In this document: one piece after another, positions 1 through 64,000 of the stretch | How positions within the stretch are numbered: position 1 is the stretch's first letter | Layout: each line of letters starts with the position of its first letter | IMG/VR virus record: IMGVR_UViG_3300036398_002581 | Location: 5,570-69,569 of that record | Direction: 5' to 3' (one strand) | Length of the DNA: 64,000 nucleotides | DNA from: a virus | Notes under the pieces: model-generated | Told to the model about the DNA's origin: nothing | What the model saw: only the letters and a program-made list of their open reading frames with translations | Database searches by the model: none | Program-made: the position numbers and the translations under genes

Positions 1-10
1 GAGCGAGACG

Positions 11-322
11 ATGACACAAGACCGAGCAAAATACCTTCTGGTGAGCACGTTGATGGGCGGCGACCTGCGATATGCGTTCCGCCTGGGCAACGCAACGTAC
101 CGTCTCTATGGCGACGGCATGACCCGCAGCGAGTACGAGGCAGTGCGGGCACTGTGGATCACGATGCCGGGATCGGCATCTTTCTATTCGGCACTGTGCG
201 AGGTGGCTGCCGGCCGCATGGTCTGCCCGCCGCGGCTGGCCTGCGAGGCATGCGGATGCACCGGGCAGCCGCACTACTTTGTCTGGACGGGCGGCGAAAC
301 GCTCTGTGTCGATTGCGGCTGA
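11..322 (+). CDS. hypothetical protein, C-terminal CxxC pairs
   Basis: ORF with the ACGATG start context shared by the early block. Confidence 0.6.
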   Translation: MTQDRAKYLLVSTLMGGDLRYAFRLGNATYRLYGDGMTRSEYEAVRALWITMPGSASFYSALCEVAAGRMVCPPRLACEACGCTGQPHYFVWTGGETLCVDCG

Positions 323-348
323 TTCCCCGCCGGCACGTTGCCGGCGGG
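322..348 (+). repeat. 27-bp intergenic hairpin repeat, copy 1 (ATTCCCCGCCGGCACGTTGCCGGCGGG)
   Basis: Identical to 687-713; 10-bp perfect stem. Confidence 0.9.
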
Positions 349-384
349 CGTGGAAACGACGAAACCCCCTACGGGAGAACGACG

Positions 385-681
385 ATGGGAATGATGAAAG
401 AGTCGATCATGCTGATGGGCGAACGCGGGTATGTGACCGTGAGCAAGAACGATCAGCACCGCTGGCAGGGCGCGCTCGCCCGCATACTGCCTGTGACAGA
501 AGTGGCGATCGAGGTGCGTGGCCGGGAGATGATCGAGAACGGCCTGCCCGCGGCCGAGGCTCGCGCTGTGGCGGCCGACCCGCGGATCGATGCGAGCGAC
601 CGGAGCAACCTCGCGTTCCTGCTTGAGGTCGCCGGCCTCGATGCGGATGGGGCCAGCGTTTCCTGGTGGATGCGACGGTGA
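385..681 (+). CDS. hypothetical protein
   Basis: GGGAG RBS and ACGATG start within ORF 154..681. Confidence 0.6.
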   Translation: MGMMKESIMLMGERGYVTVSKNDQHRWQGALARILPVTEVAIEVRGREMIENGLPAAEARAVAADPRIDASDRSNLAFLLEVAGLDADGASVSWWMRR

Positions 682-686
682 CCGAC

Positions 687-713
687 ATTCCCCGCCGGCA
701 CGTTGCCGGCGGG
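687..713 (+). repeat. 27-bp intergenic hairpin repeat, copy 2
   Basis: Identical to 322-348. Confidence 0.9.
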
Positions 714-772
714 TGCGACAGATACGAAACTACACTACCCCCGGACGGGGGAAGCGATGCGAAAGGGAAACG

Positions 773-1018
773 ATGCAGACACTGACACTAGACCAGTTGG
801 CAGGCAAGCGAATTCGGGAGGCGAGGCCGCTCACGCCCGCTGAATTGCACTGCGAGGGAAACGGAGCATACGCGGGCATCCTCCTCGACCTGGGCCGCGC
901 CGGCGCGATCGTGATCGTTCAGAAAACGCTGGACGATGACGAGTGCCCGAGCGACGACTACTGGACGGAGGCCCGGTGGATGACGAACGACGGCCGCGAC
1001 GTTGACCTGACAGCCTAG
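773..1018 (+). CDS. hypothetical protein
   Basis: ACGATG start within ORF 590..1018. Confidence 0.6.
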   Translation: MQTLTLDQLAGKRIREARPLTPAELHCEGNGAYAGILLDLGRAGAIVIVQKTLDDDECPSDDYWTEARWMTNDGRDVDLTA

Positions 1019-1113
1019 CCGACCCCCCGCTACCCCCGGCCGGCGAAATGCTGACCGGGGATTGCGGCGGGCCAGCGTGGCCCCGAACGTGGAAACCTCA
1101 GAGGAGAGCGACG

Positions 1114-1593
1114 ATGAACCTGGACAACCTGGATTTCGAGCAGATGCCCGCTGACGCGGGGCAGGCCGTGAGCGTGGAATACGCAGTCGATTGGGAGAGC
1201 GACACGCTCTACCGCCGCACGGCCGATCGCAGCCGGCCGCGCAGCGGCGTGGCGATTCACGCGGCCAGCATCACGGACGGCGAGTTCGACGCGCAGAACG
1301 GCATCCTGCCCGAACATGGCGAGTGGCGGCCTGCGGACGAGGCGACCGCCGCGGCGGATGGCCGCGGCCTGCACTATCGCTCTGCTGAGTGGCAGCGGCT
1401 GGCCGAACCCCTGCACTGGCAGGGCATCTGGCCCGTCATCGACGCCAGCGGCGAGCTGACCGGCGCGATCAGCGAGGGCGGCGAGGACGAGCTGAACGTG
1501 GACGACGAGGCGATGATCGACGCCGACGAGGCCCGCGACGGCGGCTGGCGGATCGACGCCGAGGATGGGTCTGCCTGCCAGCCGGCTGCCTGA
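1114..1593 (+). CDS. acidic hypothetical protein
   Basis: GAGGAG RBS and ACGATG; D/E-rich, no Lys. Confidence 0.65.
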   Translation: MNLDNLDFEQMPADAGQAVSVEYAVDWESDTLYRRTADRSRPRSGVAIHAASITDGEFDAQNGILPEHGEWRPADEATAAADGRGLHYRSAEWQRLAEPLHWQGIWPVIDASGELTGAISEGGEDELNVDDEAMIDADEARDGGWRIDAEDGSACQPAA

Positions 1594-1667
1594 CCCCCGG
1601 CCCGTGGAAACGAGAACCCGATTCACCCCCATGCCGCCCCGTGCGGCGAAACACTAGGAGAGAGACG

Positions 1668-2246
1668 ATGACACTGAATGAAAACGAGATCGATGACCGC
1701 ACTGCCTTCGCGCAGGGCGACGAGTTTGCGACCGAGGCGGAGGTGCGGGATTACTTCACAGTCGAGTCGATGGTGGAGATGTTTGGTCGCGACCCTGAGT
1801 ACGTCGCGCCTACTCAGGAGGAATTGACCGAGTGGGCGGATGCGGTCGTCGCCAACCGCTGGCACATGGAACCGCTGCCTGCCGTCGCAGTCGAATTCGC
1901 CATCGACAGCGAGACGATCTGCAACTGCGCAAACATTGACGAGTTCGCGGGATTGGGGCATCCGTACCAAAAAGATGCCACCGAGGCCTACCGCAGGGCG
2001 GCGATTCACTCCCTGCGAGATGATCCTCGCGCCAATCGCATGGATGACTGCCCGCCGAAGGGGCCGCGGTGCCTCCACTCCCAGTGGCGTGGAGCACACT
2101 GGGGCTATCACTCAGGTGCAATCGGCACGATGGCGGCTGACCTGACAGATGCCGAGAAGGCAGCGATCTCCGCGGCCGACGATGCCGGCCGCGAGGCGGC
2201 AAGGAAGGTGATCGCGGAGGCTGATGCCGACGCGGCGGCTGAGTAG
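1668..2246 (+). CDS. hypothetical protein (acidic N-terminus)
   Basis: AGGAG RBS and ACGATG within ORF 1389..2246. Confidence 0.65.
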   Translation: MTLNENEIDDRTAFAQGDEFATEAEVRDYFTVESMVEMFGRDPEYVAPTQEELTEWADAVVANRWHMEPLPAVAVEFAIDSETICNCANIDEFAGLGHPYQKDATEAYRRAAIHSLRDDPRANRMDDCPPKGPRCLHSQWRGAHWGYHSGAIGTMAADLTDAEKAAISAADDAGREAARKVIAEADADAAAE

Positions 2247-2276
2247 ACCCCAGGTCGTGGAAACGAGAACACACAC

Positions 2277-2308
2277 CCCAGCCGGCCCCGGCCGGCGAAA
2301 CGAGAGGA
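2277..2308 (+). repeat. 32-bp leader repeat, copy 1 (CCCAGCCGGCCCCGGCCGGCGAAACGAGAGGA)
   Basis: Identical to 3007-3038; ends in the RBS. Confidence 0.9.
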
Positions 2309-2315
2309 AACGACG

Positions 2316-2615
2316 ATGCTTGCTGAAACATGGAATGAAACTGACGGATACGGGATCCCGAGGATGACCTCGCAGGTTGGATTGAAACGCCGCTACAGCT
2401 ACGACGGCGGCCAGACATGGCGGCACAACGCACGGCTGGCCCGCAAGGCCGCGGGGGTGCCGGAACCTTGGTACTGGCTTGATGGGGTGCCGTATTGCCC
2501 TGCCTGCGTCGAGGCCGATTCGCCGTGCATGGGAGGCGATGAGGCCGCCCGCGCTAATAGATCACCGGCTTCGCAATGGGATTGCCGCTGCGCCTGCTGC
2601 GGGGTGCAATCATGA
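2316..2615 (+). CDS. hypothetical protein, Cys-rich C-terminus
   Basis: ORF directly after the leader repeat. Confidence 0.6.
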   Translation: MLAETWNETDGYGIPRMTSQVGLKRRYSYDGGQTWRHNARLARKAAGVPEPWYWLDGVPYCPACVEADSPCMGGDEAARANRSPASQWDCRCACCGVQS

Positions 2616-2971
2616 TGATGGGCATCAACATCAACGACAAGACCCAAGACTTCACCGCTCAGATTCTGCGCGGCGAGAAGACGGTCGAGACCCGCCGCAC
2701 CAACTCGCTCCGACCGTATGTGGGGCAGCGGGTAGGCATCGTCCGCACCGGCCGGGGGCGGGCGACACTGGTCGGTTACGCGACGATTGGCGAGCCGATC
2801 CGCTACGAGAACCAGAAGCAGTTTGCGAAAGACCGCGCTCGCCACCGGGTGGCGGCGGGCTCCCCGCACGACTGCGGCCCCGAGGGCAAGTTTGGCTACC
2901 CCATGATCGACGTTGAAGCGACGACGCCCAGGGCGGTGACGAGCCGCGGGATTGTGGCGAGAAGAATCTGA
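2612..2971 (+). CDS. ASCH/PUA-like domain protein
   Basis: ILRGEKTVETR motif typical of ASCH. Confidence 0.75.
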   Translation: MMMGININDKTQDFTAQILRGEKTVETRRTNSLRPYVGQRVGIVRTGRGRATLVGYATIGEPIRYENQKQFAKDRARHRVAAGSPHDCGPEGKFGYPMIDVEATTPRAVTSRGIVARRI

Positions 2972-3006
2972 CCGAGCACCCCGAACGACGAAACGATAGA
3001 CCATAA

Positions 3007-3038
3007 CCCAGCCGGCCCCGGCCGGCGAAACGAGAGGA
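3007..3038 (+). repeat. 32-bp leader repeat, copy 2
   Basis: Identical to 2277-2308. Confidence 0.9.
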
Positions 3039-3043
3039 CGACG

Positions 3044-3286
3044 ATGGCAAAGAAGAAAACAGCAAAGAAGCCGAGCCGAAGAAAAGCCGCCCCCAAGTTT
3101 GCCCGAGGAACGATGGTCTTCTGGCTTGAGGATGCGAAGCCTTGGTGGATCGTCGAGTGGCAGCCCAACAACGGCCGCGACGGCTGCTACTGGATCACCG
3201 ACTACATCGGCACCTGCGGCGGAGCCGGCGAGCGCGAGTTGAGCCTGTTCCCCGGCGAGGCACCAGTTCTGCGGACGGGATTCTGA
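3044..3286 (+). CDS. hypothetical protein
   Basis: ORF directly after the leader repeat. Confidence 0.6.
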   Translation: MAKKKTAKKPSRRKAAPKFARGTMVFWLEDAKPWWIVEWQPNNGRDGCYWITDYIGTCGGAGERELSLFPGEAPVLRTGF

Positions 3287-3363
3287 GACAACATCCACCC
3301 GCGCTCGAGGGCCGCCGCCACCCCCGAGCGCAACAACCCCGTGCGGCGAAAGCAGAGGAAACG

Positions 3364-3747
3364 ATGACGAAAGAAGGCTTCAAGATCGACAAGAAGAAGC
3401 GAATGTCGAAGAAGGCGGTCTGCGCCTACTTCGGCGATCGCGGGATGCCGGTATCGCCCGCAGAGGTGGCTTTCCACGCGGTCGGCACGTTCACAAGCAG
3501 GAAGTGGGATCACGAGCACGGCGGTCGCTTCACCAACGAGCTGGAGACCATCCCGGCCCTGGCCGTGATCATCAAGGAACGGCCGGCTGGCATCTGCGAC
3601 TGGGGCGACACCGACGAGGGCCGCATGGATGTCTACTCGCTCAGAGACATTTACGGCGAGTGCCAGGACGATGTCCCCGCCCCGAAGTACGCTATCGCCG
3701 CGGCGAAGCGGGCAGCCCGGCCGGCGAAACGAAAGGCAGCCCGATGA
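3364..3747 (+). CDS. hypothetical protein
   Basis: GAGGA RBS and ACGATG. Confidence 0.6.
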   Translation: MTKEGFKIDKKKRMSKKAVCAYFGDRGMPVSPAEVAFHAVGTFTSRKWDHEHGGRFTNELETIPALAVIIKERPAGICDWGDTDEGRMDVYSLRDIYGECQDDVPAPKYAIAAAKRAARPAKRKAAR

Positions 3748-3932
3748 TCACCTACGGCCCGATCCCAGGCGAGATTCGGCGTGAGTGGCTACAGCTCATG
3801 TTCGACAACATGCGAATGCACCGCGAGCTGCGGCAACGCAAGCGTAGGAGCGCCGGCCTCCCCGCCGGCAATCTGGTCACCGGATCGTTCCGGCGGCCCG
3901 TCCGAGGAAACAACAGGAACCCCCGATCATGA
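3744..3932 (+). CDS. hypothetical protein
   Basis: ATGA overlap with the upstream gene. Confidence 0.5.
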   Translation: MITYGPIPGEIRREWLQLMFDNMRMHRELRQRKRRSAGLPAGNLVTGSFRRPVRGNNRNPRS

Positions 3933-4105
3933 AAAACCGAGTGACCCCCTACGAGGCCGGCTGGCTGACATTTCTGGTCAGCAGCGGCATCGCCAGCGAG
4001 GCTGCCTGCCGCGCCGCGATGAATCGCGTGGCCCAGGACGCCCTCGACGAGATCAACCGCCTGCGGGAAAAGAAGCGGGCTAGCAAAAAACGCAAGGATC
4101 AATAG
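3929..4105 (+). CDS. small hypothetical protein (58 aa, MKNRVTPYEAGW...)
   Basis: ATGA-coupled ORF below the track's size cut-off. Confidence 0.5.
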   Translation: MKNRVTPYEAGWLTFLVSSGIASEAACRAAMNRVAQDALDEINRLREKKRASKKRKDQ

Positions 4106-4165
4106 GCTACTGGTCGATAGTTAATAGGCTACGAAACGATACTTCACTTCAAAAGGAGACTCAAC

Positions 4166-4471
4166 ATGAGTCACGCAGTAGGCGATAGGGTCTGGAGCGC
4201 ATGGGTGTCGACGAGGAACATCGACGCGATTGAGTCGATGGTGACTTCGGTCGTCGTCGTGGCGGTGATCGAGGAGCGGCCCCTGTTCCGCCTGTATGGC
4301 GGCGGGGTCCGCGAGAAGTACGAGTTTGAGACGATCTGCCTGACCGAGGCGGATGCCTGGGCTCACTGTGCCCAGGAGATCGCCGCAGTACGCGATCGCG
4401 TCGTGGCCTCCGCCGAAAACGCCATCGCCAAGGCGGCGTCGTTCCGCGTCGGGGAGGCTGTGCCCGTATGA
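4166..4471 (+). CDS. hypothetical protein
   Basis: AAGGAG RBS. Confidence 0.65.
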   Translation: MSHAVGDRVWSAWVSTRNIDAIESMVTSVVVVAVIEERPLFRLYGGGVREKYEFETICLTEADAWAHCAQEIAAVRDRVVASAENAIAKAASFRVGEAVPV

Positions 4472-4606
4472 CTCCCCCCCGACCGTGGAAATGGGTCATG
4501 GATGACCTCGTCCGCACGCTCGTGCTGATCCGACTCGGGCAACTGCTCGGGTCGGACAGCACGGCGGCGAGGGCCGTCCACGATCTCGTCGAATCCCTGT
4601 TTAGCA

Positions 4607-4636
4607 TTGTCCGATGATTGTCCTGGCGTATAGAAT
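4607..4636 (+). promoter_or_regulatory. putative sigma70-type promoter TTGTCC-18-TAGAAT
   Basis: Consensus similarity upstream of 4674. Confidence 0.4.
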
Positions 4637-4673
4637 GTCACCCCTACCCGAATGTGGAAACGAGAGGAAAACG

Positions 4674-5063
4674 ATGAAATATGTTCTGAGCGACATTGCC
4701 GGCGAAAACTTCCGGCTGGCCGATGGAATGTGGACCGACGAGGTTGACCTTGCCGAGCGGTTCTCATTCGACGCCGCCCAGGTGCGGATCGAGGAGCTGG
4801 CAGCCGAGGGCGTTCACGCCAAGGCTGTCGAGACGCATGGCAGGAAGCGGAAGACCTCCGAGTCGATCGTCAATCGCGTCACGAAGTCACTGGACAAGCT
4901 CGAGCGCCAGTGGGAGGGCAAGACGATCGGCATCGGCTACGAGGTCGATGTCGAGGTAGGCCAGATCATCCTGACCCTCGAGCCGGACGGCGAGCCCGAG
5001 CTTTCCCTGAACATCAGCGTGGACATCTCCGGCGTGTTCGTCGGAGTAGGAGACGAAAACTAA
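4674..5063 (+). CDS. hypothetical protein
   Basis: GTGGAAACGAGAGGAAAACGATG leader. Confidence 0.65.
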   Translation: MKYVLSDIAGENFRLADGMWTDEVDLAERFSFDAAQVRIEELAAEGVHAKAVETHGRKRKTSESIVNRVTKSLDKLERQWEGKTIGIGYEVDVEVGQIILTLEPDGEPELSLNISVDISGVFVGVGDEN

Positions 5064-5356
5064 TGAAACCCATTGATATCAGCGAGTACCTGACGATCCA
5101 GCAGGCTATGGACGAGCTAGGCTGCCCGCGGAGGACACTCTCCAGGGCCGTTCAGCGGGCCGAGGCCGCCGGCAAAAAGATCGTCGTCGAAATCCTGGGC
5201 AAGCCGGCGATCCACAAGTCGAAGATCGCCGTGCTCAAGGAGTACTACTACCCCTACGGCTCAGCCGCTCACCAGAAGATGGTGAAGAAGTGGGGGGCGT
5301 CGGGCGGCACGCAGAAGCGAGTGAACCGCGAGAAGGCCGAGCGGGGTCGCCTTTAA
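5063..5356 (+). CDS. helix-turn-helix DNA-binding protein
   Basis: YLTIQQAMDELGCPRRTLSRAV, an HTH_17/excisionase-like pattern. Confidence 0.65.
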   Translation: MKPIDISEYLTIQQAMDELGCPRRTLSRAVQRAEAAGKKIVVEILGKPAIHKSKIAVLKEYYYPYGSAAHQKMVKKWGASGGTQKRVNREKAERGRL

Positions 5357-5640
5357 CAAGAGTCGCGGGCGGTCCTCTTACTATGGCATGCCTTGCATAA
5401 GGTTCTCAGATTCCCCATCGACTCATCGCCGCCCTTCGCCTTCTCGACGATATGGTCGATGTCGGGGGAGCCGACCACCAGCAGCCCGCACAACTGGCAG
5501 ATGCCCTGGTCGCGGGCGATGACGGCCAACCGGGTGCGCCGCCACGAGGCAGAGCAGTATCCGCGGGACGCCGCCGTCGGGCGGGCCTCCCCCCGTGGGG
5601 AGAAACGAGGCGGTCTAAACGTCGGGATTCTTTTGGGCAC
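5353..5640 (-). CDS. HNH endonuclease, HK97 gp74-like (terminase-associated)
   Basis: RGY..W...R..V.ARD..CQLC, DHI...GG...NLRTLCKACH. Confidence 0.9.
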   Translation of the reverse strand: MPKRIPTFRPPRFSPRGEARPTAASRGYCSASWRRTRLAVIARDQGICQLCGLLVVGSPDIDHIVEKAKGGDESMGNLRTLCKACHSKRTARDSC

Positions 5641-5956
5641 GAGACTGTTCCTGCCACCCGTACATGAGAACCTTATGGGCGTGGTTCTTTTTCCACCACG
5701 CGATGATCGCCTTCACGATCAACTGAGCGAGCACGCTGATCAGGATCGCGGCGATTACTGATCCGTACTTGTCTCGAGCGCGGATGCGGAGGCGGGCGGC
5801 GAGCACCTCCTCCATTCGTTCAGCCGGCGCGTCGACTGGGAACTCCTCGACCGCCCATTCCACGAGTTGATCGCGGAGGGCCGGGTGCGTCGAAAGCCGG
5901 ATGCCACCGGCTCGCGATACATACCGCTTTAGCGTGTCGTACTTGGCGTCGGGCAT
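5615..5956 (-). CDS. membrane protein
   Basis: Hydrophobic segment SVIAAILISVLAQLIVKAIIAWW. Confidence 0.6.
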   Translation of the reverse strand: MPDAKYDTLKRYVSRAGGIRLSTHPALRDQLVEWAVEEFPVDAPAERMEEVLAARLRIRARDKYGSVIAAILISVLAQLIVKAIIAWWKKNHAHKVLMYGWQEQSRAQKNPDV

Positions 5957-6222
5957 TTGCCGTCCTTGCATGGTGGTGCCAGGGCGGCGGATGTCGTTGC
6001 CTTGCCCGTACCCTTGCAGACGGGGCACTCGGAACGCACGCGACCGTCAGACAAATACCCGAGGCCGCGGCAATTGCTACAAACGCCAGACGGAGCAGGA
6101 GCCGGCTTGGACTGCGACATCAGCGAATACTTGCCGGCGACTGCGACGAACGGTCGGAGGTCTTCGGCGGCGCTCGAGCAGCCGCAGAGCAGGAGCAGGA
6201 TCGCGAGAGCAACCTTAGACAT
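5929..6222 (-). CDS. putative lipoprotein with DnaJ-type CxxCxGxG zinc finger
   Basis: Lipobox LLLCGC; CSNCRGLG and CPVCKGTG. Confidence 0.7.
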   Translation of the reverse strand: MSKVALAILLLLCGCSSAAEDLRPFVAVAGKYSLMSQSKPAPAPSGVCSNCRGLGYLSDGRVRSECPVCKGTGKATTSAALAPPCKDGKCPTPSTTR

Positions 6223-7213
6223 TGCCTTCGGCTCCGTAGGTTGTGTGACGACGACGCGGCCAGCCGGCCACGCTCGAGAGTGCGATGCACTGGCACTTGT
6301 CGATCGTGTCAGCGAGAGCCCAGAAGCAACCCTCTGGAATAAGGAGGTCGGTGCCGAGCACCTTGCGACTCCCTGAGTTCCATTTCGCCCAGGAGTTCAC
6401 CCAAAGGACAAGGGCCTGCCCGTACTTCTTGTGAGTCTCAGGGCGATCGTCGTAGCCCGCCCAGGCTTGGCTGTGGGCCCATCGTCCAACCTGACGACTC
6501 ACGCCGTCCTCGTTCCTCGTATTCTCGAATCCGAGAGAACTGCAATTGAAGACGCAGAAGCCGGACGCGAGGAAATCCCTCACCTGTTCTCTGCCCTTCA
6601 GAAATGTCGCCGTCCTCGCGACGTACTGCTTGCTCTCGCGCAGCCAGTTCTCGCCTGGGGGCGTCGCGCCGCCAAGGCGAATCGTCTTCTCGGTGTAGTG
6701 CGTGAGATCAATCTTCAGATCGGGGTATGGCTTGCGAATGAGGAAGCCCTTCTCGCAGGCGACCTTCGCTGCTTCAGAGCACACCCAGCCGTCCCCGTTG
6801 AATCCACGCCACGCGAAAAGCGATTCACTCGCGATGACTGATTCGCGGATACCGGCCGCTGGAAGTTCAGGCGCGCCCTCAAGTCGGCCGGTCACTTCGT
6901 CCGGCTTGTTGTCGTAGATTTCTGCGCTCAAGCTGCCGAGCAAGGCTCGCGAGCAGCCCCATCCGACACAATCTCCAAAAAGTTGGCTCGGCCCCGGCAG
7001 CGAGCCAGGAAACACGGCTTCGATCGTTCGCCAGAGCGTCGACAGCTTGCCAGCCCCAGCCTGCTCGAGCCCCCAGTCATAGGCGACGTTCGCACCATTC
7101 GGATCACCACCGTATCGCAGAACATAGTCAGCGAAGACCTCGTCGGCGCGCGGGTCTTTGCGACAGCCGATGAAACCCTTCGCGTACTTCTCAGCGGGGT
7201 CGAAGTCACTCAT
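6215..7213 (-). CDS. papain-like (C1-type) cysteine peptidase
   Basis: Q..GDCVGWG (Gln/Cys), WAHSQAWAGYD (His), WVNSW (Asn). Confidence 0.75.
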   Translation of the reverse strand: MSDFDPAEKYAKGFIGCRKDPRADEVFADYVLRYGGDPNGANVAYDWGLEQAGAGKLSTLWRTIEAVFPGSLPGPSQLFGDCVGWGCSRALLGSLSAEIYDNKPDEVTGRLEGAPELPAAGIRESVIASESLFAWRGFNGDGWVCSEAAKVACEKGFLIRKPYPDLKIDLTHYTEKTIRLGGATPPGENWLRESKQYVARTATFLKGREQVRDFLASGFCVFNCSSLGFENTRNEDGVSRQVGRWAHSQAWAGYDDRPETHKKYGQALVLWVNSWAKWNSGSRKVLGTDLLIPEGCFWALADTIDKCQCIALSSVAGWPRRRHTTYGAEGNV

Positions 7214-7691
7214 TTCCGTTCACCTTGAAGCTCCACCGCAGCACACCGCAGGCGTCCATGAGCTGCTGCCGTTTCACGGCATCGACCATTGCTGTGTCGG
7301 CACCCGCCGCAGAGAAGAAAACAGCGTCGATGGCCTTGTCCAGGCCGGGATACTTGCCGACGTTCTTCTTCTGGATCGCAAGGTTCAGGCTGCCGGCGTG
7401 AAACACCGTGAACTTTTCGGTATCGCCGATGATCGGAGTCGACCTCTCGCCGTCCTGCTTGAGGATGTACTCCATCGCGTCGTAGAAGTTGCTCAGATAC
7501 TCCCGATCGGCGGGCAGCATCCGGGGCAGGATAGTTTTAAGCTCGCCGGCCCACTTGATCTGATCGTCGGCCGGCTTCCCGGCGACGACGGTTGTCTGCG
7601 GCGGCAGAGGCCACTTCACGTCCAGCGAGCCGCCTCTCCAGGCGAATGCGAGCAGTGCGACTGCCACGATGTACCTCGCTGTGTTGTTCAC
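7206..7691 (-). CDS. N-terminally anchored/secreted protein
   Basis: YIVAVALLAFAW signal/TM segment. Confidence 0.65.
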   Translation of the reverse strand: MNNTARYIVAVALLAFAWRGGSLDVKWPLPPQTTVVAGKPADDQIKWAGELKTILPRMLPADREYLSNFYDAMEYILKQDGERSTPIIGDTEKFTVFHAGSLNLAIQKKNVGKYPGLDKAIDAVFFSAAGADTAMVDAVKRQQLMDACGVLRWSFKVNGNE

Positions 7692-7966
7692 TACTTGTCG
7701 CTCCCGGCCACCAGGGCCAGCGTTAGAGTGTCGATGGCCGCCCGCTGTGGGCTCTTCTCTTCGCCCAGGTGACCCGTGGTGTTCAGGCGGGCTCGCACTC
7801 GGGCGAGGTTGTGAATGGCGTCCTCGTAGCCCACAGGGGCCACGCTGGGGGCTGGCAGGGGCGTCGATGGCAGCTTGCCCAGCACGAACTTGCCGACGGC
7901 GGCGATCTTAGGCCACGCCACCACTGCCGCCGCAATAATCCCGGCCCCAATCTGCTCGTATGTCAT
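7691..7966 (-). CDS. small membrane protein
   Basis: N-terminal TM segment. Confidence 0.6.
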   Translation of the reverse strand: MTYEQIGAGIIAAAVVAWPKIAAVGKFVLGKLPSTPLPAPSVAPVGYEDAIHNLARVRARLNTTGHLGEEKSPQRAAIDTLTLALVAGSDK

Positions 7967-8256
7967 GTGATCTCCTGTGCGACGAGAGCGAACCATTCGA
8001 CCAGTGCCTGACCCTCGGGCGTCTTCAAAACAGCCTCGATCCGGTCGAGCACGTTGTTGTCCTTGTCAGTCTTTGTCTTGTCTGCCGCCAGCCGGAGGGC
8101 GGCGACGAGTGCAAGAGCCTTCTCGGCTGGGGTCTTCGCCAAAGCGACGGCCTCGAGCTTCGCCAAGAGCGGTGCCCAGGCCGCCAGCAGACGGACCTTG
8201 TCGATGATCGAAAGACCACCGTACATCTGGCCGAACTGCTCGTCACTTTCGTCCAT
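7963..8256 (-). CDS. hypothetical protein
   Basis: Coupled ORF; TKTDKDNNVL motif. Confidence 0.6.
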   Translation of the reverse strand: MDESDEQFGQMYGGLSIIDKVRLLAAWAPLLAKLEAVALAKTPAEKALALVAALRLAADKTKTDKDNNVLDRIEAVLKTPEGQALVEWFALVAQEIT

Positions 8257-8428
8257 CGCGATTCCTCTTGAGAAATGCCTGATACTCGCGGCTGGCAGTG
8301 CGGCCCTCGCTGGTCAGTTTCCCCCGCACATACGGCTGATCTCGGACAAGCGCCATCAGCGGCGTCGAGTCGTCGCCGCGGCGGCTCTCGAACTCGCGGC
8401 GATCGATGTCGGCGTCCTCAATCACCAT
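8243..8428 (-). CDS. hypothetical protein
   Basis: Coupled ORF. Confidence 0.5.
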   Translation of the reverse strand: MVIEDADIDRREFESRRGDDSTPLMALVRDQPYVRGKLTSEGRTASREYQAFLKRNRDGRK

Positions 8429-8609
8429 GCACCATAAAATTCATGCCGTCGTAAGCGTCATCGAACACGGCCCTGGCGAACTCGGCGGCCTCGCTTTTTC
8501 CGATCGTTCGCCCGAACGACCACACTTCGTCCTCGACGATGTCGTCGCCTTTGCGGATCGTCAGCCGCGCCTCTTTTGGAGCGATCACCAATTCGACTTT
8601 CGCCAGCAT
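8418..8609 (-). CDS. hypothetical protein
   Basis: GGAG RBS; coupled ORF. Confidence 0.55.
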   Translation of the reverse strand: MLAKVELVIAPKEARLTIRKGDDIVEDEVWSFGRTIGKSEAAEFARAVFDDAYDGMNFMVHGD

Positions 8610-8883
8610 TGTTGTCTGCTCCAGTAGCTACACTCATCTTACCAAGTCGGGCCTCCCTCTCGGCGGGACTCCAAGTAGCGCGAATCTTGGCGCATTCCAG
8701 GCGTATCTGAGCCGGGGTCGGCAGGTAGAAATCCGGCTCGGGGCGATCCGGTAGGCCAAGAAGGCCGGCGGCCACCGCCAGCTCGTCGACCGTGAACTCC
8801 AACTCGACGCAGATTTCCTCTGTCGTTGAGTCGCCCTTCCAGAGCCGTCGCAAAGCACGCTTCTGGTTGGCCGAGAGGATCAT
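8458..8883 (-). CDS. GcrA-like HTH protein (paralog of 11209..11544)
   Basis: LRRLWKG...EICVEL; PTPAQIRLECAKIRATWSPAER. Confidence 0.6.
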   Translation of the reverse strand: MILSANQKRALRRLWKGDSTTEEICVELEFTVDELAVAAGLLGLPDRPEPDFYLPTPAQIRLECAKIRATWSPAEREARLGKMSVATGADNNAGESRIGDRSKRGAADDPQRRRHRRGRSVVVRANDRKKRGRRVRQGRVR

Positions 8884-9752
8884 GGCAGGATTGCGACGTA
8901 CCTCGATCCGGGGTTCAGAAAGAGCTGGTAGCCGGCCCGCTGCATCGAGCGGTGCAGGAAGACATGCTCGCAGTCGCCGCCCTCGTAGGTGCCTGCCAGG
9001 AAAGCCTCCCGGCGATAGAGGCACAGGCCGCCGAACGCCGAGTTCATCGGGATCGGCGGAGTGCCGACGGGCGGCATGAACAGGTGGAACCACGCATGAA
9101 GCCGAAGGTCTTCCCAAAAATTCGGCCTCGCTGCCCAGGCGTCGTACTGGGCCGCTCCGTAGACCCCCGGCGACTCCTCCCGCATGAATAGCGAGCAGCT
9201 CGCCATCGCCCCCGGCTCGCGAAGACGGAGCGACGAACCGAGCATCTCGCAGAACCATCCGAGGCTATTCAAAACGCCGTCCACGCTGAAACCGCCGTGC
9301 GGGTCGGTGTCGAGCACCATGACATACCCGGCGTCGGACGCATGTCGCCGCACCCACTCCTGGCACTTGGTGCGGCACTTCGCCAGCCGAACCGTCCGCT
9401 CTGGCTCAAACCCTCGGGCGTCCTCGCCCCCCAGGCGGTCGTGCTCGACGGTGACCCACTGGCGTATCGCGAAGTCGTCGAGCACGTCGCCGGTCCCGTC
9501 GGTCGAGTCATTCTCGTAAACGTAGTAGACGCAGTCCCGCCACAGCCCCGCCAGCTCGTCCACGAGCCGCAGCGTGTTCTTCAAATGCGGCATCGAGTTC
9601 CTGGCGATGCTGACGATCGCCAGCTTCTGCCTGCGGGCCTCCACCCGACCGAATTCGATGTGCTCGCGGTAGCTGGCGAGGTAGTTGTCGCTAACAGACC
9701 ACATGTCCTCGGGGCGTCTGATCGTCATGCTCGGGCTGTACTGGAGATTCAT
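8880..9752 (-). CDS. glycosyltransferase, GT-A fold (CAP59/GT69-like)
   Basis: ARN, YENDSTDGT, VLDTD (DxD), SAFGGLCLY, CEHV. Confidence 0.75.
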   Translation of the reverse strand: MNLQYSPSMTIRRPEDMWSVSDNYLASYREHIEFGRVEARRQKLAIVSIARNSMPHLKNTLRLVDELAGLWRDCVYYVYENDSTDGTGDVLDDFAIRQWVTVEHDRLGGEDARGFEPERTVRLAKCRTKCQEWVRRHASDAGYVMVLDTDPHGGFSVDGVLNSLGWFCEMLGSSLRLREPGAMASCSLFMREESPGVYGAAQYDAWAARPNFWEDLRLHAWFHLFMPPVGTPPIPMNSAFGGLCLYRREAFLAGTYEGGDCEHVFLHRSMQRAGYQLFLNPGSRYVAILP

Positions 9753-10369
9753 CGCAGAATTGCCTCCATGAGTGAGGCGCGGCGGTCGGGGAGCGTGGTG
9801 GCGTGAAAGAAGCGACAGCCGGCGAAACCCCTGGGGTCTCTGGCGTGCGGATTCCACTCATACGGCAACTCCGCCCAGGCCCGGCCCGCGGGAACCGACA
9901 CGGGCGTGGCGTCGGGGTCGCCGCCGAGGGCCGCGATCAGCGCCGCCTGCTCCCACCAGCCGGAGGATCGGCGAAAGCTGTCAAGCGGCCAGAGGCTCTC
10001 GAGCAGTTTAACGGCCTCGGGCCGCGCGAGCCATACGCCGCAGTTCGGGACGGCTCCGTCTGCGGTGTGATGCACTACCAGCCCCATCGGAGCGTCGGCG
10101 GGCAGGTCGTCGAGGATGTCCTTGTCGTACTCGACCACGCCGACATCGGCGTCCAGCCAGAGCACGGCGTCGTAGCCGCCCTTCAGGAGCGACAGGATCA
10201 GCGGAATCTTGCCCCACGACACGGGCCGGCTCATGCTGCGGAACTGCTCGCCAGAAGGTACGAACAGATCGTACCCGTGCTCCTGGGCATACCTCGCAAA
10301 CGTCGGCAGCACTGCGTCGAGTAGTTCGGCCATCGGCCCCAGCCCGAATGTGGTGAGCGCCTTCTTCAT
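9749..10369 (-). CDS. glycosyltransferase (GT34, GMA12/MNN10-like)
   Basis: YAQEHGYD, WGKI, WLDAD, NCGVW, WEQAAL. Confidence 0.8.
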   Translation of the reverse strand: MKKALTTFGLGPMAELLDAVLPTFARYAQEHGYDLFVPSGEQFRSMSRPVSWGKIPLILSLLKGGYDAVLWLDADVGVVEYDKDILDDLPADAPMGLVVHHTADGAVPNCGVWLARPEAVKLLESLWPLDSFRRSSGWWEQAALIAALGGDPDATPVSVPAGRAWAELPYEWNPHARDPRGFAGCRFFHATTLPDRRASLMEAILR

Positions 10370-10887
10370 CTCCACCCCACGAACAGGGCGCGACCCTTGG
10401 AGTCAGTATCAATCCCGGTCGTGCTGAACTTCGCCGCCACCGCCGCCTGCATGGCGTCGTCAAGCTGCTCGAAGTCGTGGATCGCCAGGATGCTGCTCGT
10501 AATCTCGACGCAGCCCAGGTACTCGAGGAACGCCGCCGGCCCGTGGACCGCGTCATGAAACACAAGGTCGAATTGCCCCGGATGACACTGAGCCAGATAG
10601 GACGCGGCGTCCACGGTAACCGGGCTGATGTTCGTGATCCCGAGGCTCGCCCAGTAGGTCGATCGCATCGCCTCGGCCACGGTGTCTGACAGGTCAACCG
10701 CCGTGATCGCAGACTCCGGCGAAGCCAGGGCCATCGCCGCGGCCGACAGCCCCCTATGGCTGCCCAGCTCGAGGATTCGCCACTGCTTGCCTTCGACGGC
10801 CTCGCACAGCATGCGGATATGCCGCCGGTCGGTGGTCATCGGGTGCGAGTCATCGATGGACTCGACGAATTCACGCCAATCGCTCAC
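10366..10887 (-). CDS. class I SAM-dependent methyltransferase (Methyltransf_24-like)
   Basis: ILELGSHRGLS, FDLVFHDAVH. Confidence 0.8.
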   Translation of the reverse strand: MSDWREFVESIDDSHPMTTDRRHIRMLCEAVEGKQWRILELGSHRGLSAAAMALASPESAITAVDLSDTVAEAMRSTYWASLGITNISPVTVDAASYLAQCHPGQFDLVFHDAVHGPAAFLEYLGCVEITSSILAIHDFEQLDDAMQAAVAAKFSTTGIDTDSKGRALFVGWR

Positions 10888-11177
10888 GATACGTTCTCCA
10901 GAAAATGCCTCGCCTCGGCCGCCGAGGTCACGACGGCCACCGGGCATCCTGCCGCCGAGAGTTCACGCATTCTGTGGAGCTGGATTTTCGTCGGCTCTTC
11001 GCCTGGGCGTTTGCACTCAAGCCAGAACGCGCGGCCGTTCTTGACCATGAGCACGTCAGGGACGCCGGCCATCGAATAGGCGTTCCCGTGGAACTTCGTC
11101 GCCCAGAAGCCCAAGGCTCTTCCTTGAGCCATGACATTTGCAACGATGGTTTTCTCCAGGGGAGCTTTCCGTTGCAT
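10884..11177 (-). CDS. VRR-NUC domain nuclease
   Basis: GVPD..., WLECKRPG...Q. Confidence 0.85.
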   Translation of the reverse strand: MQRKAPLEKTIVANVMAQGRALGFWATKFHGNAYSMAGVPDVLMVKNGRAFWLECKRPGEEPTKIQLHRMRELSAAGCPVAVVTSAAEARHFLENVS

Positions 11178-11183
11178 CCCCTG

Positions 11184-11212
11184 ATTGTCTGCTACAGAAG
11201 CCTTACGGTCAA
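11184..11212 (-). promoter_or_regulatory. putative promoter TTGACC-17-GACAAT
   Basis: Sigma70 consensus similarity. Confidence 0.5.
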
Positions 11213-11544
11213 GACGAAAACATGTACTGTTCGCGGTGGAAGTAGAAGTGCGGCACCTCGACGGGGTTGCTGCGATAGCCGACGAGCCGAGACCTACGCT
11301 CCTCGGGCGTCCACGTTGCGCGGATGGCGGCGGATCGCTCGGCTATCTCCTCGGGGGTCGGGTCCGGGGTCTCTGTGCTCCTGGCGGCAGTGAACTGCGG
11401 CGGTCGTAGCCCCAGGCGATGCTTGCGGACGAGGTTGTAGAGGTGTCCGCGGGTGCAGCCGAGCTGCTCGCAAATCTGGTCGCTCTTCATCTCGCTCTTC
11501 CAGAGATGCGTCAGGTACTTGAGATCGATGGGCGGGCAGTGCAT
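11209..11544 (-). CDS. GcrA-like HTH protein
   Basis: LTHLWKSEMKSDQICEQLGCTRGHLYNLVRKHRL; PTPEEIAERSAAIRATW. Confidence 0.65.
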   Translation of the reverse strand: MHCPPIDLKYLTHLWKSEMKSDQICEQLGCTRGHLYNLVRKHRLGLRPPQFTAARSTETPDPTPEEIAERSAAIRATWTPEERRSRLVGYRSNPVEVPHFYFHREQYMFSS

Positions 11545-11581
11545 GGAATCCTCCTTGAAGTGATGAGTAAAACAGCCAGCA

Positions 11582-12286
11582 TCATTGCTCGACCCATGCC
11601 AGGGTCCACCGCGACGTGCTGGAATCGTCGCCGGCCCAGAGTTCGTTGTATTGTTCTCGCTCCCATATTTCTGGCGTGTTGTGTTCGCCCATGTCGCGGC
11701 CGATGTTTTGCGTGCGGGCCAGCGTTGGGCGAATTTCATAGCGGTCGCCTCGCGTCTGCGTGTTCTGGATGACATCCCATGTAACTTCGCCCCCGACGGG
11801 CCACGCCTCGCGCATCTCGGCCCACCTGTCGGCCCATGTCGCCCAGCCCCAGGGCGTGAACCATCTGTGAGCGTCGGCACCGTCTGGCAATCCGTTGGCG
11901 GTGTTATACGCGGTCACAGAGAAGACGCGGTCGTTGTTGCCGAACTGCCTCGCCCACTCAAACCACAGGAGGCAATCCCTGGCTGGCGGCGTGTCGTCCT
12001 CGAGGTGGATGTGGTAGTCGCTCTGCGAGAAACCGATGTCCAAGGCTGCGAATATCGCCCCGTTGCAGCCGAGCTTGGCTGCCGGGAATCCGATGCTCCA
12101 CCCCTCGCTCGCATACTCCGACGCCACTGCCAGCGTCTCGTCGCACCCCAGGTCTACTATGACAGTGACGACGTACTCTTCGACGCCGTGGCACCGCTTC
12201 AGGGATTCAAGCGTTCGTCGCGTATACGCTGGCCTGCGGCAGGCGGTGACCGTGACTGTTTTTGTGTGCCTCTGCCGCTCGCTCAC
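11582..12286 (-). CDS. glycosyltransferase, GT-A fold (GT2/GT13-like)
   Basis: RRPAYTRRTLESL, IHLEDD, WGWATWADRW. Confidence 0.8.
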   Translation of the reverse strand: MSERQRHTKTVTVTACRRPAYTRRTLESLKRCHGVEEYVVTVIVDLGCDETLAVASEYASEGWSIGFPAAKLGCNGAIFAALDIGFSQSDYHIHLEDDTPPARDCLLWFEWARQFGNNDRVFSVTAYNTANGLPDGADAHRWFTPWGWATWADRWAEMREAWPVGGEVTWDVIQNTQTRGDRYEIRPTLARTQNIGRDMGEHNTPEIWEREQYNELWAGDDSSTSRWTLAWVEQ

Positions 12287-12570
12287 TTCAGTCGCTCCAA
12301 CAGCTTGCGGAGCGTGGCGGCTGTCTGGTCGTCTGGCACATAAGCCGTCCGCAGCCGCGCCTCGGCGCGATAGATCGCCTCCCGCTCCTCGTCCGTTAGC
12401 CGCAGGCGGGCGATCTCGTCGCGGGCAGCGGACGTGCAGGCGCGCTGCACCTCAATCTCGGTCGCCGCCGCCTCGAACGTCGTGCCGCAGTGAGCGAGGT
12501 GCAGGCCACGCCAATGGCGGAGGCGGGAAACAATGTCGCCCTCGTAGGCGGCTGGATCGATGGTGTTCAC
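12283..12570 (-). CDS. hypothetical protein
   Basis: GTG start; C-terminus LTDEEREAI...LRKLLERLK. Confidence 0.6.
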   Translation of the reverse strand: MNTIDPAAYEGDIVSRLRHWRGLHLAHCGTTFEAAATEIEVQRACTSAARDEIARLRLTDEEREAIYRAEARLRTAYVPDDQTAATLRKLLERLK

Positions 12571-13469
12571 TTCAGCCTCTCCAGCAGCGAGCGGAGCTTG
12601 GCTAGGCTTTTGTCCAATAGCTCGTGAGCTGCTGTTTCTTCTGGGTGGTGCTGGGCTCTTTGGGCCTGTACGCACTGAGTGGCTACCTCCACCGCCTCCC
12701 GCTCCTCGGCGGTGAGCGTGGGCGAGCGGAGCCGCATAATCTCATCCGCCATCGCATTCGCATACTTCACGCCGCACCCAGCCTCGTCTGCGGGCCACGT
12801 TGGCGTCAGCCCCGTGCGTTCCCATGCTGCTTCAATTGCGATCTCGTCTTCAGCCCGCAGCACTGGGAGCGCATAGAGCGGGGCGACAAACCAACCCCAC
12901 TCTCTGGCGGCAGCTTCGGCATGTTCCTTCAGCAAGTAGACCGCAGAACTTTCGCTGCCATCAGCGGCAACGGCGAGCCATGCGGCTGGAGCAACCGTAC
13001 CCTCGCCCTGCACACTACCCTCGCCGGGTGTAGCGTCCCGACTCATAGTAGTGTTCGTGCGTTTTTCGTCGCTTTCCTCGTATGACTGGTTCTCCCATTC
13101 AGGTCGCAGTCTGATCAGCAACGACCGCAGGATGCCGTAGTCGTCCATGCTGGCGATGCGTCCCTCCTCGACGACGAACTCCAAGGCGTCGATCTCTGCC
13201 TTGCTGGGTGTACTGCCGGTGCCATCTGCGTCCTTCGGGGTTCCCCCGTCGTTTGTGGCTTTCGCTTTCGGCGCAGCGTCATGATTTGTTCGCTCCCGCT
13301 CGCGGAGCATGGCGTCGGCATAGGTCGCTGCTATGCGAACGTATTGGCTCATCGCCTGTTCTGGCGCGATGGAGCGTGAAAGCAGCCCCGTCAGCGCCGC
13401 AGCGGCGAACGTGTCGCGGAGATCAACACGATCCGGCGATATGTCGCTTTTTGTGCGTTGTTGCGTCAT
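12567..13469 (-). CDS. mosaic hypothetical protein
   Basis: LRDTFAAAALTGLL motif; C-terminus LTAEEREAV...LRSLLERLK. Confidence 0.65.
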   Translation of the reverse strand: MTQQRTKSDISPDRVDLRDTFAAAALTGLLSRSIAPEQAMSQYVRIAATYADAMLRERERTNHDAAPKAKATNDGGTPKDADGTGSTPSKAEIDALEFVVEEGRIASMDDYGILRSLLIRLRPEWENQSYEESDEKRTNTTMSRDATPGEGSVQGEGTVAPAAWLAVAADGSESSAVYLLKEHAEAAAREWGWFVAPLYALPVLRAEDEIAIEAAWERTGLTPTWPADEAGCGVKYANAMADEIMRLRSPTLTAEEREAVEVATQCVQAQRAQHHPEETAAHELLDKSLAKLRSLLERLK

Positions 13470-13894
13470 GTCACCTCCGGTGGCTCGGGAAGTGGCATCC
13501 AGTGCGTAATCTGCGAGAGCGTTGGGTTGAGTCTTGGCAAGCCTGAGTCAGGCTCTGTGATCCAACTGACAACGTCAACGTAACGGCGACCATTGACCTC
13601 GCGAGCGGCCAGTACCCGCGACATAGTCGGCTCTCCGTCGGCGATTGATCGCCAGCCCCCACGCTCTGTCTCGTCGCCCTCGTTCATGGCGCGGTCTGCC
13701 TCGTCTGGGCAGAACGACTCCTTCGCGTATTTAAGGTCGACGACGTTGGGGTAGTGCCGCAAGAGTCTCCTCGCCTCGTCGCGAACGGCCGCCGGGATTC
13801 GCTTGATCCCGTTCGCGATGTACGGCGTCGACAGACGATAGAGAAACTCTCTCACGTTGAGGACGGCTCGAGTACGCTCGCAAGGGAGAGTCAT
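13466..13894 (-). CDS. BPSL0761-like N-terminus fused to DUF551-like C-terminus
   Basis: MTLPCERTRAV..REFL; ITHWMPLPEPP. Confidence 0.6.
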   Translation of the reverse strand: MTLPCERTRAVLNVREFLYRLSTPYIANGIKRIPAAVRDEARRLLRHYPNVVDLKYAKESFCPDEADRAMNEGDETERGGWRSIADGEPTMSRVLAAREVNGRRYVDVVSWITEPDSGLPRLNPTLSQITHWMPLPEPPEVT

Positions 13895-14259
13895 TTGCGG
13901 CACCCATCGCACAGCGTCGAAATCCACCCGCGATCATTCGGCCGCCCCGGCCTGCCGCACCGCTCGCAGGTCATGGCAGACATGGCCTCGGCCATCGAGA
14001 CAACGCCGTTGCAGAACGAGTCGCCTCCGCAGTGATAGAGTCGCAGGGTGCCGTACTTCTCCTTTACCTGCGTGAAGGAGAATGTCTGCTCGCCAGCGTA
14101 TTCCTCGTGGGCCGCGATTCGGTTGCACGCGGCCCGCAGAATGTCATACCACCCGTCGCCGCACTCGCAGCCGAATGCCATGCAACTCCCCTTCTGTTCG
14201 CGATTCGCGAACAGCGAACGGAAGTCTTCGTAGAGCTTCTGCTCAAGCTCGGGGCTCAC
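13891..14259 (-). CDS. conserved phage hypothetical protein
   Basis: CGDGW...QVKEKYGTLRLY...CERCG. Confidence 0.7.
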   Translation of the reverse strand: MSPELEQKLYEDFRSLFANREQKGSCMAFGCECGDGWYDILRAACNRIAAHEEYAGEQTFSFTQVKEKYGTLRLYHCGGDSFCNGVVSMAEAMSAMTCERCGRPGRPNDRGWISTLCDGCRK

Positions 14260-14459
14260 TGCCTCTTCTCCATCTCATTGCACCGAGTGTCCAGAGTCGC
14301 GTTCACGTCGCGGAGCGCGGTAATGAGCAGCCGCTGCTGCTGGTTTTCGATGTAACAGGACTTACACAGGCTCTCGAGGTGAGCGGCCTCTCGCTTTGCC
14401 TGGGCCAGCTTGGCCTCAATCGCACGAATTCGTTGTCTTCCGAACAACCAGTCGAACAT
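14256..14459 (-). CDS. coiled-coil hypothetical protein
   Basis: Coupled ORF. Confidence 0.55.
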   Translation of the reverse strand: MFDWLFGRQRIRAIEAKLAQAKREAAHLESLCKSCYIENQQQRLLITALRDVNATLDTRCNEMEKRQ

Positions 14460-14677
14460 TACTTCCCCTTTCTCTTCATAGGTTGAAACCGCAGCGGCGC
14501 GGGATACGTTCTCGTGCCGATGACGATGTCGCCGTTGACGAACTTGAGACTGCCGTTCTCCTTGATGTACTGTCGCACCTCGCCCGTCTCAGTGTCGGCC
14601 CAGATGCCGCACAGAATCTCGCCGCCGTCGGCGTCAAAAAGTTTTCCAGGGCCGTGTGTCTTTACGTCGAGGATCAC
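14459..14677 (-). CDS. hypothetical protein
   Basis: GGAGGAG RBS; GTG start. Confidence 0.55.
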   Translation of the reverse strand: MILDVKTHGPGKLFDADGGEILCGIWADTETGEVRQYIKENGSLKFVNGDIVIGTRTYPAPLRFQPMKRKGK

Positions 14678-15135
14678 GACTGCTCCTCCTTGCAAAACAC
14701 GCCCTCGGGCGTCAGCGTGCCCCTGCGATCCTTGATCTCGCCGTAGGCCGACTCCAGGCAGCCGTAGAGGCTCACGCCCTGCAAGGCCGAGTAGATGACG
14801 AGCGTCACGATCACGTCGCCGACGCCGTCCACGATGCCCTCGCGGTCGTTCTTGAGCGTGGCGTCAGCAAGCTCGCCAAGCTCGCTCACGGTCTTCATGA
14901 GCTGGGCCTGCGGCGTGCTGTTGGGGATGATCTGGCGGTCCCTGGCCCACTGCTCGACCTTGCCGATCAAGTCGGCGTAAGAGCCGAAATTCAGGCGGTC
15001 GACCTCGTCGGCCGCCCGCAGGAGAGCCGCGGCCTGCTGCCGCTGGGTCTCGTCGGCGGCCTTGAGCCGATCGGCCAAGTCCTCGCCGACCTTGTAGGCC
15101 GCAATGACGCGAAGCTCGTCTGAAAAACTACCCAT
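14674..15135 (-). CDS. MazG-like nucleoside triphosphate pyrophosphohydrolase
   Basis: WARDR...QLMKTVSELGELADA...DGVGDVIVTL...AYGEIKDR. Confidence 0.85.
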   Translation of the reverse strand: MGSFSDELRVIAAYKVGEDLADRLKAADETQRQQAAALLRAADEVDRLNFGSYADLIGKVEQWARDRQIIPNSTPQAQLMKTVSELGELADATLKNDREGIVDGVGDVIVTLVIYSALQGVSLYGCLESAYGEIKDRRGTLTPEGVFCKEEQS

Positions 15136-15328
15136 GTGTCCATGCCTGAATGACGTGGTGATGTCTCATGATCTGACGCACGCTGTACCCGTCGAATACC
15201 TCGTCTCGCACATAGAGATGAATCACTGCGCCGGCCGCCAGCGGCATCGCCTCACAGGTCTCCTGCACCGGACGGATCGCGCCGTCCAGAGGGCCGCCGA
15301 CAAACTCGACTCGGATGAATTCCGTCAT
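15128..15328 (-). CDS. hypothetical protein (FVGGPLDG motif)
   Basis: GGAG RBS. Confidence 0.55.
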   Translation of the reverse strand: MTEFIRVEFVGGPLDGAIRPVQETCEAMPLAAGAVIHLYVRDEVFDGYSVRQIMRHHHVIQAWTHG

Positions 15329-15341
15329 CTCTGGTCTCCAG

Positions 15342-15381
15342 GCCATCGGGGGCGGCGGAAGGAGTCGCCGCCCCCGATGGC
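15342..15381. terminator. 16-bp perfect inverted repeat (hairpin)
   Basis: GCCATCGGGGGCGGCG / CGCCGCCCCCGATGGC; no U-tract. Confidence 0.55.
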
Positions 15382-15395
15382 ACCGGCTGGGAGTA

Positions 15396-15719
15396 TCAGT
15401 TGCTATACCGGAGGACGGCGAACCAGCCGCGGCGAGCCGGCGACCATGCAACGCCTCGCTCAACGATCCGATAGCGGCCACGCATGGCCTCGTTGTAGAA
15501 ACATGCCGACTTCTCTGCCTCGAGCGGGCTGACGGTCGAGAAGCCTATGCCCTCTCGACGGCCCCCGAGCACGCGGCAGTGTTTCAGCAAGCCCGTGCGT
15601 GCGCATTCGTCGGCCGTCTGCTGGGCACTGACCACGGTCGTCGTGGTAACGACCACGTTCTGGGCGCTGGCGATAGTGGTCACGCACGCCAGAGCGAAAG
15701 CAAACAAAAACAGTCTCAT
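15396..15719 (-). CDS. secreted protein, CAP-like
   Basis: Signal peptide; EGIGFS...C...GVA...GWFAV. Confidence 0.6.
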   Translation of the reverse strand: MRLFLFAFALACVTTIASAQNVVVTTTTVVSAQQTADECARTGLLKHCRVLGGRREGIGFSTVSPLEAEKSACFYNEAMRGRYRIVERGVAWSPARRGWFAVLRYSN

Positions 15720-15775
15720 GTCGAATCCTCCGTGAAAAAAGAAACTGAACCGGCCGCATTGTCTGGACCGGGAGC

Positions 15776-15994
15776 CTATGTGTCAAGATCGTCTTCCATC
15801 CCGCCCAGAAACTTACGCATCTCGTGAGCGTAGACCTCCATAGACTCTTTGAGAAGAAACGCGGCGGTCGCCAGCCCGTGGGCGTTGACGGCCTTCGCGG
15901 CCCTCCCGAGAGTCTCGATCATGGGCATCGTCGCGACCAGCTTGTCTACCTGCACCGTCGCAGCGGCAACCATGATTCGCTCCTCGGGAGTCAT
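15776..15994 (-). CDS. hypothetical protein
   Basis: ORF in operon. Confidence 0.55.
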   Translation of the reverse strand: MTPEERIMVAAATVQVDKLVATMPMIETLGRAAKAVNAHGLATAAFLLKESMEVYAHEMRKFLGGMEDDLDT

Positions 15995-16450
15995 TCAACT
16001 AGCCTCCCAGAGAAACTTCTTTTGAAGGGGGTGCTTGTCGACGCGAGGACGAGACGGCATATTCCAGCTCCCCCCCCCCCTCTTACCAATTAGCTTCCAT
16101 CCGCTCGCCTTGAGCGTCGTACCAGACTCCGACTCAAGGATGTAGGTGATGAGCTTCCCGTACCCCAGAGCCTTCGCGGCCCTCCAGGCAGCTCCATAGA
16201 GGCAACTGCAAGCATTCGGGCAGCCGTCGCTAGCGAGCCGCGTGACTTCCAGCGTCAGCCCGTTGTCAAGATGCCGTGACACAGGTCTTCCTACCATGCA
16301 CACAGCGCGAACAGAGCCACCCTCGTCTGCGACGGCCAGAGAGAACTTGTGCCCTACTGGCGGCTTGTGATGTCGATGATGTCTCGCGACGAAAGCACAC
16401 GCCTCGTCGAAGTCGCATGGCACAACGGTAAGGCGAGGCTGAGATGTCAT
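15995..16450 (-). CDS. XF1762/Mom-like putative DNA-modifying protein
   Basis: FVARHHRHHKP, VGRPVSRHLD, EVTRL..DG..NACS.LY, ESGTTLKASGW. Confidence 0.75.
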   Translation of the reverse strand: MTSQPRLTVVPCDFDEACAFVARHHRHHKPPVGHKFSLAVADEGGSVRAVCMVGRPVSRHLDNGLTLEVTRLASDGCPNACSCLYGAAWRAAKALGYGKLITYILESESGTTLKASGWKLIGKRGGGSWNMPSRPRVDKHPLQKKFLWEAS

Positions 16451-16851
16451 GCCCCAGCCTCTTTCCATGTCCCGTCGGGCTTCAGGTCGAATAGCGAATA
16501 CTGGATGTCCAGGCGTCTCGCCAGCTTTGCCATCGTCGGGCTGAAAACAGCAACCTTGTCGTGATCTCGGTAGACCCCCTCGGTCAGGAGGCCGGCAACA
16601 CACAGGGTCGCCACGCCGCGGCGGCGGTAGGCCGTCGCCACGAACGCCTCGATCGTCGGACGCTCCTGCCAAATCTCAGACCTCGCCCAGCCGATGACCT
16701 CGCCTTGATCCAGGCAGATGGCGATCGTGCCGGCAGGCTCGCCTTCAAGCAGGGCTCGCTGGAAGTCGCTCCCAGGCCGCGTCAGGTGGTCGGCGATGAA
16801 CCGCTTCTCGGAGCGGCGCAGACGGGAGGTCTTGAGGATGAAGAGTTCCAT
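16447..16851 (-). CDS. GNAT-family acetyltransferase
   Basis: FVATAYRRRGVAT acetyl-CoA-binding motif. Confidence 0.7.
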   Translation of the reverse strand: MELFILKTSRLRRSEKRFIADHLTRPGSDFQRALLEGEPAGTIAICLDQGEVIGWARSEIWQERPTIEAFVATAYRRRGVATLCVAGLLTEGVYRDHDKVAVFSPTMAKLARRLDIQYSLFDLKPDGTWKEAGA

Positions 16852-17108
16852 TAACCAAGCCTCACATACAGCGGGCCGTTCTCGCCGACGTAGGCTCCGA
16901 GCGTGTTGAACTCGAGGAACTCGTCGGCCTCTTCGTGCGTCATCCCGTCGCGGTCAACGAGAGCCTGAACGCACTTGTCGTAGTCGTAGACGGCGACGAC
17001 GGCGTGATGATGATTCGCCGTGTAGCCGATGAACGCCGACTCGAGGCCGTCGGCCAGGAGCGCTTCGGGGTTGATCTCTGTAAGCTCTTCAAGTCGTTCG
17101 GCGCTCAT
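16851..17108 (-). CDS. conserved phage hypothetical protein
   Basis: LLADGL..AFIG...VAVYD..K...GM..EEA.EF.EFN. Confidence 0.7.
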   Translation of the reverse strand: MSAERLEELTEINPEALLADGLESAFIGYTANHHHAVVAVYDYDKCVQALVDRDGMTHEEADEFLEFNTLGAYVGENGPLYVRLG

Positions 17109-17839
17109 TCTCCGGTTACCTCCTTGATCCACTCCCGATACAAACTCACCCGCGTGTGCGCCGTCTCCTCGCCCTGGCGGCTCTTCAGCGGCCCCCTCGG
17201 GGCCATCGTGAAGCTGTTGACCCCGGCCAGCTTGCCTCCGGCGAAAAGCGGGCCTCCTGAGTCCCCAGGCGAGATGCAGAACTCGAGCGTGCTCGTCCCA
17301 CACTGAGCGTGGCAGACGATGACCGACCGCTCGAACCGCTCGATCGTCTGCGTCCCCGCACGCAGCTTGCCGTCGTAACCCTCGTGGCCCGCAGTCAGCT
17401 TCCCGTAGAGTCCGTAGCCGACGATGCTGACCGTCTGCCCGACCTTCTCGTCGCCGTCGCTAAGTGGTGGGTAGTAGGCAATGCCAGCGGGCTTGTCACA
17501 GTGCAGCAGGGCCAGATCGTGAAATCCGTTCTTGTCGTCGTCCCAGTCCGGGTGGATGACAACTCGGTCAACCAGACGGTTCGACAGCGTGATCCCGCTG
17601 ACTCCGACTGCAACGTGCGCCGCCGTGATCGCCCAGTGCGGGGACAACAGAGTTGCCGTCGCCTCCGAGTATTTGCCGTCATCGTCGCGGCCGGAGAAGC
17701 GAACTGCGTAATCGCGGAATCGAGAACCGTACTCGATGTACCTCGCGTCCGGCACGGCGTCGTCGGTCGTGCCTGCCATCGCGGCGGGAACGCCCAGCAG
17801 GAAGGCGGCGAGAGCTTTGTCTTCGATGGGTGGGGTCAT
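17105..17839 (-). CDS. trypsin-like (S1) serine protease
   Basis: ITAAHV, DLALL, GDSGGPL catalytic triad. Confidence 0.9.
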   Translation of the reverse strand: MTPPIEDKALAAFLLGVPAAMAGTTDDAVPDARYIEYGSRFRDYAVRFSGRDDDGKYSEATATLLSPHWAITAAHVAVGVSGITLSNRLVDRVVIHPDWDDDKNGFHDLALLHCDKPAGIAYYPPLSDGDEKVGQTVSIVGYGLYGKLTAGHEGYDGKLRAGTQTIERFERSVIVCHAQCGTSTLEFCISPGDSGGPLFAGGKLAGVNSFTMAPRGPLKSRQGEETAHTRVSLYREWIKEVTGE

Positions 17840-17937
17840 TGTTTTACAATCCTGAATTCTGAACACCCGCACTTCGGGCACGGGCCATTCGACTGCTTCG
17901 GCTCGTTGCAGCGGTTGCAGAGGCGGGTCGAAGTCAT
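17836..17937 (-). CDS. small zinc-ribbon peptide (33 aa, CNRC...CPKC)
   Basis: ATGA-coupled at both ends. Confidence 0.45.
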   Translation of the reverse strand: MTSTRLCNRCNEPKQSNGPCPKCGCSEFRIVKQ

Positions 17938-18311
17938 CTCTCAACTCCAGCGACCGTTGTTCCTCGCAACTGACAGCCACCTGCGCTGATCACCAAAACC
18001 AACTCGCGCTCGTCGCTGAAGTATTCGCCCATCAGCCCAGCAATAGTCGCTTTCGCCGCAGGCCACGCGACACGCAGAAAGTTAGCAAGGAACTCCCTGT
18101 CGATGGCCGCGGCCCATGCTTTCCCGTCTTCGGAGATGACGTATTCCAAATAAGAAAACGCAGACGAGAAGTTGCGTCCGCTCTCATCCTCAAGGTCGGC
18201 GAAAACGACGACTTCGCTGCGAAAGTAAACGGCGTCCAGCAAAAGCATCAAGTCGACGTGCCTTCGCAGAAAGTCTTCGCGATCCTGAAAGGTGTTCATC
18301 GACCCTGTCAT
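17934..18311 (-). CDS. hypothetical protein
   Basis: Coupled ORF, lower GC. Confidence 0.55.
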   Translation of the reverse strand: MTGSMNTFQDREDFLRRHVDLMLLLDAVYFRSEVVVFADLEDESGRNFSSAFSYLEYVISEDGKAWAAAIDREFLANFLRVAWPAAKATIAGLMGEYFSDERELVLVISAGGCQLRGTTVAGVER

Positions 18312-19219
18312 CAGATCGACTCCGCGAGAGCTTCGTAGTCCAGGCCGTCGATCGTCGGGAACGCCTCGCCCGAGCAGAACTTCAGCATCTTCGGTCGCGC
18401 GCCGGATCGCTCTGCGTTGAACGCCTTGATCGCCTTGGCCGCGCGGCTCTGCCGAAGATCAACCCTATGCCCCTGCGAGATCAGAGTCTCCCGCAGGATG
18501 ACAAACGGTCGGCTGACATCTTCGTGCGGACCAGACAGGCAGTCGGCGAAATCCTTCGCCAGCCTGCGGCTCACGGTGCTAAACAGATAATGCAGCAGGT
18601 AGCCGTACTGGTTGTCGTAGAGCTTCGACTTTCGCATCGCCAACATCGAAGTACGGAGGCCGGGGTGAGCCCGCAGGACGCGATCGACCATCTGCGGCGT
18701 CACTTTGGTCGCCCCGGAGGTTGACACTCGAATGACGCCGCCGAAATCGACGAACGCGACGAACGCCTGGGCCGCAGCAGCAAGATTCGTCGAGTGTGCC
18801 TCGCCTTGCATCGACAGCGCGTCGGCCACCGAACGCTTCTTTCCGCCGTCGATCGTCTTGAACGCCTCGATGTCGACCCCTCTGACCAGCAAGCTATCGA
18901 ACGGGACGCCGCTCTGCACGCAGGCAGTAAGGCGATGCTGGCCGTTAAGGACACCGTCGTCTGCGTCAAGGATGATCGTCTCGCCGTTCATGATCATCTC
19001 GCCGCGCCGCATGATCTCGCAAAAATGCTTGATATGGGCCTTGTTGATCGGGCGGTTGTTTGTGTTGCGGGTCAGCATTTCTGCTGCCACCTCCGGCGTG
19101 ACGCGGACGATCGCAACCGTAACGCCGCCGTAGATGTCAGCCAACTCTTCACTCACCGAGACATCAAGACCCAATGCACACATCGAATTCTCCTTTTGTG
19201 GAAGTCCCCAAAACCTCAT
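18311..19219 (-). CDS. ParB/DGQHR-like domain protein
   Basis: VTPEVA..ML..N..NRP; NGETI; LNGQHRL. Confidence 0.7.
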   Translation of the reverse strand: MRFWGLPQKENSMCALGLDVSVSEELADIYGGVTVAIVRVTPEVAAEMLTRNTNNRPINKAHIKHFCEIMRRGEMIMNGETIILDADDGVLNGQHRLTACVQSGVPFDSLLVRGVDIEAFKTIDGGKKRSVADALSMQGEAHSTNLAAAAQAFVAFVDFGGVIRVSTSGATKVTPQMVDRVLRAHPGLRTSMLAMRKSKLYDNQYGYLLHYLFSTVSRRLAKDFADCLSGPHEDVSRPFVILRETLISQGHRVDLRQSRAAKAIKAFNAERSGARPKMLKFCSGEAFPTIDGLDYEALAESI

Positions 19220-19434
19220 CGCCCCTGCTCCTTCTCGAGCCAATCGGCTGCCTTCACCAGCCACGCCGCGACCTTCCGCAGCGCGTCTGGATTCTCCGAA
19301 TAGTCGGGATCGTCGTTCGTCGGCGGGACGCTGTCGAAGCGACAGTCGACATACGCCGCCGCCCCGTCCTCTGACGGCCTGCACACCATGCAGAACAACT
19401 CGTCGTCGATGTCGATCGGTGCAGGGGGTTTCAC
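19216..19434 (-). CDS. hypothetical protein
   Basis: GTG start, coupled. Confidence 0.5.
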   Translation of the reverse strand: MKPPAPIDIDDELFCMVCRPSEDGAAAYVDCRFDSVPPTNDDPDYSENPDALRKVAAWLVKAADWLEKEQGR

Positions 19435-19556
19435 TTGTCCCTCGTCATGTACGGGATGAGGCTGATGTACACGACCGCCCCAACGAACACGAGGAGCGTC
19501 GCGACGTTCAGCCAGACGCTGATCGACTGTTCGATTTCGTTCATGCCCAAGAGCAT
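19431..19556 (-). CDS. small single-TM protein (41 aa)
   Basis: VWLNVATLLVFVGAVVYISLI; coupled. Confidence 0.45.
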   Translation of the reverse strand: MLLGMNEIEQSISVWLNVATLLVFVGAVVYISLIPYMTRDK

Positions 19557-19798
19557 CACTCACCGTTGAGAAATTGGAACCACGTTCGGGCCGGTTTCTT
19601 GAGCTGCTCGACATCGAACAGCACCGAGGCCCACGACTTCTCCAGAGCCTCGACGCGGGCAGTCAGGGCGGCGAGCCCCCTGCTAGTGACAACCACCATG
19701 CGGTCTGTCGACTCGCCCTCCTCGCGTAGCTCGTGGACCGTCTTCGCGATACCGGCGAGAGACTGCTCGACGCTGAAAGCTGGCTTCTTCTTGCTCAC
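19556..19798 (-). CDS. hypothetical protein
   Basis: ORF in operon. Confidence 0.55.
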   Translation of the reverse strand: MSKKKPAFSVEQSLAGIAKTVHELREEGESTDRMVVVTSRGLAALTARVEALEKSWASVLFDVEQLKKPARTWFQFLNGE

Positions 19799-19861
19799 GA
19801 CTTCACCCCTTCTTCGATTTAAACACGACGATGCCTTACACCACTCACGCGGTGACGTTGA

Positions 19862-20044
19862 TCACGACGCCGTCTCCTTCGGCGGAGCCCGATAGATCAG
19901 CTCCTCACGCACGATCTTGACGTGCTTGGGTGCGTCGATGACCAGACGCACCGTCTTGCCGACCACGGATTCCACCGTGATCTCGATATGCGGTCGATCC
20001 AGAATCAGCTTCTGACCGGGGCGACGTGTTAAGCAGAGTGGCAT
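19862..20044 (-). CDS. csrA: CsrA/RsmA-family translational regulator
   Basis: LCLTRRPGQKLIL...ITV..V.GKTVRLVIDAPKHVKIVREEL. Confidence 0.85.
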   Translation of the reverse strand: MPLCLTRRPGQKLILDRPHIEITVESVVGKTVRLVIDAPKHVKIVREELIYRAPPKETAS

Positions 20045-20074
20045 ACGGGAATCCTTTCCGTTGTGTGCGGCAGT

Positions 20075-20103
20075 AGCCTACCGGGTACCAAGTGTCCTGT
20101 CCA
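20075..20103 (-). promoter_or_regulatory. putative promoter TGGACA-17-TAGGCT for csrA
   Basis: Sigma70 consensus similarity. Confidence 0.45.
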
Positions 20104-20557
20104 GATGTCTTTTGCACTCGTCCTTCACCATCGATCGCGGGTGGCTTTCAGCCGCCCACTTCAGGTAGTCCATGCCGCGAGGCTGCTTCTCGACCTCGGC
20201 GAGAGTCAGGCCAGCGAAGCGACCGTCTCGCAGGACGAACTCCTGCTCGCGCGGCTTTAGATGCCCCTTGATCGCCTTGACCCACTGGCCGGTGCCGCAG
20301 AACACGCACGCCAGATACCACTCGCCGTGATCCTCGTGCAGGATGTCGTGGCACTGCGTGCCGCAGCGGCCGTCGGCGCAGTCGTAGGTGTGGTCGATCA
20401 TCCCGATGGGGAGGATCGCCCTAGTGGGCAATTCCCCTATATAAATAGGCGTTTTTTCGGGTTCCTGTTCTGGAACCGTCTGCGGCGCGCTTGGCCGTTT
20501 TGCCGACCCCCTCCGTCTGGTCGGCTCATCGGGAGAAACGTCGAAGAGCAGGCTCAT
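20078..20557 (-). CDS. hypothetical protein with Zn-binding motifs
   Basis: Cys motifs; GRFAG.TL.EV...YLKW C-terminus. Confidence 0.6.
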   Translation of the reverse strand: MSLLFDVSPDEPTRRRGSAKRPSAPQTVPEQEPEKTPIYIGELPTRAILPIGMIDHTYDCADGRCGTQCHDILHEDHGEWYLACVFCGTGQWVKAIKGHLKPREQEFVLRDGRFAGLTLAEVEKQPRGMDYLKWAAESHPRSMVKDECKRHLDRTLGTR

Positions 20558-22206
20558 ATTGGCATCTCCATCCGGTACTTTTCGCGGGGGTCATGGGCCA
20601 CGATCAACTTGCGCTTGGCTCTGGTGACGGCGACGTACTCGATCCGCCGTTCCTCGTCGTGACGCTCCTGGCTGTTTTCCTCGCTTTCTCGGATTCGGCG
20701 GCCAATGCTCGATAGCACGATTACCTTGGACGCCTCTTGTCCCTTGACCGCATGGATAGTGCCTACTTTGACCTTCGGGTTCGTCACATGCTCCAGGCCA
20801 TACCGCTTGGCCGCCGAGGCCCACTTCGACCCGCCGTCTGGCAGGCCGCTCCAGGCTCCGCTAGCAATGGCATCACGCAGTTGGTCAGTGGCCCCGACCG
20901 CCGGCAAATCCTCGGGGAAGAGGATGTCGAAGCGATCCTTGAGCCCCTTGTTCCATTGGCTCTTCGATCCCCGCATCAGCCACGTTCGCCCGTCCGAAGT
21001 CTTGCTAGGTAGGATATCGATCGCCTGAGACCATTCGTCTGCGGTCGCACCCATGCCATGCTGGAGCTTCCATAGGCCCGCCATGCCGATGTCGCGATTG
21101 TAGGAGCCCTGCTTGGCCTTCACACGGCGAAACGGCACACCAACGTCGTCAAGGATGGCAGCGATCCGGCCGACGTGCCGGTTTGTCCTAGCGATCACCA
21201 GCGTCTCCTCCCGCGGGTCGATGTCGGCGAGGTCGTCCTCGAAGTTCTCGCTCTCCTCAACGCAGCCGTCATGATCGGCCGGGGCGATCCCGCGGTCCCA
21301 GTAGTCGTGCAGACGCTGGAGGCAACGCTCGCCCAGCTCGAGGATCGGCTTCGCACAGCGGTAGCTCTTCGGCATGATCTTCTGGTTCTTCCCGACATCC
21401 CATGCCATGAAATACTTGCTCGATGCCCCCGCCCACGAGTACAGAACTTGGTATGGATCGCCAACCGCCCAAGCCCACCGGCATGCGTCCCCCGTCAGCA
21501 GCCTCTGGCAGGCCATGTCCAGCAGCCGGCTGGCATCCTGGGCCTCGTCGAAAATCCATCCCACGACGGTATCCGGCACCAGACCCTCTGGCGCGATCAT
21601 CTCCGGCCCCGTCTTCGGGTCGTTCCTGACCCCCGCGAACCGGCAGAGCATGTCTGTGAAGTCGGTCCTCCCATCCAGACGCTTCGCTGCTTCGTACATC
21701 TCGACTCTCTGGATCACCTCGTCGGCCCCCGGAGCGTCGGGCGACTGATCGGCATCGACGATCTGCCGCAGGGGCACGACCATGCTCCGGGCGAACGACC
21801 AGTAATTGAGCGCAGCAGCCGCCACAGGGTCGCCAATGTAGAGAGCGACCCCGCCGTCATCCTCGTCGATGGAGCACTGCACGTCGCTCCCCAGGGCCTC
21901 AGAGACCCATTTGTCGTCCTCCTTGCCTCCGCCCAGTGTTTCCCCCTTCTGGATGCCAAGCTGCTTGTAGGCGACGCTGTGTGCCGTCCTGAACCAGCCG
22001 TGGCGTTCAAGGTCGCCCTGCTTCATCCCCCAGGCCGACGCCGCGCGACTCGCGGCCTCCGACCTTGCAGCCCGCGTGAAGCTGGAGAAGCCAATAGCGA
22101 ATGGGTTACCTGCGACCTCTGGGCGATCCATCGCTTTCTCGGCGATGTCCAACATCATCCTCGTTTTGCCAGTTCCAGCCCCTCCGATGACCCTTGCGAC
22201 TTGCAT
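20554..22206 (-). CDS. UvrD/Rep-like SF1 helicase
   Basis: GGAGTGKT, FDEAQD, VGDPYQ, SYRC, TIHAVKGQE, YVAVTRAK. Confidence 0.92.
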   Translation of the reverse strand: MQVARVIGGAGTGKTRMMLDIAEKAMDRPEVAGNPFAIGFSSFTRAARSEAASRAASAWGMKQGDLERHGWFRTAHSVAYKQLGIQKGETLGGGKEDDKWVSEALGSDVQCSIDEDDGGVALYIGDPVAAAALNYWSFARSMVVPLRQIVDADQSPDAPGADEVIQRVEMYEAAKRLDGRTDFTDMLCRFAGVRNDPKTGPEMIAPEGLVPDTVVGWIFDEAQDASRLLDMACQRLLTGDACRWAWAVGDPYQVLYSWAGASSKYFMAWDVGKNQKIMPKSYRCAKPILELGERCLQRLHDYWDRGIAPADHDGCVEESENFEDDLADIDPREETLVIARTNRHVGRIAAILDDVGVPFRRVKAKQGSYNRDIGMAGLWKLQHGMGATADEWSQAIDILPSKTSDGRTWLMRGSKSQWNKGLKDRFDILFPEDLPAVGATDQLRDAIASGAWSGLPDGGSKWASAAKRYGLEHVTNPKVKVGTIHAVKGQEASKVIVLSSIGRRIRESEENSQERHDEERRIEYVAVTRAKRKLIVAHDPREKYRMEMPI

Positions 22207-22280
22207 GACGGAAAACCTCCTTGTTGTAAGTCCCTGAAAACAAACACTTTACGAACACTGACGCCGAATCGGCGTCTTTT

Positions 22281-24137
22281 TCAAAATTCCGCGTCAGTCG
22301 TAAGTCCTTGCGCAGCAACGAGTTGCGACCCAGGACGCGGAATACGGGGTTCCTGAGCAGTTTTTTCACCCTCGACCCCTATCGGAACCCCCGTATTAAG
22401 GGCGAATTCCCCGTCAGTCGCCGTTGCCCCCTCGGCAAGAGACTGAACAGCCTCGATCCACTCTGGAGAAAAGACCGTGAACGAGTGCCGAACAGTCCCG
22501 AATGAGTGCCGCCGCTCGGGGATGTCGGCCGCCTGCATCCTCGTGCAGATCAAATGCCGCATCCTGATCCGTTCCCCAGCCTGAACGTCGTGCGTTCGAC
22601 CGATGTCTTCCCAAACCTTTGTCCACTTGAACCAGAGTTCATCCGGCTTCACCCAGCATGGGCGACCAGACACGTTCGGCTCCGGCTTATCCTCGTCTCG
22701 CGGCTGCGTCGCCTTGCCGAATGTCTCGAGCAAGTAAGCCGCCAGGGTGGCGAATCGCAGGCTTGAGGCTCCAACGTGAATGTCGGCTTCCTTGTCTGCC
22801 TGCTTCTTGTCCACCAGCTTCTCGACGAGTCCACGAATCTTGGGCTTGGTCTTGCTGCCCTCCTGGCCCCGCCAGACCCGTTCCCACTCGCCGCGGTCGC
22901 CGTCAAGGATCACCCGCCGAGTCGCCGAGAAGACCTTGTTCGCCACCTTCGTTGCCGACCGGAATTCGTCGAACGCGAACGTCACCTTGCCCTTGCAAGG
23001 CGTGTCCTTCCACTGGTTGACGCACAGGACGATCTCGGGCGGGTCAGACTGAATCATCTGAATCTCCCAGCAGCCTGGGAGCCACTCGCCTTCCGACCAA
23101 CCATCGACTGGCTTCCACTCAAGCCCCTGCATGGCGTATCCGCTCACCGACTTCTTCACATCACCTGCGGCAGCCTTTTCGCCGATCTTCTTGGCGGTCT
23201 CCTCGATGTCCGCTTTTTTCTTAGGCACCATCTCGCCGGCCTGCTCAAGGTCGCGTCGATGCGACACGCACGAATGAACAATGCTCCATATCTCTTCGCG
23301 AGACTTTGGAGGCTTGCATCGTTGCAGGTTCGTGTTCCATACAAGCCCGAAGATGTCCTCCTGTTCGTCGTCGTCCTCGTAGAAGTCATTCCTCATCACA
23401 AGCTTGGTTGCGAGTGCCAATAGCGTTGGGTGCCTTGAGCCTTCGTTCACGTCGCCGTGTATGACCTGACGAGAAGACTTTGCTTTTGCGTTCGGCCTCC
23501 CGTTCACGCGGCCACTAACGATCGCACGCGCCAGCTCTTCTGGAACCTTTGCAAGCTCAACCTCGTCGATGCGAAGTGTCGGCTTCCACTTGTATTGCAC
23601 GCCCTTCCAGTGCCACGAGCACGGGATCACGCTCTGGGAAGCCTTCTTGCCGACGCCTAGCCGAACCTCGAGGCCGTTCGGATACACGACCGCCTTGTCG
23701 GTCTGGCTGAACCGATCGTCCCAGAGGAAGAGCCGGTGCTCAGACCGACCAGACGAATATGTCGGCGTGGCGATCCTTGTCAGCCCGATCTGTTCGGCGT
23801 ACTGCTGACCCGCTGGATCATCCCACTCAATATCGATGATCCCCGTGGTTGGCCCTAGAACGACGCCGATGTTGAACGGCACGCCGTCTCGCTCGTACTC
23901 TTCAAGCCAAGCCTCAACATCGTCTTCAGTCCGCGCCACCCGGTGCTGCCAGCCATCGCCACCGGAAGGGTGCTTGCCGCACTGCTTCTTGACGGAGCCG
24001 TCGATATGATGCCCGTCCTTGCCGCAGGTGCAGAAACCGTCAGGCGTGATGCCGTGAAGCTTCGCCACGCGGCCGCCGACGGCGATCATCGCGCAGGCTT
24101 CCCTGAAGACCGCGTTCACGTCGAATTCAAAGACCAT
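22281..24137 (-). CDS. bifunctional DNA primase/polymerase with PriCT-like domain
   Basis: C.CG...CGKHP, NIG, IDIEWD, EGSRHPTL, N.QRCKPP. Confidence 0.85.
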   Translation of the reverse strand: MVFEFDVNAVFREACAMIAVGGRVAKLHGITPDGFCTCGKDGHHIDGSVKKQCGKHPSGGDGWQHRVARTEDDVEAWLEEYERDGVPFNIGVVLGPTTGIIDIEWDDPAGQQYAEQIGLTRIATPTYSSGRSEHRLFLWDDRFSQTDKAVVYPNGLEVRLGVGKKASQSVIPCSWHWKGVQYKWKPTLRIDEVELAKVPEELARAIVSGRVNGRPNAKAKSSRQVIHGDVNEGSRHPTLLALATKLVMRNDFYEDDDEQEDIFGLVWNTNLQRCKPPKSREEIWSIVHSCVSHRRDLEQAGEMVPKKKADIEETAKKIGEKAAAGDVKKSVSGYAMQGLEWKPVDGWSEGEWLPGCWEIQMIQSDPPEIVLCVNQWKDTPCKGKVTFAFDEFRSATKVANKVFSATRRVILDGDRGEWERVWRGQEGSKTKPKIRGLVEKLVDKKQADKEADIHVGASSLRFATLAAYLLETFGKATQPRDEDKPEPNVSGRPCWVKPDELWFKWTKVWEDIGRTHDVQAGERIRMRHLICTRMQAADIPERRHSFGTVRHSFTVFSPEWIEAVQSLAEGATATDGEFALNTGVPIGVEGEKTAQEPRIPRPGSQLVAAQGLTTDAEF

Positions 24138-24182
24138 GATGTACCTCCATGTATTGCCAAGAAAAAAGCCCTCCCCTCCCAC

Positions 24183-25013
24183 TCACGTCCCAATCCTCCA
24201 CTCCGGGCAGACCCACTTAGACCGCCAGTTCAAAGGCTCGCTCATCGCAAAAACCTTCGACCACTCATTCAGATAAAAGCTGCCGATGGCTTCGTCTTCG
24301 ACGATGATGGCGTTTTCGCGGCTCCTAGTCCCGTTGGCTGTGGGGTTGAACGAGCCTGTCCACACGCTTTTCGGCGAGAAAATTGGATAATCTTCGCCGG
24401 ACACGTTGCATTTCCCGAAGGACACGCGGCAGCTAACGGCAAACTTGTGGTGCATCCTCGGAGAAGCTGCTCTTCGATCAGTGTTTGCCACACCAGCGCA
24501 TCGAACGGCCTCAACTCTTGGGTCTGAGCAAACGGATAAATCGCGTGCGTAGAACGGAAGACTCATACGTCCGAAAGGGCATTTGAGCGCCGCGTATTTT
24601 CGACGAAGCGTTGCGTTTGAGCTTCTTGCGTGTCCAGCGTCAGGCCGAAGGAAATCCTCCTTCTGGACGACGACTTGGCACCCGTGCTCGACAGACGCGA
24701 GAGCGTCAAGGACTTTGTAATTGGTAAGCCATGCGAAGCATGCAAAGACGAAGTCGCTGCCTTCAATGAAGTTCGCCAGCGACTTCTCGAGGTTCCCTGC
24801 CAAGGCGACAACAAGGCCAAAAAATTTGCCATTGCCCGGCGATGAAAACTCATTCATCCGACACAAGTGGTAATCGCAATGTCCCGCCTCTGACAGCCTG
24901 CTAGGAAGACCGTATTGATCAACCACCACCTTGCTGACAAGCGGCACATCCTCGCCGTCCGCGTGCTCGACGCGAAGTTCGTTCCAGTTGACTTGGCCGC
25001 CGTTCATTTCCAT
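24183..25013 (-). CDS. phospholipase D-family (HKD-type) nuclease
   Basis: AWLTN, MHHKF, VWTGSFNPT...S.EN. Confidence 0.8.
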   Translation of the reverse strand: MEMNGGQVNWNELRVEHADGEDVPLVSKVVVDQYGLPSRLSEAGHCDYHLCRMNEFSSPGNGKFFGLVVALAGNLEKSLANFIEGSDFVFACFAWLTNYKVLDALASVEHGCQVVVQKEDFLRPDAGHARSSNATLRRKYAALKCPFGRMSLPFYARDLSVCSDPRVEAVRCAGVANTDRRAASPRMHHKFAVSCRVSFGKCNVSGEDYPIFSPKSVWTGSFNPTANGTRSRENAIIVEDEAIGSFYLNEWSKVFAMSEPLNWRSKWVCPEWRIGT

Positions 25014-25042
25014 TGCTTGGTTTCTCCTTGTTGTTGTTGGTT

Positions 25043-25088
25043 AAAAGACCCCCCTGCGGAGCCGCCATCACTGGCGACCCCGCAGGGG
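25043..25088 (-). terminator. intrinsic terminator after the SSB-like gene
   Basis: CCCCTGCGG...CCGCAGGGG stem followed by TCTTTT on the minus strand. Confidence 0.65.
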
Positions 25089-25234
25089 TATGAGTCCCGC
25101 CCGTCCAGGCCCGCGGGAAAGGTGACGCGGGTTATCTGGACCGACTTCCGGCGTTACGACGCCACTAACCGGCTAGGCGACCGGGCGGTCGGACGATGAG
25201 CCAACCGCTATGGCCGCCGGCCCAGCCGGCTGAA

Positions 25235-26020
25235 TCACTCGTCGTCGCCGATGTCCGCGGCCGACACCGTCGCCCCGGCGGGGGGCGTGTTGAACATCTG
25301 CGTCAGCGGGGTGTGGTAGACCTTCTCGGCCACCGCCCCCTGCTCCTCGGAGATCGTGCCGACGGTGCGGAACACGATCTGCGAGTACGGCTGACCCCCA
25401 GAGTTCTTGATCTTCTGGAGCTTCAGCCCGATCACGCACTCGTAGGAGAAGCTGGGCAGACGCTTCCGAAACGGCAGCCAGCTCGCAAGCGACCCAGGCC
25501 CGACGGTCACGAGGATCGGCCACGTCTCGCCCTCACGCAGGATGGCGAGCACGCGGGATTCCTTGACCTTCCGCGACCGGCCGCCGGCCTTGCCGGACCC
25601 CCAGCCAAACTCTGGTCCGGTGGACAATGCCGCCCAATCGAAACGACGGTCGCCGATCCGATACTTCTCCAGAGCCTTGGGGTCACAGTCTCCCAGGTCA
25701 TCACTCACACGGTAGCCGACGATCAGATCGTGCGTCACGATCACGGGCCTCATGTCCGACGGGTCATCCTTCGGCCACAGGGTTCCGCGGCGGCCCTCGG
25801 CGACGAGCAGGCCGACGATCTCCTCGGTCGTCTCGACATTTCCCTGGTTGTCGATCGCCCAGACGGTCCCGCCGCCTGCCGGCGTCGGAACCTTGATGAG
25901 GTCTTGCTCCCTCATCGGCTCACCCTCGAGGTTCGACTGGATGATCCTCGCCTGCCGGCTGGTCGGCGAGAGCGAGGGGTAGTCGATCGTCTTCACGTTC
26001 GTCGAAATCGCAGTGCTCAT
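25235..26020 (-). CDS. putative single-stranded DNA-binding/annealing protein
   Basis: Replication module position; acidic C-terminus IGDDE. Confidence 0.55.
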   Translation of the reverse strand: MSTAISTNVKTIDYPSLSPTSRQARIIQSNLEGEPMREQDLIKVPTPAGGGTVWAIDNQGNVETTEEIVGLLVAEGRRGTLWPKDDPSDMRPVIVTHDLIVGYRVSDDLGDCDPKALEKYRIGDRRFDWAALSTGPEFGWGSGKAGGRSRKVKESRVLAILREGETWPILVTVGPGSLASWLPFRKRLPSFSYECVIGLKLQKIKNSGGQPYSQIVFRTVGTISEEQGAVAEKVYHTPLTQMFNTPPAGATVSAADIGDDE

Positions 26021-26094
26021 GATTTGCTCCTTGAGCTTTCCTATCGATCCATCAACACACGCCAGCGAGGCAACACACCCCGCTGGCAATCAAC

Positions 26095-26574
26095 TCAGAA
26101 CGGGGCTGCCTCGTTGGTCGTTGCCCCCGGAATCGTCAGGTGCCGAAGTTCAGGACGGACGTACTCGCTGACGATGCCAGCGAACGGAGTCCCCTCGGCC
26201 CAGGGCTGGCGGGCGTCCCTGCCCGCAGCCTGCGACATCTCTTTGAGCAGGCTCTTCAGTCGGGTCGTGTTGACGCCGACCAACTGGGCCTCCATCCCCG
26301 CTGCTCGTGCCGCGGCCAGAATCGCGTCCTGCTTTTCTGCCGTGGCGGTCACCGAGTGAACCCACTCGATCCGCCAACTCCGTCCGGCGACTCGCACTCC
26401 GTCGAGTCTTCCTGCCGTCATTTCCTCCACGGCAATGCTCGCGAGCTTGTCGCGGCGCTTCTTCAGTTCCTTGACAGCCATTTCCGCCGAGTCGATCTCT
26501 CGGTCGATTCTGGAGATCGCCTCAAGCGCGCTCGACAGCGGTGTGTCTTGCTCTGTAGCCTTCGCAGATGACAT
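26095..26574 (-). CDS. hypothetical replication-module protein (coiled coil)
   Basis: ORF between SNF2 and the SSB-like gene. Confidence 0.6.
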   Translation of the reverse strand: MSSAKATEQDTPLSSALEAISRIDREIDSAEMAVKELKKRRDKLASIAVEEMTAGRLDGVRVAGRSWRIEWVHSVTATAEKQDAILAAARAAGMEAQLVGVNTTRLKSLLKEMSQAAGRDARQPWAEGTPFAGIVSEYVRPELRHLTIPGATTNEAAPF

Positions 26575-27910
26575 CAATCACTTCCTTTCTTTCAGACAGG
26601 GCTTGATACACGCGGCCGTCGGCCGTTGTCTTGCCTTGTAGGGTTGCGACCAAACTGAAAAACCGCGTGTTTCGTTCCTGCCCCGGCCGGTGGAGGCGGG
26701 CGATTGCCTGGAGCCATTCGGAGAGGCTGTGGCCGAGGCTGTAGAAGACGCCGACGGCGGCCCTGGTCAAGTCGATGCCGATTCCGCCGCTTTGGATTTG
26801 AGCGACCAGTACGGCGGTCTCACCGGCCTGCCACTTGGCAAGGTCATCGATTCTACCCGATAGCTCGCTGACGCTGCGCCCAAGCGACTGACAGGCATGC
26901 AGCACAGAGTCGATGTCGCTGCGGAACCGGCAGAACACCACCAGCGGCTCGTCGGCCGGCATGTCCTCGAGCATATCGGAGAAGGCGGCCCGCTTGGACG
27001 GCACGTCGTCTATCTGCCTCGCGACCGCCGCGTCATCAAGTTTCATGAACCCGCTCGTTGCCTGGAGCATGCGGAGCAGGCCGACCATAGCGTTGGCAGG
27101 CGTGATGTAACCGCCGTCGACCTGCGCGCAGAACTCGCGCTCGAGTTGGGTGTAGACGCGGCCCTCCTTGGCCGACATCTCCACCGGCACCTCGACATGC
27201 AGGATCGGGGGCAGGTCAAGCACGTCCTCGCTGCGCCGCTGAAACGTCGTGGCGGCAACTTTCGCGGCGAATTGTTCTTTGTTCCGCCAGCCGATGACCA
27301 TGCCGGGGACGTTCGGATTCACGATCGCGTACAGACCCTTGAACAGGCCGTAGAACGGCCCAAACGTCGGGCATTCGGGGCTTTCGACAGCCCGCCACGT
27401 CCCGTATGCGTCGAGCGGGCTCTGCGAGAGCAGGGTGCCGGACAGCCCGAGACGCTTGGCCTTCGGGTTTTTCTTGCACATCTTGGCCGCCCATTTGCTG
27501 GCGGCCCCCGACGGCGACTTGAGCCGATGAACCTCGTCCCAGACGAAGCAGTCCCAGGCGAGCTTTTCAACTTCTTTGATTCGCCAGAGCGACTCGTAGT
27601 TGCAGACGATGATGACCGGCGAGGTGTCGGCCATCGCGGCCGTGAGCTGCCGGCCTTTGTCGGCCGAGGTGCCGCGGTCGAGCAGGATGATCCGCAGCTC
27701 GGGCATCCACAGCGAGACTTGCTTCGCCCAGGCCGGCATGACGGCTTTGGGGCAGCCGACCAGAATGCGTCTGATGCTGCCCGCGATCATCCCACGCTTG
27801 ATGATCTCCAGGGCGACGCGGGTCTTGCCGCAGCCCATTCCAAGCCAGAGCAGGGCGTCGCGACGCCCGTCGGCCCATTCGATTGCTTCCTGCTGATGCG
27901 TCCAGAGCAT
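26522..27910 (-). CDS. SNF2-like SF2 helicase
   Basis: MGCGKT, DEVH, LSGT, GIGIDL, ARLHRPGQ. Confidence 0.92.
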   Translation of the reverse strand: MLWTHQQEAIEWADGRRDALLWLGMGCGKTRVALEIIKRGMIAGSIRRILVGCPKAVMPAWAKQVSLWMPELRIILLDRGTSADKGRQLTAAMADTSPVIIVCNYESLWRIKEVEKLAWDCFVWDEVHRLKSPSGAASKWAAKMCKKNPKAKRLGLSGTLLSQSPLDAYGTWRAVESPECPTFGPFYGLFKGLYAIVNPNVPGMVIGWRNKEQFAAKVAATTFQRRSEDVLDLPPILHVEVPVEMSAKEGRVYTQLEREFCAQVDGGYITPANAMVGLLRMLQATSGFMKLDDAAVARQIDDVPSKRAAFSDMLEDMPADEPLVVFCRFRSDIDSVLHACQSLGRSVSELSGRIDDLAKWQAGETAVLVAQIQSGGIGIDLTRAAVGVFYSLGHSLSEWLQAIARLHRPGQERNTRFFSLVATLQGKTTADGRVYQALSERKEVIDVICEGYRARHTAVERA

Positions 27911-27935
27911 GCCTGCACTCCCTTGCGTGGAGGGC

Positions 27936-27964
27936 AGGATAGAAGGCTACTGAAAAAGAGTCAA
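27936..27964 (-). promoter_or_regulatory. putative promoter TTGACT-17-TATCCT for the replication operon
   Basis: Sigma70 consensus similarity. Confidence 0.55.
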
Positions 27965-28497
27965 GACGGCTTCCGCTTTCGGCCGCGTTTCGTTCCGTTC
28001 GCCTCGAGCCGACGAGCAAGAGACACGTTCGCCTCGCAGCTCGCTCGCGAAAAAACCCAGCAACGACTGTTTCTGTTCCGTCCGTTGGCGAGGACTCGCC
28101 CCACAATTTTTCCGGCGAGAGCCAGCCGCGGGGGGAACGTCCAGTGAACACCTAGTATTTCGCCGGCCTCCCCGGTGGAGACGGCATCGCCGAACGTGAT
28201 CTGATTGGTGACAGCGGCGAGTTTCTTGAGCATTGCCGGACGCTCCTCGACCGCCGTGCGTGCTCGCTTGCCTGTCCCCCCCGACTCCATCGCGGCCTCG
28301 TACTCAGCGAAATTCTCTTCACACTCGAGCATGGAGTACACGCTGAAGACCCGCTCGGGGTCTGAGACGATCGGCGACCGCAGCGTCCTGGCCGTGAGCA
28401 GCCCCTTCTCCGACATCCTCTTGGGCTGCGTCCAGTGGACGCCCAGGAGGCAGGCGGCCTCCCAGCTTCCCAGGGCCATGTCAGTCTTCTTTGCCAT
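27961..28497 (-). CDS. tandem HTH DNA-binding protein (excisionase/repressor candidate)
   Basis: Two repeats EAACLLGVHWT / EAGEILGVHWT. Confidence 0.7.
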   Translation of the reverse strand: MAKKTDMALGSWEAACLLGVHWTQPKRMSEKGLLTARTLRSPIVSDPERVFSVYSMLECEENFAEYEAAMESGGTGKRARTAVEERPAMLKKLAAVTNQITFGDAVSTGEAGEILGVHWTFPPRLALAGKIVGRVLANGRNRNSRCWVFSRASCEANVSLARRLEANGTKRGRKRKPS

Positions 28498-28599
28498 CGC
28501 AAACCCTCCAGGCGGAAATGTCTCTCCGCTGGAGGATACTCCCGAGGCAGGCGTAAAAGCCAATCCGACCCCGCCACGGCTCCCACTTGACATCCGTAA

Positions 28600-28627
28600 G
28601 TGGAGGATAGAGGATTTGAACCGCTGG
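28600..28627 (-). other. tRNA 3'-end fragment, candidate attP core
   Basis: Minus strand CCAGCGGTTCAAATCCTCTATCCTCCAC = T-arm plus 3' acceptor strand; about 370 bp from the integrase. Confidence 0.6.
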
Positions 28628-28691
28628 CCCACCAATGGTGCCAGACCGGCCAGCAGAAAGCCAGCCGCCACGGATACATGGAGGTTTCCGC

Positions 28692-28895
28692 ATGCGAAAG
28701 CGTACCGTCATCGTCGAGTGGGCTGATTCCGGGGTCGAGGACGCCGACGAGGTCGTCGTCTACTCGGACACACCCGCCCAGGCGGTCGACAAGGCGAAGA
28801 AAAAATGGCGTATGACCATCGGTGCCGAGTTCCCCGGCTGCCGGATATCCAGGGCGTTTATCCTAACGCCGGAAAACTTTGCCGAATTCCTATAG
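28692..28895 (+). CDS. hypothetical protein
   Basis: GGAGG RBS. Confidence 0.6.
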   Translation: MRKRTVIVEWADSGVEDADEVVVYSDTPAQAVDKAKKKWRMTIGAEFPGCRISRAFILTPENFAEFL

Positions 28896-28992
28896 GCAAA
28901 AGAGTTGCAACAGCGGCACCACCCAAGTGGGCGGTAGATACCTCTTGCTCCATAAGGGCGGCGTGGTACTCCTTTGGCGGGAGGCTTGCACC

Positions 28993-29847
28993 ATGACGCT
29001 GCAACAGATACTGATCGATCTGTACGCGCCGATGACCGGCATATGCGATCGGACGATCACGCTCTACGGATACACGCTCCGGTCCTGGGGGGAGCAGCTC
29101 GGCAGGCCGCCGGAGACGACAGACCTTGAGGAGTTGGCGGTTGCCCGCTTCCTTGCCCACCGCGTCCGGTCGATGTCCGCGGCGACCGCCGCCAAGGATA
29201 AGGCCCAGCTCACGGCCCTCTGGGGCTTCTGTAGTCGGCGAAAACTCTGCGACACTTGGCCGCAGACGCCCAGGATCATCGTGCCCGAAAGAATTCCAGA
29301 GGCGTGGCTGGCTGATGAGTTTCAGCGGCTCATCGACTCGTCCAGGCAGGAGCCACTCTCGTACTGCGGATTCCCTGGCTCGCTCGTTTTCCCCGCGATG
29401 CTGCTCACTGCGTACTCAACGGGCGAGCGTATCGGCGCGATCATGTCGCTCCGTTGCCGCGACGTTCGCGGGTGTGCGGTCATTTTTCGTGCAGAGGATC
29501 GGAAGGGACGCAGGCGTGACATTTTCCGCGACATCAGCGTAGCCTGCGCGGACGCGCTCCTGGCGATTCGCCGTGGGCCGGAGGACACCGCGATCCCGTG
29601 GGACAAGCACCCAACCTACGTTTACAACCGACTCAAGATCATCTTGAAGCGTGCCGGCCTGCCCCACGGCCGGCAGGACAAGTTCCACAGAGTCAGGAAA
29701 ACCACCGCCAGTTATTACGAGGCTGCTGGCGGGTCGGCGCAGCGTCTGCTCGATCACTCGAGCCCCGCCGTCACGAGGCGATACCTCGACCCTCGGATAG
29801 TCACGCCTGGGGAGCCCGCGCCGAGCGTGCTGCCGGAGGTTATTTAG
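28993..29847 (+). CDS. int: tyrosine recombinase/integrase
   Basis: TGERIG (R), K, HRVR (HxxR), LLDHS, RRY. Confidence 0.9.
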   Translation: MTLQQILIDLYAPMTGICDRTITLYGYTLRSWGEQLGRPPETTDLEELAVARFLAHRVRSMSAATAAKDKAQLTALWGFCSRRKLCDTWPQTPRIIVPERIPEAWLADEFQRLIDSSRQEPLSYCGFPGSLVFPAMLLTAYSTGERIGAIMSLRCRDVRGCAVIFRAEDRKGRRRDIFRDISVACADALLAIRRGPEDTAIPWDKHPTYVYNRLKIILKRAGLPHGRQDKFHRVRKTTASYYEAAGGSAQRLLDHSSPAVTRRYLDPRIVTPGEPAPSVLPEVI

Positions 29848-30207
29848 CTACAGCGTCGCTGCTTCGACGAACGCCTGATCGACCTGTGCTTCCGTCAGCC
29901 CGAGAGCCGCCGCGAGCGGCACAAGCATCGGGTGCGACCGCTCGACGTAAGGTGCATATTCCCACTCGACGCGGACGCTGTCCCGCTGGAGAGCGTCAGG
30001 AATTGCGTCGATAGCTGCCTCGACCGCAGCGAGCGACACGCCGTGAGCGACCAGCCACAGGCGTATCTGGCGGGCGGAGACGCTGGCGGGCACGGCTGGC
30101 GACTCAGGCTCTACTGCCTGCTGATTGAGGCCGATGACGTTGCCCGCCTCGTCGCGGACTTCCCAGACACGCAGGCCGTCAATGATGCCGATGTAGGTGG
30201 TGGTCAT
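29848..30207 (-). CDS. tail-fibre-associated protein (assembly chaperone-like)
   Basis: VSARQIRLWL...EWEYA; follows a fibre gene. Confidence 0.6.
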   Translation of the reverse strand: MTTTYIGIIDGLRVWEVRDEAGNVIGLNQQAVEPESPAVPASVSARQIRLWLVAHGVSLAAVEAAIDAIPDALQRDSVRVEWEYAPYVERSHPMLVPLAAALGLTEAQVDQAFVEAATL

Positions 30208-31403
30208 GACAGCCTCGCAAACGGTGCTTGGCTGTTTTGGTTGGGCGTGAACGACGCGGGCAGATCGCTAAGACCTGTCGTAGAACCGCCAGACAATCGC
30301 GGAGGCAAGACGCCCACGGCCGTCAGCACCGTGCGACCAATCAACTGCGGCTGCGTCGTTCCAACACAGATATACGCCACGCCGTAACGAGTCCCTGCAT
30401 TGAGCGTGTAGGTAGACGGGTATCCGCCAGCAGTGTCCAGCGACCGCGTGTAGGTGGTGTTGGTTGCCGCGAATAGGCTTGTGTCTGATGCTGTGCGTGC
30501 CACTAGCGTTGCAGTGCCGCCCTCCGTCGGGTAGGTGTAGATGCCCATACGCGCGAGCGTCAGCCCAGCAGCAACCGCACCAGTGCCGTTCGACATCGCG
30601 ATTTGCGAAACCGTGATAGTTGTCACGGGCGTGAAGAAGGCCATTATCGCCTGCCCAGCACCAGCAGTCACGCCAGCGGCTGCTGTAGCTCGCGGGACTG
30701 AATCAATCACACCAGACGCCTGCCCTAGCGTGGTGTTGATCTGTGAGTGCAGTGCCACGGCTGTACTCAGTCTCGCATCCGCGAGCGTGCCCGACAGATC
30801 CGCTGCCGATCCGCTCGTCGCCACAGTCGCCAGCCCGCTCACCTGCGCCGCCGACAGCGTCAGCGGATCGCTGCCTGCTGCGGCGTGACTGCTGGCGTGG
30901 CTGGTGGGAGTCCGGCTGTTGGTTAGCCTCGCGTCATCCCCCGCGCAGTAGTTCGCCGACCCCGTGCCAGCCGTAGGCAGACCACTCACGTCGGCCGATG
31001 AGATCACCACCGCCCCGGTGCGGCCAGCCACGCTGACTACATTTGCCGATACAGTGCCGCTGGCGACACTCAATCCCGTCCCGACCACCACGCCACCCAG
31101 GGACGAGGTCGTGGCGGCTGGCAAATCAAATCCAGACGCTACTCCGACCTCGACATAAACCCCGCTCCACTGGTAGACGCGGGAGCTATCCTGCGCTAGA
31201 TAGAGGACATTTGCGGCCCCGACTGCGGGGAAGCTCCCGATCGTGGCGAACGACGCAACCGGAGAAAAAGCCGTCACTGCTCCAGCCGCAGAGCGGTAGA
31301 AGAACCGGCCGTCCGCTTCGTTCACGGCGATCTGGCCGCTGACGAGCGATGACGGCACATTGCCTGCGGTCGTGCTTCTCAGAATGCGGACAGTGTTTGA
31401 CAC
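30204..31403 (-). CDS. tail fibre protein
   Basis: Gly/Ala/Ser/Thr-rich; VSVAGRTG, HASSH motifs. Confidence 0.7.
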   Translation of the reverse strand: MSNTVRILRSTTAGNVPSSLVSGQIAVNEADGRFFYRSAAGAVTAFSPVASFATIGSFPAVGAANVLYLAQDSSRVYQWSGVYVEVGVASGFDLPAATTSSLGGVVVGTGLSVASGTVSANVVSVAGRTGAVVISSADVSGLPTAGTGSANYCAGDDARLTNSRTPTSHASSHAAAGSDPLTLSAAQVSGLATVATSGSAADLSGTLADARLSTAVALHSQINTTLGQASGVIDSVPRATAAAGVTAGAGQAIMAFFTPVTTITVSQIAMSNGTGAVAAGLTLARMGIYTYPTEGGTATLVARTASDTSLFAATNTTYTRSLDTAGGYPSTYTLNAGTRYGVAYICVGTTQPQLIGRTVLTAVGVLPPRLSGGSTTGLSDLPASFTPNQNSQAPFARLS

Positions 31404-31404
31404 G

Positions 31405-32112
31405 TCAGAACGTCCCGCCGTTCAAGTCGATGCCTGCAATCGAGCCGCCCGTGATCGCCACGTTGCTCGCGGCCTGAGTCGCCATCGACCCCAGCCCGAG
31501 GTTCGTGCGAGCAGTCGCAGCGTCCGCCAAGTCACCGAGATTCGACGCCTTCGCCAGCTTGCCGCCGATGCTGTTGCTGATCGTCGTGGAGAAGCTGGCG
31601 TCGTTTCCTAAAGCCGTAGCCAACTCGTTGAGTGTGTTCAACGCCTCTGGAGCACTCGCCACCAGATTTGCGACAGCGGTCATCACGAACGAGGTGTTCG
31701 CTATCTTGGTCGAAGAGTCGCCAGCACTCACGTTTGGTGCCGTCGGCGACCCTGACAGTGCAGGCGACGCCAGAGGCGCGTAGGTGCTGCTCGCAGAAGA
31801 CTGCGTGAGGTAAGTGCTGCTCGCTGACGAGATCGTGAGATAGGTCGTCGCCGCGTTCGCGGCGGTCAGGTAGTTTGCGAGTTGCGAGCTAACGTCAACG
31901 GCAGCGACCGCAGAGGTGACATAGGACTTGGTCGCAAACACGCCGTCGCCACCGATCGCGATCACGCTTGTCGCGTTGCCATCCTGCCCCAAGCCCTTGC
32001 CGTACCAAACGACATTGTCCACCTCGTTCACGGCGCACTCGCCGTTCAGGAGCGTTGCAGGCGCGCCCGCGTTTCCCGAGACTCGACGCTTCAGCCTGAG
32101 ACGATTTGCCAT
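31405..32112 (-). CDS. tail fibre-like protein
   Basis: APLASPALSG.PTAP, APEALNTLNELATALGND, ARTNLGLG. Confidence 0.75.
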   Translation of the reverse strand: MANRLRLKRRVSGNAGAPATLLNGECAVNEVDNVVWYGKGLGQDGNATSVIAIGGDGVFATKSYVTSAVAAVDVSSQLANYLTAANAATTYLTISSASSTYLTQSSASSTYAPLASPALSGSPTAPNVSAGDSSTKIANTSFVMTAVANLVASAPEALNTLNELATALGNDASFSTTISNSIGGKLAKASNLGDLADAATARTNLGLGSMATQAASNVAITGGSIAGIDLNGGTF

Positions 32113-32121
32113 GACTCCTCC

Positions 32122-32409
32122 TTAAAAATTCTGCCCGTCGATCACGATGTCGCTTTCGGGATAGTTTCGCCATTTGCTGTTCGAGTACCGCAGCACATCG
32201 CCATCTGCCACGCCGCTTAACTGCACATCGCTCGCCGCCGACAGAGCGGTCCCCGGAGGCCCGAGGGGGCCTGCCGGCCCTTGCGGCCCGATACCGCCGC
32301 CGATACTTGCCGCGACGACCGACGACCCTACGCTCGCGGAGATGTTTCCTGAACCGCTGACGGTCGCCGTGATCGGCTGCGATGAAACAGTCGCTGTGAT
32401 CTGACTCAT
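32122..32409 (-). CDS. short collagen-motif tail protein
   Basis: GPQGPAGPLGPPG. Confidence 0.65.
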   Translation of the reverse strand: MSQITATVSSQPITATVSGSGNISASVGSSVVAASIGGGIGPQGPAGPLGPPGTALSAASDVQLSGVADGDVLRYSNSKWRNYPESDIVIDGQNF

Positions 32410-32726
32410 GCGTAGACCTCCACGGTGCCAGACAGTGCCGTCCTCTGCACGCCGCCGGGTGCGGTCCAGTCAAGCTGCCATCCGTAGGTGCCAGCGGCGA
32501 GAGCGGCGGTCTGCGTGTCAGTGAGGCTTACGGAGACTTGCCCCGCCGAAGCGTCGGCAATCGTCGTGGTGAAAGGCACGACGGTCGCACCGGTGACGAG
32601 GCTCGTCAGGTTCGCTGTTACGGTGTAGCCGACGAGGTCGGTGCCGTTGAAGTCGACGACGGCCGCAAAATCGTTTGCGCGTTTAAATGCGAGCGGGAGT
32701 TGGCCGGGAAGTACGGAATAGGTCAT
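32406..32726 (-). CDS. BppU-like fibre adaptor protein
   Basis: G.V.VSLTDTQTAAL..GTY.W.L...LSGTV. Confidence 0.6.
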   Translation of the reverse strand: MTYSVLPGQLPLAFKRANDFAAVVDFNGTDLVGYTVTANLTSLVTGATVVPFTTTIADASAGQVSVSLTDTQTAALAAGTYGWQLDWTAPGGVQRTALSGTVEVYA

Positions 32727-32729
32727 GTG

Positions 32730-32858
32730 TCACCAGTAGGAGAGGATTGCCCTGCCAATTGCCCACCGCATCGCCGCCGCCGAGGTGCGCGCTGCGACCA
32801 CGCCACACGCTGCTGCGGCTGTCAGGATCGCGGCGAGATAGAGCGGGAGGCGGATCAT
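32730..32858 (-). CDS. small hydrophobic protein (42 aa)
   Basis: ATGA-coupled; hydrophobic. Confidence 0.4.
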   Translation of the reverse strand: MIRLPLYLAAILTAAAACGVVAARTSAAAMRWAIGRAILSYW

Positions 32859-34624
32859 TCGAGTAGCTGGGCTGTGGCAATCAGGATGGAATCGCCAAGG
32901 TCGGAGACGTCCTGAAAAACCCAGCGGTAGGCTGTGTAGTTCGCGGGGCTTGCCAGCGTAAAATTGCTGGAGGGAGAACCGGACGAAAAGCTCTGACCGC
33001 TGCGCGAGTCCAACAGCGTCCAATCTGTCAGGTTGTCGCTGCCAAAAAACTTCCATTGAGTTGGCGATTCGCCATAGCCCGGAAATGCTACTCTCAGCAT
33101 GTAGCCCGTAGTTCTGGATTTCTGCCCTTCTGGGAACGCATATTGCAATGTCCGAGCGGGGTTGTTGGAGCCAGCACGCTGAAACTGCGCCCACGTTGAC
33201 GAGTCGCCGTCAAAAGCCATCCATCGCGGCTGAAAGGTGGGGCTTTCAATGTTATTGACGCCCGACACTTCGCCGCTGGGCGATGTGAGCGAAGTCATCG
33301 TCGGAATCGCACGGAACACGTCGCCCGGCGTCACGCTGCTCGTCGCGCTGGTGTACGCCCCTTGCCCAACGCCATTCACTGCCGCCACGCGGAAGACATA
33401 GCCCGTGCCGTTCGTCAGCCCGGTGACCGTCGCTGAAGTCGCGGTCGAGGTGCCGTCGCTGAACGTCGTCCACTCGCCCGGACCCGAAACAGAGCCAGCC
33501 CCGACGGGGTGCGCGGCGGTTGGCGCAGTGAATGTAGTACCGCTGGGGTATCTCGCCGCCAGCGTCAGCCGAACGTCATCGATGTATCCCGGTGGTGCAA
33601 AAAAACTAGAGTTCCCATTGTTGTGTTCGCGGCCAAACGACACGTTTCCGCCCAGCAGATTGAGTGCCCCTGACACTCCCGTGGCTGACGTGCCCGGCGC
33701 GTTTTCGGCAGCGTTGGCGGCTTGCACCCCGTTCACATACACGCGCCATGTGCCGCTCTGTCGAACAATAGCGATATGCGACCATCCAGATGGGTTGTCA
33801 AACAATAGTTGCGTTACATCGTTTCGCTCTTCTATGTTGTCATACCGCACCGCCTCGACCGCCCACTGCGTGCCGTTGCGTCGCATCCGCAAATACGCAG
33901 TGTTGAAGTTGGGGGTATTCCACGACAGGAGCGTTTGATTGTCAGAGGTGCCAACTGACGCGAACGACTGCCACCACTCAAGCGTGAAATCACCAGTGCC
34001 TATCGCGGGTGCATTTGTCGTCGAAATACCCTGGACTGAGCCGCCGACCGGCAAACCACCCGCGCCAAACTTCTTGTTTGCAGTGTCGATTGTCGTGCTG
34101 CCGATTGCAGTGAACGTCGTGTTTGTGGTTGATGCGTCCGCGAAGCTTGAGTCCAGCGGCAGCAGCAGTTTGACGCTTGACCATTGATTGTCGCCGGGGA
34201 TTGACGACCCCTGCGACTGATACTGCACGACATAGTCGGTGATCGGCGTCTGAGCCAGCACGGTCGGTGCAGTCCACGAGAGAGAGACTTGTGCGTTGGC
34301 AGCGGATGTCGTCAGGCTCGTAGGAGCAGGCGGCACGAAGAACGCTCGCAGCGTCGTGTCTTCGCCGCCACCGCCGCTAGCCGCCAGCACACCACTTGTA
34401 ATGGTCAGGCCGTTGCCGACAATCACCGCACCCGCCGCAGTGGTTGTCGCAAGCGGGAGCCGCGCCGACGCCACCGTGCCAGACGTGAGCGACGATGCGT
34501 CCGTAGAGCCGCCGCCGCTCACAGGCGTCAACTGCCAGACACCGAGGCCAGCGTAGGTATACGAACGCCCATTCTGGACGGATTGCTGCCCTATCGACGG
34601 ACTGGATGGAAAGGAGAACGGCAT
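32855..34624 (-). CDS. receptor-binding tail protein (FN3 + LamG/ConA-like + discoidin-like)
   Basis: VSLSWTAP, GLTNGTGYVFRVAAVN; DFTLEWW, WSHIAIVR, GYIDDVR; AFDGD...W...GSDN..DWTLLD. Confidence 0.8.
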   Translation of the reverse strand: MPFSFPSSPSIGQQSVQNGRSYTYAGLGVWQLTPVSGGGSTDASSLTSGTVASARLPLATTTAAGAVIVGNGLTITSGVLAASGGGGEDTTLRAFFVPPAPTSLTTSAANAQVSLSWTAPTVLAQTPITDYVVQYQSQGSSIPGDNQWSSVKLLLPLDSSFADASTTNTTFTAIGSTTIDTANKKFGAGGLPVGGSVQGISTTNAPAIGTGDFTLEWWQSFASVGTSDNQTLLSWNTPNFNTAYLRMRRNGTQWAVEAVRYDNIEERNDVTQLLFDNPSGWSHIAIVRQSGTWRVYVNGVQAANAAENAPGTSATGVSGALNLLGGNVSFGREHNNGNSSFFAPPGYIDDVRLTLAARYPSGTTFTAPTAAHPVGAGSVSGPGEWTTFSDGTSTATSATVTGLTNGTGYVFRVAAVNGVGQGAYTSATSSVTPGDVFRAIPTMTSLTSPSGEVSGVNNIESPTFQPRWMAFDGDSSTWAQFQRAGSNNPARTLQYAFPEGQKSRTTGYMLRVAFPGYGESPTQWKFFGSDNLTDWTLLDSRSGQSFSSGSPSSNFTLASPANYTAYRWVFQDVSDLGDSILIATAQLLE

Positions 34625-34633
34625 GTGGATACC

Positions 34634-37225
34634 CTAAAACGTAATGCTTCCAGACTGCGTGAACGTGTAGACTGTTTGACCGCCAACGATTGTGACGGTC
34701 GGCGATCCGGTGGTAGCAGCGGCCGTAAGACTCGTGCGAATGATGAAAATTCCACTGCCGCCGTTTCCACCAACCCAATCGCTGGTACCGCTAAATGCGC
34801 CGCCGCCGCCGCCTGAGCCAGTGTTGGGCAGCGCGGCCTGACCGTTGCCCGAGATGCCGCCGCTATTTATCAGGTTGCCATTGCCGCCACCGGCAACGCC
34901 AAGCCCGGCGGTGTGTGTCGGGCAGTTGAAAAGTGGGCCGTCCATCGCACCGCCCCCACCGCCGCCAGCAACCAACAACGTCGCGCCACCGATGTCGCTT
35001 GATGTTCCGTTGCCGCCGCTGCCCGCAACGTAACCGTCAGCGTTACCGCCTGCGGACGTTGACCCGCCGCCGCCGCCGCCAGTGCGGACGCAACTAGATG
35101 GCGACGATCCGCTATTGCCGCCAGAAAAACCCGCACCAGAAGTGCCTGCGCCGCCCTGAATTTGTCCTGCACCGTCAGGATGCCCACCACCAGCACCGCC
35201 GCCAGACGGCCCCGCTGCACCCTGCGCCTCGCTGCTTCTCACACCGCCACCACCGCCGCCACCGGCCGCAATCAGCGTCACGCCGCCGCCAGAAAAGCTC
35301 GAAGCCGCACCGTTTCCGCCGTTGCCGGTCGTGCCCACGCCGCCGCTGCCAATCACGACCGAATACGTTACGTTGCGTGTCAGGGACAGGTCTGTGGCAG
35401 TGGCGACCCGGCCTGCGCCGCCGCCGCCGCCTGCACAACCACCGCCTGCGCCGCCGCCTCCGACGAGTAGGTATCTCGCCACTATGCCATAATAAGTCGA
35501 GTCGTCCTCGCCCTCTGGCCCAAGCTCGATGTATACGGCGGCGTCAGTGTCCCAGCGATAGAACCGGCTAGAGTTGATCGCAAGGTACACGACGTTTGCT
35601 GCACCCGTGGCAGGCAGGGCGGCAATACTGGCGAACGTGACCACGCCACCGCTACCGCCGCTACCGCTCGCCGCCAGCACGCCGTCGGTGACCGACAGAC
35701 CGTTGCCGACAATCACCGCGCCCGCCGCCGTGGTCGTCGCAAGCGGGAGCCGCGCCGCTGCAAGAGTTCCAGAGGTGATGTCGCCTGCGTTTGTCGAGCC
35801 AGCAGCAGCCCACGCCCCGTCGCCTCGCAGAAACGTCGTAGACGACGCCGTGCCCGAACTGCCGAGATGGGCGAGCGTTATCGTGCCCGTGCGACCCGCC
35901 ACGCTCTGCACGGGTGCCGACGCAAGCTCGACGTATGCCGAGCCGCTCCATCTGTATATTTTCCGCGTATCAACGGCCACATAGACCACGCCCGCGTCGC
36001 CAGTGCCTGGAAACGCAGAGAGGCTTGCCGCCTCTCGAACGTCGTCTAAGAACGTCGGCAGTTGGCTGCTGGGAACCAAGCCCCCAACGAGTGTTGCATA
36101 GCTGCCGGCAGCCTGCTTGCCGTCGAGTGCCGCTTGCAGCCCCGTCACGTCGCTGACGGCGTGCTGGTGGGCTGCGGGTGCGAATGTCAGCGGGACATTC
36201 GTGAGGTTTGTGTAGCTGATCACTGGCACAGAATGCACATGGTCAGCCCGCGCAGCGGTGAGCGCCGACCCTGCCGACGCTACCCCCAGCGGTTGCGGCG
36301 TCTCGTCGGCGAGGCTCGACGTTCCGTCAGCGCCCCTCGGTATGGTGAAGTTCAGGGTCACGGTGCCACCGCTGGTCACGGTGTCGATCTTCGCGCTCGA
36401 GCCCGCGGCCCCCGTCGCAACCGAGCCCACCTGGACGGTCGTGTACGGCCCGCCGTCACCTTGCGGGCCTTGTGGCCCCTGCGGGATGACAAACGAAATC
36501 TGCTGCGACGGGGCGTTGCCAGTGATGCTCACCGCAGCCGTCGCGGCCGTCGTGACGCTGACGCTGCCGACAGAGAGCGAGTTCGCTGGCCCCACTTCCC
36601 CCTGAATTCCTTGAATCCCTTGAGCCCCAGTCGCGCCCTGGGGCAGGACAAGATTCAAGGTCTGCGTCAGCCCGGTGCCGGTCAGGGTGGCCGCCGCGTC
36701 TACACCCGTGACTACGGTGCCGATTTGGAGCGTTGTCGCCGGCCCCTGCGGCCCCTGCGGCAGCACGAACGAGAGCGATTGCGACGGTGCGGTGCCGCTG
36801 ATGCTGACAGCCGCCGTCGTGCCTGTGCTGACGCTGCCGATCGACAGAGAGTTCGCTGGGCCGGTTGGCCCTGGCTGGAGCACGAACGAAAGTGACTGCG
36901 ACGGTGCGGTGCCGCTGATGCTGACGGCAGCCGTTGTGCCGGTGCTCACGCTGCCGATCGACAGGGAGTTCGCTGGGCCGGCGACTCCGGTGAACCCGCG
37001 AGGCAGGGCGAAATTGAACTTGGCAGCGTAGGCTGTGCCGACATTCGTGATGCTGGCCGTCTGCGTCGAGTCGAGGATTGTGATCGACCCCGCCTCGATC
37101 GTCGCCGCCGCCCCGTTACCGCCGCCAATCGTCTGATTGCCGACGTTGACTTTGACGGTGTCGCCGTTGCCGACGACGCTGTTGATGCTCGTCGAACCGA
37201 CGACAACGACGCTGATTTCGCTCAT
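34634..37225 (-). CDS. tail fibre with collagen-like repeats and Gly-rich C-terminal domain
   Basis: GPxG repeats; LVGGGGAGG...GGSGIFIIR. Confidence 0.8.
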   Translation of the reverse strand: MSEISVVVVGSTSINSVVGNGDTVKVNVGNQTIGGGNGAAATIEAGSITILDSTQTASITNVGTAYAAKFNFALPRGFTGVAGPANSLSIGSVSTGTTAAVSISGTAPSQSLSFVLQPGPTGPANSLSIGSVSTGTTAAVSISGTAPSQSLSFVLPQGPQGPATTLQIGTVVTGVDAAATLTGTGLTQTLNLVLPQGATGAQGIQGIQGEVGPANSLSVGSVSVTTAATAAVSITGNAPSQQISFVIPQGPQGPQGDGGPYTTVQVGSVATGAAGSSAKIDTVTSGGTVTLNFTIPRGADGTSSLADETPQPLGVASAGSALTAARADHVHSVPVISYTNLTNVPLTFAPAAHQHAVSDVTGLQAALDGKQAAGSYATLVGGLVPSSQLPTFLDDVREAASLSAFPGTGDAGVVYVAVDTRKIYRWSGSAYVELASAPVQSVAGRTGTITLAHLGSSGTASSTTFLRGDGAWAAAGSTNAGDITSGTLAAARLPLATTTAAGAVIVGNGLSVTDGVLAASGSGGSGGVVTFASIAALPATGAANVVYLAINSSRFYRWDTDAAVYIELGPEGEDDSTYYGIVARYLLVGGGGAGGGCAGGGGGAGRVATATDLSLTRNVTYSVVIGSGGVGTTGNGGNGAASSFSGGGVTLIAAGGGGGGGVRSSEAQGAAGPSGGGAGGGHPDGAGQIQGGAGTSGAGFSGGNSGSSPSSCVRTGGGGGGSTSAGGNADGYVAGSGGNGTSSDIGGATLLVAGGGGGGAMDGPLFNCPTHTAGLGVAGGGNGNLINSGGISGNGQAALPNTGSGGGGGAFSGTSDWVGGNGGSGIFIIRTSLTAAATTGSPTVTIVGGQTVYTFTQSGSITF
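36775..36980 (-). repeat. two ~117-bp-period tandem repeats encoding GPANSLSIGSVSTGTTAAVSISGTAPSQSLSFVL
   Basis: Identical peptide repeats; further degenerate copies nearby. Confidence 0.85.
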
Positions 37226-37587
37226 GGTGCCACCGCCGTCACGCTGCCGCTGACGATGGTGCGAGTGATCTCGCCAGGGGCCACCCACCGGAGAAACCAG
37301 CGGTAGTTGTTGTTCGGGGAAAGCATGGCTGTCTGGGTTTCCGAGAGGCCCAGAATCATGGTCCCGGTCGCGGTGTCAGTGATGCCTATCGTCGGGGCCG
37401 TTACCGTCTGCCCGAAGCTGTTGATCGTCCCCACGCCACCGCCACCACTGGTGATGTCCGTCTGGTAGATGAACGACGTGAATGTGTAGCCGGAAACCGA
37501 CCTTTGCAGGTTGAGTGCGACGTTGACCTCGTCAGAAGGGACAAATCGCAGGTCTAAAACGCCTGGAAGCTGCTCGAAGGTAGCGAT
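37222..37587 (-). CDS. BppU-like fibre adaptor protein (probable ATC start)
   Basis: Frame open from GAGGTG-ACGCC-ATC; paralog of 32406..32726. Confidence 0.6.
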   Translation of the reverse strand: MATFEQLPGVLDLRFVPSDEVNVALNLQRSVSGYTFTSFIYQTDITSGGGGVGTINSFGQTVTAPTIGITDTATGTMILGLSETQTAMLSPNNNYRWFLRWVAPGEITRTIVSGSVTAVAP

Positions 37588-37599
37588 GGCGTCACCTCT

Positions 37600-37899
37600 T
37601 TAATTGTGTGGCGCTTCGCCGGTCTTCTTGACTACGGCCTGCCGAATTTCCTGCTGGCCGGCGGCGATCTCTTGGAGGGTCTCAGCTTGTTTGAATTGGG
37701 TCTTCCCGATCTCGTCGAGCGTCTCTCTCGTGGAATCAAGGAACTCGGTGTGCGATTTCACGATCGGAACGACCACGGTTCCATGCAGGGTCACGGCCGC
37801 GTCCCGCAGAAACCAGACCAGGACAACCAAAAGCACGACGGGAACGCCGAACCTCTCGGCCACGCGGAACGCGGCCTCAACGAACGATTCGCTGCTCAT
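37600..37899 (-). CDS. single-TM protein, holin-like candidate
   Basis: FGVPVVLLVVLVWFL followed by a coiled coil. Confidence 0.55.
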   Translation of the reverse strand: MSSESFVEAAFRVAERFGVPVVLLVVLVWFLRDAAVTLHGTVVVPIVKSHTEFLDSTRETLDEIGKTQFKQAETLQEIAAGQQEIRQAVVKKTGEAPHN

Positions 37900-37941
37900 C
37901 TGGAACTCCGCGAAGCCACAAAATGTAGGCCGGTAGCCTAT

Positions 37942-38469
37942 CTAAATTGTAGCAGCGGGCAGTTGCGTTCTGAGATCATCCAGGGAGCCTGAGTTGTCGA
38001 TAGTTCTGGCGATCAGGTGGTCGCTCACCCCGGCTTCGCTCTGGTGCGCCGCTGTGTCGCCAGAGAGGCACCTCCACCCCAGCCGGACGACCCTCCACAC
38101 CTCGCCCCCGGCGGCGACGATCGCCTGGGCCTCGTTGTCGAACCGCACGTCGGTGATCACGACGCCGCGGCCCGCAGCCAGCTCGGCCTTGGCCCGCTCC
38201 ATTGCGATGCGAATCCAGATTTCTGAATGAATGGTGTCCCGCCCCCATTCAGTCCCAAGACTCTGGAGCATCTGCCTGGGGGACTTGCCGAGCCAGGGGA
38301 GGACGGCTTCCTTCACGTCCCGGTCTTGCAGCCTGCTGACCGGGATGCCAGTAATCGTCGAGACGCACTCGTAGAGCGGGTCGGCGAAGGCGATCTGCCG
38401 GCAATCCGTAAGAAATTCTGCCACGGTATTCTTCCCGGCCCCCGCGGGGCCGCAGAGTCCAATTAGCAC
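37942..38469 (-). CDS. deoxynucleoside monophosphate kinase
   Basis: GPAGAGKNT, FADPL, RQMLQSLGTEWGR, ITDVRFDNEA. Confidence 0.9.
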   Translation of the reverse strand: MLIGLCGPAGAGKNTVAEFLTDCRQIAFADPLYECVSTITGIPVSRLQDRDVKEAVLPWLGKSPRQMLQSLGTEWGRDTIHSEIWIRIAMERAKAELAAGRGVVITDVRFDNEAQAIVAAGGEVWRVVRLGWRCLSGDTAAHQSEAGVSDHLIARTIDNSGSLDDLRTQLPAATI

Positions 38470-38942
38470 TGGAAATCCCTCCCATCGAAGCGGATCGTGA
38501 CCCCTACGCTGCCTGCCAGGAGCCTCTGGCTGACGCCGGCCTCCTCGAGCATCTTCTCGGCCATCTCCACGTTGAGCAGCCATCGGGCCGGCGTGGCGTT
38601 GCGGAGGGAGATGAGCCCGACGACCTCTGTGATGCCTGCCTGGATGATCGCCCTGGCACAGTCGGTGCAGGCGAACCACGGGCAGTAGAGCGTCGCGCCG
38701 GCCGTCGCCACTCCCATCTCAGCGGCCTTGTAGATCGCCGCGCGTTCGGCGTGCTCGACGAAGTCGTACTTGAGGAGGCGAGCCAGCCTGTGTTCATGCC
38801 GAGCCACCCCCGGCGGAAAGCAGTTGGCTGCGTAGATGGTTCCAGACGCCGCCACCAGCACAGCCCCATTCTGCGTGTCAGGGTCGTGGGAGTGCTGCGC
38901 GGCGTAGCGGCAGGCATCGTGGAGCCGGTCGAGGTCGCTCAT
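38463..38942 (-). CDS. dCMP deaminase-like protein
   Basis: HAERAAI; PWFACTDCARAIIQAGI. Confidence 0.88.
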   Translation of the reverse strand: MSDLDRLHDACRYAAQHSHDPDTQNGAVLVAASGTIYAANCFPPGVARHEHRLARLLKYDFVEHAERAAIYKAAEMGVATAGATLYCPWFACTDCARAIIQAGITEVVGLISLRNATPARWLLNVEMAEKMLEEAGVSQRLLAGSVGVTIRFDGRDFQC

Positions 38943-40114
38943 CGGGTCGGCCCCGCGATGTGCATGGCTGTGAGGCCGCCTTCGGGGAGGTAGATAAATG
39001 TTTCCATGCACTGGCGCGAGCAAATGTAGCCGCTCCCCGAATGCCACTCATCCGGCGGAGTGATCGAGGGGGCGGTTCTAAGCACCACTGAATCCACAGA
39101 CTCGATCGACCGTTCGGCGGCCTGGGCGTGGTAGTGGCCGGTGTGGAACTCTCGATACCAGCACCGCGACCACTCGGCCGATGCTTCCATCGCCATGATC
39201 TGCGGCAGCCGCTTCTTCGCTTTGTCGCCGTGGGCCGCGCCGATCAAGTTGCTGCCATGCGTGACGTATTGCCGCCGCGTGTAGCGAGGGGATACTGCGA
39301 CCCTGCCATCGTTTCGGAAACGCTCTTGCAGGATGCGCCGAAACGCAGCCGTCAAGGTCTCGTCGTGATTCCCGTTGACGACAAGCACGTCTGTTGGGAC
39401 GGTGGTAGCAGACCGCTCGACAAGACCGATGAGCGTGTCGCAGCCGACTTGGATCATCTTCTGAAACCGCCCGTCGTTGTCCTGCGGCGTCCCCGCCGTC
39501 GTGTTCCCGGCAGGCCCGTCGGCGTTGAAAAGGTCACCAAGGAACAGGATCGTGCGGCGGGCCGGCTGATAAGAGTCGCCTATATCGATCAGGGACATCC
39601 CCGCCTCGCCGACCATCTTCTCGGCAATCGACAGATCGTAGTCATCGTGGCCGGTCGACTTCGCCCAGGCGTATTTTCCGAAATGGGTGTCAGCAATGAC
39701 GACAACCTGCCACAGGTCGCCTCGCCCCTTGGGCTTGTTTGGCTTCTGCTTCGTCCTGGGCAAGTTCGCCCCGGCGATCATCGCCTCGACGATTTCCTTG
39801 ACTCCTGGGCCTGCCTTGGGCTTGAGCCTCACCCACACGCGATGAAGTTCGGTAACCGTCGGTTCGCCGCTTGCGTCGGCGGTCGCGACCTCCCATTTGG
39901 TGGCTTCAGATGCGGCTACATCGTATTTGGATAAGTCAGCCTCGATGTGCTCGAGGAGATCGGCGACCGTTTTGATTCGACGGCTCGTCGACCTCGCCTC
40001 GAGTACGTCGCCGTCGCGCCGCTGCGTCACCTGCTCGGCGTCTTGGGCCGGCTTCGGGGTGGACGCCGCTGCTGCGGCCGAGAGGATGTCGCCGGTTAGC
40101 CCTGTGTCAGCCAT
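38939..40114 (-). CDS. calcineurin-like metallophosphoesterase
   Basis: DTH, GDLF, GNHD, HGD, GHYH. Confidence 0.85.
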   Translation of the reverse strand: MADTGLTGDILSAAAAASTPKPAQDAEQVTQRRDGDVLEARSTSRRIKTVADLLEHIEADLSKYDVAASEATKWEVATADASGEPTVTELHRVWVRLKPKAGPGVKEIVEAMIAGANLPRTKQKPNKPKGRGDLWQVVVIADTHFGKYAWAKSTGHDDYDLSIAEKMVGEAGMSLIDIGDSYQPARRTILFLGDLFNADGPAGNTTAGTPQDNDGRFQKMIQVGCDTLIGLVERSATTVPTDVLVVNGNHDETLTAAFRRILQERFRNDGRVAVSPRYTRRQYVTHGSNLIGAAHGDKAKKRLPQIMAMEASAEWSRCWYREFHTGHYHAQAAERSIESVDSVVLRTAPSITPPDEWHSGSGYICSRQCMETFIYLPEGGLTAMHIAGPTR

Positions 40115-40341
40115 CGTTGCACCTGTCGGTATTTGACGACCTCGTAGCCGCGTGCCGCGAGCTTGTCGACGATCGTCTTCGCCATCTGGCTGGCCGAGAC
40201 TCCGCTGGCCTTGGCCGTCTTTCGCCAGGAGTCGCGGACCTCAAGGATTGCGCTTTGGTGCTCTTCGGACAGAGCGCTGAACCAGCTTTGGTTTCCTGCC
40301 GACGGCTTTGCGCTTTCCAGAATCTCCTTCGCCAAGTCCAT
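40096..40341 (-). CDS. hypothetical protein (possible HTH)
   Basis: MDLAKEIL...VQRWL; coupled to the phosphoesterase. Confidence 0.55.
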   Translation of the reverse strand: MDLAKEILESAKPSAGNQSWFSALSEEHQSAILEVRDSWRKTAKASGVSASQMAKTIVDKLAARGYEVVKYRQVQRWLTQG

Positions 40342-40462
40342 CCGTTTTGCCCTTGAGGTGAATCCACCCGTCTTCGTCGGGGACGCCGCCGCCCGTAATC
40401 TCGTCGTCGTCGTCATCCGAGAAGACGAACCCCTTCGCGTCAGGTGGAGGTGCCTTGCCCAT
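40241..40462 (-). CDS. small acidic hypothetical protein
   Basis: Follows the promoter; SDDDDDE. Confidence 0.4.
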   Translation of the reverse strand: MGKAPPPDAKGFVFSDDDDDEITGGGVPDEDGWIHLKGKTDGLGEGDSGKRKAVGRKPKLVQRSVRRAPKRNP

Positions 40463-40468
40463 AGGGAT

Positions 40469-40497
40469 AGTGTCGCCTAGTAGGCTTTAGGGGTCAA
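40469..40497 (-). promoter_or_regulatory. putative promoter TTGACC-17-GACACT for the nucleotide islet
   Basis: Sigma70 consensus similarity. Confidence 0.5.
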
Positions 40498-40972
40498 TGC
40501 TGTTTTTGGTTGCAGGCGTGCTAGCAGCGACCGGCCCCCACTTGCCAGCCGGGCAGGATTGGTCGGCCCACGAGAGCTTGCTGACATAACCCGCAGCCCT
40601 CGACACCGAGCATCCGCAGAGGTTGCAGGCGTTGTTTTGGAGGTGCTCGCAGTCCAGGCATATGTCGTGCCTTCTGATGATCTCCTCATCGCTGCATGTC
40701 GGCATCCCCGCAGCGACGTGCGAGACAGCGGCAATAGCGAAGTTCCTTACCTTGGCGAGGAACGAGGGCGCGTCGGTGCGGGCGAGGTCGGTCATGGGTT
40801 CTAGCCGCAACGGCTCGTATCCCGCCCTGGGCGTCCTTGGGAACGCCGGATGCTCCACGTCAATCGTCCAATCGTCGCCGTCCTGCGAGACTACACATGG
40901 CAGAACCTCGTCAAGCGTGTAGCCTCGCTCGGCGCAACGGGCTTCAAGGTGCGAACGGTGGCATGTGATCAT
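40487..40972 (-). CDS. Cys-rich hypothetical protein (DUF6171-like)
   Basis: RHDIC..CEH...C..CGC...K....CP.GKW. Confidence 0.65.
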   Translation of the reverse strand: MITCHRSHLEARCAERGYTLDEVLPCVVSQDGDDWTIDVEHPAFPRTPRAGYEPLRLEPMTDLARTDAPSFLAKVRNFAIAAVSHVAAGMPTCSDEEIIRRHDICLDCEHLQNNACNLCGCSVSRAAGYVSKLSWADQSCPAGKWGPVAASTPATKNSIDP

Positions 40973-41622
40973 GGGAGCGGGTTTCCGCAGGAAGCCAAGC
41001 ACTGCACGTTAGTGCCGTAAGGCCCGCTCACGGCAGGAAAGCCGCCCAGAAACTCCGACCTGTCACAAAAATCCGGCGGGTTGCCCGTCACGATTAGCTC
41101 TATCTCTGGCGGCTCTTGAAAGAAATCCTGCCAGAGCGCCTCGCCGCAGGGCGTTGTGCCTCCTACGTCATTCACACCGAACTGCGTCACCACTGCGGCG
41201 GCGTCGAGCGACGCAAACGAAAAACGATAGGAGCGTTGTCGCCCAAATAAATACAGTGGCCCATGATCTATCAGGCAGCCTATCCCGCCTCCAAAAATCT
41301 CTGCGGTTCGCTGCCCAGTACGTCGACAGCAGGATGGCAAGGCGTAACGACCATCGGCGTTTTGGGACCAGCCGATCTGAATGCTGGCGGTTGCGTCATA
41401 GTGTGGATTTTGGCCCGTGTCAGTGCATCGCCCTAAGAATGAAGAAAACCGCCCAGTGCCAGAAAGACCGCCCGAGGTTGTCCCGCATGCACCGTTAGCG
41501 CCTTGGGGGGCCAGCACTAGCGTCGACACGCCCGTGACTGGTCCCCAGGTCGCGCGAATGCGGATTTCTTTTTGGCAAGGGCTTGGTGCGTGGCAGTATT
41601 TTACGCAGCACGGGCAAACCAT
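40969..41622 (-). CDS. Cys-containing tail-region protein
   Basis: MVCPCC start; lower GC. Confidence 0.55.
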   Translation of the reverse strand: MVCPCCVKYCHAPSPCQKEIRIRATWGPVTGVSTLVLAPQGANGACGTTSGGLSGTGRFSSFLGRCTDTGQNPHYDATASIQIGWSQNADGRYALPSCCRRTGQRTAEIFGGGIGCLIDHGPLYLFGRQRSYRFSFASLDAAAVVTQFGVNDVGGTTPCGEALWQDFFQEPPEIELIVTGNPPDFCDRSEFLGGFPAVSGPYGTNVQCLASCGNPLP

Positions 41623-41623
41623 G

Positions 41624-42394
41624 TCACAGCTCCAGCGTGATGTATGTTGCCGTGAACGTGCCGGCAAATACAGTGGCGGTCTGCGTGCCGGACATGGACA
41701 TGATCGTGGCTGTTTGCGTGCCTGCCATGTTGACCACCGTGGCCGTTTGCGTGCCCGCTATATTGACCACAGTGGCTGACTGCATGCTTCCAACAGTCTG
41801 CACGCTCCTCGTAGTTTTGTTGACCGTGATGGTGCAGTTGTTGGTGTTGAGAACGGCAGAAACGTCCACCAGCGCGTTTACCGTCGGCCCGAGCGTGGGG
41901 TAAGAAATCGTCTCCGTCGCCGCTCTTCCCACAAACGAAATCGTCTGCGTCGATGCTGCTCCGACGAACGTAATCGCCTGCGTCGAACCCGTGCCGACAA
42001 ACGTCATGGTTTGCGTGGCTGTAGCAAACACTGCGGTTTGCGTCCCCATCTGAAAGCTGATCAGATACCACTGCGTGCCGTCTTTCGCCACGTTGACGAT
42101 GCGGCTGGTCGCCGTGCTCCTAGGGGCGGGTAGGCTGACGATCTGATTGACAACGTCGACCGTGTTCGGCGTGGACGTGACACCGTAGAAAGTCACGGTC
42201 TTTGACGAATTTATCGGCCATGCACCTGTTGCGGTGCAAACGCGAAAGACCTTGGGCACATAGGTCGGCCCGTCGCTGCTGGCGATCGTCGGTATCCGGC
42301 TCACCGGCCCGCCAAAGGGGATAGAGTCCACCTTCGCGATCGTGCTTTTCAGCTTCTCGCGGAGACTCTCGCCGATGAGGTATTTGCCAGACAT
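41624..42394 (-). CDS. Thr-rich tail-tip protein with 11-aa repeats
   Basis: GTQTATV repeats. Confidence 0.7.
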   Translation of the reverse strand: MSGKYLIGESLREKLKSTIAKVDSIPFGGPVSRIPTIASSDGPTYVPKVFRVCTATGAWPINSSKTVTFYGVTSTPNTVDVVNQIVSLPAPRSTATSRIVNVAKDGTQWYLISFQMGTQTAVFATATQTMTFVGTGSTQAITFVGAASTQTISFVGRAATETISYPTLGPTVNALVDVSAVLNTNNCTITVNKTTRSVQTVGSMQSATVVNIAGTQTATVVNMAGTQTATIMSMSGTQTATVFAGTFTATYITLEL

Positions 42395-42403
42395 GAAGTA
42401 GCC

Positions 42404-43015
42404 TTATGCGATCTCTACGGAGCACACCGTGGGCGGAGTCACTGGCGTGACAGGGGCGGGCTGCCCCAAGTCGATCTCCACGACGATCGAGCCAACGCCG
42501 ACCGCCAGAGAGCCGCCTGCGTACTGAGAGCCAGCGACGGAGATGTAATAATAGTAATTCATCGGGTCGTTTCCGATGAATGTGTCCTCTAAATCCATCG
42601 CATTGTTATCGAGCAGTCTGCGTGTAAACGTCGCGCCGAACGGAATCGTGACAGACAGCAGGCCGCCGCCTATGCTCACCGGCAGATCGACGGCTGTGAC
42701 AACCTTCGTGTAGACGTTGTAATCCCTCGTGGCGGAGAACTGGCTTTCTTTTCCGCTTCGAGTTCCTGTCTGTCGCCAGAGCATGTCGCCGGTCCCAAAG
42801 GTGCGGCGGCTGGCGTAGGTCGCGTAGGGGCTCGAGGTGGTTTCTTGCCAAAAGCCGACATCGGAAAGAAAACCCTGAAATCGCGGCAGCGCTTTCGCGA
42901 GTATCTGGCTGCCTGACGCTGGGACGTTGGTGAAATCGCAGAAACTGTAGGTCAGCGTGTAGTTGCGCCGCTCGCTTACGGTCACGCGACGGTTGATGGG
43001 CAGTGTCAGAGACAT
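42404..43015 (-). CDS. tail-region hypothetical protein
   Basis: Position after the distal tail protein. Confidence 0.55.
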   Translation of the reverse strand: MSLTLPINRRVTVSERRNYTLTYSFCDFTNVPASGSQILAKALPRFQGFLSDVGFWQETTSSPYATYASRRTFGTGDMLWRQTGTRSGKESQFSATRDYNVYTKVVTAVDLPVSIGGGLLSVTIPFGATFTRRLLDNNAMDLEDTFIGNDPMNYYYYISVAGSQYAGGSLAVGVGSIVVEIDLGQPAPVTPVTPPTVCSVEIA

Positions 43016-43029
43016 TATTCACCTTCGGC

Positions 43030-44082
43030 CTATGCGAACCAGCGGATGCCAAAGTTCGAGAAGTTGGTGCCAAACGCCATCTCAGGCTGGATGCAGATGC
43101 GGTTGATAAGGACCGGCGGCGAGGCGCTCGGCGACCGCGGCGTGCCGTCATCGTTCAGGGCCACGGGCCTCGACGCTGGCCGCTGCGCCCAGCTCCCGTT
43201 ACCGGCAGCGATTGTGACCTGTGCGGGGACTCGTTGGCCGGGCTTCACCAAGACCAGAGGCATTTTGACCTTGCCGTCGTCCATCTCCCACATAAGAGTC
43301 TCTTGGTCTGCGCCGCCGCTGTTGGAGTTTTTGATATTAAACCCCGTTTGCGGCACGGCCATGTCCCACCCGATGGCCTGGAAGCCATTTCGCGTGAGGG
43401 TCCAGTGCGCCCTGACGGCGAAACCAAAGGACACTTTGAAGCCACGAAATGTCACGTCGCCGAACTGCTCGACCACCGCGTTCGACGAGATGCTCTGGAG
43501 CATGCAGCAGTGGACGCCGATCGAGAGGTTCGAGAACGTGAATCCGTCGCTGTTGACGTACCCGCAGTAGGCGAGCAACTGGCTCATGTCGCTGTATGAG
43601 TATTGGTCAACATTGATGTTCACGACGGGCTCGAGCCGCGTGATCCCATCGACCAAGTCTCCTACTGGGTTGATCATGGGCGACCAATCGCCGGACGCCC
43701 CCCCAGACACGAGCGACCCGCCCCAGGCCGCGATTTCCGTCAGCGACGTGGTCATCGAGTACATCGCAGGCCGGACGGCGGGCTCTTGGAGCCCAGGGTC
43801 TGTGCCGCCGATGCTCGGGCTGCTTCGGTACTCAGCAGTGACGATCCGCACCAGCCGGCTTTCGCCGTCAGCCTTCACGTCCAGGCTGACGCACGGAATC
43901 GGATTCGCGCTCCCCAACGGGTCGCCGATGTTAACGCCGACAGCCTGCGCGATGTTGAACGACTCATTCGGCGTGTTGAGCAGAATCTTCCACGTTCGCG
44001 TCGCCCGATCTGCGAGCGTGCCGCCTTCGGCGCTGCGGCTGAATGATTTGCCCTGCGCGAGTTCTGATACGAGCTTCGGCAT
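43030..44082 (-). CDS. distal tail/baseplate protein
   Basis: Directly follows the tape measure gene. Confidence 0.65.
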   Translation of the reverse strand: MPKLVSELAQGKSFSRSAEGGTLADRATRTWKILLNTPNESFNIAQAVGVNIGDPLGSANPIPCVSLDVKADGESRLVRIVTAEYRSSPSIGGTDPGLQEPAVRPAMYSMTTSLTEIAAWGGSLVSGGASGDWSPMINPVGDLVDGITRLEPVVNINVDQYSYSDMSQLLAYCGYVNSDGFTFSNLSIGVHCCMLQSISSNAVVEQFGDVTFRGFKVSFGFAVRAHWTLTRNGFQAIGWDMAVPQTGFNIKNSNSGGADQETLMWEMDDGKVKMPLVLVKPGQRVPAQVTIAAGNGSWAQRPASRPVALNDDGTPRSPSASPPVLINRICIQPEMAFGTNFSNFGIRWFA

Positions 44083-47000
44083 TACAGCAGGACTCCGGGG
44101 TTTGCGTCCTTGAGTGTGTTCTTGATGTCCTCGAGCGCCTGAGTCTGCCTCTGTAGCTCGGCGAGGTTCACGTCCTTCGCCGGGTCGTCGCCTCGCAGAA
44201 GCCTAGTGAGTTCGCTCTGCCCCTGACTCGTCGACACGTCGGAGACGTTGAGGGCGGCGCGGGATGGGCCTTGGAGCAGGGCGTTCTGCCGTTCGTCTTG
44301 GAATGACTGAAGCATTGGAGCTACTTGCTTCATCTGGTTGGAGATAGCTTGGCGGAGGAAGTCGGTCGGGTCTTGGCCGCCATCGCGAAGCTGCTTGGCG
44401 CGGGCGTTGATGTCGGCACCTGCGCCTTCGGCGAAGTCGCGACGGAATCGCTCGCGGTCGGTCATGCCGAGATCGCGACCTCGGCCTTCGGCAGTCGCCG
44501 TGCGCGCTTCCTTCTCGCGTTCCCTGCGGAAGCGTTCCTCGGAGGCGGCCTGGGCCTCGGCGTCGCCGACTGGCCGAAGGCCGCGGTTCTCGTCGATACG
44601 CCGCTGGAAGTAAGCCTGAATATCTGCCAGCCCCCTATTGGTCTGTTCTGCAAACTTCCCTGATGGCGTCCTAGCAAGATCGAGACCGCGGGCAGCAGAC
44701 TTACGCTGCTCCTCTTCTCGCGAACTAGCGTCAAGCCCTGCCTTGTCGACTTTGTCCTGAAACTCAAGAGCCCTGGCCTCCAGCTTTGCCGAGAGCGCGG
44801 CACGCTCGCGGATAAGCTCCTCACGACCATCGCCCGCTGGCACGGCCGCGATCTTCGCGTCCATTTCGGCAAGTCGTGCGGTGCCTTCGTTGACGACTTC
44901 GGCTCGGCGAGCCGTGGCGGCCGCGAGTTCCTCGCCCGCCTGCGTGATGGCGTCCCAGAGCCCTGATCCAGCCTCTTCCGCGGCGAATCCGGCATTGAGC
45001 ATTTCGTCAAAAGTCGCATCACTTCGTTTTGCAAGCTTGTCGGCAACATCTCCACGGCCTGCACCTCGAATTGCTTCCCTGACGGCACCAAGTTGCATGC
45101 CTGTTGTGTCAATTCCCAGGTCTTTTGCGGCTTTGAATTCGTCAAGAACAGCCAGCCTGCGTGCCTTCGCGGCCTCACTCCTCTTTCTCGCCTGCTCGGC
45201 ATCGGAGGTGGCCGCCGAGTTGCTGCCGCTGACCTTCGCCTCCACTGCCGCACGCTCTTCGGCAAGTTGAGCCCTGGCCTTGTCGGCTGGTTTTCCGCCG
45301 CCCTTCAACTCTTCGTCAATCTGCCTTATCCGGTCGGCGTCTGTTTTCTGTAGCTTCTCCAATTGATCTCGCGCGACTGCGACCTCGACCTGCACTTTTT
45401 GCTCGGCCTCGCGCTGCCGTTGAAGGTCTGCCTCTGCTCGCTGGCGGGCCTCTCGCGTCTGCGGCGTGCTGTTGCCCAGATCGGCCCTGCGTGCCTCGTC
45501 GGCGGCCTGCTGCGCGGCGTTTAGATTGCTCTTTGATTCCTGCGATGCCTGATCAAGGGCGGCGGCGAATGCCTTGATCGCGATCGTCGCAGCCTCGATG
45601 GCGGCGGCTTCCGCGTTTAGTGCCTGCTCTCGCTTCTGCAAGGCTCCCTGCGCTAGAGGATTCTGGAACTCAGGCAATGTCGACTGTCGCTGGATGGTCG
45701 CCCGCTCGTTCTCAATCTCCCGCATACGACGGGCGATGCGGCCGTCCTCGAGGCCGGCGGCCCCCAGGTTGCTGCGGGCGCGGGCCATCCTCGCATCAAT
45801 CTGCCGCTGCGGATCAACAGTGCGTTCGTAGCGGAAGGCGTCGGCCTGGGCGGCGATGCGGACGCGTTCGGCGTTGAGGCCGTCGATTTCGCCTTGCGCC
45901 TGCCTGGTGCGGGCTTCCTTCTCGTCGACTGTCAGCTCCCTGCCGCTGGCGTCTTTGCCGGAAACGACCTCTCTCAGCTTCTTGTATGCTTCCGACAGCC
46001 TGCCGCCGATTTTGTCCAGCTCCGCGCCGAATACGCGGGCTCCTGGCAAGCCAGCTTCGACGGCCTTGGCAACCTCTTCCTGCGCTTGACGGATTTGCTC
46101 GGCGGGACCGCGAGAGGAGTCTGCGATCTCAACGGCGGCGTCATCGATGGCTTTTGCGAGCGGTTGCTCAAGACTTCTGAGAAGCTGCTCAAGCTTCAGT
46201 ATTTCCTTGGCTGCTACTTCCGATGTCGCAAACCCCAGCGGACTCGGCTTGGCGGCGGCGGCCTTCGCGTCTTCGATTTGCTGGTTCACGCCCGCCATCT
46301 GGGCTCGGATGTCCTCGGGCCGAGCGCCTACGGGTATCGCTTCCGCCCTGGCGGCCGCTCGCTCTCGTACTTGCTGCTCTCTTGCCCCTCTCGTTGGGTC
46401 ATCGCCACGGTTCGGGCCTAGCTCTGAGAGACCTATGCGAATCATTGACTCGCGAACCCTGACCCTTGCCTCATCCTCGGCTGGCAGTCTTGCAACGGCG
46501 GCGGCGCTTGCGTCCCGCTCGCGGCGTTGCGAATCTGCCATCTCGCGAGTTATAGCGATTCGTCTGCCGGGGTCCGTCTCCTTTTCCAACTGGCCCTTAA
46601 GCTTGTTTTGCTCGGCTCTCTCTTTTTGAACTTCTGGATCAAGGTCCGCGACTCTGCTTTTGCGAACCTCCGCTTGCTTCTTCTGGATTTCTTCGACCTG
46701 ACGAGCGAAATCAGCGGCCTGCTCACCCACGGCAGAAAGCGTTCCGCGAGACATGGATTCCCCAAGCGACTTGAACGCCTCTGCCAACTCCTCGACCAAG
46801 CTCTTCTGTCGTGCCAACGCCTCGTTGAGCGCTTTTGTCTGGTCTTCTGCCGAACGGCCGTTGTTGATCCATTTGATGAGCCCAACGGCCGCCTGCCCCG
46901 CGATGACGGCGCCGAGACCGACGAACAGTCCCGTCGTGCCTCCAAGTACGAAGCCCATCTGCGTGATGTTGTTGCTGACTGCGCGAAGCTTGAACTCAAG

Positions 47001-49943
47001 TCCGCCGGTCGACGACATGAAGTCGTCCACAGCAAAGGCAGCCTGGTTAAGAAAAAGGGCAAACTTGTCGGCCCCTGCTCGCCCAACGTCGCCGACGCTC
47101 TTGCTGAACGCCTTGCCCTGCGCCGCAGTGAGCTTACCCTCGGCGACTAGGGCTTCGCCGATCTTGGCGATCAGGCCGTCAAGCTGTTTTGTTGTGGCGG
47201 CGGTTCCAGAAACACCGGCGTTCGCGGCGGCGGCGGCAGCGGCCGAGTATGCGTTGAACGCAGCGGCCACTGGACCGCTCGCAGTCGCACCAACCTCGAG
47301 TAGCTTTGACCGGATGAAACCGAGCTGCTTCTCAGTCTTCGTGATCGCCGCTGCGTTGAGTGCTTCGCCGAGCGTGCCGCCGAACTCGGCAGCCTGACCA
47401 GCCCTGGCGAACGCTCGCTCAAGGCCGGCGGCCTTCTTTGTGACGGCATCGATCTCAGCAGCCGTGGACGATGGGGTGAGCTCCTGGAACGCATCGCGAA
47501 CTTTGTTGATCGCCGGAATGAACTGCGCCTGCATCGGCACCGGCAGCTTCTCTAGGCTGCTCTGAAGCGACATCACGGTCGACTGAAGGGAGGCGACTTG
47601 CCTCTCAGCCGTGCCGAAGTCTGCCCCCAGCGGGTTCGATGCGGCCTTCGCTGGCGTGCCGGCTACAGCAGCGGCTGCGATGGCGTTCGCCCTGCCAGCA
47701 GCGGCATCGATGTTAACTGGGATCGGCGGCGGCGCACTAGGGCGGGCCATCGCCTCGATCCGAATCTTCTCTGAGTTGAGGTCGCCCTCAAGCTTTGTCT
47801 TAAGCGCTCCAGCCGGCATCTTGGCGATCGCCGCATTCGCGGCGTCAACGGCCTTGCGAAGCCTGTCGACCGGCTCGCTCGGGTCGCCGATCCTGTCTGC
47901 AATCGAACCGAGTGAGTCCTTCAGGGAGTCGACGCTCTTCTTTGCCTCGTCAGCCTTGACCTTGATAACAAGTTCGTTTTCGGCTGCGTCGCTCAAGTCT
48001 TTGACGGCCGCCGACATGGCTGCGATGTCGGGGAGGCCGGTCTTGGCGTCCTTCGCACCGAGAGACGATATGGCAGCGTCGACCTTCGGCTGCAAAGCCT
48101 GTCTTTGACCTGCGTCAAGCTGCTCCATGCTCCCGACGATTCGCTTAATCTCAGCCTCGGCCTGCCCTGCATTCTGCACCTTCGCGGAGATGACGAAGTT
48201 CGACTCGTCCCTCAACGAGTCCATCGTGGCCTTGAGGTCGTTCAAGTCCTTCTTGGCCTGGGCGGTCTTGACGTTGAATGCCTTGTCTGTTGCCACCTTG
48301 AATGCAATCTGGTCAAGAACGTCATTAACCTTGTCCAAGTCGCCCATCAGGCGGGCCAGCGAGGCGTCCTCCAAGAGGGGCTTGTAGTTCTGACGCTGCG
48401 AGCGGTCCAGGCCGCTGATGTCGCCTTCAAGCTGGCCGCGACGGGCGTCGGCCTGCTCCATGTTCTGGGGGCGGCCAGTGATGACGAAGGCGTTTCTCTC
48501 GCGCATCGCCGCGGCCTTGGCGGTCAGTTCGTCGAAATCCTTCTTCGCCTGCTCGGTGTCGACGTGTATCTGGTATGTCCTGTCGAACTCGTCGAAAAGC
48601 ACCTCGAGCTTTGCCCGGAGCGCATCCACTTGCTTCTGCGAGCTGCTTGTGTCGAGTCCCCTCGCTGCGCGGGACTCAAGTTTCGCAAACGCAGCGACGG
48701 CTTTGTTCGCTAGACCGTCGATCTCGGTCAGCATTTCAGCGATGCGAGGATTCGCTTGAATCACCGACGAAGGAAGAGATGCAGCCCTATTGCCGACCTC
48801 TTCCCCGCGTCCAAGCGTGGCGGCAAGTTGCGGTGCCGCGAACGCAAGCTCACGACCTGTTTTTAGTCGGGCTGTCTTCTGCTCTGCCTCCGCGAGGCGG
48901 CCGACGGCCCCCGCGGCTGCCAGAGCACGTTTCTCAACCTCGTCGAACTGCTGCGCTATCGCGGTCGCGGGCAGAACGCCACTCTCTATATTCGACTTTA
49001 GCGACTCAACTTGGGCTTGGACTCGCTTGAACGCCGGCAGCAGTCCGGCCTGGGTCTCGATTGACATCGCCTGGAGCTTGCCCACCGCCTCGCCGAACGG
49101 CTTATTGATCTGCTCGGCCACAGAGCGGAGTCGCTGGCTCTGGGTGACCGCCTCTTTGACGGCGGCTTCGCCGAGAACGTCCAGCACGACGGGGAGGCGG
49201 ATTGCATCTGCACGCTCGGCCGCCTGGAGGATTCGGTCAACGTCTGCGTCCTTCTGCACGTTGACGCCGAGCGTCGTCTTGATCGACTGCCGCCCAAGCT
49301 CCTGAAGGCGTCGGACTTCCGCAGTCGCCTCGCGGTACTCGCTAGCAAGGCCGCCGACGCCGCCTTCCGGCACAGTCCCGCCGTCCCTGACGGAGGCCAC
49401 CGCGGCCTTTAGCTCCTGCACCTTTGACTTCGCATCAGCAAGCTTCCTGCCGAGACCAGAGTCGATCAGGTTTATCGCGAAATCGACTCGCTTCTCGGCC
49501 GAGAGCGCCCGAAGCTCCCTGACCTTCTCGATGCCGCCGACCTTGGCGACGATCTGGAGGTCTTTTGCACGCAGCCCAACAAGTGCTTCTCGCACCTCTG
49601 TGATGTTCTTCAGCCCGCTGGCTTTGAGAACCAGCGAAATCTGCGAGTCCTTCATTGACCCCAGCCGCTGCCGCAGGACATCCACGTCCTTGACGGCACC
49701 GGCGAAGCCCTTGAACGACAGCTTCATCGAAGCCGCGGCCTGGAGCGACCGCTCAAACTTCTGGAGCGGCGTGTAGATGCTCTCGAATGACCTCGCGGCG
49801 TCTCGCGACGCAGAAGTCAGGTTGCTCTGCACGCTGCGAGCGAAAGACTGCACGTCCTTCGCAGAGGCGTTCAGCTTGCTCTGGAAGTCGGCCGTATTCG
49901 CCGAGACAATCGCACTGATTTTGCCGAGATAGCCGCTCGCCAT
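44082..49943 (-). CDS. tape measure protein (1953 aa)
   Basis: Very long Ala-rich coiled coil with a TM segment; follows the tail chaperones. Confidence 0.9.
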   Translation of the reverse strand: MASGYLGKISAIVSANTADFQSKLNASAKDVQSFARSVQSNLTSASRDAARSFESIYTPLQKFERSLQAAASMKLSFKGFAGAVKDVDVLRQRLGSMKDSQISLVLKASGLKNITEVREALVGLRAKDLQIVAKVGGIEKVRELRALSAEKRVDFAINLIDSGLGRKLADAKSKVQELKAAVASVRDGGTVPEGGVGGLASEYREATAEVRRLQELGRQSIKTTLGVNVQKDADVDRILQAAERADAIRLPVVLDVLGEAAVKEAVTQSQRLRSVAEQINKPFGEAVGKLQAMSIETQAGLLPAFKRVQAQVESLKSNIESGVLPATAIAQQFDEVEKRALAAAGAVGRLAEAEQKTARLKTGRELAFAAPQLAATLGRGEEVGNRAASLPSSVIQANPRIAEMLTEIDGLANKAVAAFAKLESRAARGLDTSSSQKQVDALRAKLEVLFDEFDRTYQIHVDTEQAKKDFDELTAKAAAMRERNAFVITGRPQNMEQADARRGQLEGDISGLDRSQRQNYKPLLEDASLARLMGDLDKVNDVLDQIAFKVATDKAFNVKTAQAKKDLNDLKATMDSLRDESNFVISAKVQNAGQAEAEIKRIVGSMEQLDAGQRQALQPKVDAAISSLGAKDAKTGLPDIAAMSAAVKDLSDAAENELVIKVKADEAKKSVDSLKDSLGSIADRIGDPSEPVDRLRKAVDAANAAIAKMPAGALKTKLEGDLNSEKIRIEAMARPSAPPPIPVNIDAAAGRANAIAAAAVAGTPAKAASNPLGADFGTAERQVASLQSTVMSLQSSLEKLPVPMQAQFIPAINKVRDAFQELTPSSTAAEIDAVTKKAAGLERAFARAGQAAEFGGTLGEALNAAAITKTEKQLGFIRSKLLEVGATASGPVAAAFNAYSAAAAAAANAGVSGTAATTKQLDGLIAKIGEALVAEGKLTAAQGKAFSKSVGDVGRAGADKFALFLNQAAFAVDDFMSSTGGLEFKLRAVSNNITQMGFVLGGTTGLFVGLGAVIAGQAAVGLIKWINNGRSAEDQTKALNEALARQKSLVEELAEAFKSLGESMSRGTLSAVGEQAADFARQVEEIQKKQAEVRKSRVADLDPEVQKERAEQNKLKGQLEKETDPGRRIAITREMADSQRRERDASAAAVARLPAEDEARVRVRESMIRIGLSELGPNRGDDPTRGAREQQVRERAAARAEAIPVGARPEDIRAQMAGVNQQIEDAKAAAAKPSPLGFATSEVAAKEILKLEQLLRSLEQPLAKAIDDAAVEIADSSRGPAEQIRQAQEEVAKAVEAGLPGARVFGAELDKIGGRLSEAYKKLREVVSGKDASGRELTVDEKEARTRQAQGEIDGLNAERVRIAAQADAFRYERTVDPQRQIDARMARARSNLGAAGLEDGRIARRMREIENERATIQRQSTLPEFQNPLAQGALQKREQALNAEAAAIEAATIAIKAFAAALDQASQESKSNLNAAQQAADEARRADLGNSTPQTREARQRAEADLQRQREAEQKVQVEVAVARDQLEKLQKTDADRIRQIDEELKGGGKPADKARAQLAEERAAVEAKVSGSNSAATSDAEQARKRSEAAKARRLAVLDEFKAAKDLGIDTTGMQLGAVREAIRGAGRGDVADKLAKRSDATFDEMLNAGFAAEEAGSGLWDAITQAGEELAAATARRAEVVNEGTARLAEMDAKIAAVPAGDGREELIRERAALSAKLEARALEFQDKVDKAGLDASSREEEQRKSAARGLDLARTPSGKFAEQTNRGLADIQAYFQRRIDENRGLRPVGDAEAQAASEERFRREREKEARTATAEGRGRDLGMTDRERFRRDFAEGAGADINARAKQLRDGGQDPTDFLRQAISNQMKQVAPMLQSFQDERQNALLQGPSRAALNVSDVSTSQGQSELTRLLRGDDPAKDVNLAELQRQTQALEDIKNTLKDANPGVLL

Positions 49944-49947
49944 CGCC

Positions 49948-50271
49948 TTACTCCCGCTTCAGCGCGTTTAGCTTGTTCAACTCGGCCAAAATCCTCGCCT
50001 GCGAATGCTCTGGCCTGACAACAGCAGGAATGAACGCGGACTCATCAGGCAGGTCGTTTCTCTTGTAGTTGCCTGATGCTGCCATGATCACCCTGCATAT
50101 CCTCGCCGTTTGCGCCCAAGGGTCAGGCAGCGGCCACCGCTGGTCGTATGCGTACCACTCAGCGATTTCCTTACTGTCGACCTCCTTGAGCAAACGCTTG
50201 ACGCTCATGCCAAGCGTTGCCGCTAGGCGGAAGTAGAATCGTCTTTCTGGTCGGAGGGCGAACCTTCCCCC
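49948..50271 (-). CDS. tail assembly chaperone GT, -1 frameshift extension
   Basis: -1 frame reads RPERRFYFRLAATLGMSV...EW.AY after GGGGGAA. Confidence 0.8.
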   Translation of the reverse strand, partial: GGRFALRPERRFYFRLAATLGMSVKRLLKEVDSKEIAEWYAYDQRWPLPDPWAQTARICRVIMAASGNYKRNDLPDESAFIPAVVRPEHSQARILAELNKLNALKRE

Positions 50272-50594
50272 AAGGCATCAACTGCCTCCTGGGTGAAGGC
50301 GTTCAGCTTCCAGCCAGCCTCGAACAAGCGATTAATGACCACCGACGACTTCCTGCCGAGAATGTCGGCCTCTTCGTCGGAGAACAACCGCTCGCCGTCC
50401 TCGTCGCACAGGGCCAGCAGGAGGAAGCGGATGCGGAACGCCTTCATCTTCTGGTCGGCGTAGCTCTCCTCGAACCTGTCGCGGTCGGTGCCCGTCAGCA
50501 CCCGCAGGAACACGTCGCCCTTCCACTCTGGGACGTGTACCTTCTCTTTGCGAACGTCGTCAGCGGCCAGGATGCTTTTCTTATCAAGAGGCAT
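50223..50594 (-). CDS. tail assembly chaperone G
   Basis: V.VPEWKG.V.LR.LTG..RD; LCDEDGERLF. Confidence 0.85.
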   Translation of the reverse strand: MPLDKKSILAADDVRKEKVHVPEWKGDVFLRVLTGTDRDRFEESYADQKMKAFRIRFLLLALCDEDGERLFSDEEADILGRKSSVVINRLFEAGWKLNAFTQEAVDALGEGSPSDQKDDSTSA

Positions 50595-50639
50595 GAGTAA
50601 TGCTCCAAGTCTTTTTTGGTTGATGCGGCATCCTGCCGT

Positions 50640-50999
50640 CTAGCTGCCCATGTAGTCAGTAATACGGAATCGAAGCGTGCCGCGAACCGCGTCTCCGATT
50701 TGCGCCGAAGACGACGCCGACTCGCAGACAGCTCTTCGAGACACCGACAGGCCCGGCGACGAGAAAGCAAGCGGCGCGACCGCGCCTACCAGCCCCTGAG
50801 CATCACCTCCCATGTATTCCACGGTGATCACGCCGCCCGTCCAGGCTCCGGTCGGCGCGGCAATGATCATTCGCGATCCATGCGAGAGCGATGTCATGTC
50901 GACAATCTCGGCGGCAGGCGAGTCGAACGAAAGTCCCGTAACGACGCCCGAGAACGCCCCGAACGAGAATGTAGCGCCGTGAGCGGTTGCGCCTGGCAT
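50640..50999 (-). CDS. tail tube-like protein 3
   Basis: HGATFSFG...VDMTSL; all-beta. Confidence 0.6.
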   Translation of the reverse strand: MPGATAHGATFSFGAFSGVVTGLSFDSPAAEIVDMTSLSHGSRMIIAAPTGAWTGGVITVEYMGGDAQGLVGAVAPLAFSSPGLSVSRRAVCESASSSAQIGDAVRGTLRFRITDYMGS

Positions 51000-51034
51000 G
51001 AGTCACCTCTGCGACGACGCACCTCTCATGAAGC

Positions 51035-51355
51035 TCACCTCGAGAACTGAATGGTCGCCTGCGACCGAATCGGTTCGTTGAGATTGAACGTCACGCTGCT
51101 GGACACCACGGTGCCGCTGATGCCGCTTACGCCGGGGGCCGTCAGTGCGCCCGACACTCCAGCCCGAGGGCCGTAGCCGACGAACTCGACCTGGGCCTCT
51201 GCGGCATTGAAGAGCGGGGACACCTGATACTGCCGCTGCGTGTCGTCCAGCGCGGTCACGTCGATCTGGTCCCGCATGTCGCGGACGGTGACCGAAGTGG
51301 CCGTGTAGTTGGTGCTTCCAAAGGAAATCGTCGTGTTGGAAAGTGCGGCTGGCAC
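51035..51355 (-). CDS. tail tube-like protein 2
   Basis: NTTISFG...IDVTAL. Confidence 0.6.
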   Translation of the reverse strand: MPAALSNTTISFGSTNYTATSVTVRDMRDQIDVTALDDTQRQYQVSPLFNAAEAQVEFVGYGPRAGVSGALTAPGVSGISGTVVSSSVTFNLNEPIRSQATIQFSR

Positions 51356-51388
51356 TGTTGTGCTCCTTGTGTTACTGGGTAGCCAATG

Positions 51389-51724
51389 CTAGTTTGAGGC
51401 CCGAATCGTGGTTGTGTACGCAACGAGTTCGCCGACTCGGTACGCAACTTCGCTGGACATCACAGTGGCACCGGCGAACGAGATGCTTCCGGCCGTCAGG
51501 CCGCCCACCTTGTCGCCGACGCTGATGGGGTCGCCGATGTGGTTCATTGTCACCTCGGCCGCGTCCTTGAGGCCCGCAATGAACGTCCGGTACGCACCGT
51601 TCGCCAGACCGAGGTGGGACGTGTCGACGTTCGGCGCGTTCTCGCTGACAGTGACCTGCGTCACACTCGGCACGGCCGCTCCGCCGAGCGTGAGCGTGAT
51701 ACCCTGCGAAACTGCATATGCCAT
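51389..51724 (-). CDS. tail tube-like protein 1 (major tail protein candidate)
   Basis: SQGITLTLG...VDTSHLG...FIAGLKD. Confidence 0.65.
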   Translation of the reverse strand: MAYAVSQGITLTLGGAAVPSVTQVTVSENAPNVDTSHLGLANGAYRTFIAGLKDAAEVTMNHIGDPISVGDKVGGLTAGSISFAGATVMSSEVAYRVGELVAYTTTIRASN

Positions 51725-51727
51725 GAG

Positions 51728-52153
51728 CTACTCCTGTGATTCGCTCCAACGAATTTGATAAAGCTGCCGCACTTCGTAGGCCGGGGGGAGCTGTGCGCCC
51801 ACGGCGGCCGGGTCGAGGTAGTCGTCTGTTTCAGAGACGAGCCTCATATCATGTATTGTAACGCCCGCCAGAATCCCAGTGTGACCATCCAGAGTGATCC
51901 GTACCTCATCCGCTAGCTCTCTCGCCGTGTCGTAAGAGAGCCCCCACGAGGCGATCTGAAGGTTCACCACAGGTAAGAACAGCGGACCAGACAGCGACGA
52001 CTCCCTCGATATGTTGTTGCGCTTGTAGATGCAGAACGGCAGGACGGCGTTTTTCGGCACGGCGATCGGATACACCTGAAAGCCGACCAACCTCGCCACC
52101 TTCGGCGTGGTCACGAGCCTCTGGAAGACGTGTTTTTCTGGGGAGATGATCAC
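51728..52153 (-). CDS. tail terminator/completion protein (DUF3168/gp17-like)
   Basis: VYPIAVP...LP.CIY; LQI..W..SY..A..LA. Confidence 0.75.
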   Translation of the reverse strand: MIISPEKHVFQRLVTTPKVARLVGFQVYPIAVPKNAVLPFCIYKRNNISRESSLSGPLFLPVVNLQIASWGLSYDTARELADEVRITLDGHTGILAGVTIHDMRLVSETDDYLDPAAVGAQLPPAYEVRQLYQIRWSESQE

Positions 52154-52887
52154 TGAGTCAGCCTTAATAGCGTGTTTTCGATTGCCGTCTTGAGCGTGTT
52201 AAACACGGCCTCTTGCTGCTCGTCGATGGTTTTCTGCATGGCGTGAGACGCAGGCATGGCCCCATACGTCTCGCCTGGGTGTAGCGTGACTGGGTGCATC
52301 TTTCCGTTCGTATGCCCAAAGTCGTGCGGATATCCTTTCCCCATGCCGGCTTGCCGCGTGACCTCGTTTATGCTGCCCATGAGGAAGTAGTGCCCCTTCG
52401 ACATATTTGCGAACTGCTGGTCATTCGCAGACGAGTGCCTACGCATCTTCCCGTTGATCATCTGATGCACGTTGACGTAGGTGCGACGCCCTTTTGTCCC
52501 CGGTTTTCTGCGGTCGCTGCCGAACTCCACCAACCACGCTGCATTCCCAGATTCTGCGCCCTCGCGACTGCCGGACGTGCCTGACTGCCACGGGCCGACA
52601 ATGGCTACCGTCGCGGCTTCGTAAGACTTGGTCTTGATCCTGACGGACTTCTTTAAGTTGCCTGTGACGTTGCGGACTTTGGACTGGTAGCCCTTCCTGA
52701 TGTGCTCTGCCGCCTTCCTGACGGCGACCTCGAGCGCTCTGGGCTCGCCCATCTTCGCGGCGAGCGACTGCAATTCCTCGGCCAGCTCGCGAATGCCGGC
52801 TGTTTTGACCGTTACGAACCCCTCGGCTAGCGACTTCGCCGTGCTGCCGCCAAACGTCCTCGGCGATCCTTGACCCTGCGTAATCAT
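52150..52887 (-). CDS. HK97 gp10-like neck protein
   Basis: TGNLKKS; AWLVEFG. Confidence 0.75.
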   Translation of the reverse strand: MITQGQGSPRTFGGSTAKSLAEGFVTVKTAGIRELAEELQSLAAKMGEPRALEVAVRKAAEHIRKGYQSKVRNVTGNLKKSVRIKTKSYEAATVAIVGPWQSGTSGSREGAESGNAAWLVEFGSDRRKPGTKGRRTYVNVHQMINGKMRRHSSANDQQFANMSKGHYFLMGSINEVTRQAGMGKGYPHDFGHTNGKMHPVTLHPGETYGAMPASHAMQKTIDEQQEAVFNTLKTAIENTLLRLTQ

Positions 52888-53204
52888 GTCGCGGCCTCCC
52901 TCGCTAGTATCTCGTGGATCGAGCGGTTCTCCCGCTCAAGGACACTGGAAATCTCCATCACGCGGCCTCGCCAGAGCAGGCGATGCTGGTGAGTGAGGCT
53001 GGGGAAGAACCGAATGCGAATGCGGTGAGTGACCAGAGCGCCTGCCTGCTGGGCGGCGAAGTAGTCGCTGGCCCTGACGCCCATGATGCTGGCGTAGACC
53101 GTGGACTCGTCCACCCAGGTCAGCGTCGTCTCGCCGAACGAACTCTGCTGCTCGACCGGCTTCTGGATCGTCACCTGCTCACGCATGCTGCCGGAGTTGA
53201 TCAT
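52884..53204 (-). CDS. head closure/head-tail adaptor (SPP1 gp16-like)
   Basis: G.MREQVTIQ; THRIRIRF; GRV.EI. Confidence 0.85.
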   Translation of the reverse strand: MINSGSMREQVTIQKPVEQQSSFGETTLTWVDESTVYASIMGVRASDYFAAQQAGALVTHRIRIRFFPSLTHQHRLLWRGRVMEISSVLERENRSIHEILAREAAT

Positions 53205-53205
53205 T

Positions 53206-53535
53206 TCAGCCCATCCAGAGAGCGGTATAGGAACCCGACCCAGAGGGAGCCGACACTGTGATCGTCGTCGTCACCGGCAGAACCGCCACGCGGCCCGCAG
53301 CCACGTTAATGGCACCTGCCAGCCGCAGTACGCTTGAGCCCGTATTCTTGACCACCAGCGTCGACAAAGGCGTCGCCCCGACGATCTGCACAGCGGCTGT
53401 GCCGACGCTCCCATTGATCGTCTGGGCCGTCGTCAGCGACGGGGCGATGTGTTCCGAGATCACGCCGACCGTCAGCGATGAGTCGCCTGCGTCGTGGTAG
53501 ACGGCGTCAACGTCGATCCTAGCTCGTACAGTCAT
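53206..53535 (-). CDS. hypothetical virion protein
   Basis: Beta-rich ORF in the neck region. Confidence 0.55.
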   Translation of the reverse strand: MTVRARIDVDAVYHDAGDSSLTVGVISEHIAPSLTTAQTINGSVGTAAVQIVGATPLSTLVVKNTGSSVLRLAGAINVAAGRVAVLPVTTTITVSAPSGSGSYTALWMG

Positions 53536-54173
53536 CGATATACCCCCATGCTGGCCGCGGCCAGGAGCGTTTCAAACGTCTGTGGCACCGAGACGGGTGC
53601 CCCGGTGACCGCCGGCTGGCGAGTGTCGTACCAGTGGGCAACAAGCAGGCAGATGAGGTGCTTCACGATGGGAGGCGCACTCTGCCCGTCGTCGCCGTAG
53701 CCCGCCGAATACCGAACGACCACCGAGTTCTCGTCACCTCGAGTCGACGGCCACGAGCGAGCCCATTGCGGGTAAACCCGCCCAGGCATCACGCTCGCAT
53801 CAACCTGAAAGTCGCCGTTTGCGCTCGAGATCGTGCCGAAAGTTCCGTCGCCGTTCCGATAGGTGACTGTGACCGCCGCATCTCGCATCGGGAGTCTGGG
53901 CAGAACAATCGCCCACACGGGGAAAAGGTCGTACTTCGCCTCCCACACCGTCGTGCAGATCGTGATGTCCAGCACGTCCTCGACGTACTGCCGCGCCACC
54001 GCGATCAAGCCTTGGATGTAGAGATCGTCGACCTCAGTGTCCACGCGGCAGTGCTGCTTCGCCGTCGACAGGCTGACCGGCTCCACGGCCGGGTTTGTGA
54101 CGCGCCGCAGACTGCGATACGGCGTAATCGTCGCTGTCGGCCTCTGCGGCGTACCGAAGACAATCGTGTCCAT
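53532..54173 (-). CDS. head-tail connector (HK97 gp6/phiE125 gp8-like)
   Basis: EPVSL..AK.H.RVD; Y.AGYG; LVAHWY..R. Confidence 0.88.
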   Translation of the reverse strand: MDTIVFGTPQRPTATITPYRSLRRVTNPAVEPVSLSTAKQHCRVDTEVDDLYIQGLIAVARQYVEDVLDITICTTVWEAKYDLFPVWAIVLPRLPMRDAAVTVTYRNGDGTFGTISSANGDFQVDASVMPGRVYPQWARSWPSTRGDENSVVVRYSAGYGDDGQSAPPIVKHLICLLVAHWYDTRQPAVTGAPVSVPQTFETLLAAASMGVYR

Positions 54174-54365
54174 TTACCGCCTCTTCTTCGGTGTGTGCTT
54201 CACGGCCACTTCAGCCCGCTCAATGGTCTCGGGAACCAACTCGGCAGTCTCGGCCTCCTCGATCAGCCCGCGGCGGATGAGGATGTCGCACATGCCAGCG
54301 GCCCAGTCCTCGAAGACTTGGCCTTTCTCGTAGCAGTCGAAGTTCTGGAGGATGCGAATCTTCAA
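54174..54365 (-). CDS. small hypothetical head-module protein
   Basis: TTG start; LIRRGLIE. Confidence 0.5.
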   Translation of the reverse strand: MKIRILQNFDCYEKGQVFEDWAAGMCDILIRRGLIEEAETAELVPETIERAEVAVKHTPKKRR

Positions 54366-55090
54366 TTGACCTGCCCCCAGGCGTTTTCCGGTGCCTTCTG
54401 GCCGTTCGTCCAATACTCGGTCGTGTGCTGCTGCACCTTGCCGCCATCGGCGCTCCTTGAGGGCCACGTCACCATCAACTCGGCGTGCCCGACGCTGACG
54501 TGCGTAGCCAGCCCCAGCGTGTTTCCACAGGCCGCCCAGGACTTCCAAAAGGCGATGTCTTCGTCGGTATGCCCGCCGTTCCACTCGCCCTGGTCATTCG
54601 CACGAGCGATGAACCAGGGCTTCTTCATCTTCTTCAGGGCGGCGGTTCGCAGGAACGTCAGCCCGAAGTGTGCCGTCTCGACCGGCTGCACCACCTTGCC
54701 AAAGAATTCGCCGTCGACCGTCGTCCTCTCGTCAGCGTCGCTTCCTGCCAGGGCGAACATCACGGCGTTCGCCTCCCGCTTCGTCTGGAGCGGCGCGATT
54801 GCGTCGAAACCAGAGTGCATCAGCAGCGTCAGCAACGCCTCGACCGTCTTCGCGTTGAAGACCGTGTCGTAGTCGACGGTCAGGATCACGTCGTGTGAGT
54901 CGATGACCTGTTCCATCGCTCGCTGAAGGCACTGGCCCCAGAAAGCACCCGTCACCTTGATGGGACTGATGCCATGCGGGGCCAGTGCCGACGAGACGCA
55001 GAAAAAGTTGTCGGTGAATCCCAGTCGCGGGGTCGACATGACCGCCGCGACTTTGATTTCCGCTTCGACGTTGCCTACTCGCATCAGCAT
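54362..55090 (-). CDS. GT-A-fold glycosyltransferase-like protein
   Basis: ILTVDYDTVF (DxD), HFGLTFLR, KKPWF, DEDIAFW, VGH. Confidence 0.7.
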   Translation of the reverse strand: MLMRVGNVEAEIKVAAVMSTPRLGFTDNFFCVSSALAPHGISPIKVTGAFWGQCLQRAMEQVIDSHDVILTVDYDTVFNAKTVEALLTLLMHSGFDAIAPLQTKREANAVMFALAGSDADERTTVDGEFFGKVVQPVETAHFGLTFLRTAALKKMKKPWFIARANDQGEWNGGHTDEDIAFWKSWAACGNTLGLATHVSVGHAELMVTWPSRSADGGKVQQHTTEYWTNGQKAPENAWGQVN

Positions 55091-55166
55091 GGATCGCTCC
55101 TTATGTGGAGCGGGCGCGCATCCATGCGCCTTTGTCGGCCGTCATGGCCGTCCCGCAAGTCGGGAA

Positions 55167-55592
55167 TCAGCCCTTAACCCAGCCGAGCACGCCAGCATCA
55201 GCCGCCGTCACCGGAGCCTCTTCGCCACGCGACAGACGAGCCGTCACCACAGTGTTCACGCTGACCGCGGGGGTCGCCGTGACCTTGAGGTAACGCTTCT
55301 TCGCCTTGGTGTCGACATCGAGCTTCACGATCGATGCCACGGCCGTGTCTGACACGGTCGGAATCGTGAAGTCGGTGCCGCCGACGAGACCGGGCACGTT
55401 CGAGTAGGACACGTTGTCGTCCGACTCTTCGACCTTCAGCACGCTGGCGAAAACCGTCGAGGCGTTGCTCGCCCGCATCACGGTCACGCTCGCGTGATCG
55501 TAGCCGCGGGTGTCGATCGTCAGGGTCACTGCGCTGGTGCCGACGGCCGCTGGGACGGAGCCGACAACCTTGTCGTTCTGAGAATGGATCAT
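55167..55592 (-). CDS. capsid decoration/cement-like protein
   Basis: IDTRGYD, LKVEESDD, KRYLKV; follows the MCP. Confidence 0.65.
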   Translation of the reverse strand: MIHSQNDKVVGSVPAAVGTSAVTLTIDTRGYDHASVTVMRASNASTVFASVLKVEESDDNVSYSNVPGLVGGTDFTIPTVSDTAVASIVKLDVDTKAKKRYLKVTATPAVSVNTVVTARLSRGEEAPVTAADAGVLGWVKG

Positions 55593-55630
55593 GGTTCTAG
55601 GGTTCTCCTTCTAGAGGGGTGTTGTCAGGC

Positions 55631-56983
55631 TCACGACGCCGCGGACTTGAGAGCAACCACGGGGCCGGCGGTCGTGTTGTCGCCGAGCGAGTGATGAACC
55701 ACGTCGAACCGCATCGTGCCTTGGAGCAAGAGCTGATCGGTCGTGGCGTAGACTTGGTCGTACATCCGCACTGCGAAGTCGCGGCGACGAGCGTAGATGC
55801 TGGACAGACCCAGGTTCGCGAAGAGAACCTTGACCTTGCCCGGATCGGCACCGAGCGTGCCGTCGAGGACGTGAACGTAGTTCACAGGAAATCCCATGAA
55901 CTGCTCGGTCACGCCACCGCCGACCTGCTCGACGGTGTTGCCACCGGCCGCGTAGCGGAGGCGGGCCATCGAGGCAGCAAAGCCGGCCGGCGAGATGTAC
56001 CACGCTGCACCCTGGCGGGCGTAGAGAGGCATCTTGCCGATGACCTTGATGAAGTCGGTCACGGTCAGGGTCTCGAAGCCCGTGGCACCAGCACCGGCAG
56101 TCACGACGCCCGCGTTGTGCGTGCCGTCATTGACCTTCGGCACCACGCCGTAGATTCCGCCCGAAGCAGAGTCGCCCGCGCCGAGCCAGCCGACCAAGTC
56201 GGTCTTGTAGGCCAAGCTCGTCGCGAACTCCGTAGCCACGGCATCAGCGATCGACACAAGAGCGTCTTCCACCACCTCGCTCGACATGCGGGTTCCCACG
56301 GCCAATTTCTTGGCAATGAGCTGCACGTTCGAGTAGGTCGGCTCGCTCTCGCTCACCGCGGTGCCTTCGCCGACGAAGTAGGCCGTGGTGCCCGTGACAC
56401 GCTTCGGGATGATCATCGTGTCGCGGGTCATCGTCACCTTCTCGACATTGCTCGCTGCGAAGGTGCCGAAATTTTCCACCAACCTGATCACGCGAGAAGC
56501 GAACTCCTCTGGGACGAGAGCACCGCCAGAAGCGTTGCTGTTCTCGCCCATCGCGCGGTTCTCGACGCCGTGATCCTTGCACCACCGGAGGTCTTCGGCG
56601 TTCTTGAAGATGTGAGCCCGGAGCCACCTGCCGCAGCGGTAGGCACTCTCGACAGCCTCGGGGCCGTCGTTGAATGCACGCAGGCTGGTGTGGTGAGGCT
56701 GGATCGAACGAATCTCGACCTTCTTCTCCTCGACCTTCGCGGCGACTTCAGCAGCCGGAGCCGGGGCAGGGGCGGCCTTCTCGACCACGGCCCGCAGTTC
56801 GGCTTCCTTCGCGGCGATCCGCTCCTCGAAGTCCAGGGAGGTCTTCAGGTCGTCGGCCTGAGTGCCGAGCGAGATGAGTTCCTTGGTCTGCTCGGCCGAG
56901 CGATCCTCGATACCGGACAGTTCGGTCATCCGAGCGGCGACAGCCGCTGCACGTTCCTGAAGACGCTTGAGATTCGACGCCAT
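55631..56983 (-). CDS. major capsid protein, HK97 fold with N-terminal delta domain
   Basis: GGALVPEEF; A.FVGEG; SSEVVED; MRFD. Confidence 0.95.
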   Translation of the reverse strand: MASNLKRLQERAAAVAARMTELSGIEDRSAEQTKELISLGTQADDLKTSLDFEERIAAKEAELRAVVEKAAPAPAPAAEVAAKVEEKKVEIRSIQPHHTSLRAFNDGPEAVESAYRCGRWLRAHIFKNAEDLRWCKDHGVENRAMGENSNASGGALVPEEFASRVIRLVENFGTFAASNVEKVTMTRDTMIIPKRVTGTTAYFVGEGTAVSESEPTYSNVQLIAKKLAVGTRMSSEVVEDALVSIADAVATEFATSLAYKTDLVGWLGAGDSASGGIYGVVPKVNDGTHNAGVVTAGAGATGFETLTVTDFIKVIGKMPLYARQGAAWYISPAGFAASMARLRYAAGGNTVEQVGGGVTEQFMGFPVNYVHVLDGTLGADPGKVKVLFANLGLSSIYARRRDFAVRMYDQVYATTDQLLLQGTMRFDVVHHSLGDNTTAGPVVALKSAAS

Positions 56984-57128
56984 TTTGGCCTGCTCCTTGG
57001 TTTGAGCCGGCCAAACGCACAATCGCGGCGGCCGGCGGGTGATCCCGCTAGCGCGCCGCGTGCTTGAATCCTCAAGTCGCTCGCACTGCCCCTCACGACA
57101 TCCGTCGTGAGGCAATGTCTCTCTATGT

Positions 57129-57158
57129 AGCCTAGCGACCTTGACTTGCGCCGTGCAA
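57129..57158 (-). promoter_or_regulatory. putative promoter TTGCAC-18-TAGGCT for the capsid gene
   Basis: Consensus similarity; implies a ~140-nt structured 5' UTR. Confidence 0.45.
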
Positions 57159-58802
57159 CTGAGTCCGAAGAATTGTCGCCTTCAGGTTCGCGAGCTTGAC
57201 GGCGATGTCGATGTTCTCCTGCTCCGCACGCATGTCCTCGGCGGGCTTGTCATCAACCGGCTCCGGCTTCTTCTCTTCTGCGCTCATACGTTCCTCGGGG
57301 ATGATCCACAGCTTGCACACGGCGTCGGCCGCAATTTCTCCACTCACGATGTAGCATCTGCCTTCCTCGGACTCGAAGAAGACGCAGTTGCTGCACTTCA
57401 ATCCGTCATTTGCGAACGGGTTCTCGGTCATGTAGTGAGCGTCATCCGGGCTCCAGGGACCGTACTCCTCGGCGATGCCCTCGTAGCACTCCGCAAGCGC
57501 GAGGTTCACCGCCGACAGCGTGTCCGCATACTCACCTTCGACGCCGTCTTCGCCGATGTCACGTTTGCCGCTCGCCCGCTCGATCTGCGAGACCTTGGCC
57601 TCACTCCACCGCCACGCTGGATCGCCGCCCCACAGCATCCAGGCGGTGTACCCTGGCGTTTCCTCGCCCTTATTCGACCAGCCGGGTCTCTTGTCGACCT
57701 TGTGGCGTCGGAACCACGCTCGCATCTCGCGAACGTGCTCGGGCGTCAGTTCTTCGCGTGCGGCGATCTTGCCGGCACGGGCCACCGTCTCAGGCTTCAG
57801 CCCGTCGCCCGATCGGCCCTCCTCGTGCAGGGCCAGACCGCGCTTCGCGGCGGCTGCCATGCCCGCGGTGGGCTTCAGATTTACGTCGGAGGCGGCGCGG
57901 GTCTCATCTGAGGCAGCCTCGGGGGTGGTTTCAGCAGAAGAGTCCACCGACGGGGCTGCCTCCGCGGGCGCGGAAGCAGCACGCCGATCCACCCACTTCT
58001 CGCCAGCGTCGCCGCCGGCCAGTTGCCACTCGATCCAGGCTGGCGAGCCTGACCAGCCCGTCACTTTCGCCGCCAAACACCGCTCGTAGACGCCGGAGAG
58101 GTACGAAACCTCCTCGACACTGACGATTTCGCGGTTCGCGACTCGTTCGGCGATGCAAAGAAGGCGAGAATCGATGCTTTCGTGCCTCTGGGCCAGCTTC
58201 AGGCCGCGCTTCGACGCATTCGCCATCGTCTGGATGGGCCGGAATGACTCACCCAGGGCCATTTCGATGGCTCGACGGCTCACAACCACGCTGGAAGAGT
58301 CGTATGCGGGCCGAACCACGGGCCCAACGTCCTCGAGCAGCCCGATCGCACGCACCTCACGCCTGCGAAGACCACGCTGACTGTCCGTCGACCACGAATC
58401 ACCGCCTTCTCGCTTGATCGCGAAGGCGAAACTGGACCCGACAACCGTCCGATCCTTCACCCATTCGACCACGTCGCGGCCGATGGAGGTGTTTTCGTTC
58501 GGCGTGATCTCGTAGCGAAGCCCATACGGGTCTTTCTTGAGTCGCATAGTACCATTTCCGGTACGTCCGAGCAGCAGGTTGCGGTCGTGATTGAACACGC
58601 CGATGACATCGGGGTTCTCGGCGAGCACTTCGTCGAACGCATTCGGGTGAATCGTCTCGATGAAGCCACCCAGGTTGCGGCTTTCGGCGTTAAAAACGGC
58701 GGCGTAGCCCGAAATCACGGGCTTTTTTTCGCCGTTACCCATGTCTCGGTACTCGATCGTCGCGTCCGAAACCGTCGTGCGCCGCTCAATCTCGTTGCTC
58801 AT
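57132..58802 (-). CDS. HK97-family prohead protease fused to two repeated domains and a HiPIP-like 4-Cys domain
   Basis: ISGYAAVFN, FNHD, SSFAF, V..PAY; W.L.GGD repeats; CSNC...C...C. Confidence 0.88.
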   Translation of the reverse strand: MSNEIERRTTVSDATIEYRDMGNGEKKPVISGYAAVFNAESRNLGGFIETIHPNAFDEVLAENPDVIGVFNHDRNLLLGRTGNGTMRLKKDPYGLRYEITPNENTSIGRDVVEWVKDRTVVGSSFAFAIKREGGDSWSTDSQRGLRRREVRAIGLLEDVGPVVRPAYDSSSVVVSRRAIEMALGESFRPIQTMANASKRGLKLAQRHESIDSRLLCIAERVANREIVSVEEVSYLSGVYERCLAAKVTGWSGSPAWIEWQLAGGDAGEKWVDRRAASAPAEAAPSVDSSAETTPEAASDETRAASDVNLKPTAGMAAAAKRGLALHEEGRSGDGLKPETVARAGKIAAREELTPEHVREMRAWFRRHKVDKRPGWSNKGEETPGYTAWMLWGGDPAWRWSEAKVSQIERASGKRDIGEDGVEGEYADTLSAVNLALAECYEGIAEEYGPWSPDDAHYMTENPFANDGLKCSNCVFFESEEGRCYIVSGEIAADAVCKLWIIPEERMSAEEKKPEPVDDKPAEDMRAEQENIDIAVKLANLKATILRTQLHGASQGR

Positions 58803-59272
58803 GCCGTCACCTGATTCGCGAGGTAGTTGTCCAGACCGATCTGTTCGATAACACGCTGTTTTGCCTCGATCGCCGCCACCGCTTCTTCGCTGCCTTCGAG
58901 CAACTGAGTGAAGATGACGGCAGAAATCTCGTCGCCGACGGCGCGGCAGGCCGCCACGTTGGCTCGCTCGACCTCCGCGGCGGCGGTTTCAAGCGAGAGG
59001 TTGGCTGCGAGGATGCCCTCGTAGTCGTGCCTGGGCCAATCGGGCTGGTCGTGGTCGTAGGTCGGCTGAACGTCGTAGTATTCGAGCCGCGCCTGAACCT
59101 CATGCAGATGCCGGCGTTCCTCTTCGGCCTCGCCGCGACTCGTGTCGGCAAGTTTGCCGTAGCCCCAGCGGTCGAAGTGCTCGGCCAGCGACTGATAGTG
59201 TTCAATCGCGGTCATGTGCAGCCGAACGGAGGCTTGCAGGGCGTCGATCACGCCTTCAGGTGCTTGTGGCAT
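58799..59272 (-). CDS. bacterioferritin-like protein
   Basis: AIEHY, WGY.KL, EEERRH, LETAA, IEQIGLDNYLANQ align colinearly with Bfr. Confidence 0.85.
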   Translation of the reverse strand: MPQAPEGVIDALQASVRLHMTAIEHYQSLAEHFDRWGYGKLADTSRGEAEEERRHLHEVQARLEYYDVQPTYDHDQPDWPRHDYEGILAANLSLETAAAEVERANVAACRAVGDEISAVIFTQLLEGSEEAVAAIEAKQRVIEQIGLDNYLANQVTA

Positions 59273-60899
59273 CGCTCGTCAGGTGCTTGTCGCACCAGTC
59301 CTCGGTTACTGATTCGTACTTCTGGCCGCTGCGATGGCACTCGAGCAGGAGTTCTCGCGAGCGACTCATCCACGAGCCCACGAACTTGTCGATGTCTCTT
59401 CCGGTAGCCTGTGCGGACTCGCGAAGCTCTTCACGCATCCGGCCGGTCATCTGATCAAGCCACGCAGCAAGCTTCTCGGGCTTATTGCGTCGCTCAAGGA
59501 CGCCGTCAGCCTCGATGGCGGCGAGTCGCCGGAGAGAAGTCTTGAAGACAACTTCGGCTCCTGCGATCTGGCGGGCGTCGGGGGCGTCTTCTCTGTCGGG
59601 GGCATCGCCAACCGTCGGTTCCGGCGGCCCGTCAACGCTGCCCTGGGGAGCGGGAGTCTGCGGCTTCTGGCCGGTTGGGTTCTCAAGCGTGAACGCCTCC
59701 AGCAGTTGCATGTTCACCTGAATGAACCGCTTCTTTCCGACGCCGTCGGGGAGCGGGTTGTAGCCGATCTGCGCGCGAATCTCGTCGATGTCGAGAGCGC
59801 CGAGGTTCGCCATCTCACGAATGAACTGCGACCGCGCGGCGTAGTCGCCGGCCATCAGCGAGTTCAAGTCGAACTGACAGAAATACTGCTTGTCGTCGAC
59901 CACGAGGTCTCGCCGACACGCCATCTCCCACCGCCGGCACCAGGGAAGCAGCGAGAACGTGACGAAGTCGATCGCCTGCTGCTCGACGGTACTGTGCCGA
60001 ACATCCGACAAGTCGCCGATCAAATACTGAGGCACACGATAGCAGCGTGCCACTTCAGCCAACTGAAAGCGTCTGGTCTCGACGAGCTGAGACGTGTCGT
60101 TCCTGACTTCGACCTGCTTGCGGTGAAAGCCGAACGGCATGATGACGGTTTTGTATGCCTTGTCCGGCCCTTGATGGGCGTCAATCCACTGGTCTTTGAA
60201 CCGGGCGAGCACCTCGGGTTTGTGAGGCTGGTCGGTTTCGATGTAGGTTCCGACCTGCGCGCCGTGCCCGAAGAAGCTGCCGGAGTGCAGTTCCGTCGCT
60301 CGCGCCAGGCCGATCGCGTCTCGCGACAGGGTCGTTGGCAAGTAGCCTGTCACCCCGTCGGATGAGAGCCAGCGAAGATGAAAAATCTCGTCCTGCCGAT
60401 ATTCCGTCGGGTCAGGCGTCGGCTGGATCAGGCTGGTGGACTCTCGGTAGTAGTATCTCAGCTTGCCGTTGGTGAGCCGCTTGACCTCCATCCGCGATGG
60501 ATGGAGCGGAATCAGCTCGGTGACCGCGCCGTTCTTGCCGCCCTTGATGTAGGCGTAGGCGTTGCCCCAGAGCAAAAGCCAGCTTTGCATGAGTTCCCTG
60601 AACTCAAAGCCGGTCATCCACGAGTTCGGCTGATAGGCGATCACCTCGTGCAGGTGCTGCTCCTCGGCAATCTCCTTGCCGCCACCGGGAAGTCGCCGGT
60701 ATACGTTGAACGGCAGGCTGGCGATCGACTCGGATAGCACGCGGACGCAGGCGAGAACGGCCGTGCATTCCAGAGCAGTTTCAGGCGAGACGGAGATGCC
60801 CGACGCAGTGCGACGGGTGCTCGAAATCTCCTCGAAAATGCGGGAGAGGTTACCGCGAAGCTCGATCAGATCGGAGACTTCTTCGTCGACTCTGTCCAC
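59256..60899 (-). CDS. HK97-family portal protein
   Basis: VLACVRVLSESIASLP; PNSWMT; GNAY; VPQYLIG. Confidence 0.95.
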   Translation of the reverse strand: MDRVDEEVSDLIELRGNLSRIFEEISSTRRTASGISVSPETALECTAVLACVRVLSESIASLPFNVYRRLPGGGKEIAEEQHLHEVIAYQPNSWMTGFEFRELMQSWLLLWGNAYAYIKGGKNGAVTELIPLHPSRMEVKRLTNGKLRYYYRESTSLIQPTPDPTEYRQDEIFHLRWLSSDGVTGYLPTTLSRDAIGLARATELHSGSFFGHGAQVGTYIETDQPHKPEVLARFKDQWIDAHQGPDKAYKTVIMPFGFHRKQVEVRNDTSQLVETRRFQLAEVARCYRVPQYLIGDLSDVRHSTVEQQAIDFVTFSLLPWCRRWEMACRRDLVVDDKQYFCQFDLNSLMAGDYAARSQFIREMANLGALDIDEIRAQIGYNPLPDGVGKKRFIQVNMQLLEAFTLENPTGQKPQTPAPQGSVDGPPEPTVGDAPDREDAPDARQIAGAEVVFKTSLRRLAAIEADGVLERRNKPEKLAAWLDQMTGRMREELRESAQATGRDIDKFVGSWMSRSRELLLECHRSGQKYESVTEDWCDKHLTSDATST

Positions 60900-60900
60900 G

Positions 60901-62403
60901 CTACAGCACCATGAGGGTTGGTTCGTCGGTATTGCCGTGGGTCTCGCTCGAGGCAATGCCCAAGGCCATGATCAGAGAAACTGCCCCGTCGATGCGGGCC
61001 GTGGAGTGACTGTTTTTCTTGGTCGGCTTGATGTTCCCGGCGTCGTCTACCTTCACCTGCACGTTCGACATCTGCCACGCCAGGACGGGGTTGCCGCCGT
61101 GACGCAGGCGTTTTCCAACGCAGAGTGTCTCAAGCAGCTTCGACGGCGCTGACATGCTGGCAAAACCTTGTCCAAAAGGCTTTACGTCGATGCCCTCGGC
61201 CGTCAACTGGGTCGTCAGATGCACTGCATTCCAGCGGTCGATCGCAATACTCCGAACCGCATTCTTCTCGCAAAACGAGAGAATGTAGTCGCGGACTACG
61301 TCGTAGTCTGTAATGTCTCCATCAGTAAGCTTAACAAATCCAGCGTCCGCCCAGGCTTGATACGGCACTCTGTCCTCGCGACCCCGCTTGATCGCGTTCT
61401 CCTCTGGGATGAAGAACATCGCGTGGATGTCATACGTCCCGTCGGCGTCCGGCCAGACCGCCACGAACGCCGTCGTGTCGAATGTGCTGGCGAGGTCGAC
61501 GCCACACCAGCATGGCCGCCCTGCCGTCGGCCTGAGAGGCTCGTTGTTGGCGTCCCAGGCACCGTGCCTGATCCACTTGGTTTCCGACTTCTGGAACTGG
61601 TTCAAATGTAGGGTTCTGAAAACGACTTCGTCGGTCGGGGACTGCTTCGCCTTCTCGGCAAATTGCTTGAAATAGTCGGGTTTTAGCGTGATTCCGTAGT
61701 TCGGATTCGCCTTCTTCCACGTCTCCTCGATGAACGGGTCGTCCTCGGGATCGGCGGCGTAGATGCAGGGTAGGAAGGTGTCGTCCTTCAGGACGCCGTC
61801 GCGAATCTTGATCGCCCGCTGCCAGTCCTTGTAACACGGGCCGTCCATGTCGGTGCCGGCCGTCGTGATGTAGATGGTCAGCGGTTGGCTCCTGGCACCA
61901 GTGCCCGTCTCGAGTACGTCGACCAACTCGCGGTCGGGAAAGACGTGATATTCATCGACCAATACGCAACTCGGGTTATAACCGTGCTTGGTCCCGGCCT
62001 CGCTCGATATGCAGATCATCGTCGAGTTCTTCTCGGGGAAGACGATGCTGTTGCGATATATCTTGCACCGCTTCGTCAGCGACGGGCAGCTTTCGACGAA
62101 CTGCTTCGCTGCGGTATGGAGCAGCGCCGCCTGAGAGCGGTCGCCGGCCGCGACGATTACTTCGGCCCCCTCGTCGTCGCAGCAGAGCATGTAGAGGCCG
62201 ATGGCAGCCGATAGGGCCGATTTCCCATTCTTGCGGGGCAACGCGAGCAAACTCGTCCGATACTGCCGCAGACCGTCGGGCTTCTTCGTGTTGAAGAGCT
62301 TGTCGAGGTACTCGTCCTGCCATCGCTCGAGGACGAAAGGCTTCCCTGCAAAGTCGCCGCGACTGTGCTTCAGTAAGCCGATGAATTGACGTATGTCAAC
62401 CAC
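60901..62403 (-). CDS. terL: terminase large subunit
   Basis: PRKNGKS, VDEYH, GVDLA, IDGAVS. Confidence 0.95.
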   Translation of the reverse strand: MVDIRQFIGLLKHSRGDFAGKPFVLERWQDEYLDKLFNTKKPDGLRQYRTSLLALPRKNGKSALSAAIGLYMLCCDDEGAEVIVAAGDRSQAALLHTAAKQFVESCPSLTKRCKIYRNSIVFPEKNSTMICISSEAGTKHGYNPSCVLVDEYHVFPDRELVDVLETGTGARSQPLTIYITTAGTDMDGPCYKDWQRAIKIRDGVLKDDTFLPCIYAADPEDDPFIEETWKKANPNYGITLKPDYFKQFAEKAKQSPTDEVVFRTLHLNQFQKSETKWIRHGAWDANNEPLRPTAGRPCWCGVDLASTFDTTAFVAVWPDADGTYDIHAMFFIPEENAIKRGREDRVPYQAWADAGFVKLTDGDITDYDVVRDYILSFCEKNAVRSIAIDRWNAVHLTTQLTAEGIDVKPFGQGFASMSAPSKLLETLCVGKRLRHGGNPVLAWQMSNVQVKVDDAGNIKPTKKNSHSTARIDGAVSLIMALGIASSETHGNTDEPTLMVL

Positions 62404-62878
62404 GCTTGGCTAGAAGAGCGTCCATCGGGTCTAGCACGACCTTCTCGGCGTGATAGCCCATGCGGGTGCGGTCGGCAGGCGTTAGGCCGAGAACGGTCTC
62501 AAGCTGCCGCAACTGCTCATGGCAGTGGTTACTCTGGGACTGCCACTTGTTCGGCCGGCTGAACCGGAGGGAGCCGTCGGGAGCTGTCACTTCCACCCAG
62601 CCGGAATCCATCTTGGCGAGCTGCATTTCCGCCTCTCGCCAGCGATCCCAGATGATCGAATACCGCGAGATCACCTCGACATCGCTCTCGGCCAGGGTGC
62701 CCATTCTCTGGGTGTAGCCGCAGACAAGGTTGAACATCTCCCTGGCTGCCGGCCGCATCCAGCCGGGGGCGGACGGCAGAGAGTGCAGGGGGGTGCCAAG
62801 CTCCTCGCGGTAGTTGGCTTCCTCAGAGCCTCTCAGCTTGAGGAGATGCTTCGGCGTTGGTGCTGGGCCTCTTGCCAT
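62396..62878 (-). CDS. terS: terminase small subunit (P27 family)
   Basis: MARGPAPTP..L; LGLTPADR. Confidence 0.9.
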   Translation of the reverse strand: MARGPAPTPKHLLKLRGSEEANYREELGTPLHSLPSAPGWMRPAAREMFNLVCGYTQRMGTLAESDVEVISRYSIIWDRWREAEMQLAKMDSGWVEVTAPDGSLRFSRPNKWQSQSNHCHEQLRQLETVLGLTPADRTRMGYHAEKVVLDPMDALLAKRG

Positions 62879-62880
62879 GC

Positions 62881-63903
62881 CTACGAGTATTGCACAGTAG
62901 GCAATGGCCCCGCAAAGGAGTCGGATTTCTTTATGTTGCACGCCCAGCAGGCGGCCTGGACGTTACTCGGTCTGTGGCCTGGGCCGTCGGGACCGTAAGA
63001 CAGCGGCACGATGTGATCGATCGTGGGGCTGCGGGGATGCGGAGTCTCGCTGCCATCGATCTTTGTCCACCGCGGAAGCAGCTCGCACTGGCATATCTGG
63101 CACGTCCAGTTGTCCCGGCGAAGGATCGACGTTTTCGAGAACGACTCGTAGTGGCACCCGTACTTAACGCATCGAAACTTGTGGCCGCCAGCGTTGCCGC
63201 CGACATTCAGCGGGTCGCCTGCGTCATTGCCCCAGGTTCCGAACCACACAGCGATCTGCTCGTCAAGCGTTGCCCCCGGCCGCCTTGTCAGTCTCGCGCA
63301 TGGGAGGCGAAGCCGCCTCGCCTCAAATGCGCATTCCCTGGAGCAGTATTTTCCGGCATTTCGCCCGGTTCCTCGTTTTCGGAACGGCTTCTGGCAACAG
63401 AGGCACTGCCGCTGCGCAGCACGGCTCTTGTTTCTTTTGATCGTCTCGGGTGCCCTCGCCAGCGCGACACAGCTCTGGCTGCAAAACTTGCTCCCAGAGT
63501 GCCTCTGCTTGAAGCTTTTTCCGCACTGCTGGCAAGGCTTAACGCATGGGCGGTTGGGGTATCGGCACTCGTCGCTACAGTATTTTGAGTTCTTAAACCG
63601 AACGAAGCCCTCACCGCATCTCAGGCATGTCCCGTGATGCGTCGGCTTCTTTGTCTTTCGCAGCTTGCGGCACTGATCGGAGCAGACTTCCCGGCGTCTG
63701 CCGACACTACTTGCGTCCTGCGGTACGTCTTTGCCGCAGACAGAGCACGGCACGACCGCGGGCTTCGGCGACCGCGACGAAGCTCGGCAGCAGGCCGCAG
63801 AGCAATACGTCCTGGGCTTAGGGCCAAGGGAGGGCGGCACAGAACCGCCGCATACGGGACAACTTTGGCCTTCCTTGGCGTTTTCTCCGGCGTCTCCACG
63901 CAC
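62881..63903 (-). CDS. HNH endonuclease with multiple CxxC...(Y/F)CS..C zinc-finger repeats
   Basis: Five Cys repeats; RDNWTCQIC, DHIVPLS, NVQAAC..CN. Confidence 0.85.
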   Translation of the reverse strand: MRGDAGENAKEGQSCPVCGGSVPPSLGPKPRTYCSAACCRASSRSPKPAVVPCSVCGKDVPQDASSVGRRREVCSDQCRKLRKTKKPTHHGTCLRCGEGFVRFKNSKYCSDECRYPNRPCVKPCQQCGKSFKQRHSGSKFCSQSCVALARAPETIKRNKSRAAQRQCLCCQKPFRKRGTGRNAGKYCSRECAFEARRLRLPCARLTRRPGATLDEQIAVWFGTWGNDAGDPLNVGGNAGGHKFRCVKYGCHYESFSKTSILRRDNWTCQICQCELLPRWTKIDGSETPHPRSPTIDHIVPLSYGPDGPGHRPSNVQAACWACNIKKSDSFAGPLPTVQYS

Positions 63904-64000
63904 GGGTCATAGGCTACCAGAACAGAGTGTTTTTGCCAAACCGTCGGATCGTGGTCGGCGGCCAGCAAATTGGTTAGGCCGACCGGGGCGCACGGAGCGG

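Follow-up and report, generated by a model that had tools for sequence, protein, structure and literature searches.

The spacer of about 150 nt between the prohead protease and major capsid protein genes of this virus (57131-56984, minus strand) is the site of a conserved structured RNA, and is predicted to form the 5' leader of the mRNA for the major capsid protein. All positions refer to the window, that is, the whole 64-kb stretch of DNA analysed, which comes from a 69.6-kb viral record detected in lake-water DNA runs and, among the runs listed, in no RNA run. The leader is a real, conserved and strand-specific RNA structure, with a fold predicted by comparing related sequences, and represents a new, well-supported structured RNA motif absent from Rfam. 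It is very likely a cis-regulatory element, predicted to act as a translational operator. As to what reads this element, control by CsrA is the best single explanation that we can infer from the sequences, and one to which we give about an even chance.

Genomic context and relatives of the leader

The features considered here are collected in Table 1. Translation of the capsid protein starts at the ATG at 56983-56981 (minus strand). Searching a phage collection with the capsid protein returned remote matches only, none of them covering 80% of the query, and a tRNA scan found no tRNA. The ferritin-like gene occupies an unusual position, between the portal and prohead protease genes. In the prohead protease itself, the S78 domain takes up residues 20-180 only, while the long C-terminal part has no Pfam match and carries, as read from the DNA, a Cys-rich stretch near its end.

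Table 1. Genes, sequence motifs and predicted RNA elements of the window
Feature	Position	Strand	Support or remark
Large terminase	60901-62403	minus	Head module
Portal	59256-60956	minus	Head module
Ferritin-like gene (Dps/rubrerythrin-type)	58799-59272	minus	PF00210, E = 1.4e-12
S78 prohead protease, 556 aa, long C-terminal extension	57132-58802	minus	
TTGCAC, candidate -35-like hexamer within the end of the protease gene	57153-57158	minus	Assignment weak
TAGGCTAC, candidate -10-like or phage promoter motif	57134-57127	minus	Holds the protease stop TAG (57134-57132)
P1, CCUCACGAC-GGAU-GUCGUGAGG, 9-bp hairpin, tetraloop 57103-57100	57112-57091	minus	9/9 pairs covary
P2, long irregular hairpin, AGUGCG/CGCGCU + GCG/CGC + CUUGA/UCAAG, GGAU tetraloop 57071-57068	57087-57050	minus	RNAalifold
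P2 tip, CUUGA-GGAU-UCAAG	57076-57063	minus	
P3, GCGGG-AUCA-CCCGC	57048-57035	minus	99.4% of cells pair; 2/5 pairs covary
P4, CGGCCG...UGGCCG hairpin, inner CGC/GCG helix	57034-57008	minus	Outer helix 99.4% paired
P5, UUUGGCC-G-GCUC-AAACCAAG-GAGC-A-GGCCAAA, predicted OFF state	57015-56984	minus	Minimum free energy (MFE) fold of the window
Shine-Dalgarno sequence (SD), AAGGAG	56998-56993	minus	GGAG in 104/104 leaders
Major capsid protein gene, 450 aa, HK97 type	55631-56983	minus	PF05065, E = 3.4e-25; phrog_10, E = 3.3e-42
Leader-2, three hairpins, in front of head gene 54362-55090	55091-55166	minus	
Leader-2 last hairpin, GCGC-AUGGAU-GCGC	55116-55129	minus	A-N-GGA-X hexaloop
Leader-2 anti-SD, CGCUCC	55112-55107	minus	
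Leader-2 SD, GGAGCG	55100-55095	minus	
Phage csrA, 60 aa	19862-20044	minus	PF02599, E = 2.1e-15; 56.8 bits, cut-off 27
csrA SD hairpin, GGA-AAGGAU-UCC, 7 nt before the ATG	20048-20059	minus	A-N-GGA-X hexaloop

A scan of viral contigs with the capsid protein yielded 223 relatives, and the upstream regions of the best 80 of these 223 (70-100% identity) provided 57 distinct leaders. A DNA pattern derived from the P2-base/P3/P4 region then gave at least 118 further stretches in viral contigs, with one match per contig in at least 118 contigs. Including these, 206 loci contained 184 pattern matches, from which 92 distinct leaders were retained once 10 unparsed matches had been dropped; together with the window and 11 leaders of the first set missed by the pattern, they form the 104 distinct rows of alignment A2. 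Conservation of P3 and P4 in this second set is partly circular, since the search pattern was taken from that region; P1, the P2 tip and P5 lie outside the pattern. Every parsed copy of the leader is followed by a capsid gene starting with M-A-S-N-L-K-R-L-Q or a close variant. As a control, the same genomes were compared just after the capsid gene, where the spacer is short and unconserved.

At larger distances, the leader of a capsid relative with 63% identity from a planctomycete bin (L282) retains a GGAU loop at P1 as well as at P2, the stems being different, and once more has its SD paired, here to CCUU. Three capsid relatives at 38-42% identity have another upstream gene and no such leader, and a fourth has too little upstream sequence. 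In L283, L284 and L286, which come from planctomycete bins and fall in this 38-42% range, the position of the leader, directly before the capsid gene, is taken by a small Cys-rich zinc-ribbon-like ORF, and L283 also displays a GGAU-loop hairpin upstream of its capsid gene.

Predicted fold of the leader

P1, the tip of P2, the third hairpin and the SD, all proposed in a first-pass annotation of this DNA, were recovered at the same coordinates on the minus strand, and the RNA folding and covariation analysis that it had put forward as a check supports the helices in related phages. The second of its hairpins is present as drawn, yet is merely the tip of a longer helix (57087-57050). A 171-nt piece folds at -80.7 kcal/mol, compared to -63.2 ± 4.1 kcal/mol for 200 shuffled versions (z = -4.29; 0/200 as good). 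Across the 104 distinct leaders, both RNAalifold and pair counts support four consecutive helices, P1 to P4. For the 37 pairs counted in these leaders, 97.4% of cells pair, versus 31-47% after sliding the partner by 1-3 columns, and 19 of the 37 show two-sided change (244 cells), a level reached by none of 500 shuffles.

Covariation affects 4 of 5 pairs in the P2 tip helix and 2 of 9 in the P2 base helices, where 99.1% of cells are paired (104 leaders in both cases). One G-C pair of P4 becomes A-U in 10/104 leaders, without any mismatch, and the segments CCRGCC, GGCYGG and RGCC covary together in three differently diverged groups of leaders. The P2 base, P3 and P4 are otherwise mostly invariant, with a few compensatory pairs; much of this invariance is neutral with regard to pairing and hints at a further constraint.

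Several G-U pairs are conserved, including a U-G found in 102 of the 104 leaders at one P2 pair, which assigns the structure to the capsid sense strand. The P3 loop varies in both length and sequence, and because its length steps are not multiples of three, the leader is not coding. An in-frame TTG at 57115 was ruled out as a coding start by the same non-triplet changes, together with the presence of a capsid start with a good SD. A longer P3 helix (GCGGCG/CGCCGC) was dropped in favour of the P2 base and P4, which do show compensatory changes, and an extension of P1 (CAUUGC/GCAGUG) drawn in the MFE fold of the window is lost in relatives.

No Rfam family matched anywhere in the 64 kb at the gathering cut-off, and raising the threshold to E = 10 for 56900-57250 gave two chance-level matches only (E = 1.4 and 2.5), neither of them on the strand of the leader. 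No terminator was detected in 56800-57400 by an E. coli-type consensus scan, and a U tract follows none of the hairpins.

A predicted two-state switch at the Shine-Dalgarno sequence

The MFE fold of the window contains a further hairpin, P5, which had been missed in the first-pass annotation and which pairs the GAG of the SD and abuts the A of the start codon. Its arms pair UUUGGCC (57015-57009) with GGCCAAA (56990-56984), and GCUC with the GAGC at the SD. P4 and P5 are mutually exclusive, as the strand 57013-57008, the 3' strand of P4, is common to both, and their energies in the window are about -14 and about -17.5 kcal/mol, respectively.

P5 is predicted in 53 of 53 parsed leaders from the set of 57, the mis-parsed L077-L080 being left out. 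Counted on the MAFFT alignment, P5 is 80.4% paired with no clear signal, a count that is uninformative because the 3' end is misaligned there; an anchor-based permutation test was used instead. Across 65 distinct strand pairs, the outer helix of P5 forms on average 6.65 consecutive pairs with its own partner versus 5.38 with foreign partners, and none of 2000 permutations reached as high a value. Moreover, in the leaders in which the P4 pair changes from G-C to A-U (10/104), the downstream partner in P5 likewise changes from G to A, in three differently diverged groups, as read by eye from the sequences. Since the P5 partner changes along with P4, both helices seem to be used. The leader thus combines a conserved SD-pairing helix with a conserved and exclusive alternative, the arrangement of a two-state translational operator, and our fold models give it an SD-free form (P4, predicted ON) and an SD-hidden form (P5, predicted OFF) of similar stability.

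Conserved GGA loops in P1 and P2

The stems of P1 and P2 drift while their loop GGA stays fixed. In P1, GGA is found in 103/104 leaders (the exception, L194, reads AGAC), followed by U in 69, A in 19, C in 15 and G in 1 of the 104, and the closing pair covaries (CG 57, UG 30, AU 10). The P2 tip carries GGA in 94/104 leaders, with U as the fourth loop base in 85 of these 94; in nine others the tip is deleted or replaced, and one reads AGAUC. The contigs bearing the leaders without P2 are all short. By sequence alone, A(N)GGA occurs in 84/104 leaders at P1, 85/104 at P2 and 103/104 at the SD. The string of GGA-loop hairpins initially described in the leader hence holds for P1 and P2, while the GGA of the third hairpin (74/104) did not stand up.

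Both P1 and P2 are GGAN tetraloops in which the A of A(N)GGA is base-paired, and neither forms the high-affinity A-N-GGA-X hexaloop. A single CsrA dimer can reach sites 10-63 nt apart, and the 32 nt from the P1 GGA (57103) to the P2 GGA (57071) place at least two sites within reach of one dimer. These two GGA triplets lie 107 and 75 nt from the GGA of the SD, and have no structural tie to the choice between P4 and P5. The SD itself reads A-A-GGA-G, its GAG being paired in P5, although any SD of this type contains a GGA.

The phage csrA gene and other candidate CsrA sites

The ORF first annotated as a phage CsrA scores above the Pfam cut-off for PF02599 (Table 1). Aligned to solved CsrA structures (1y00, 2bti), the protein keeps L-T-R-R and V-x-I-x-R-E-E, the stretches that presumably carry the RNA-binding residues of CsrA. 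The gene is a core gene of this phage group, as it was detected in 14 of 15 related viral records, the one miss being a 46%-complete fragment. The co-occurrence of leader and csrA lacks a negative class, with no long genome having one without the other.

In 16 of 16 csrA leaders (window and 15 relatives, down to 37% amino acid identity), the GGA of the SD lies in a loop of 6-7 nt, mostly of the A-N-GGA-X form, with flanks that are complementary by eye. At least seven different stem sequences are seen, and RNAfold draws the hairpin in 13 of the 16. Such an SD hexaloop on a varying stem looks like a predicted case of autoregulation, and csrA of E. coli is autoregulated. The short csrA leader (20045-20080, minus strand) starts after a copy of TAGGCTAC that shares bases with the stop codon of the gene before it.

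The leader of the downstream head gene (leader-2) displays its hexaloop on a stem in 50/50 distinct relatives, with A and GGA fixed and the other two positions free (N: A 26, U 19, G 5; X: U 28, A 12, C 6, G 4). CGCUCC...GGAGC is likewise present in all 50, so that the anti-SD is able to pair with the SD. The available text of PMC4005645 gives the high-affinity CsrA consensus as an A-N-GGA-X hexaloop placed directly on a stem, a form that, within this one phage, is found at two candidate sites, the SD of csrA and leader-2.

A promoter-like motif at the start of the leader

At the upstream end, TAGGCTAC is kept in all leaders, and within its TAGGCT the bases T, A and T never vary, either in the 57 or in the 104 leaders; this motif had also escaped the first-pass annotation. 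The window contains six exact copies of TAGGCTAC, at 4103, 4125 and 63910 (plus strand) and at 20080, 37940 and 57134 (minus strand), and 39 copies with at most one mismatch versus 14.3 ± 4.0 expected (0/100 shuffles as high). The exact copies mostly lie 25-150 nt upstream of gene starts, that of csrA included, with inconsistent -35 regions. Of the 16 csrA leaders, most have the motif ahead of the gene, in several cases as a one-base variant; no copy was read in L082 or L086.

In close relatives, TTGCAC stands at a constant 18 nt from TAGGCT, as measured by eye, while the sequence of the spacer and the position of the upstream stop vary; the distance is 13 nt in L282. The hexamer is also coding, for Leu-His. 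A consensus scan of 56800-57400 detected no E. coli-type promoter. Judging from its recurrence and placement, TAGGCTAC may serve as a promoter element, of the phage or of its host, that departs from the E. coli consensus, and the capsid mRNA probably starts a few bases past it, a position that fits the transcription start near 57122 initially guessed for this locus.

Candidate hosts

Among binned genome contigs, 66 of 68 matches to the DNA pattern were chance matches in GC-rich genomes, and the two true matches came from one Planctomycetaceae bin and one Chakrabartia bin. Capsid homologues were detected in 6 of 176 genomes of the planctomycete family versus 1 of 301 genomes of the family of Chakrabartia, and the planctomycete family is the favoured host on the basis of these binned contigs. 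The planctomycete genomes encode 4-5 CsrA genes each, none of them on the capsid contig, which makes a host CsrA another possible reader of the leader. In the Chakrabartia bin, the only CsrA is the phage copy.

What may read the leader

If CsrA controls the capsid leader, a dimer of this family, most likely the phage's own CsrA, would recognise the GGA in the P1 and P2 loops, the A-A-GGA-G at the SD, or both, and would thereby set the amount of capsid protein made. The same CsrA would also control its own gene and the downstream head gene, through hexaloops at or next to the SD. That CsrA times capsid synthesis had been suggested from the outset; the conserved GGA loops, the phage CsrA and the hexaloops elsewhere speak for this proposal, whereas P1 and P2 being tetraloops far from the SD speaks against it. 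Repression and activation are about equally likely. In the former, CsrA would occupy the SD while anchored at P1/P2, with relief once abundant late mRNA titrates CsrA; in the latter, it would protect the 5' end or favour the SD-free state, and the conserved default-off hairpins in both late leaders would fit such a role.

A bolder proposal, which we hold tentatively and would rate somewhat below an even chance, is that of a self-contained Csr circuit in a widespread lake-water phage group. In this circuit, csrA would shut itself off via its SD hairpin, the capsid and head genes would carry GGA-hairpin leaders with default-hidden SDs, and the phage CsrA would, beyond transcription, time or dose the virion proteins. 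If true, the capsid leader would represent a new class of CsrA-responsive RNA, in which GGA tetraloop hairpins are coupled to a two-state SD switch.

The leader may instead be a self-contained or otherwise controlled switch, a reading that we consider unlikely but worth serious attention. P4 and P5 would then set access to the SD through the kinetics of folding, or in response to temperature or to some ligand or non-CsrA protein, and the P1/P2 loops would be read by another factor, e.g., a phage head protein that acts upon the mRNA encoding it, or the 30S, for which they would be SD-like standby or decoy sites. This would agree with two helices that are both conserved, exclusive and near iso-energetic, with P1/P2 being distant from the SD and not of the hexaloop type, and with the SD-like loop context of P2 (GAGGAU), while the long invariant stretches CAGUGCGAGCG, GCGGCGCGCUAGCGGG and GGCCGGCUC suggest recognition beyond pairing. 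However, no riboswitch or other Rfam family matches the leader, and the phage encodes a GGA-reading protein along with textbook candidate sites elsewhere. For the 30S in particular, the fourth loop base is mostly U (69/104 in P1, 85/94 in P2) and not the G that anti-SD pairing would favour.

Another reading would see in these hairpins RNA-end structures only, with P1 ending or stabilising the protease transcript, or protecting the 5' end of the capsid mRNA, and thus providing a high capsid-to-protease ratio without any trans-acting regulator. P1 is indeed stable and GC-rich, 19 nt past the protease stop and about 10 nt past the putative capsid mRNA start, and capsid genes are commonly required to yield more product than the genes next to them. 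Yet the terminator scan was empty and no U tract follows any hairpin, and stability alone leaves both a loop triplet fixed in 103/104 leaders and a conserved SD-pairing helix unexplained, which makes this reading improbable.

The leader had also been proposed to act as an RsmZ-like sponge, in which case abundant late capsid mRNA would soak up host CsrA and so reprogram the cell at a late stage of infection. The capsid mRNA is likely the most abundant late transcript, and each copy would offer two or three GGA sites; these points, and the 4-5 CsrA paralogues of the candidate host lineage, would suit such a function. Known Csr/Rsm sponges carry many GGA motifs, however, whereas the leader has two conserved GGA loops only, is continuous with the capsid ORF without a terminator of its own, and has no CsrB/RsmY/RsmZ-type Rfam match; in addition, the phage adds CsrA rather than removing it. 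With these defining features absent, we consider a sponge very unlikely. Finally, conservation at the DNA level (promoter, operator or other protein-binding DNA site, with incidental RNA folds) might be read from the recurrence of TAGGCTAC in the genome and from conserved blocks that are GC palindromes, e.g., CGCTAGCG and GCCGGC, but is extremely improbable given compensatory changes that keep distant complementarity while destroying local palindromes (CCAGCC/GGCTGG), and conserved G-U pairs that would be C-A mismatches on the opposite strand.

Comparison with known systems

Similar to CsrA/RsmE-repressed leaders such as E. coli glgC and Pseudomonas hcnA, the capsid leader displays a GGA in the loop of an upstream hairpin and a second GGA in the SD, with a CsrA gene at hand, and the top of P1, ACGGAUG, has what we take to be the same seven letters as the hcnA site. 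It departs from these leaders in the distance of its sites from the SD (75-107 nt), in having a regulator encoded by the phage and in having a virion gene as the target. The loops also differ, being 4 nt long with a covarying closing pair instead of the hexaloop described in the available text of PMC4005645.

CsrA-activated leaders (flhDC, ymdA) resemble the capsid leader in that its candidate sites lie at the extreme 5' end, far from the SD. Activation by CsrA proceeds through protection of the 5' end in flhDC and through opening of an SD-sequestering hairpin in ymdA. A positive factor would make sense here as well, since a conserved hairpin hides the SD, but the GGA never overlaps the SD-hiding strand, unlike in the activated leaders. 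The sponge RNAs CsrB, RsmY and RsmZ share with the leader a series of hairpins with GGA in the loop, but here only two such loops are conserved, in an RNA predicted to be part of the capsid transcript and without an Rfam match.

A lambda-type nut site is comparable in being a hairpin near a promoter (putative in our case), with a fixed loop and a drifting stem. In lambda, the boxB hairpin is read by N, and boxB loops are GNRA-like pentaloops. The capsid leader differs by its GGAN loops and by its last helix, which pairs the SD and points to a role in translation.

CsrA genes are common in phages, and we know of no targets established for them. The csrA gene described here resembles the small CsrA genes carried by phage PTXU04 (gp28) and Burkholderia phage CSP3 (orf23). 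According to the available text of PMC10269572, the CSP3 gene is located just upstream of the capsid gene, while in that of PMC11879866, knock-down of PTXU04 gp28 leads to small plaques, and what phage CsrA does during the phage life cycle is described as previously untested. No RNA target is named for either gene in these texts, whereas our locus provides candidate cis targets in the phage's own mRNAs. A literature search turned up no paper describing the leader of a capsid gene as a target of CsrA. The locus thus offers short candidate RNA elements (P1/P2, leader-2 and the csrA SD hairpin) that can be tested against a 60-residue protein, and suggests that late translation in a phage could be run by the phage itself with a global regulator of the host type.

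Other GGA hairpins in the window

Across the window, neither GGA-loop hairpins (rank 16 of 64 triplets) nor A.GGA. hexaloops (6, rank 6 of 55) are enriched. A fourth candidate site, an A-U-GGA-U hairpin upstream of gene 25235-26020, was rejected, its GGA being lost in 2 of the 5 relatives compared. Another hairpin upstream of the same gene (26060-26095, minus strand) has a stem that covaries and a GUGUUG loop that is conserved across the window and L287-L290, the four closer of the five relatives compared. The longest GGA-loop hairpin in the window is a perfect 17-bp hairpin with an AAGGAG loop at 15342-15381 (plus strand).

Follow-up and report, generated by a model that had tools for sequence, protein, structure and literature searches.

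Head Block and Position of the Ferritin-like Gene

The window, i.e., the whole 64,000-nt stretch of DNA that was analyzed (positions 5,570 to 69,569 of IMG/VR record IMGVR_UViG_3300036398_002581), belongs to a temperate phage and carries a head block encoded on the minus strand. The features considered here are the following:

55631..57115, minus strand: HK97-type major capsid protein (PF05065; Pfam match at residues 197-472)
57132..58802, minus strand: prohead protease of 556 aa (S78, PF04586, E 3.3e-37)
57249..57491, minus strand: HiPIP-like Cys4 domain, protease residues 438-518, with the spacing C-x2-C-x9-C-x12-C
58799..59272, minus strand: ferritin-like (bacterioferritin-fold) gene, 157 aa
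59256..60956, minus strand: portal gene (PF04860, E 1.7e-88)
60901..62403, minus strand: large terminase (TerL), at the upstream end of the head block
Within the ferritin-like protein: family-invariant altered site H19/E52/R53/H55/E95/S128/E129
Within the ferritin-like protein: family-invariant surface motif W79-P-R-H-D83

The portal stop codon (59256-59258) lies inside the ferritin-like ORF, whose ATG is at 59270-59272, resulting in an overlap of 17 nt, and at 58799-58802 the sequence ATGA contains both the stop codon (TGA) of the ferritin-like gene and the start codon (ATG) of the protease, an overlap of 4 nt; this agrees with an earlier note on this DNA, which had described a 157-aa ORF overlapping the portal stop and the protease start. 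The capsid protein bears an N-terminal extension of ~190 residues ahead of its Pfam match, and in the protease the S78 domain (residues 20-180) is followed by an extension of 376 aa. The ferritin-like gene gave the single PF00210 match in the whole 69.6-kb phage record. In the same record, no match to Fer2_BFD was obtained and the phage encodes no Bfd, no tRNA gene was detected within the window, and PHROGs contained no family for the ferritin-like protein.

Bacterioferritin Fold and Remodeled Metal Site

The Pfam Ferritin model PF00210 matched residues 9-140 of the ORF (48.2 bits, cut-off 24.5, E 1.4e-12). Gap-free alignments were obtained between residues 8-156 of the ORF and 7-155 of the bacterioferritin (Bfr) 5zur_A (E 1.2e-14), and between residues 8-155 and 7-154 of E. 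coli Bfr 1bcf_A (E 7.1e-8); each query position therefore equals the Bfr position plus one. The AlphaFold2 model (pLDDT 94.2) comprised five helices, the first four long and the last short (residues 8-36, 39-65, 84-111, 115-145, and 147-152), and it superposed on solved Bfr chains with TM scores of 0.91-0.95 and an rmsd of 1.1-1.8 Å over about 155 columns, far beyond chance. From this model, the ORF is predicted to encode a complete Bfr subunit fold in which the short fifth helix is also present. The colinearity with E. coli Bfr that had previously been drawn by eye is borne out by the gapless alignments and the TM scores, and the profile and structure check proposed at that time (PF00210, Bfr) returned a ferritin fold with high confidence. 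The protein missed the equivalog cut-off of the NCBIfam Bfr model TIGR00754 (65.4 vs. 125.55 bits), shared 23-33% identity with planctomycete Bfrs, and was set apart with its relatives by a long branch. Within the ferritin-like superfamily, it belongs to a separate clade on the bacterioferritin branch, carried for the most part by phages. An indirect hint, and the only one, toward a 24-subunit cage comes from the E-helix motif G146-L-D-N-Y-L151, which family members conserve.

The metal and heme ligands were read off the gapless alignment to A. vinelandii Bfr (1sof_A). Half of the di-iron set (3/6) is kept, namely E51, H54, and E94 in Bfr numbering (E52, H55, and E95 in the query), while E18, E127, and H130 are replaced by H19, S128, and A131, respectively, and the axial heme ligand Met52 corresponds to Arg53. 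These retained and changed residues are exactly those listed in the earlier note. Its description of the protein as degenerate misleads: the ligand replacements are fixed family-wide, and the site is thus remodeled and conserved. For instance, H19, E52, H55, E95, and S128 were found in all 121 metagenome homologues, R53 in 119 and E129 in 118 of them. The same site pattern was observed among 53 unique viral alleles sharing 48-100% identity, with R53 and E129 each present in 52/53 and either E or D at position 95; position 131 in the family is A or S (H130S/A in Bfr numbering). When considering representatives of clusters formed at 50% identity, the best 35 (109-228 bits) had His19 in 35/35 and S/T128 in 33/35; the family signature was present in 38 of the 70 listed representatives, corresponding to roughly 35-40 clusters, and family proteins ranged from 153 to 164 aa in length. 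Sequence comparison thus indicates that three di-iron ligands and the heme Met were replaced once and then fixed. Additionally, the docking site of Bfd on Bfr corresponds to the invariant W79-P-R-H patch, and a partner-binding surface is therefore plausible.

The reading frame was intact in every allele taken from the viral loci (53 unique), and the median dN/dS of the ferritin-like gene was 0.28, compared to 0.19 for the portal, 0.23 for the protease, and 0.26 for the capsid gene. The gene is under purifying selection on a par with the neighboring head genes. Among 50,697 GenBank phage records, no family member was found; two of these records carry an annotated bfr gene, with an identity of 29%.

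Gene Order, Presence, and Loss among Viral Relatives

The order portal-ferritin-protease was present in 50 of the 52 IMG/VR loci retrieved by the ferritin-like protein, in line with the earlier expectation that the position would be conserved in relatives, and it persisted with portals of down to 55% and ferritins of down to 50% identity. Single-protein scans with P0140, P0137, and P0145 yielded no IMG/VR relatives. Among 80 loci retrieved by the portal, the ferritin-like gene was present in 41, absent in 35 (i.e., the portal was directly followed by the protease), and unjudgeable in 4, and the portal tree required at least six state changes to account for its presence and absence. Loss is seen in two contigs (L124 and L120) that share 95-97% DNA identity with a carrier (L036) and yet lack the gene: after a clean 437-bp deletion, only the first six codons of the ferritin-like gene are left, joined in frame to the protease. 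The ferritin-like gene is accessory in these phages. Portal and ferritin identities were also found to be mismatched. Six loci (L099, L101, L104, L105, L109, and L110) have portals 81-86% identical to that of the window and ferritins of just 54-55% identity, while in other phages with similar portals the ferritins are 89-94% identical to ours, and for this reason the pattern resembles cassette exchange.

Copies outside the Head Block

Some family members are situated elsewhere. In the viral loci L026, L051, and L163-L168, no head genes lie beside the ferritin-like gene, which adjoins integrase-like genes in L026, L163, and L165 and a UvrD helicase or methylase-like ORF in L051, L167, and L168. 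In a distant 93.9-kb, 96%-complete phage (G305), it is located ~65 kb away from the portal gene. Three planctomycete MAG contigs carry a family member among cellular genes; these copies keep all invariant residues, including W-P-R-H-D, and because they form one tight clade they count as a single event, possibly a phage remnant. The family copy was the sole PF00210 match in each of these MAGs, which may be incomplete, and a Bfr-like match was found in just 37 of 301 sampled genomes of the carrier's phylum. The best trees nested the cellular copies within the phage clade (support 80-87) and placed head-context copies on the deepest family branches; phage monophyly with the cellular copies outside was not rejected by the AU test (p 0.49).

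HiPIP-like Domain on the Protease or Portal

Regarding the protease, the Pfam HIPIP model PF01355 gave a single match in the record, at window positions 57306-57422, exactly on the Cys4 motif and covering model positions 22-65 of 66, with a score below the cut-off (16 vs. 22 bits, E 1e-3). The pattern C-x2-C-x5-14-C-x9-18-C occurred in 43 of 72 complete proteases, and the four cysteines were invariant columns in a 35-sequence alignment of the domain. A profile of the domain searched against the PDB had HiPIPs as all four of its best matches (top E 1.4e-4), with the four cysteines all aligned to those of 3h31, 1hpi, and 6xyv. Scanning the entire protease against Pfam, with E values of up to 10 allowed, returned the S78 domain only, phmmer run against the PDB with a C-terminal fragment of 100 residues gave no match, an Atlas search with residues 185-437 led to viral hypothetical proteins with all leads below 0.9, and the AlphaFold2 model of the domain (pLDDT 49.5) was too poor for use. 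The profile comparison places a HiPIP-like domain in the protease C-terminus, newly seen here, with a putative iron-sulfur cluster. In our literature search, nothing was found on a HiPIP or 4Fe-4S domain carried by a prohead protease or portal.

In phage G305, the HiPIP-like domain is instead located on a C-terminal extension of the portal, so this phage has both the domain and the ferritin, at different places. Raw counts link the ferritin-like gene with the domain on the protease (both in 36 loci, ferritin only in 12, domain only in 7, and neither in 17). A tree-based paired comparison showed no independent co-variation (5 pairs, sign test p ~1), and the domain was retained after loss of the ferritin in L107 and L124. 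Complex prediction with two ferritins, a 4Fe-4S cluster, and the HiPIP-like domain gave values of 0.02 and 0.00, where the mark was 0.32, and was counted neither for nor against binding.

Interpretation

We favor, at a probability of roughly 45%, an accessory, self-sufficient metal-binding ferritin-like protein that has neither a ferroxidase center nor heme and is co-expressed with the late head genes. By analogy with the ferroxidase-less A. baumannii Bfr subunit described below, the phage protein would most likely be unable to run the ferroxidase cycle or to bind heme, while a single metal ion, most likely iron, is probably bound at H19/E52/H55, aided by E95 or E129, and Bfr-like dimers or cages probably still form. 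The codon overlaps with the late head operon suggest that it is co-produced with the portal and the protease, probably late in infection; it is not needed for head building. In the infected cell, it may act as a self-standing metal-binding or buffering protein, possibly supplying iron to, or protecting, the iron-sulfur-like domain on the head proteins; since simple iron storage is unlikely for a protein that has no ferroxidase center, its cellular role is a guess. This reading is supported by the fold and its colinearity with Bfr, the fixation of the altered site, the purifying selection, the accessory status of the gene, the precedent of a His18 Bfr subunit that lacks ferroxidase activity, and family members that work outside the head context, i.e., at the viral non-head loci, in G305, and in the planctomycete MAGs. 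Against it stand the overlaps with portal and protease in an otherwise unbroken block, as classically seen for virion or prohead components, the persistence of the head order through portal and ferritin divergence together with the head-context position of the deepest branches, and the raw counts that tie the ferritin to the HiPIP-like protease domain, together with the presence in G305 of a ferritin and a HiPIP-like domain at different places.

The same observations bear on a packaged, encapsulin-like cargo, a ferritin-like protein inside the HK97-fold prohead that stays in or acts within the capsid and may pair with the HiPIP-like domain as an optional internal iron/redox module. The C-terminal side of the portal faces the capsid interior and the prohead protease is enclosed in the prohead, so a HiPIP-like domain on the protease, as here, or on the portal extension, as in G305, would sit inside the capsid; the codon overlaps, the gene order at 50/52 ferritin-retrieved loci, and the possible partner surface at the Bfd docking site point in the same direction, and optional, variable internal head proteins exist in other phages, e.g., the T4 internal proteins. 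We nevertheless consider this reading unlikely, as no targeting extension follows the Bfr fold, at which the protein ends, near-identical phages manage without the gene, the non-head and cellular copies keep every invariant residue including the surface patch, and the HiPIP-like domain neither co-varies independently with the ferritin nor disappears after its loss. The earlier proposal of a head-associated or packaged protein, and not an ordinary auxiliary metabolic gene, is upheld in its fold and its conserved gene order and weakened by the optional nature of the gene, its non-head and cellular copies, and the missing extension. The position within the head block is the only point in favor of an essential scaffold or structural head-assembly protein, which is very improbable given that the gene is absent from 35 of the 76 judgeable portal-retrieved relatives, that it was cleanly deleted in contigs 95-97% identical to a carrier (an objection that would fall if those contigs were defective phages), and that the capsid protein has an N-terminal extension of its own.

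A different destination is implied if the protein modifies host iron storage, either by joining host Bfr/Ftn cages in the manner of a poison or L-chain-like subunit or by acting as a decoy for a Bfd-type ferredoxin; by either route, host iron storage or release would be redirected during infection. Heteropolymeric Bfrs offer a precedent, since His18 is also reported in the A. baumannii subunit that lacks ferroxidase activity (PMC11303784), and the apparent cassette exchange would be expected of a host-matched factor. The precedent is a real one for the dominant-negative subunit raised in the earlier note, an idea that gains no direct support from our results. The scarcity of Bfr-like matches in the carrier's phylum, the status of the family copy as the sole PF00210 match in the carrier MAGs, which therefore offer no partner subunit, and the lack of a phage-encoded Bfd argue against such a modifier, which we regard as distinctly improbable. 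The loss of three of six ferroxidase ligands and of the heme Met could also indicate a host bfr gene that was captured and is now decaying without a function. This is contradicted by the invariance of the replacements in 121 + 53 sequences, and the dN/dS of 0.28, equal to that of the neighboring head genes, and the intact frame in 53 alleles leave it hardly any probability.

Until now, viral genes of the ferritin family have been interpreted as borrowed genes for iron storage, and the clade described here stands separate from them: because its catalytic center and heme site were replaced and then fixed, it would have a new job and not be a copy of the host's protein. Its home in the head operon and the HiPIP-like domain on the protease or portal raise the question of whether iron or iron-sulfur chemistry takes place inside capsids, which bears on the origin of encapsulins from phage capsids. 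An optional iron/redox module inside an HK97-fold capsid, composed of a heme-less, ferroxidase-less Bfr-like protein and a HiPIP-like [4Fe-4S] domain tethered to the prohead protease or portal, seems rather doubtful to us; if it were true, these phages would be a living intermediate between DNA-packaging heads and ferritin-loading encapsulins. Even on the conservative reading, metalloprotein work gains a naturally occurring Bfr scaffold that has a 2-His/carboxylate site, and phage contigs that are nearly identical but differ in carrying the gene form natural pairs suited to functional tests.

Comparison with Known Systems

When compared to Bfrs (TIGR00754; PDB 5zur, 1sof, 1bcf, and Pa BfrB), the phage protein has the same length and aligns without gaps, with the four-helix bundle and the E helix, and it keeps E51, H54, E94, Y25, and the C-terminal G-L-x-N-Y-L motif. 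In contrast to them, it is mostly phage-borne and has E18H, E127S, H130S/A, and M52R fixed. The HiPIP-like domain matches HiPIPs (3h31, 1hpi, 1isu, and PioC 6xyv) in all four cluster cysteines and in flanking aromatics, but occurs as a fusion to a prohead protease or portal and not as a soluble electron carrier.

Encapsulin cargo bears a targeting peptide, and the encapsulin shell comes without portal, protease, or DNA. As in encapsulin systems, the phage has an HK97-fold shell gene near a gene of the ferritin superfamily, and unlike encapsulin cargo, the protein has no terminal targeting extension, being colinear with Bfr over residues 8-156 of 157. A Bfr-like gene between portal and protease was not described in the literature that we searched. 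Virus-encoded bfr genes have been presented as auxiliary metabolic genes, namely host-derived genes for iron storage, in the portions available of PMC10904782 and of the preprint 10.64898/2026.05.02.722434; a Bfr-family gene on a virus and purifying selection are common to these accounts and to ours, while ligand loss and a head-operon position are not mentioned in those portions.

The closest parallel comes from bacterioferritins that occur in nature as heteropolymers of ferroxidase-active and ferroxidase-less subunits, as set out in PMC11303784. There, an A. baumannii Bfr subunit with H18/H54 forms a homopolymer that does not oxidize Fe2+, a single bound iron is predicted by AlphaFold 3, and the subunit keeps the bis-Met heme and the Bfd-docking residues, its partner being of the Ftn type (PMC11303784). 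The A. baumannii subunit shares with the phage protein His18, H54, and the lack of a competent di-iron center. The phage protein differs from it in having Arg in place of Met52 and the W-P-R-H patch at the docking site, and, unlike the A. baumannii system as reported there, the phage genome has no gene for a ferroxidase-active Ftn-type partner.

Genomic context of the ferritin-like gene

The source IMG/VR virus record comprises 69,569 bp, is rated 100% complete, and is mostly covered by the window. Since genes encoding an integrase, a UvrD helicase, a primase-polymerase, and an SNF2 helicase are also present in the window, the record was assigned to a temperate tailed phage. The following features are central to the analysis:

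58799–59272, minus strand: ferritin-like ORF, 157 aa, ATG at 59270–59272
5′ neighbour of the ferritin gene: portal (PF04860, 1.7e-88)
3′ neighbour of the ferritin gene: prohead protease, 556 aa, S78 domain at residues 20–180 (PF04586, 3.3e-37; TIGR01543)
57249–57491, minus strand: HiPIP-like Cys4 domain in the C-terminal extension of the prohead protease
Flanking head gene: HK97-type capsid protein (PF05065)
Flanking head gene: TerL

The ferritin ATG is situated 17 nt upstream of the portal gene end (stop 59256–59258), and the tetranucleotide ATGA at 58799–58802 contains both the ferritin TGA and the protease start. Elsewhere in the head block, a 242-aa ORF (54362–55090, minus), located between a 141-aa ORF without a family and the head-tail connector gene, weakly matched a family-2 glycosyltransferase model (PF13632, 21.8 bits against a cut-off of 27) and represents a second non-structural-looking gene of the module. 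Upstream of the ORF overlapping the TerL start is a 340-aa ORF (62881–63903, minus) that has an HNH endonuclease domain at its C terminus and a long N-terminal stretch rich in repeated C-x2-C pairs. In the early or middle region, separate from the head protease, there is a gene for a trypsin-like serine protease (17105–17980, minus; PF00089, 6.2e-17).

Fold and remodelled ligand site

An earlier note had read this ORF as a degenerate bacterioferritin (Bfr) within the head operon, and both the ORF and its fold were confirmed: it matched Pfam Ferritin (E 1.4e-12), residues 8–156 aligned without gaps to residues 7–155 of solved bacterioferritins, and an AlphaFold2 model built from a 33-sequence alignment (pLDDT 94.2) superposed on Bfr chains with TM 0.91–0.95. 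Every residue proposed was likewise borne out when the sequence was compared, without gaps, to the canonical Bfr of A. vinelandii: the changes E18 to H19, M52 to R53, E127 to S128, and H130 to A131 (query numbering is the Bfr position plus one) and the retained ligands E51, H54, and E94. The label degenerate did not hold, as the changed residues are conserved across the family, and the site is better described as remodelled. H19, Y26, E52, H55, E95, and S128 are invariant in the query and 120 metagenome homologues (60–92% identity), with R53 in 119/121, E129 in 118/121, and Ser or Ala at position 131 in every sequence. Viral loci supplied 53 unique alleles, down to 48% identity, that show the same pattern, and among these R81-H82-D83, R62, E64, D67, E102, D114, and N149 are further invariants. 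When 1.84 billion cluster representatives were scanned with HMMER, 32 matches at E ≤ 1e-30 were returned; His19 occurred in 35/35 of the best full-length representatives and Ser/Thr at 128 in 33/35. The closest sequences outside the family show the pattern E-E-R/L-H-E-T-H, whose Thr127 arrangement is that of 5zur, the best PDB match, in the printed alignment. Pseudogene decay is contradicted by the fixed altered site and by a median pairwise dN/dS of 0.28, against 0.19 for portal, 0.23 for protease, and 0.26 for capsid, values obtained by NG86 at high dS and meaningful only as a between-gene comparison.

Presence, loss, and exchange in the head operon

The portal–ferritin–protease order was found in 50 of 52 IMG/VR loci retrieved with the ferritin, usually with the capsid gene next, and the synteny is real. 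When the best 80 of 466 IMG/VR relatives matching a portal profile were considered, the gene was present in 41 and absent in 35, while 4 were not judgeable; in the 35, the portal is followed directly by the protease (gap −21 to +48 nt). Ferritin presence on the portal tree requires at least six changes, five of them forced by well-supported branches. Two contigs (L124 and L120) are 95–97% identical in DNA to a carrier (L036) on both flanks and lack 437 bp. The first six ferritin codons are all that is left, and they run in frame into the protease gene, which has ACG in place of its own ATG. This absence represents a loss, and the ferritin is therefore dispensable for the needs of those phages. 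It is likewise absent, at lower identity, in L112 compared to L114 and in L107 compared to L005. Loci with portals 81–86% identical to that of the window carry ferritins that are either 89–94% or only 54–55% identical, indicating that alleles are exchanged.

Ferritin genes in other settings

The two exceptions to the order are L026, where the ferritin adjoins a tyrosine-recombinase-like ORF, and L051, where it comes after a UvrD-like helicase and before a methylase-like ORF (N-terminal sequences, rather than a Pfam result, are the basis for calling these ORFs recombinase-like and methylase-like). A divergent branch, P0143-like, comprises six further viral loci (L163–L168), none with head genes near the ferritin: an adjacent gene has a weak Pfam integrase match in L163 and L165, a UvrD helicase is adjacent in L167 and L168, and the scanned neighbours in L164 and L166 matched no family. 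The UvrD-type helicase at L168:710–3217 (+) contains an intein splicing domain (PF14890, 36.1 bits; cut-off 35.8). In G305, a distant phage record (93.9 kb, 96% complete), the ferritin is 45% identical, and about 65 kb separate it from a portal 40% identical to that of the window.

A pattern-based scan of limited sensitivity, in which 185,579 species were represented by a single genome each, yielded seven loci: two short contigs that are phage-like and were binned with Actinomycetota, two ordinary Bfrs, and three planctomycete MAG contigs (L056–L058). On these three, the neighbours are sulfatase-like and GntR-like, as read from N-terminal sequences, and phage genes were not seen around the ferritin. 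The family member is the sole PF00210 match in each MAG and keeps all family invariants, W-P-R-H-D included. The reading frames of two cellular copies (L056:1656–2195, L057:7884–8468) can be extended in frame at the N terminus by 24 to 39 residues; this added segment is hydrophobic, alike in both contigs, and signal-peptide-like, and phage copies are without it. Among 301 sampled genomes of the phylum, only the centre genome gave a family-level match (248 bits), and another 36 had ordinary Bfrs (49–79 bits). In the best trees, the cellular copies fall within the phage clade beside L026, but the alternative topology was not rejected by the AU test (p 0.49), and transfer may have gone either way.

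A HiPIP-like domain on head proteins

The motif in the protease extension reads C-x2-C-x9-C-x12-C, with few-residue variation in other alleles, and the pattern C-x2-C-x5-14-C-x9-18-C was found in 43/72 complete proteases; in a domain alignment of 35 sequences, none of the four cysteine columns varies. Pfam HIPIP matches exactly this stretch and no other part of the record (16 bits, below the 22-bit cut-off). The four best PDB matches of the domain profile are all HiPIPs (3h31, 1.4e-4; 1hpi, 0.014; PioC, 0.082; 1isu, 0.3), and all four cysteines align in the printed alignments to the first three. In G305, the same domain, which scores 94.7 bits and is 51% identical to protease residues 436–506, occupies approximately residues 481–549 of a 1155-aa portal fusion protein, behind the portal domain (L170:2141–5608, +). 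Since it occurs on two different head proteins, the domain is a mobile module. The C-terminal face of portals points into the capsid and prohead proteases are enclosed in proheads, so the domain may lie inside the capsid. All 593 GenBank phage records matching the protease do so in the N-terminal part only, none showing the C-terminal extension.

A link between ferritin and this domain is at most suggestive. Raw counts were 36 with both, 12 with ferritin only, 7 with the domain only, and 17 with neither, and the five independent contrasts available gave no signal of co-variation. Ferritin carriers whose fetched locus shows no such domain are L019, L038–L040, L043, L044, L048, L111, and L114, and non-carriers with it include L107 and L124. 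One locus tallied as ferritin only, L008, does encode the domain, though not in the original frame: its protease frame (L008:3622–5283) breaks after 280 aa, reflecting a frameshift or assembly error. Protease length also varies by about 200 aa among close relatives, from 556 aa in the window to about 760 aa in L004, L005, L012, L115, and L116, where a middle segment without an assigned family is inserted or duplicated and the motif moves from about residue 470 to about 675. The middle region of the window protease contains two similar K-R-G-L-x-L stretches.

Interpretation and comparison with known systems

The ferritin gene is an optional, exchangeable, and relocatable cassette whose conserved features persist without head context. 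We tentatively favour, at a probability of roughly 0.45, a ferritin-like protein that acts autonomously, binds metal, is co-expressed late, and has neither ferroxidase activity nor haem. The scaffold role raised in the earlier note is contradicted, as an essential function, by the ferritin-less relatives (35 of 76 judgeable) and the L124/L120 deletion. Packaged cargo, a reading in keeping with the encapsulin-like arrangement first proposed, appears rather unlikely, and modification of host Bfr less probable still.

The ferritin family and its head-operon slot appear undescribed in the literature searched, PHROGs, and GenBank phage records, as does the HiPIP-like domain on head proteins in the literature searched and GenBank phage records; viral bfr genes as such are already known. 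The family is absent from 50,697 GenBank phage records, in which two matching records (one a named phage) carry an annotated bfr of 29% identity. The Bfr equivalog model assigns the family 65 bits, short of its cut-off of 125.55, and the family is 23–33% identical to ordinary planctomycete Bfrs, from which a long, fully supported branch separates it.

According to one study (PMC11303784), Bfd ferredoxin docks on L68, P69, N70, and Q72 of one Bfr subunit and L78, I79, G80, and E81 of the other. The invariant W79-P80-R81-H82 of the family coincides with the second half of this site, and a conserved partner-binding surface is therefore plausible; since cellular copies keep this motif too, the partner could be something other than a capsid protein. 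Arg in place of Met52 would rule out bis-Met haem binding. By analogy with an A. baumannii Bfr subunit described in that study, the phage ferritin is expected to lack Fe2+ oxidation by a di-iron centre, and one metal may be held at H19/E52/H55. This A. baumannii subunit, with His18 and His54, forms a homopolymer without ferroxidase activity and is predicted to bind one iron (PMC11303784); His at Bfr position 18 together with His54 is common to that subunit and the phage protein.
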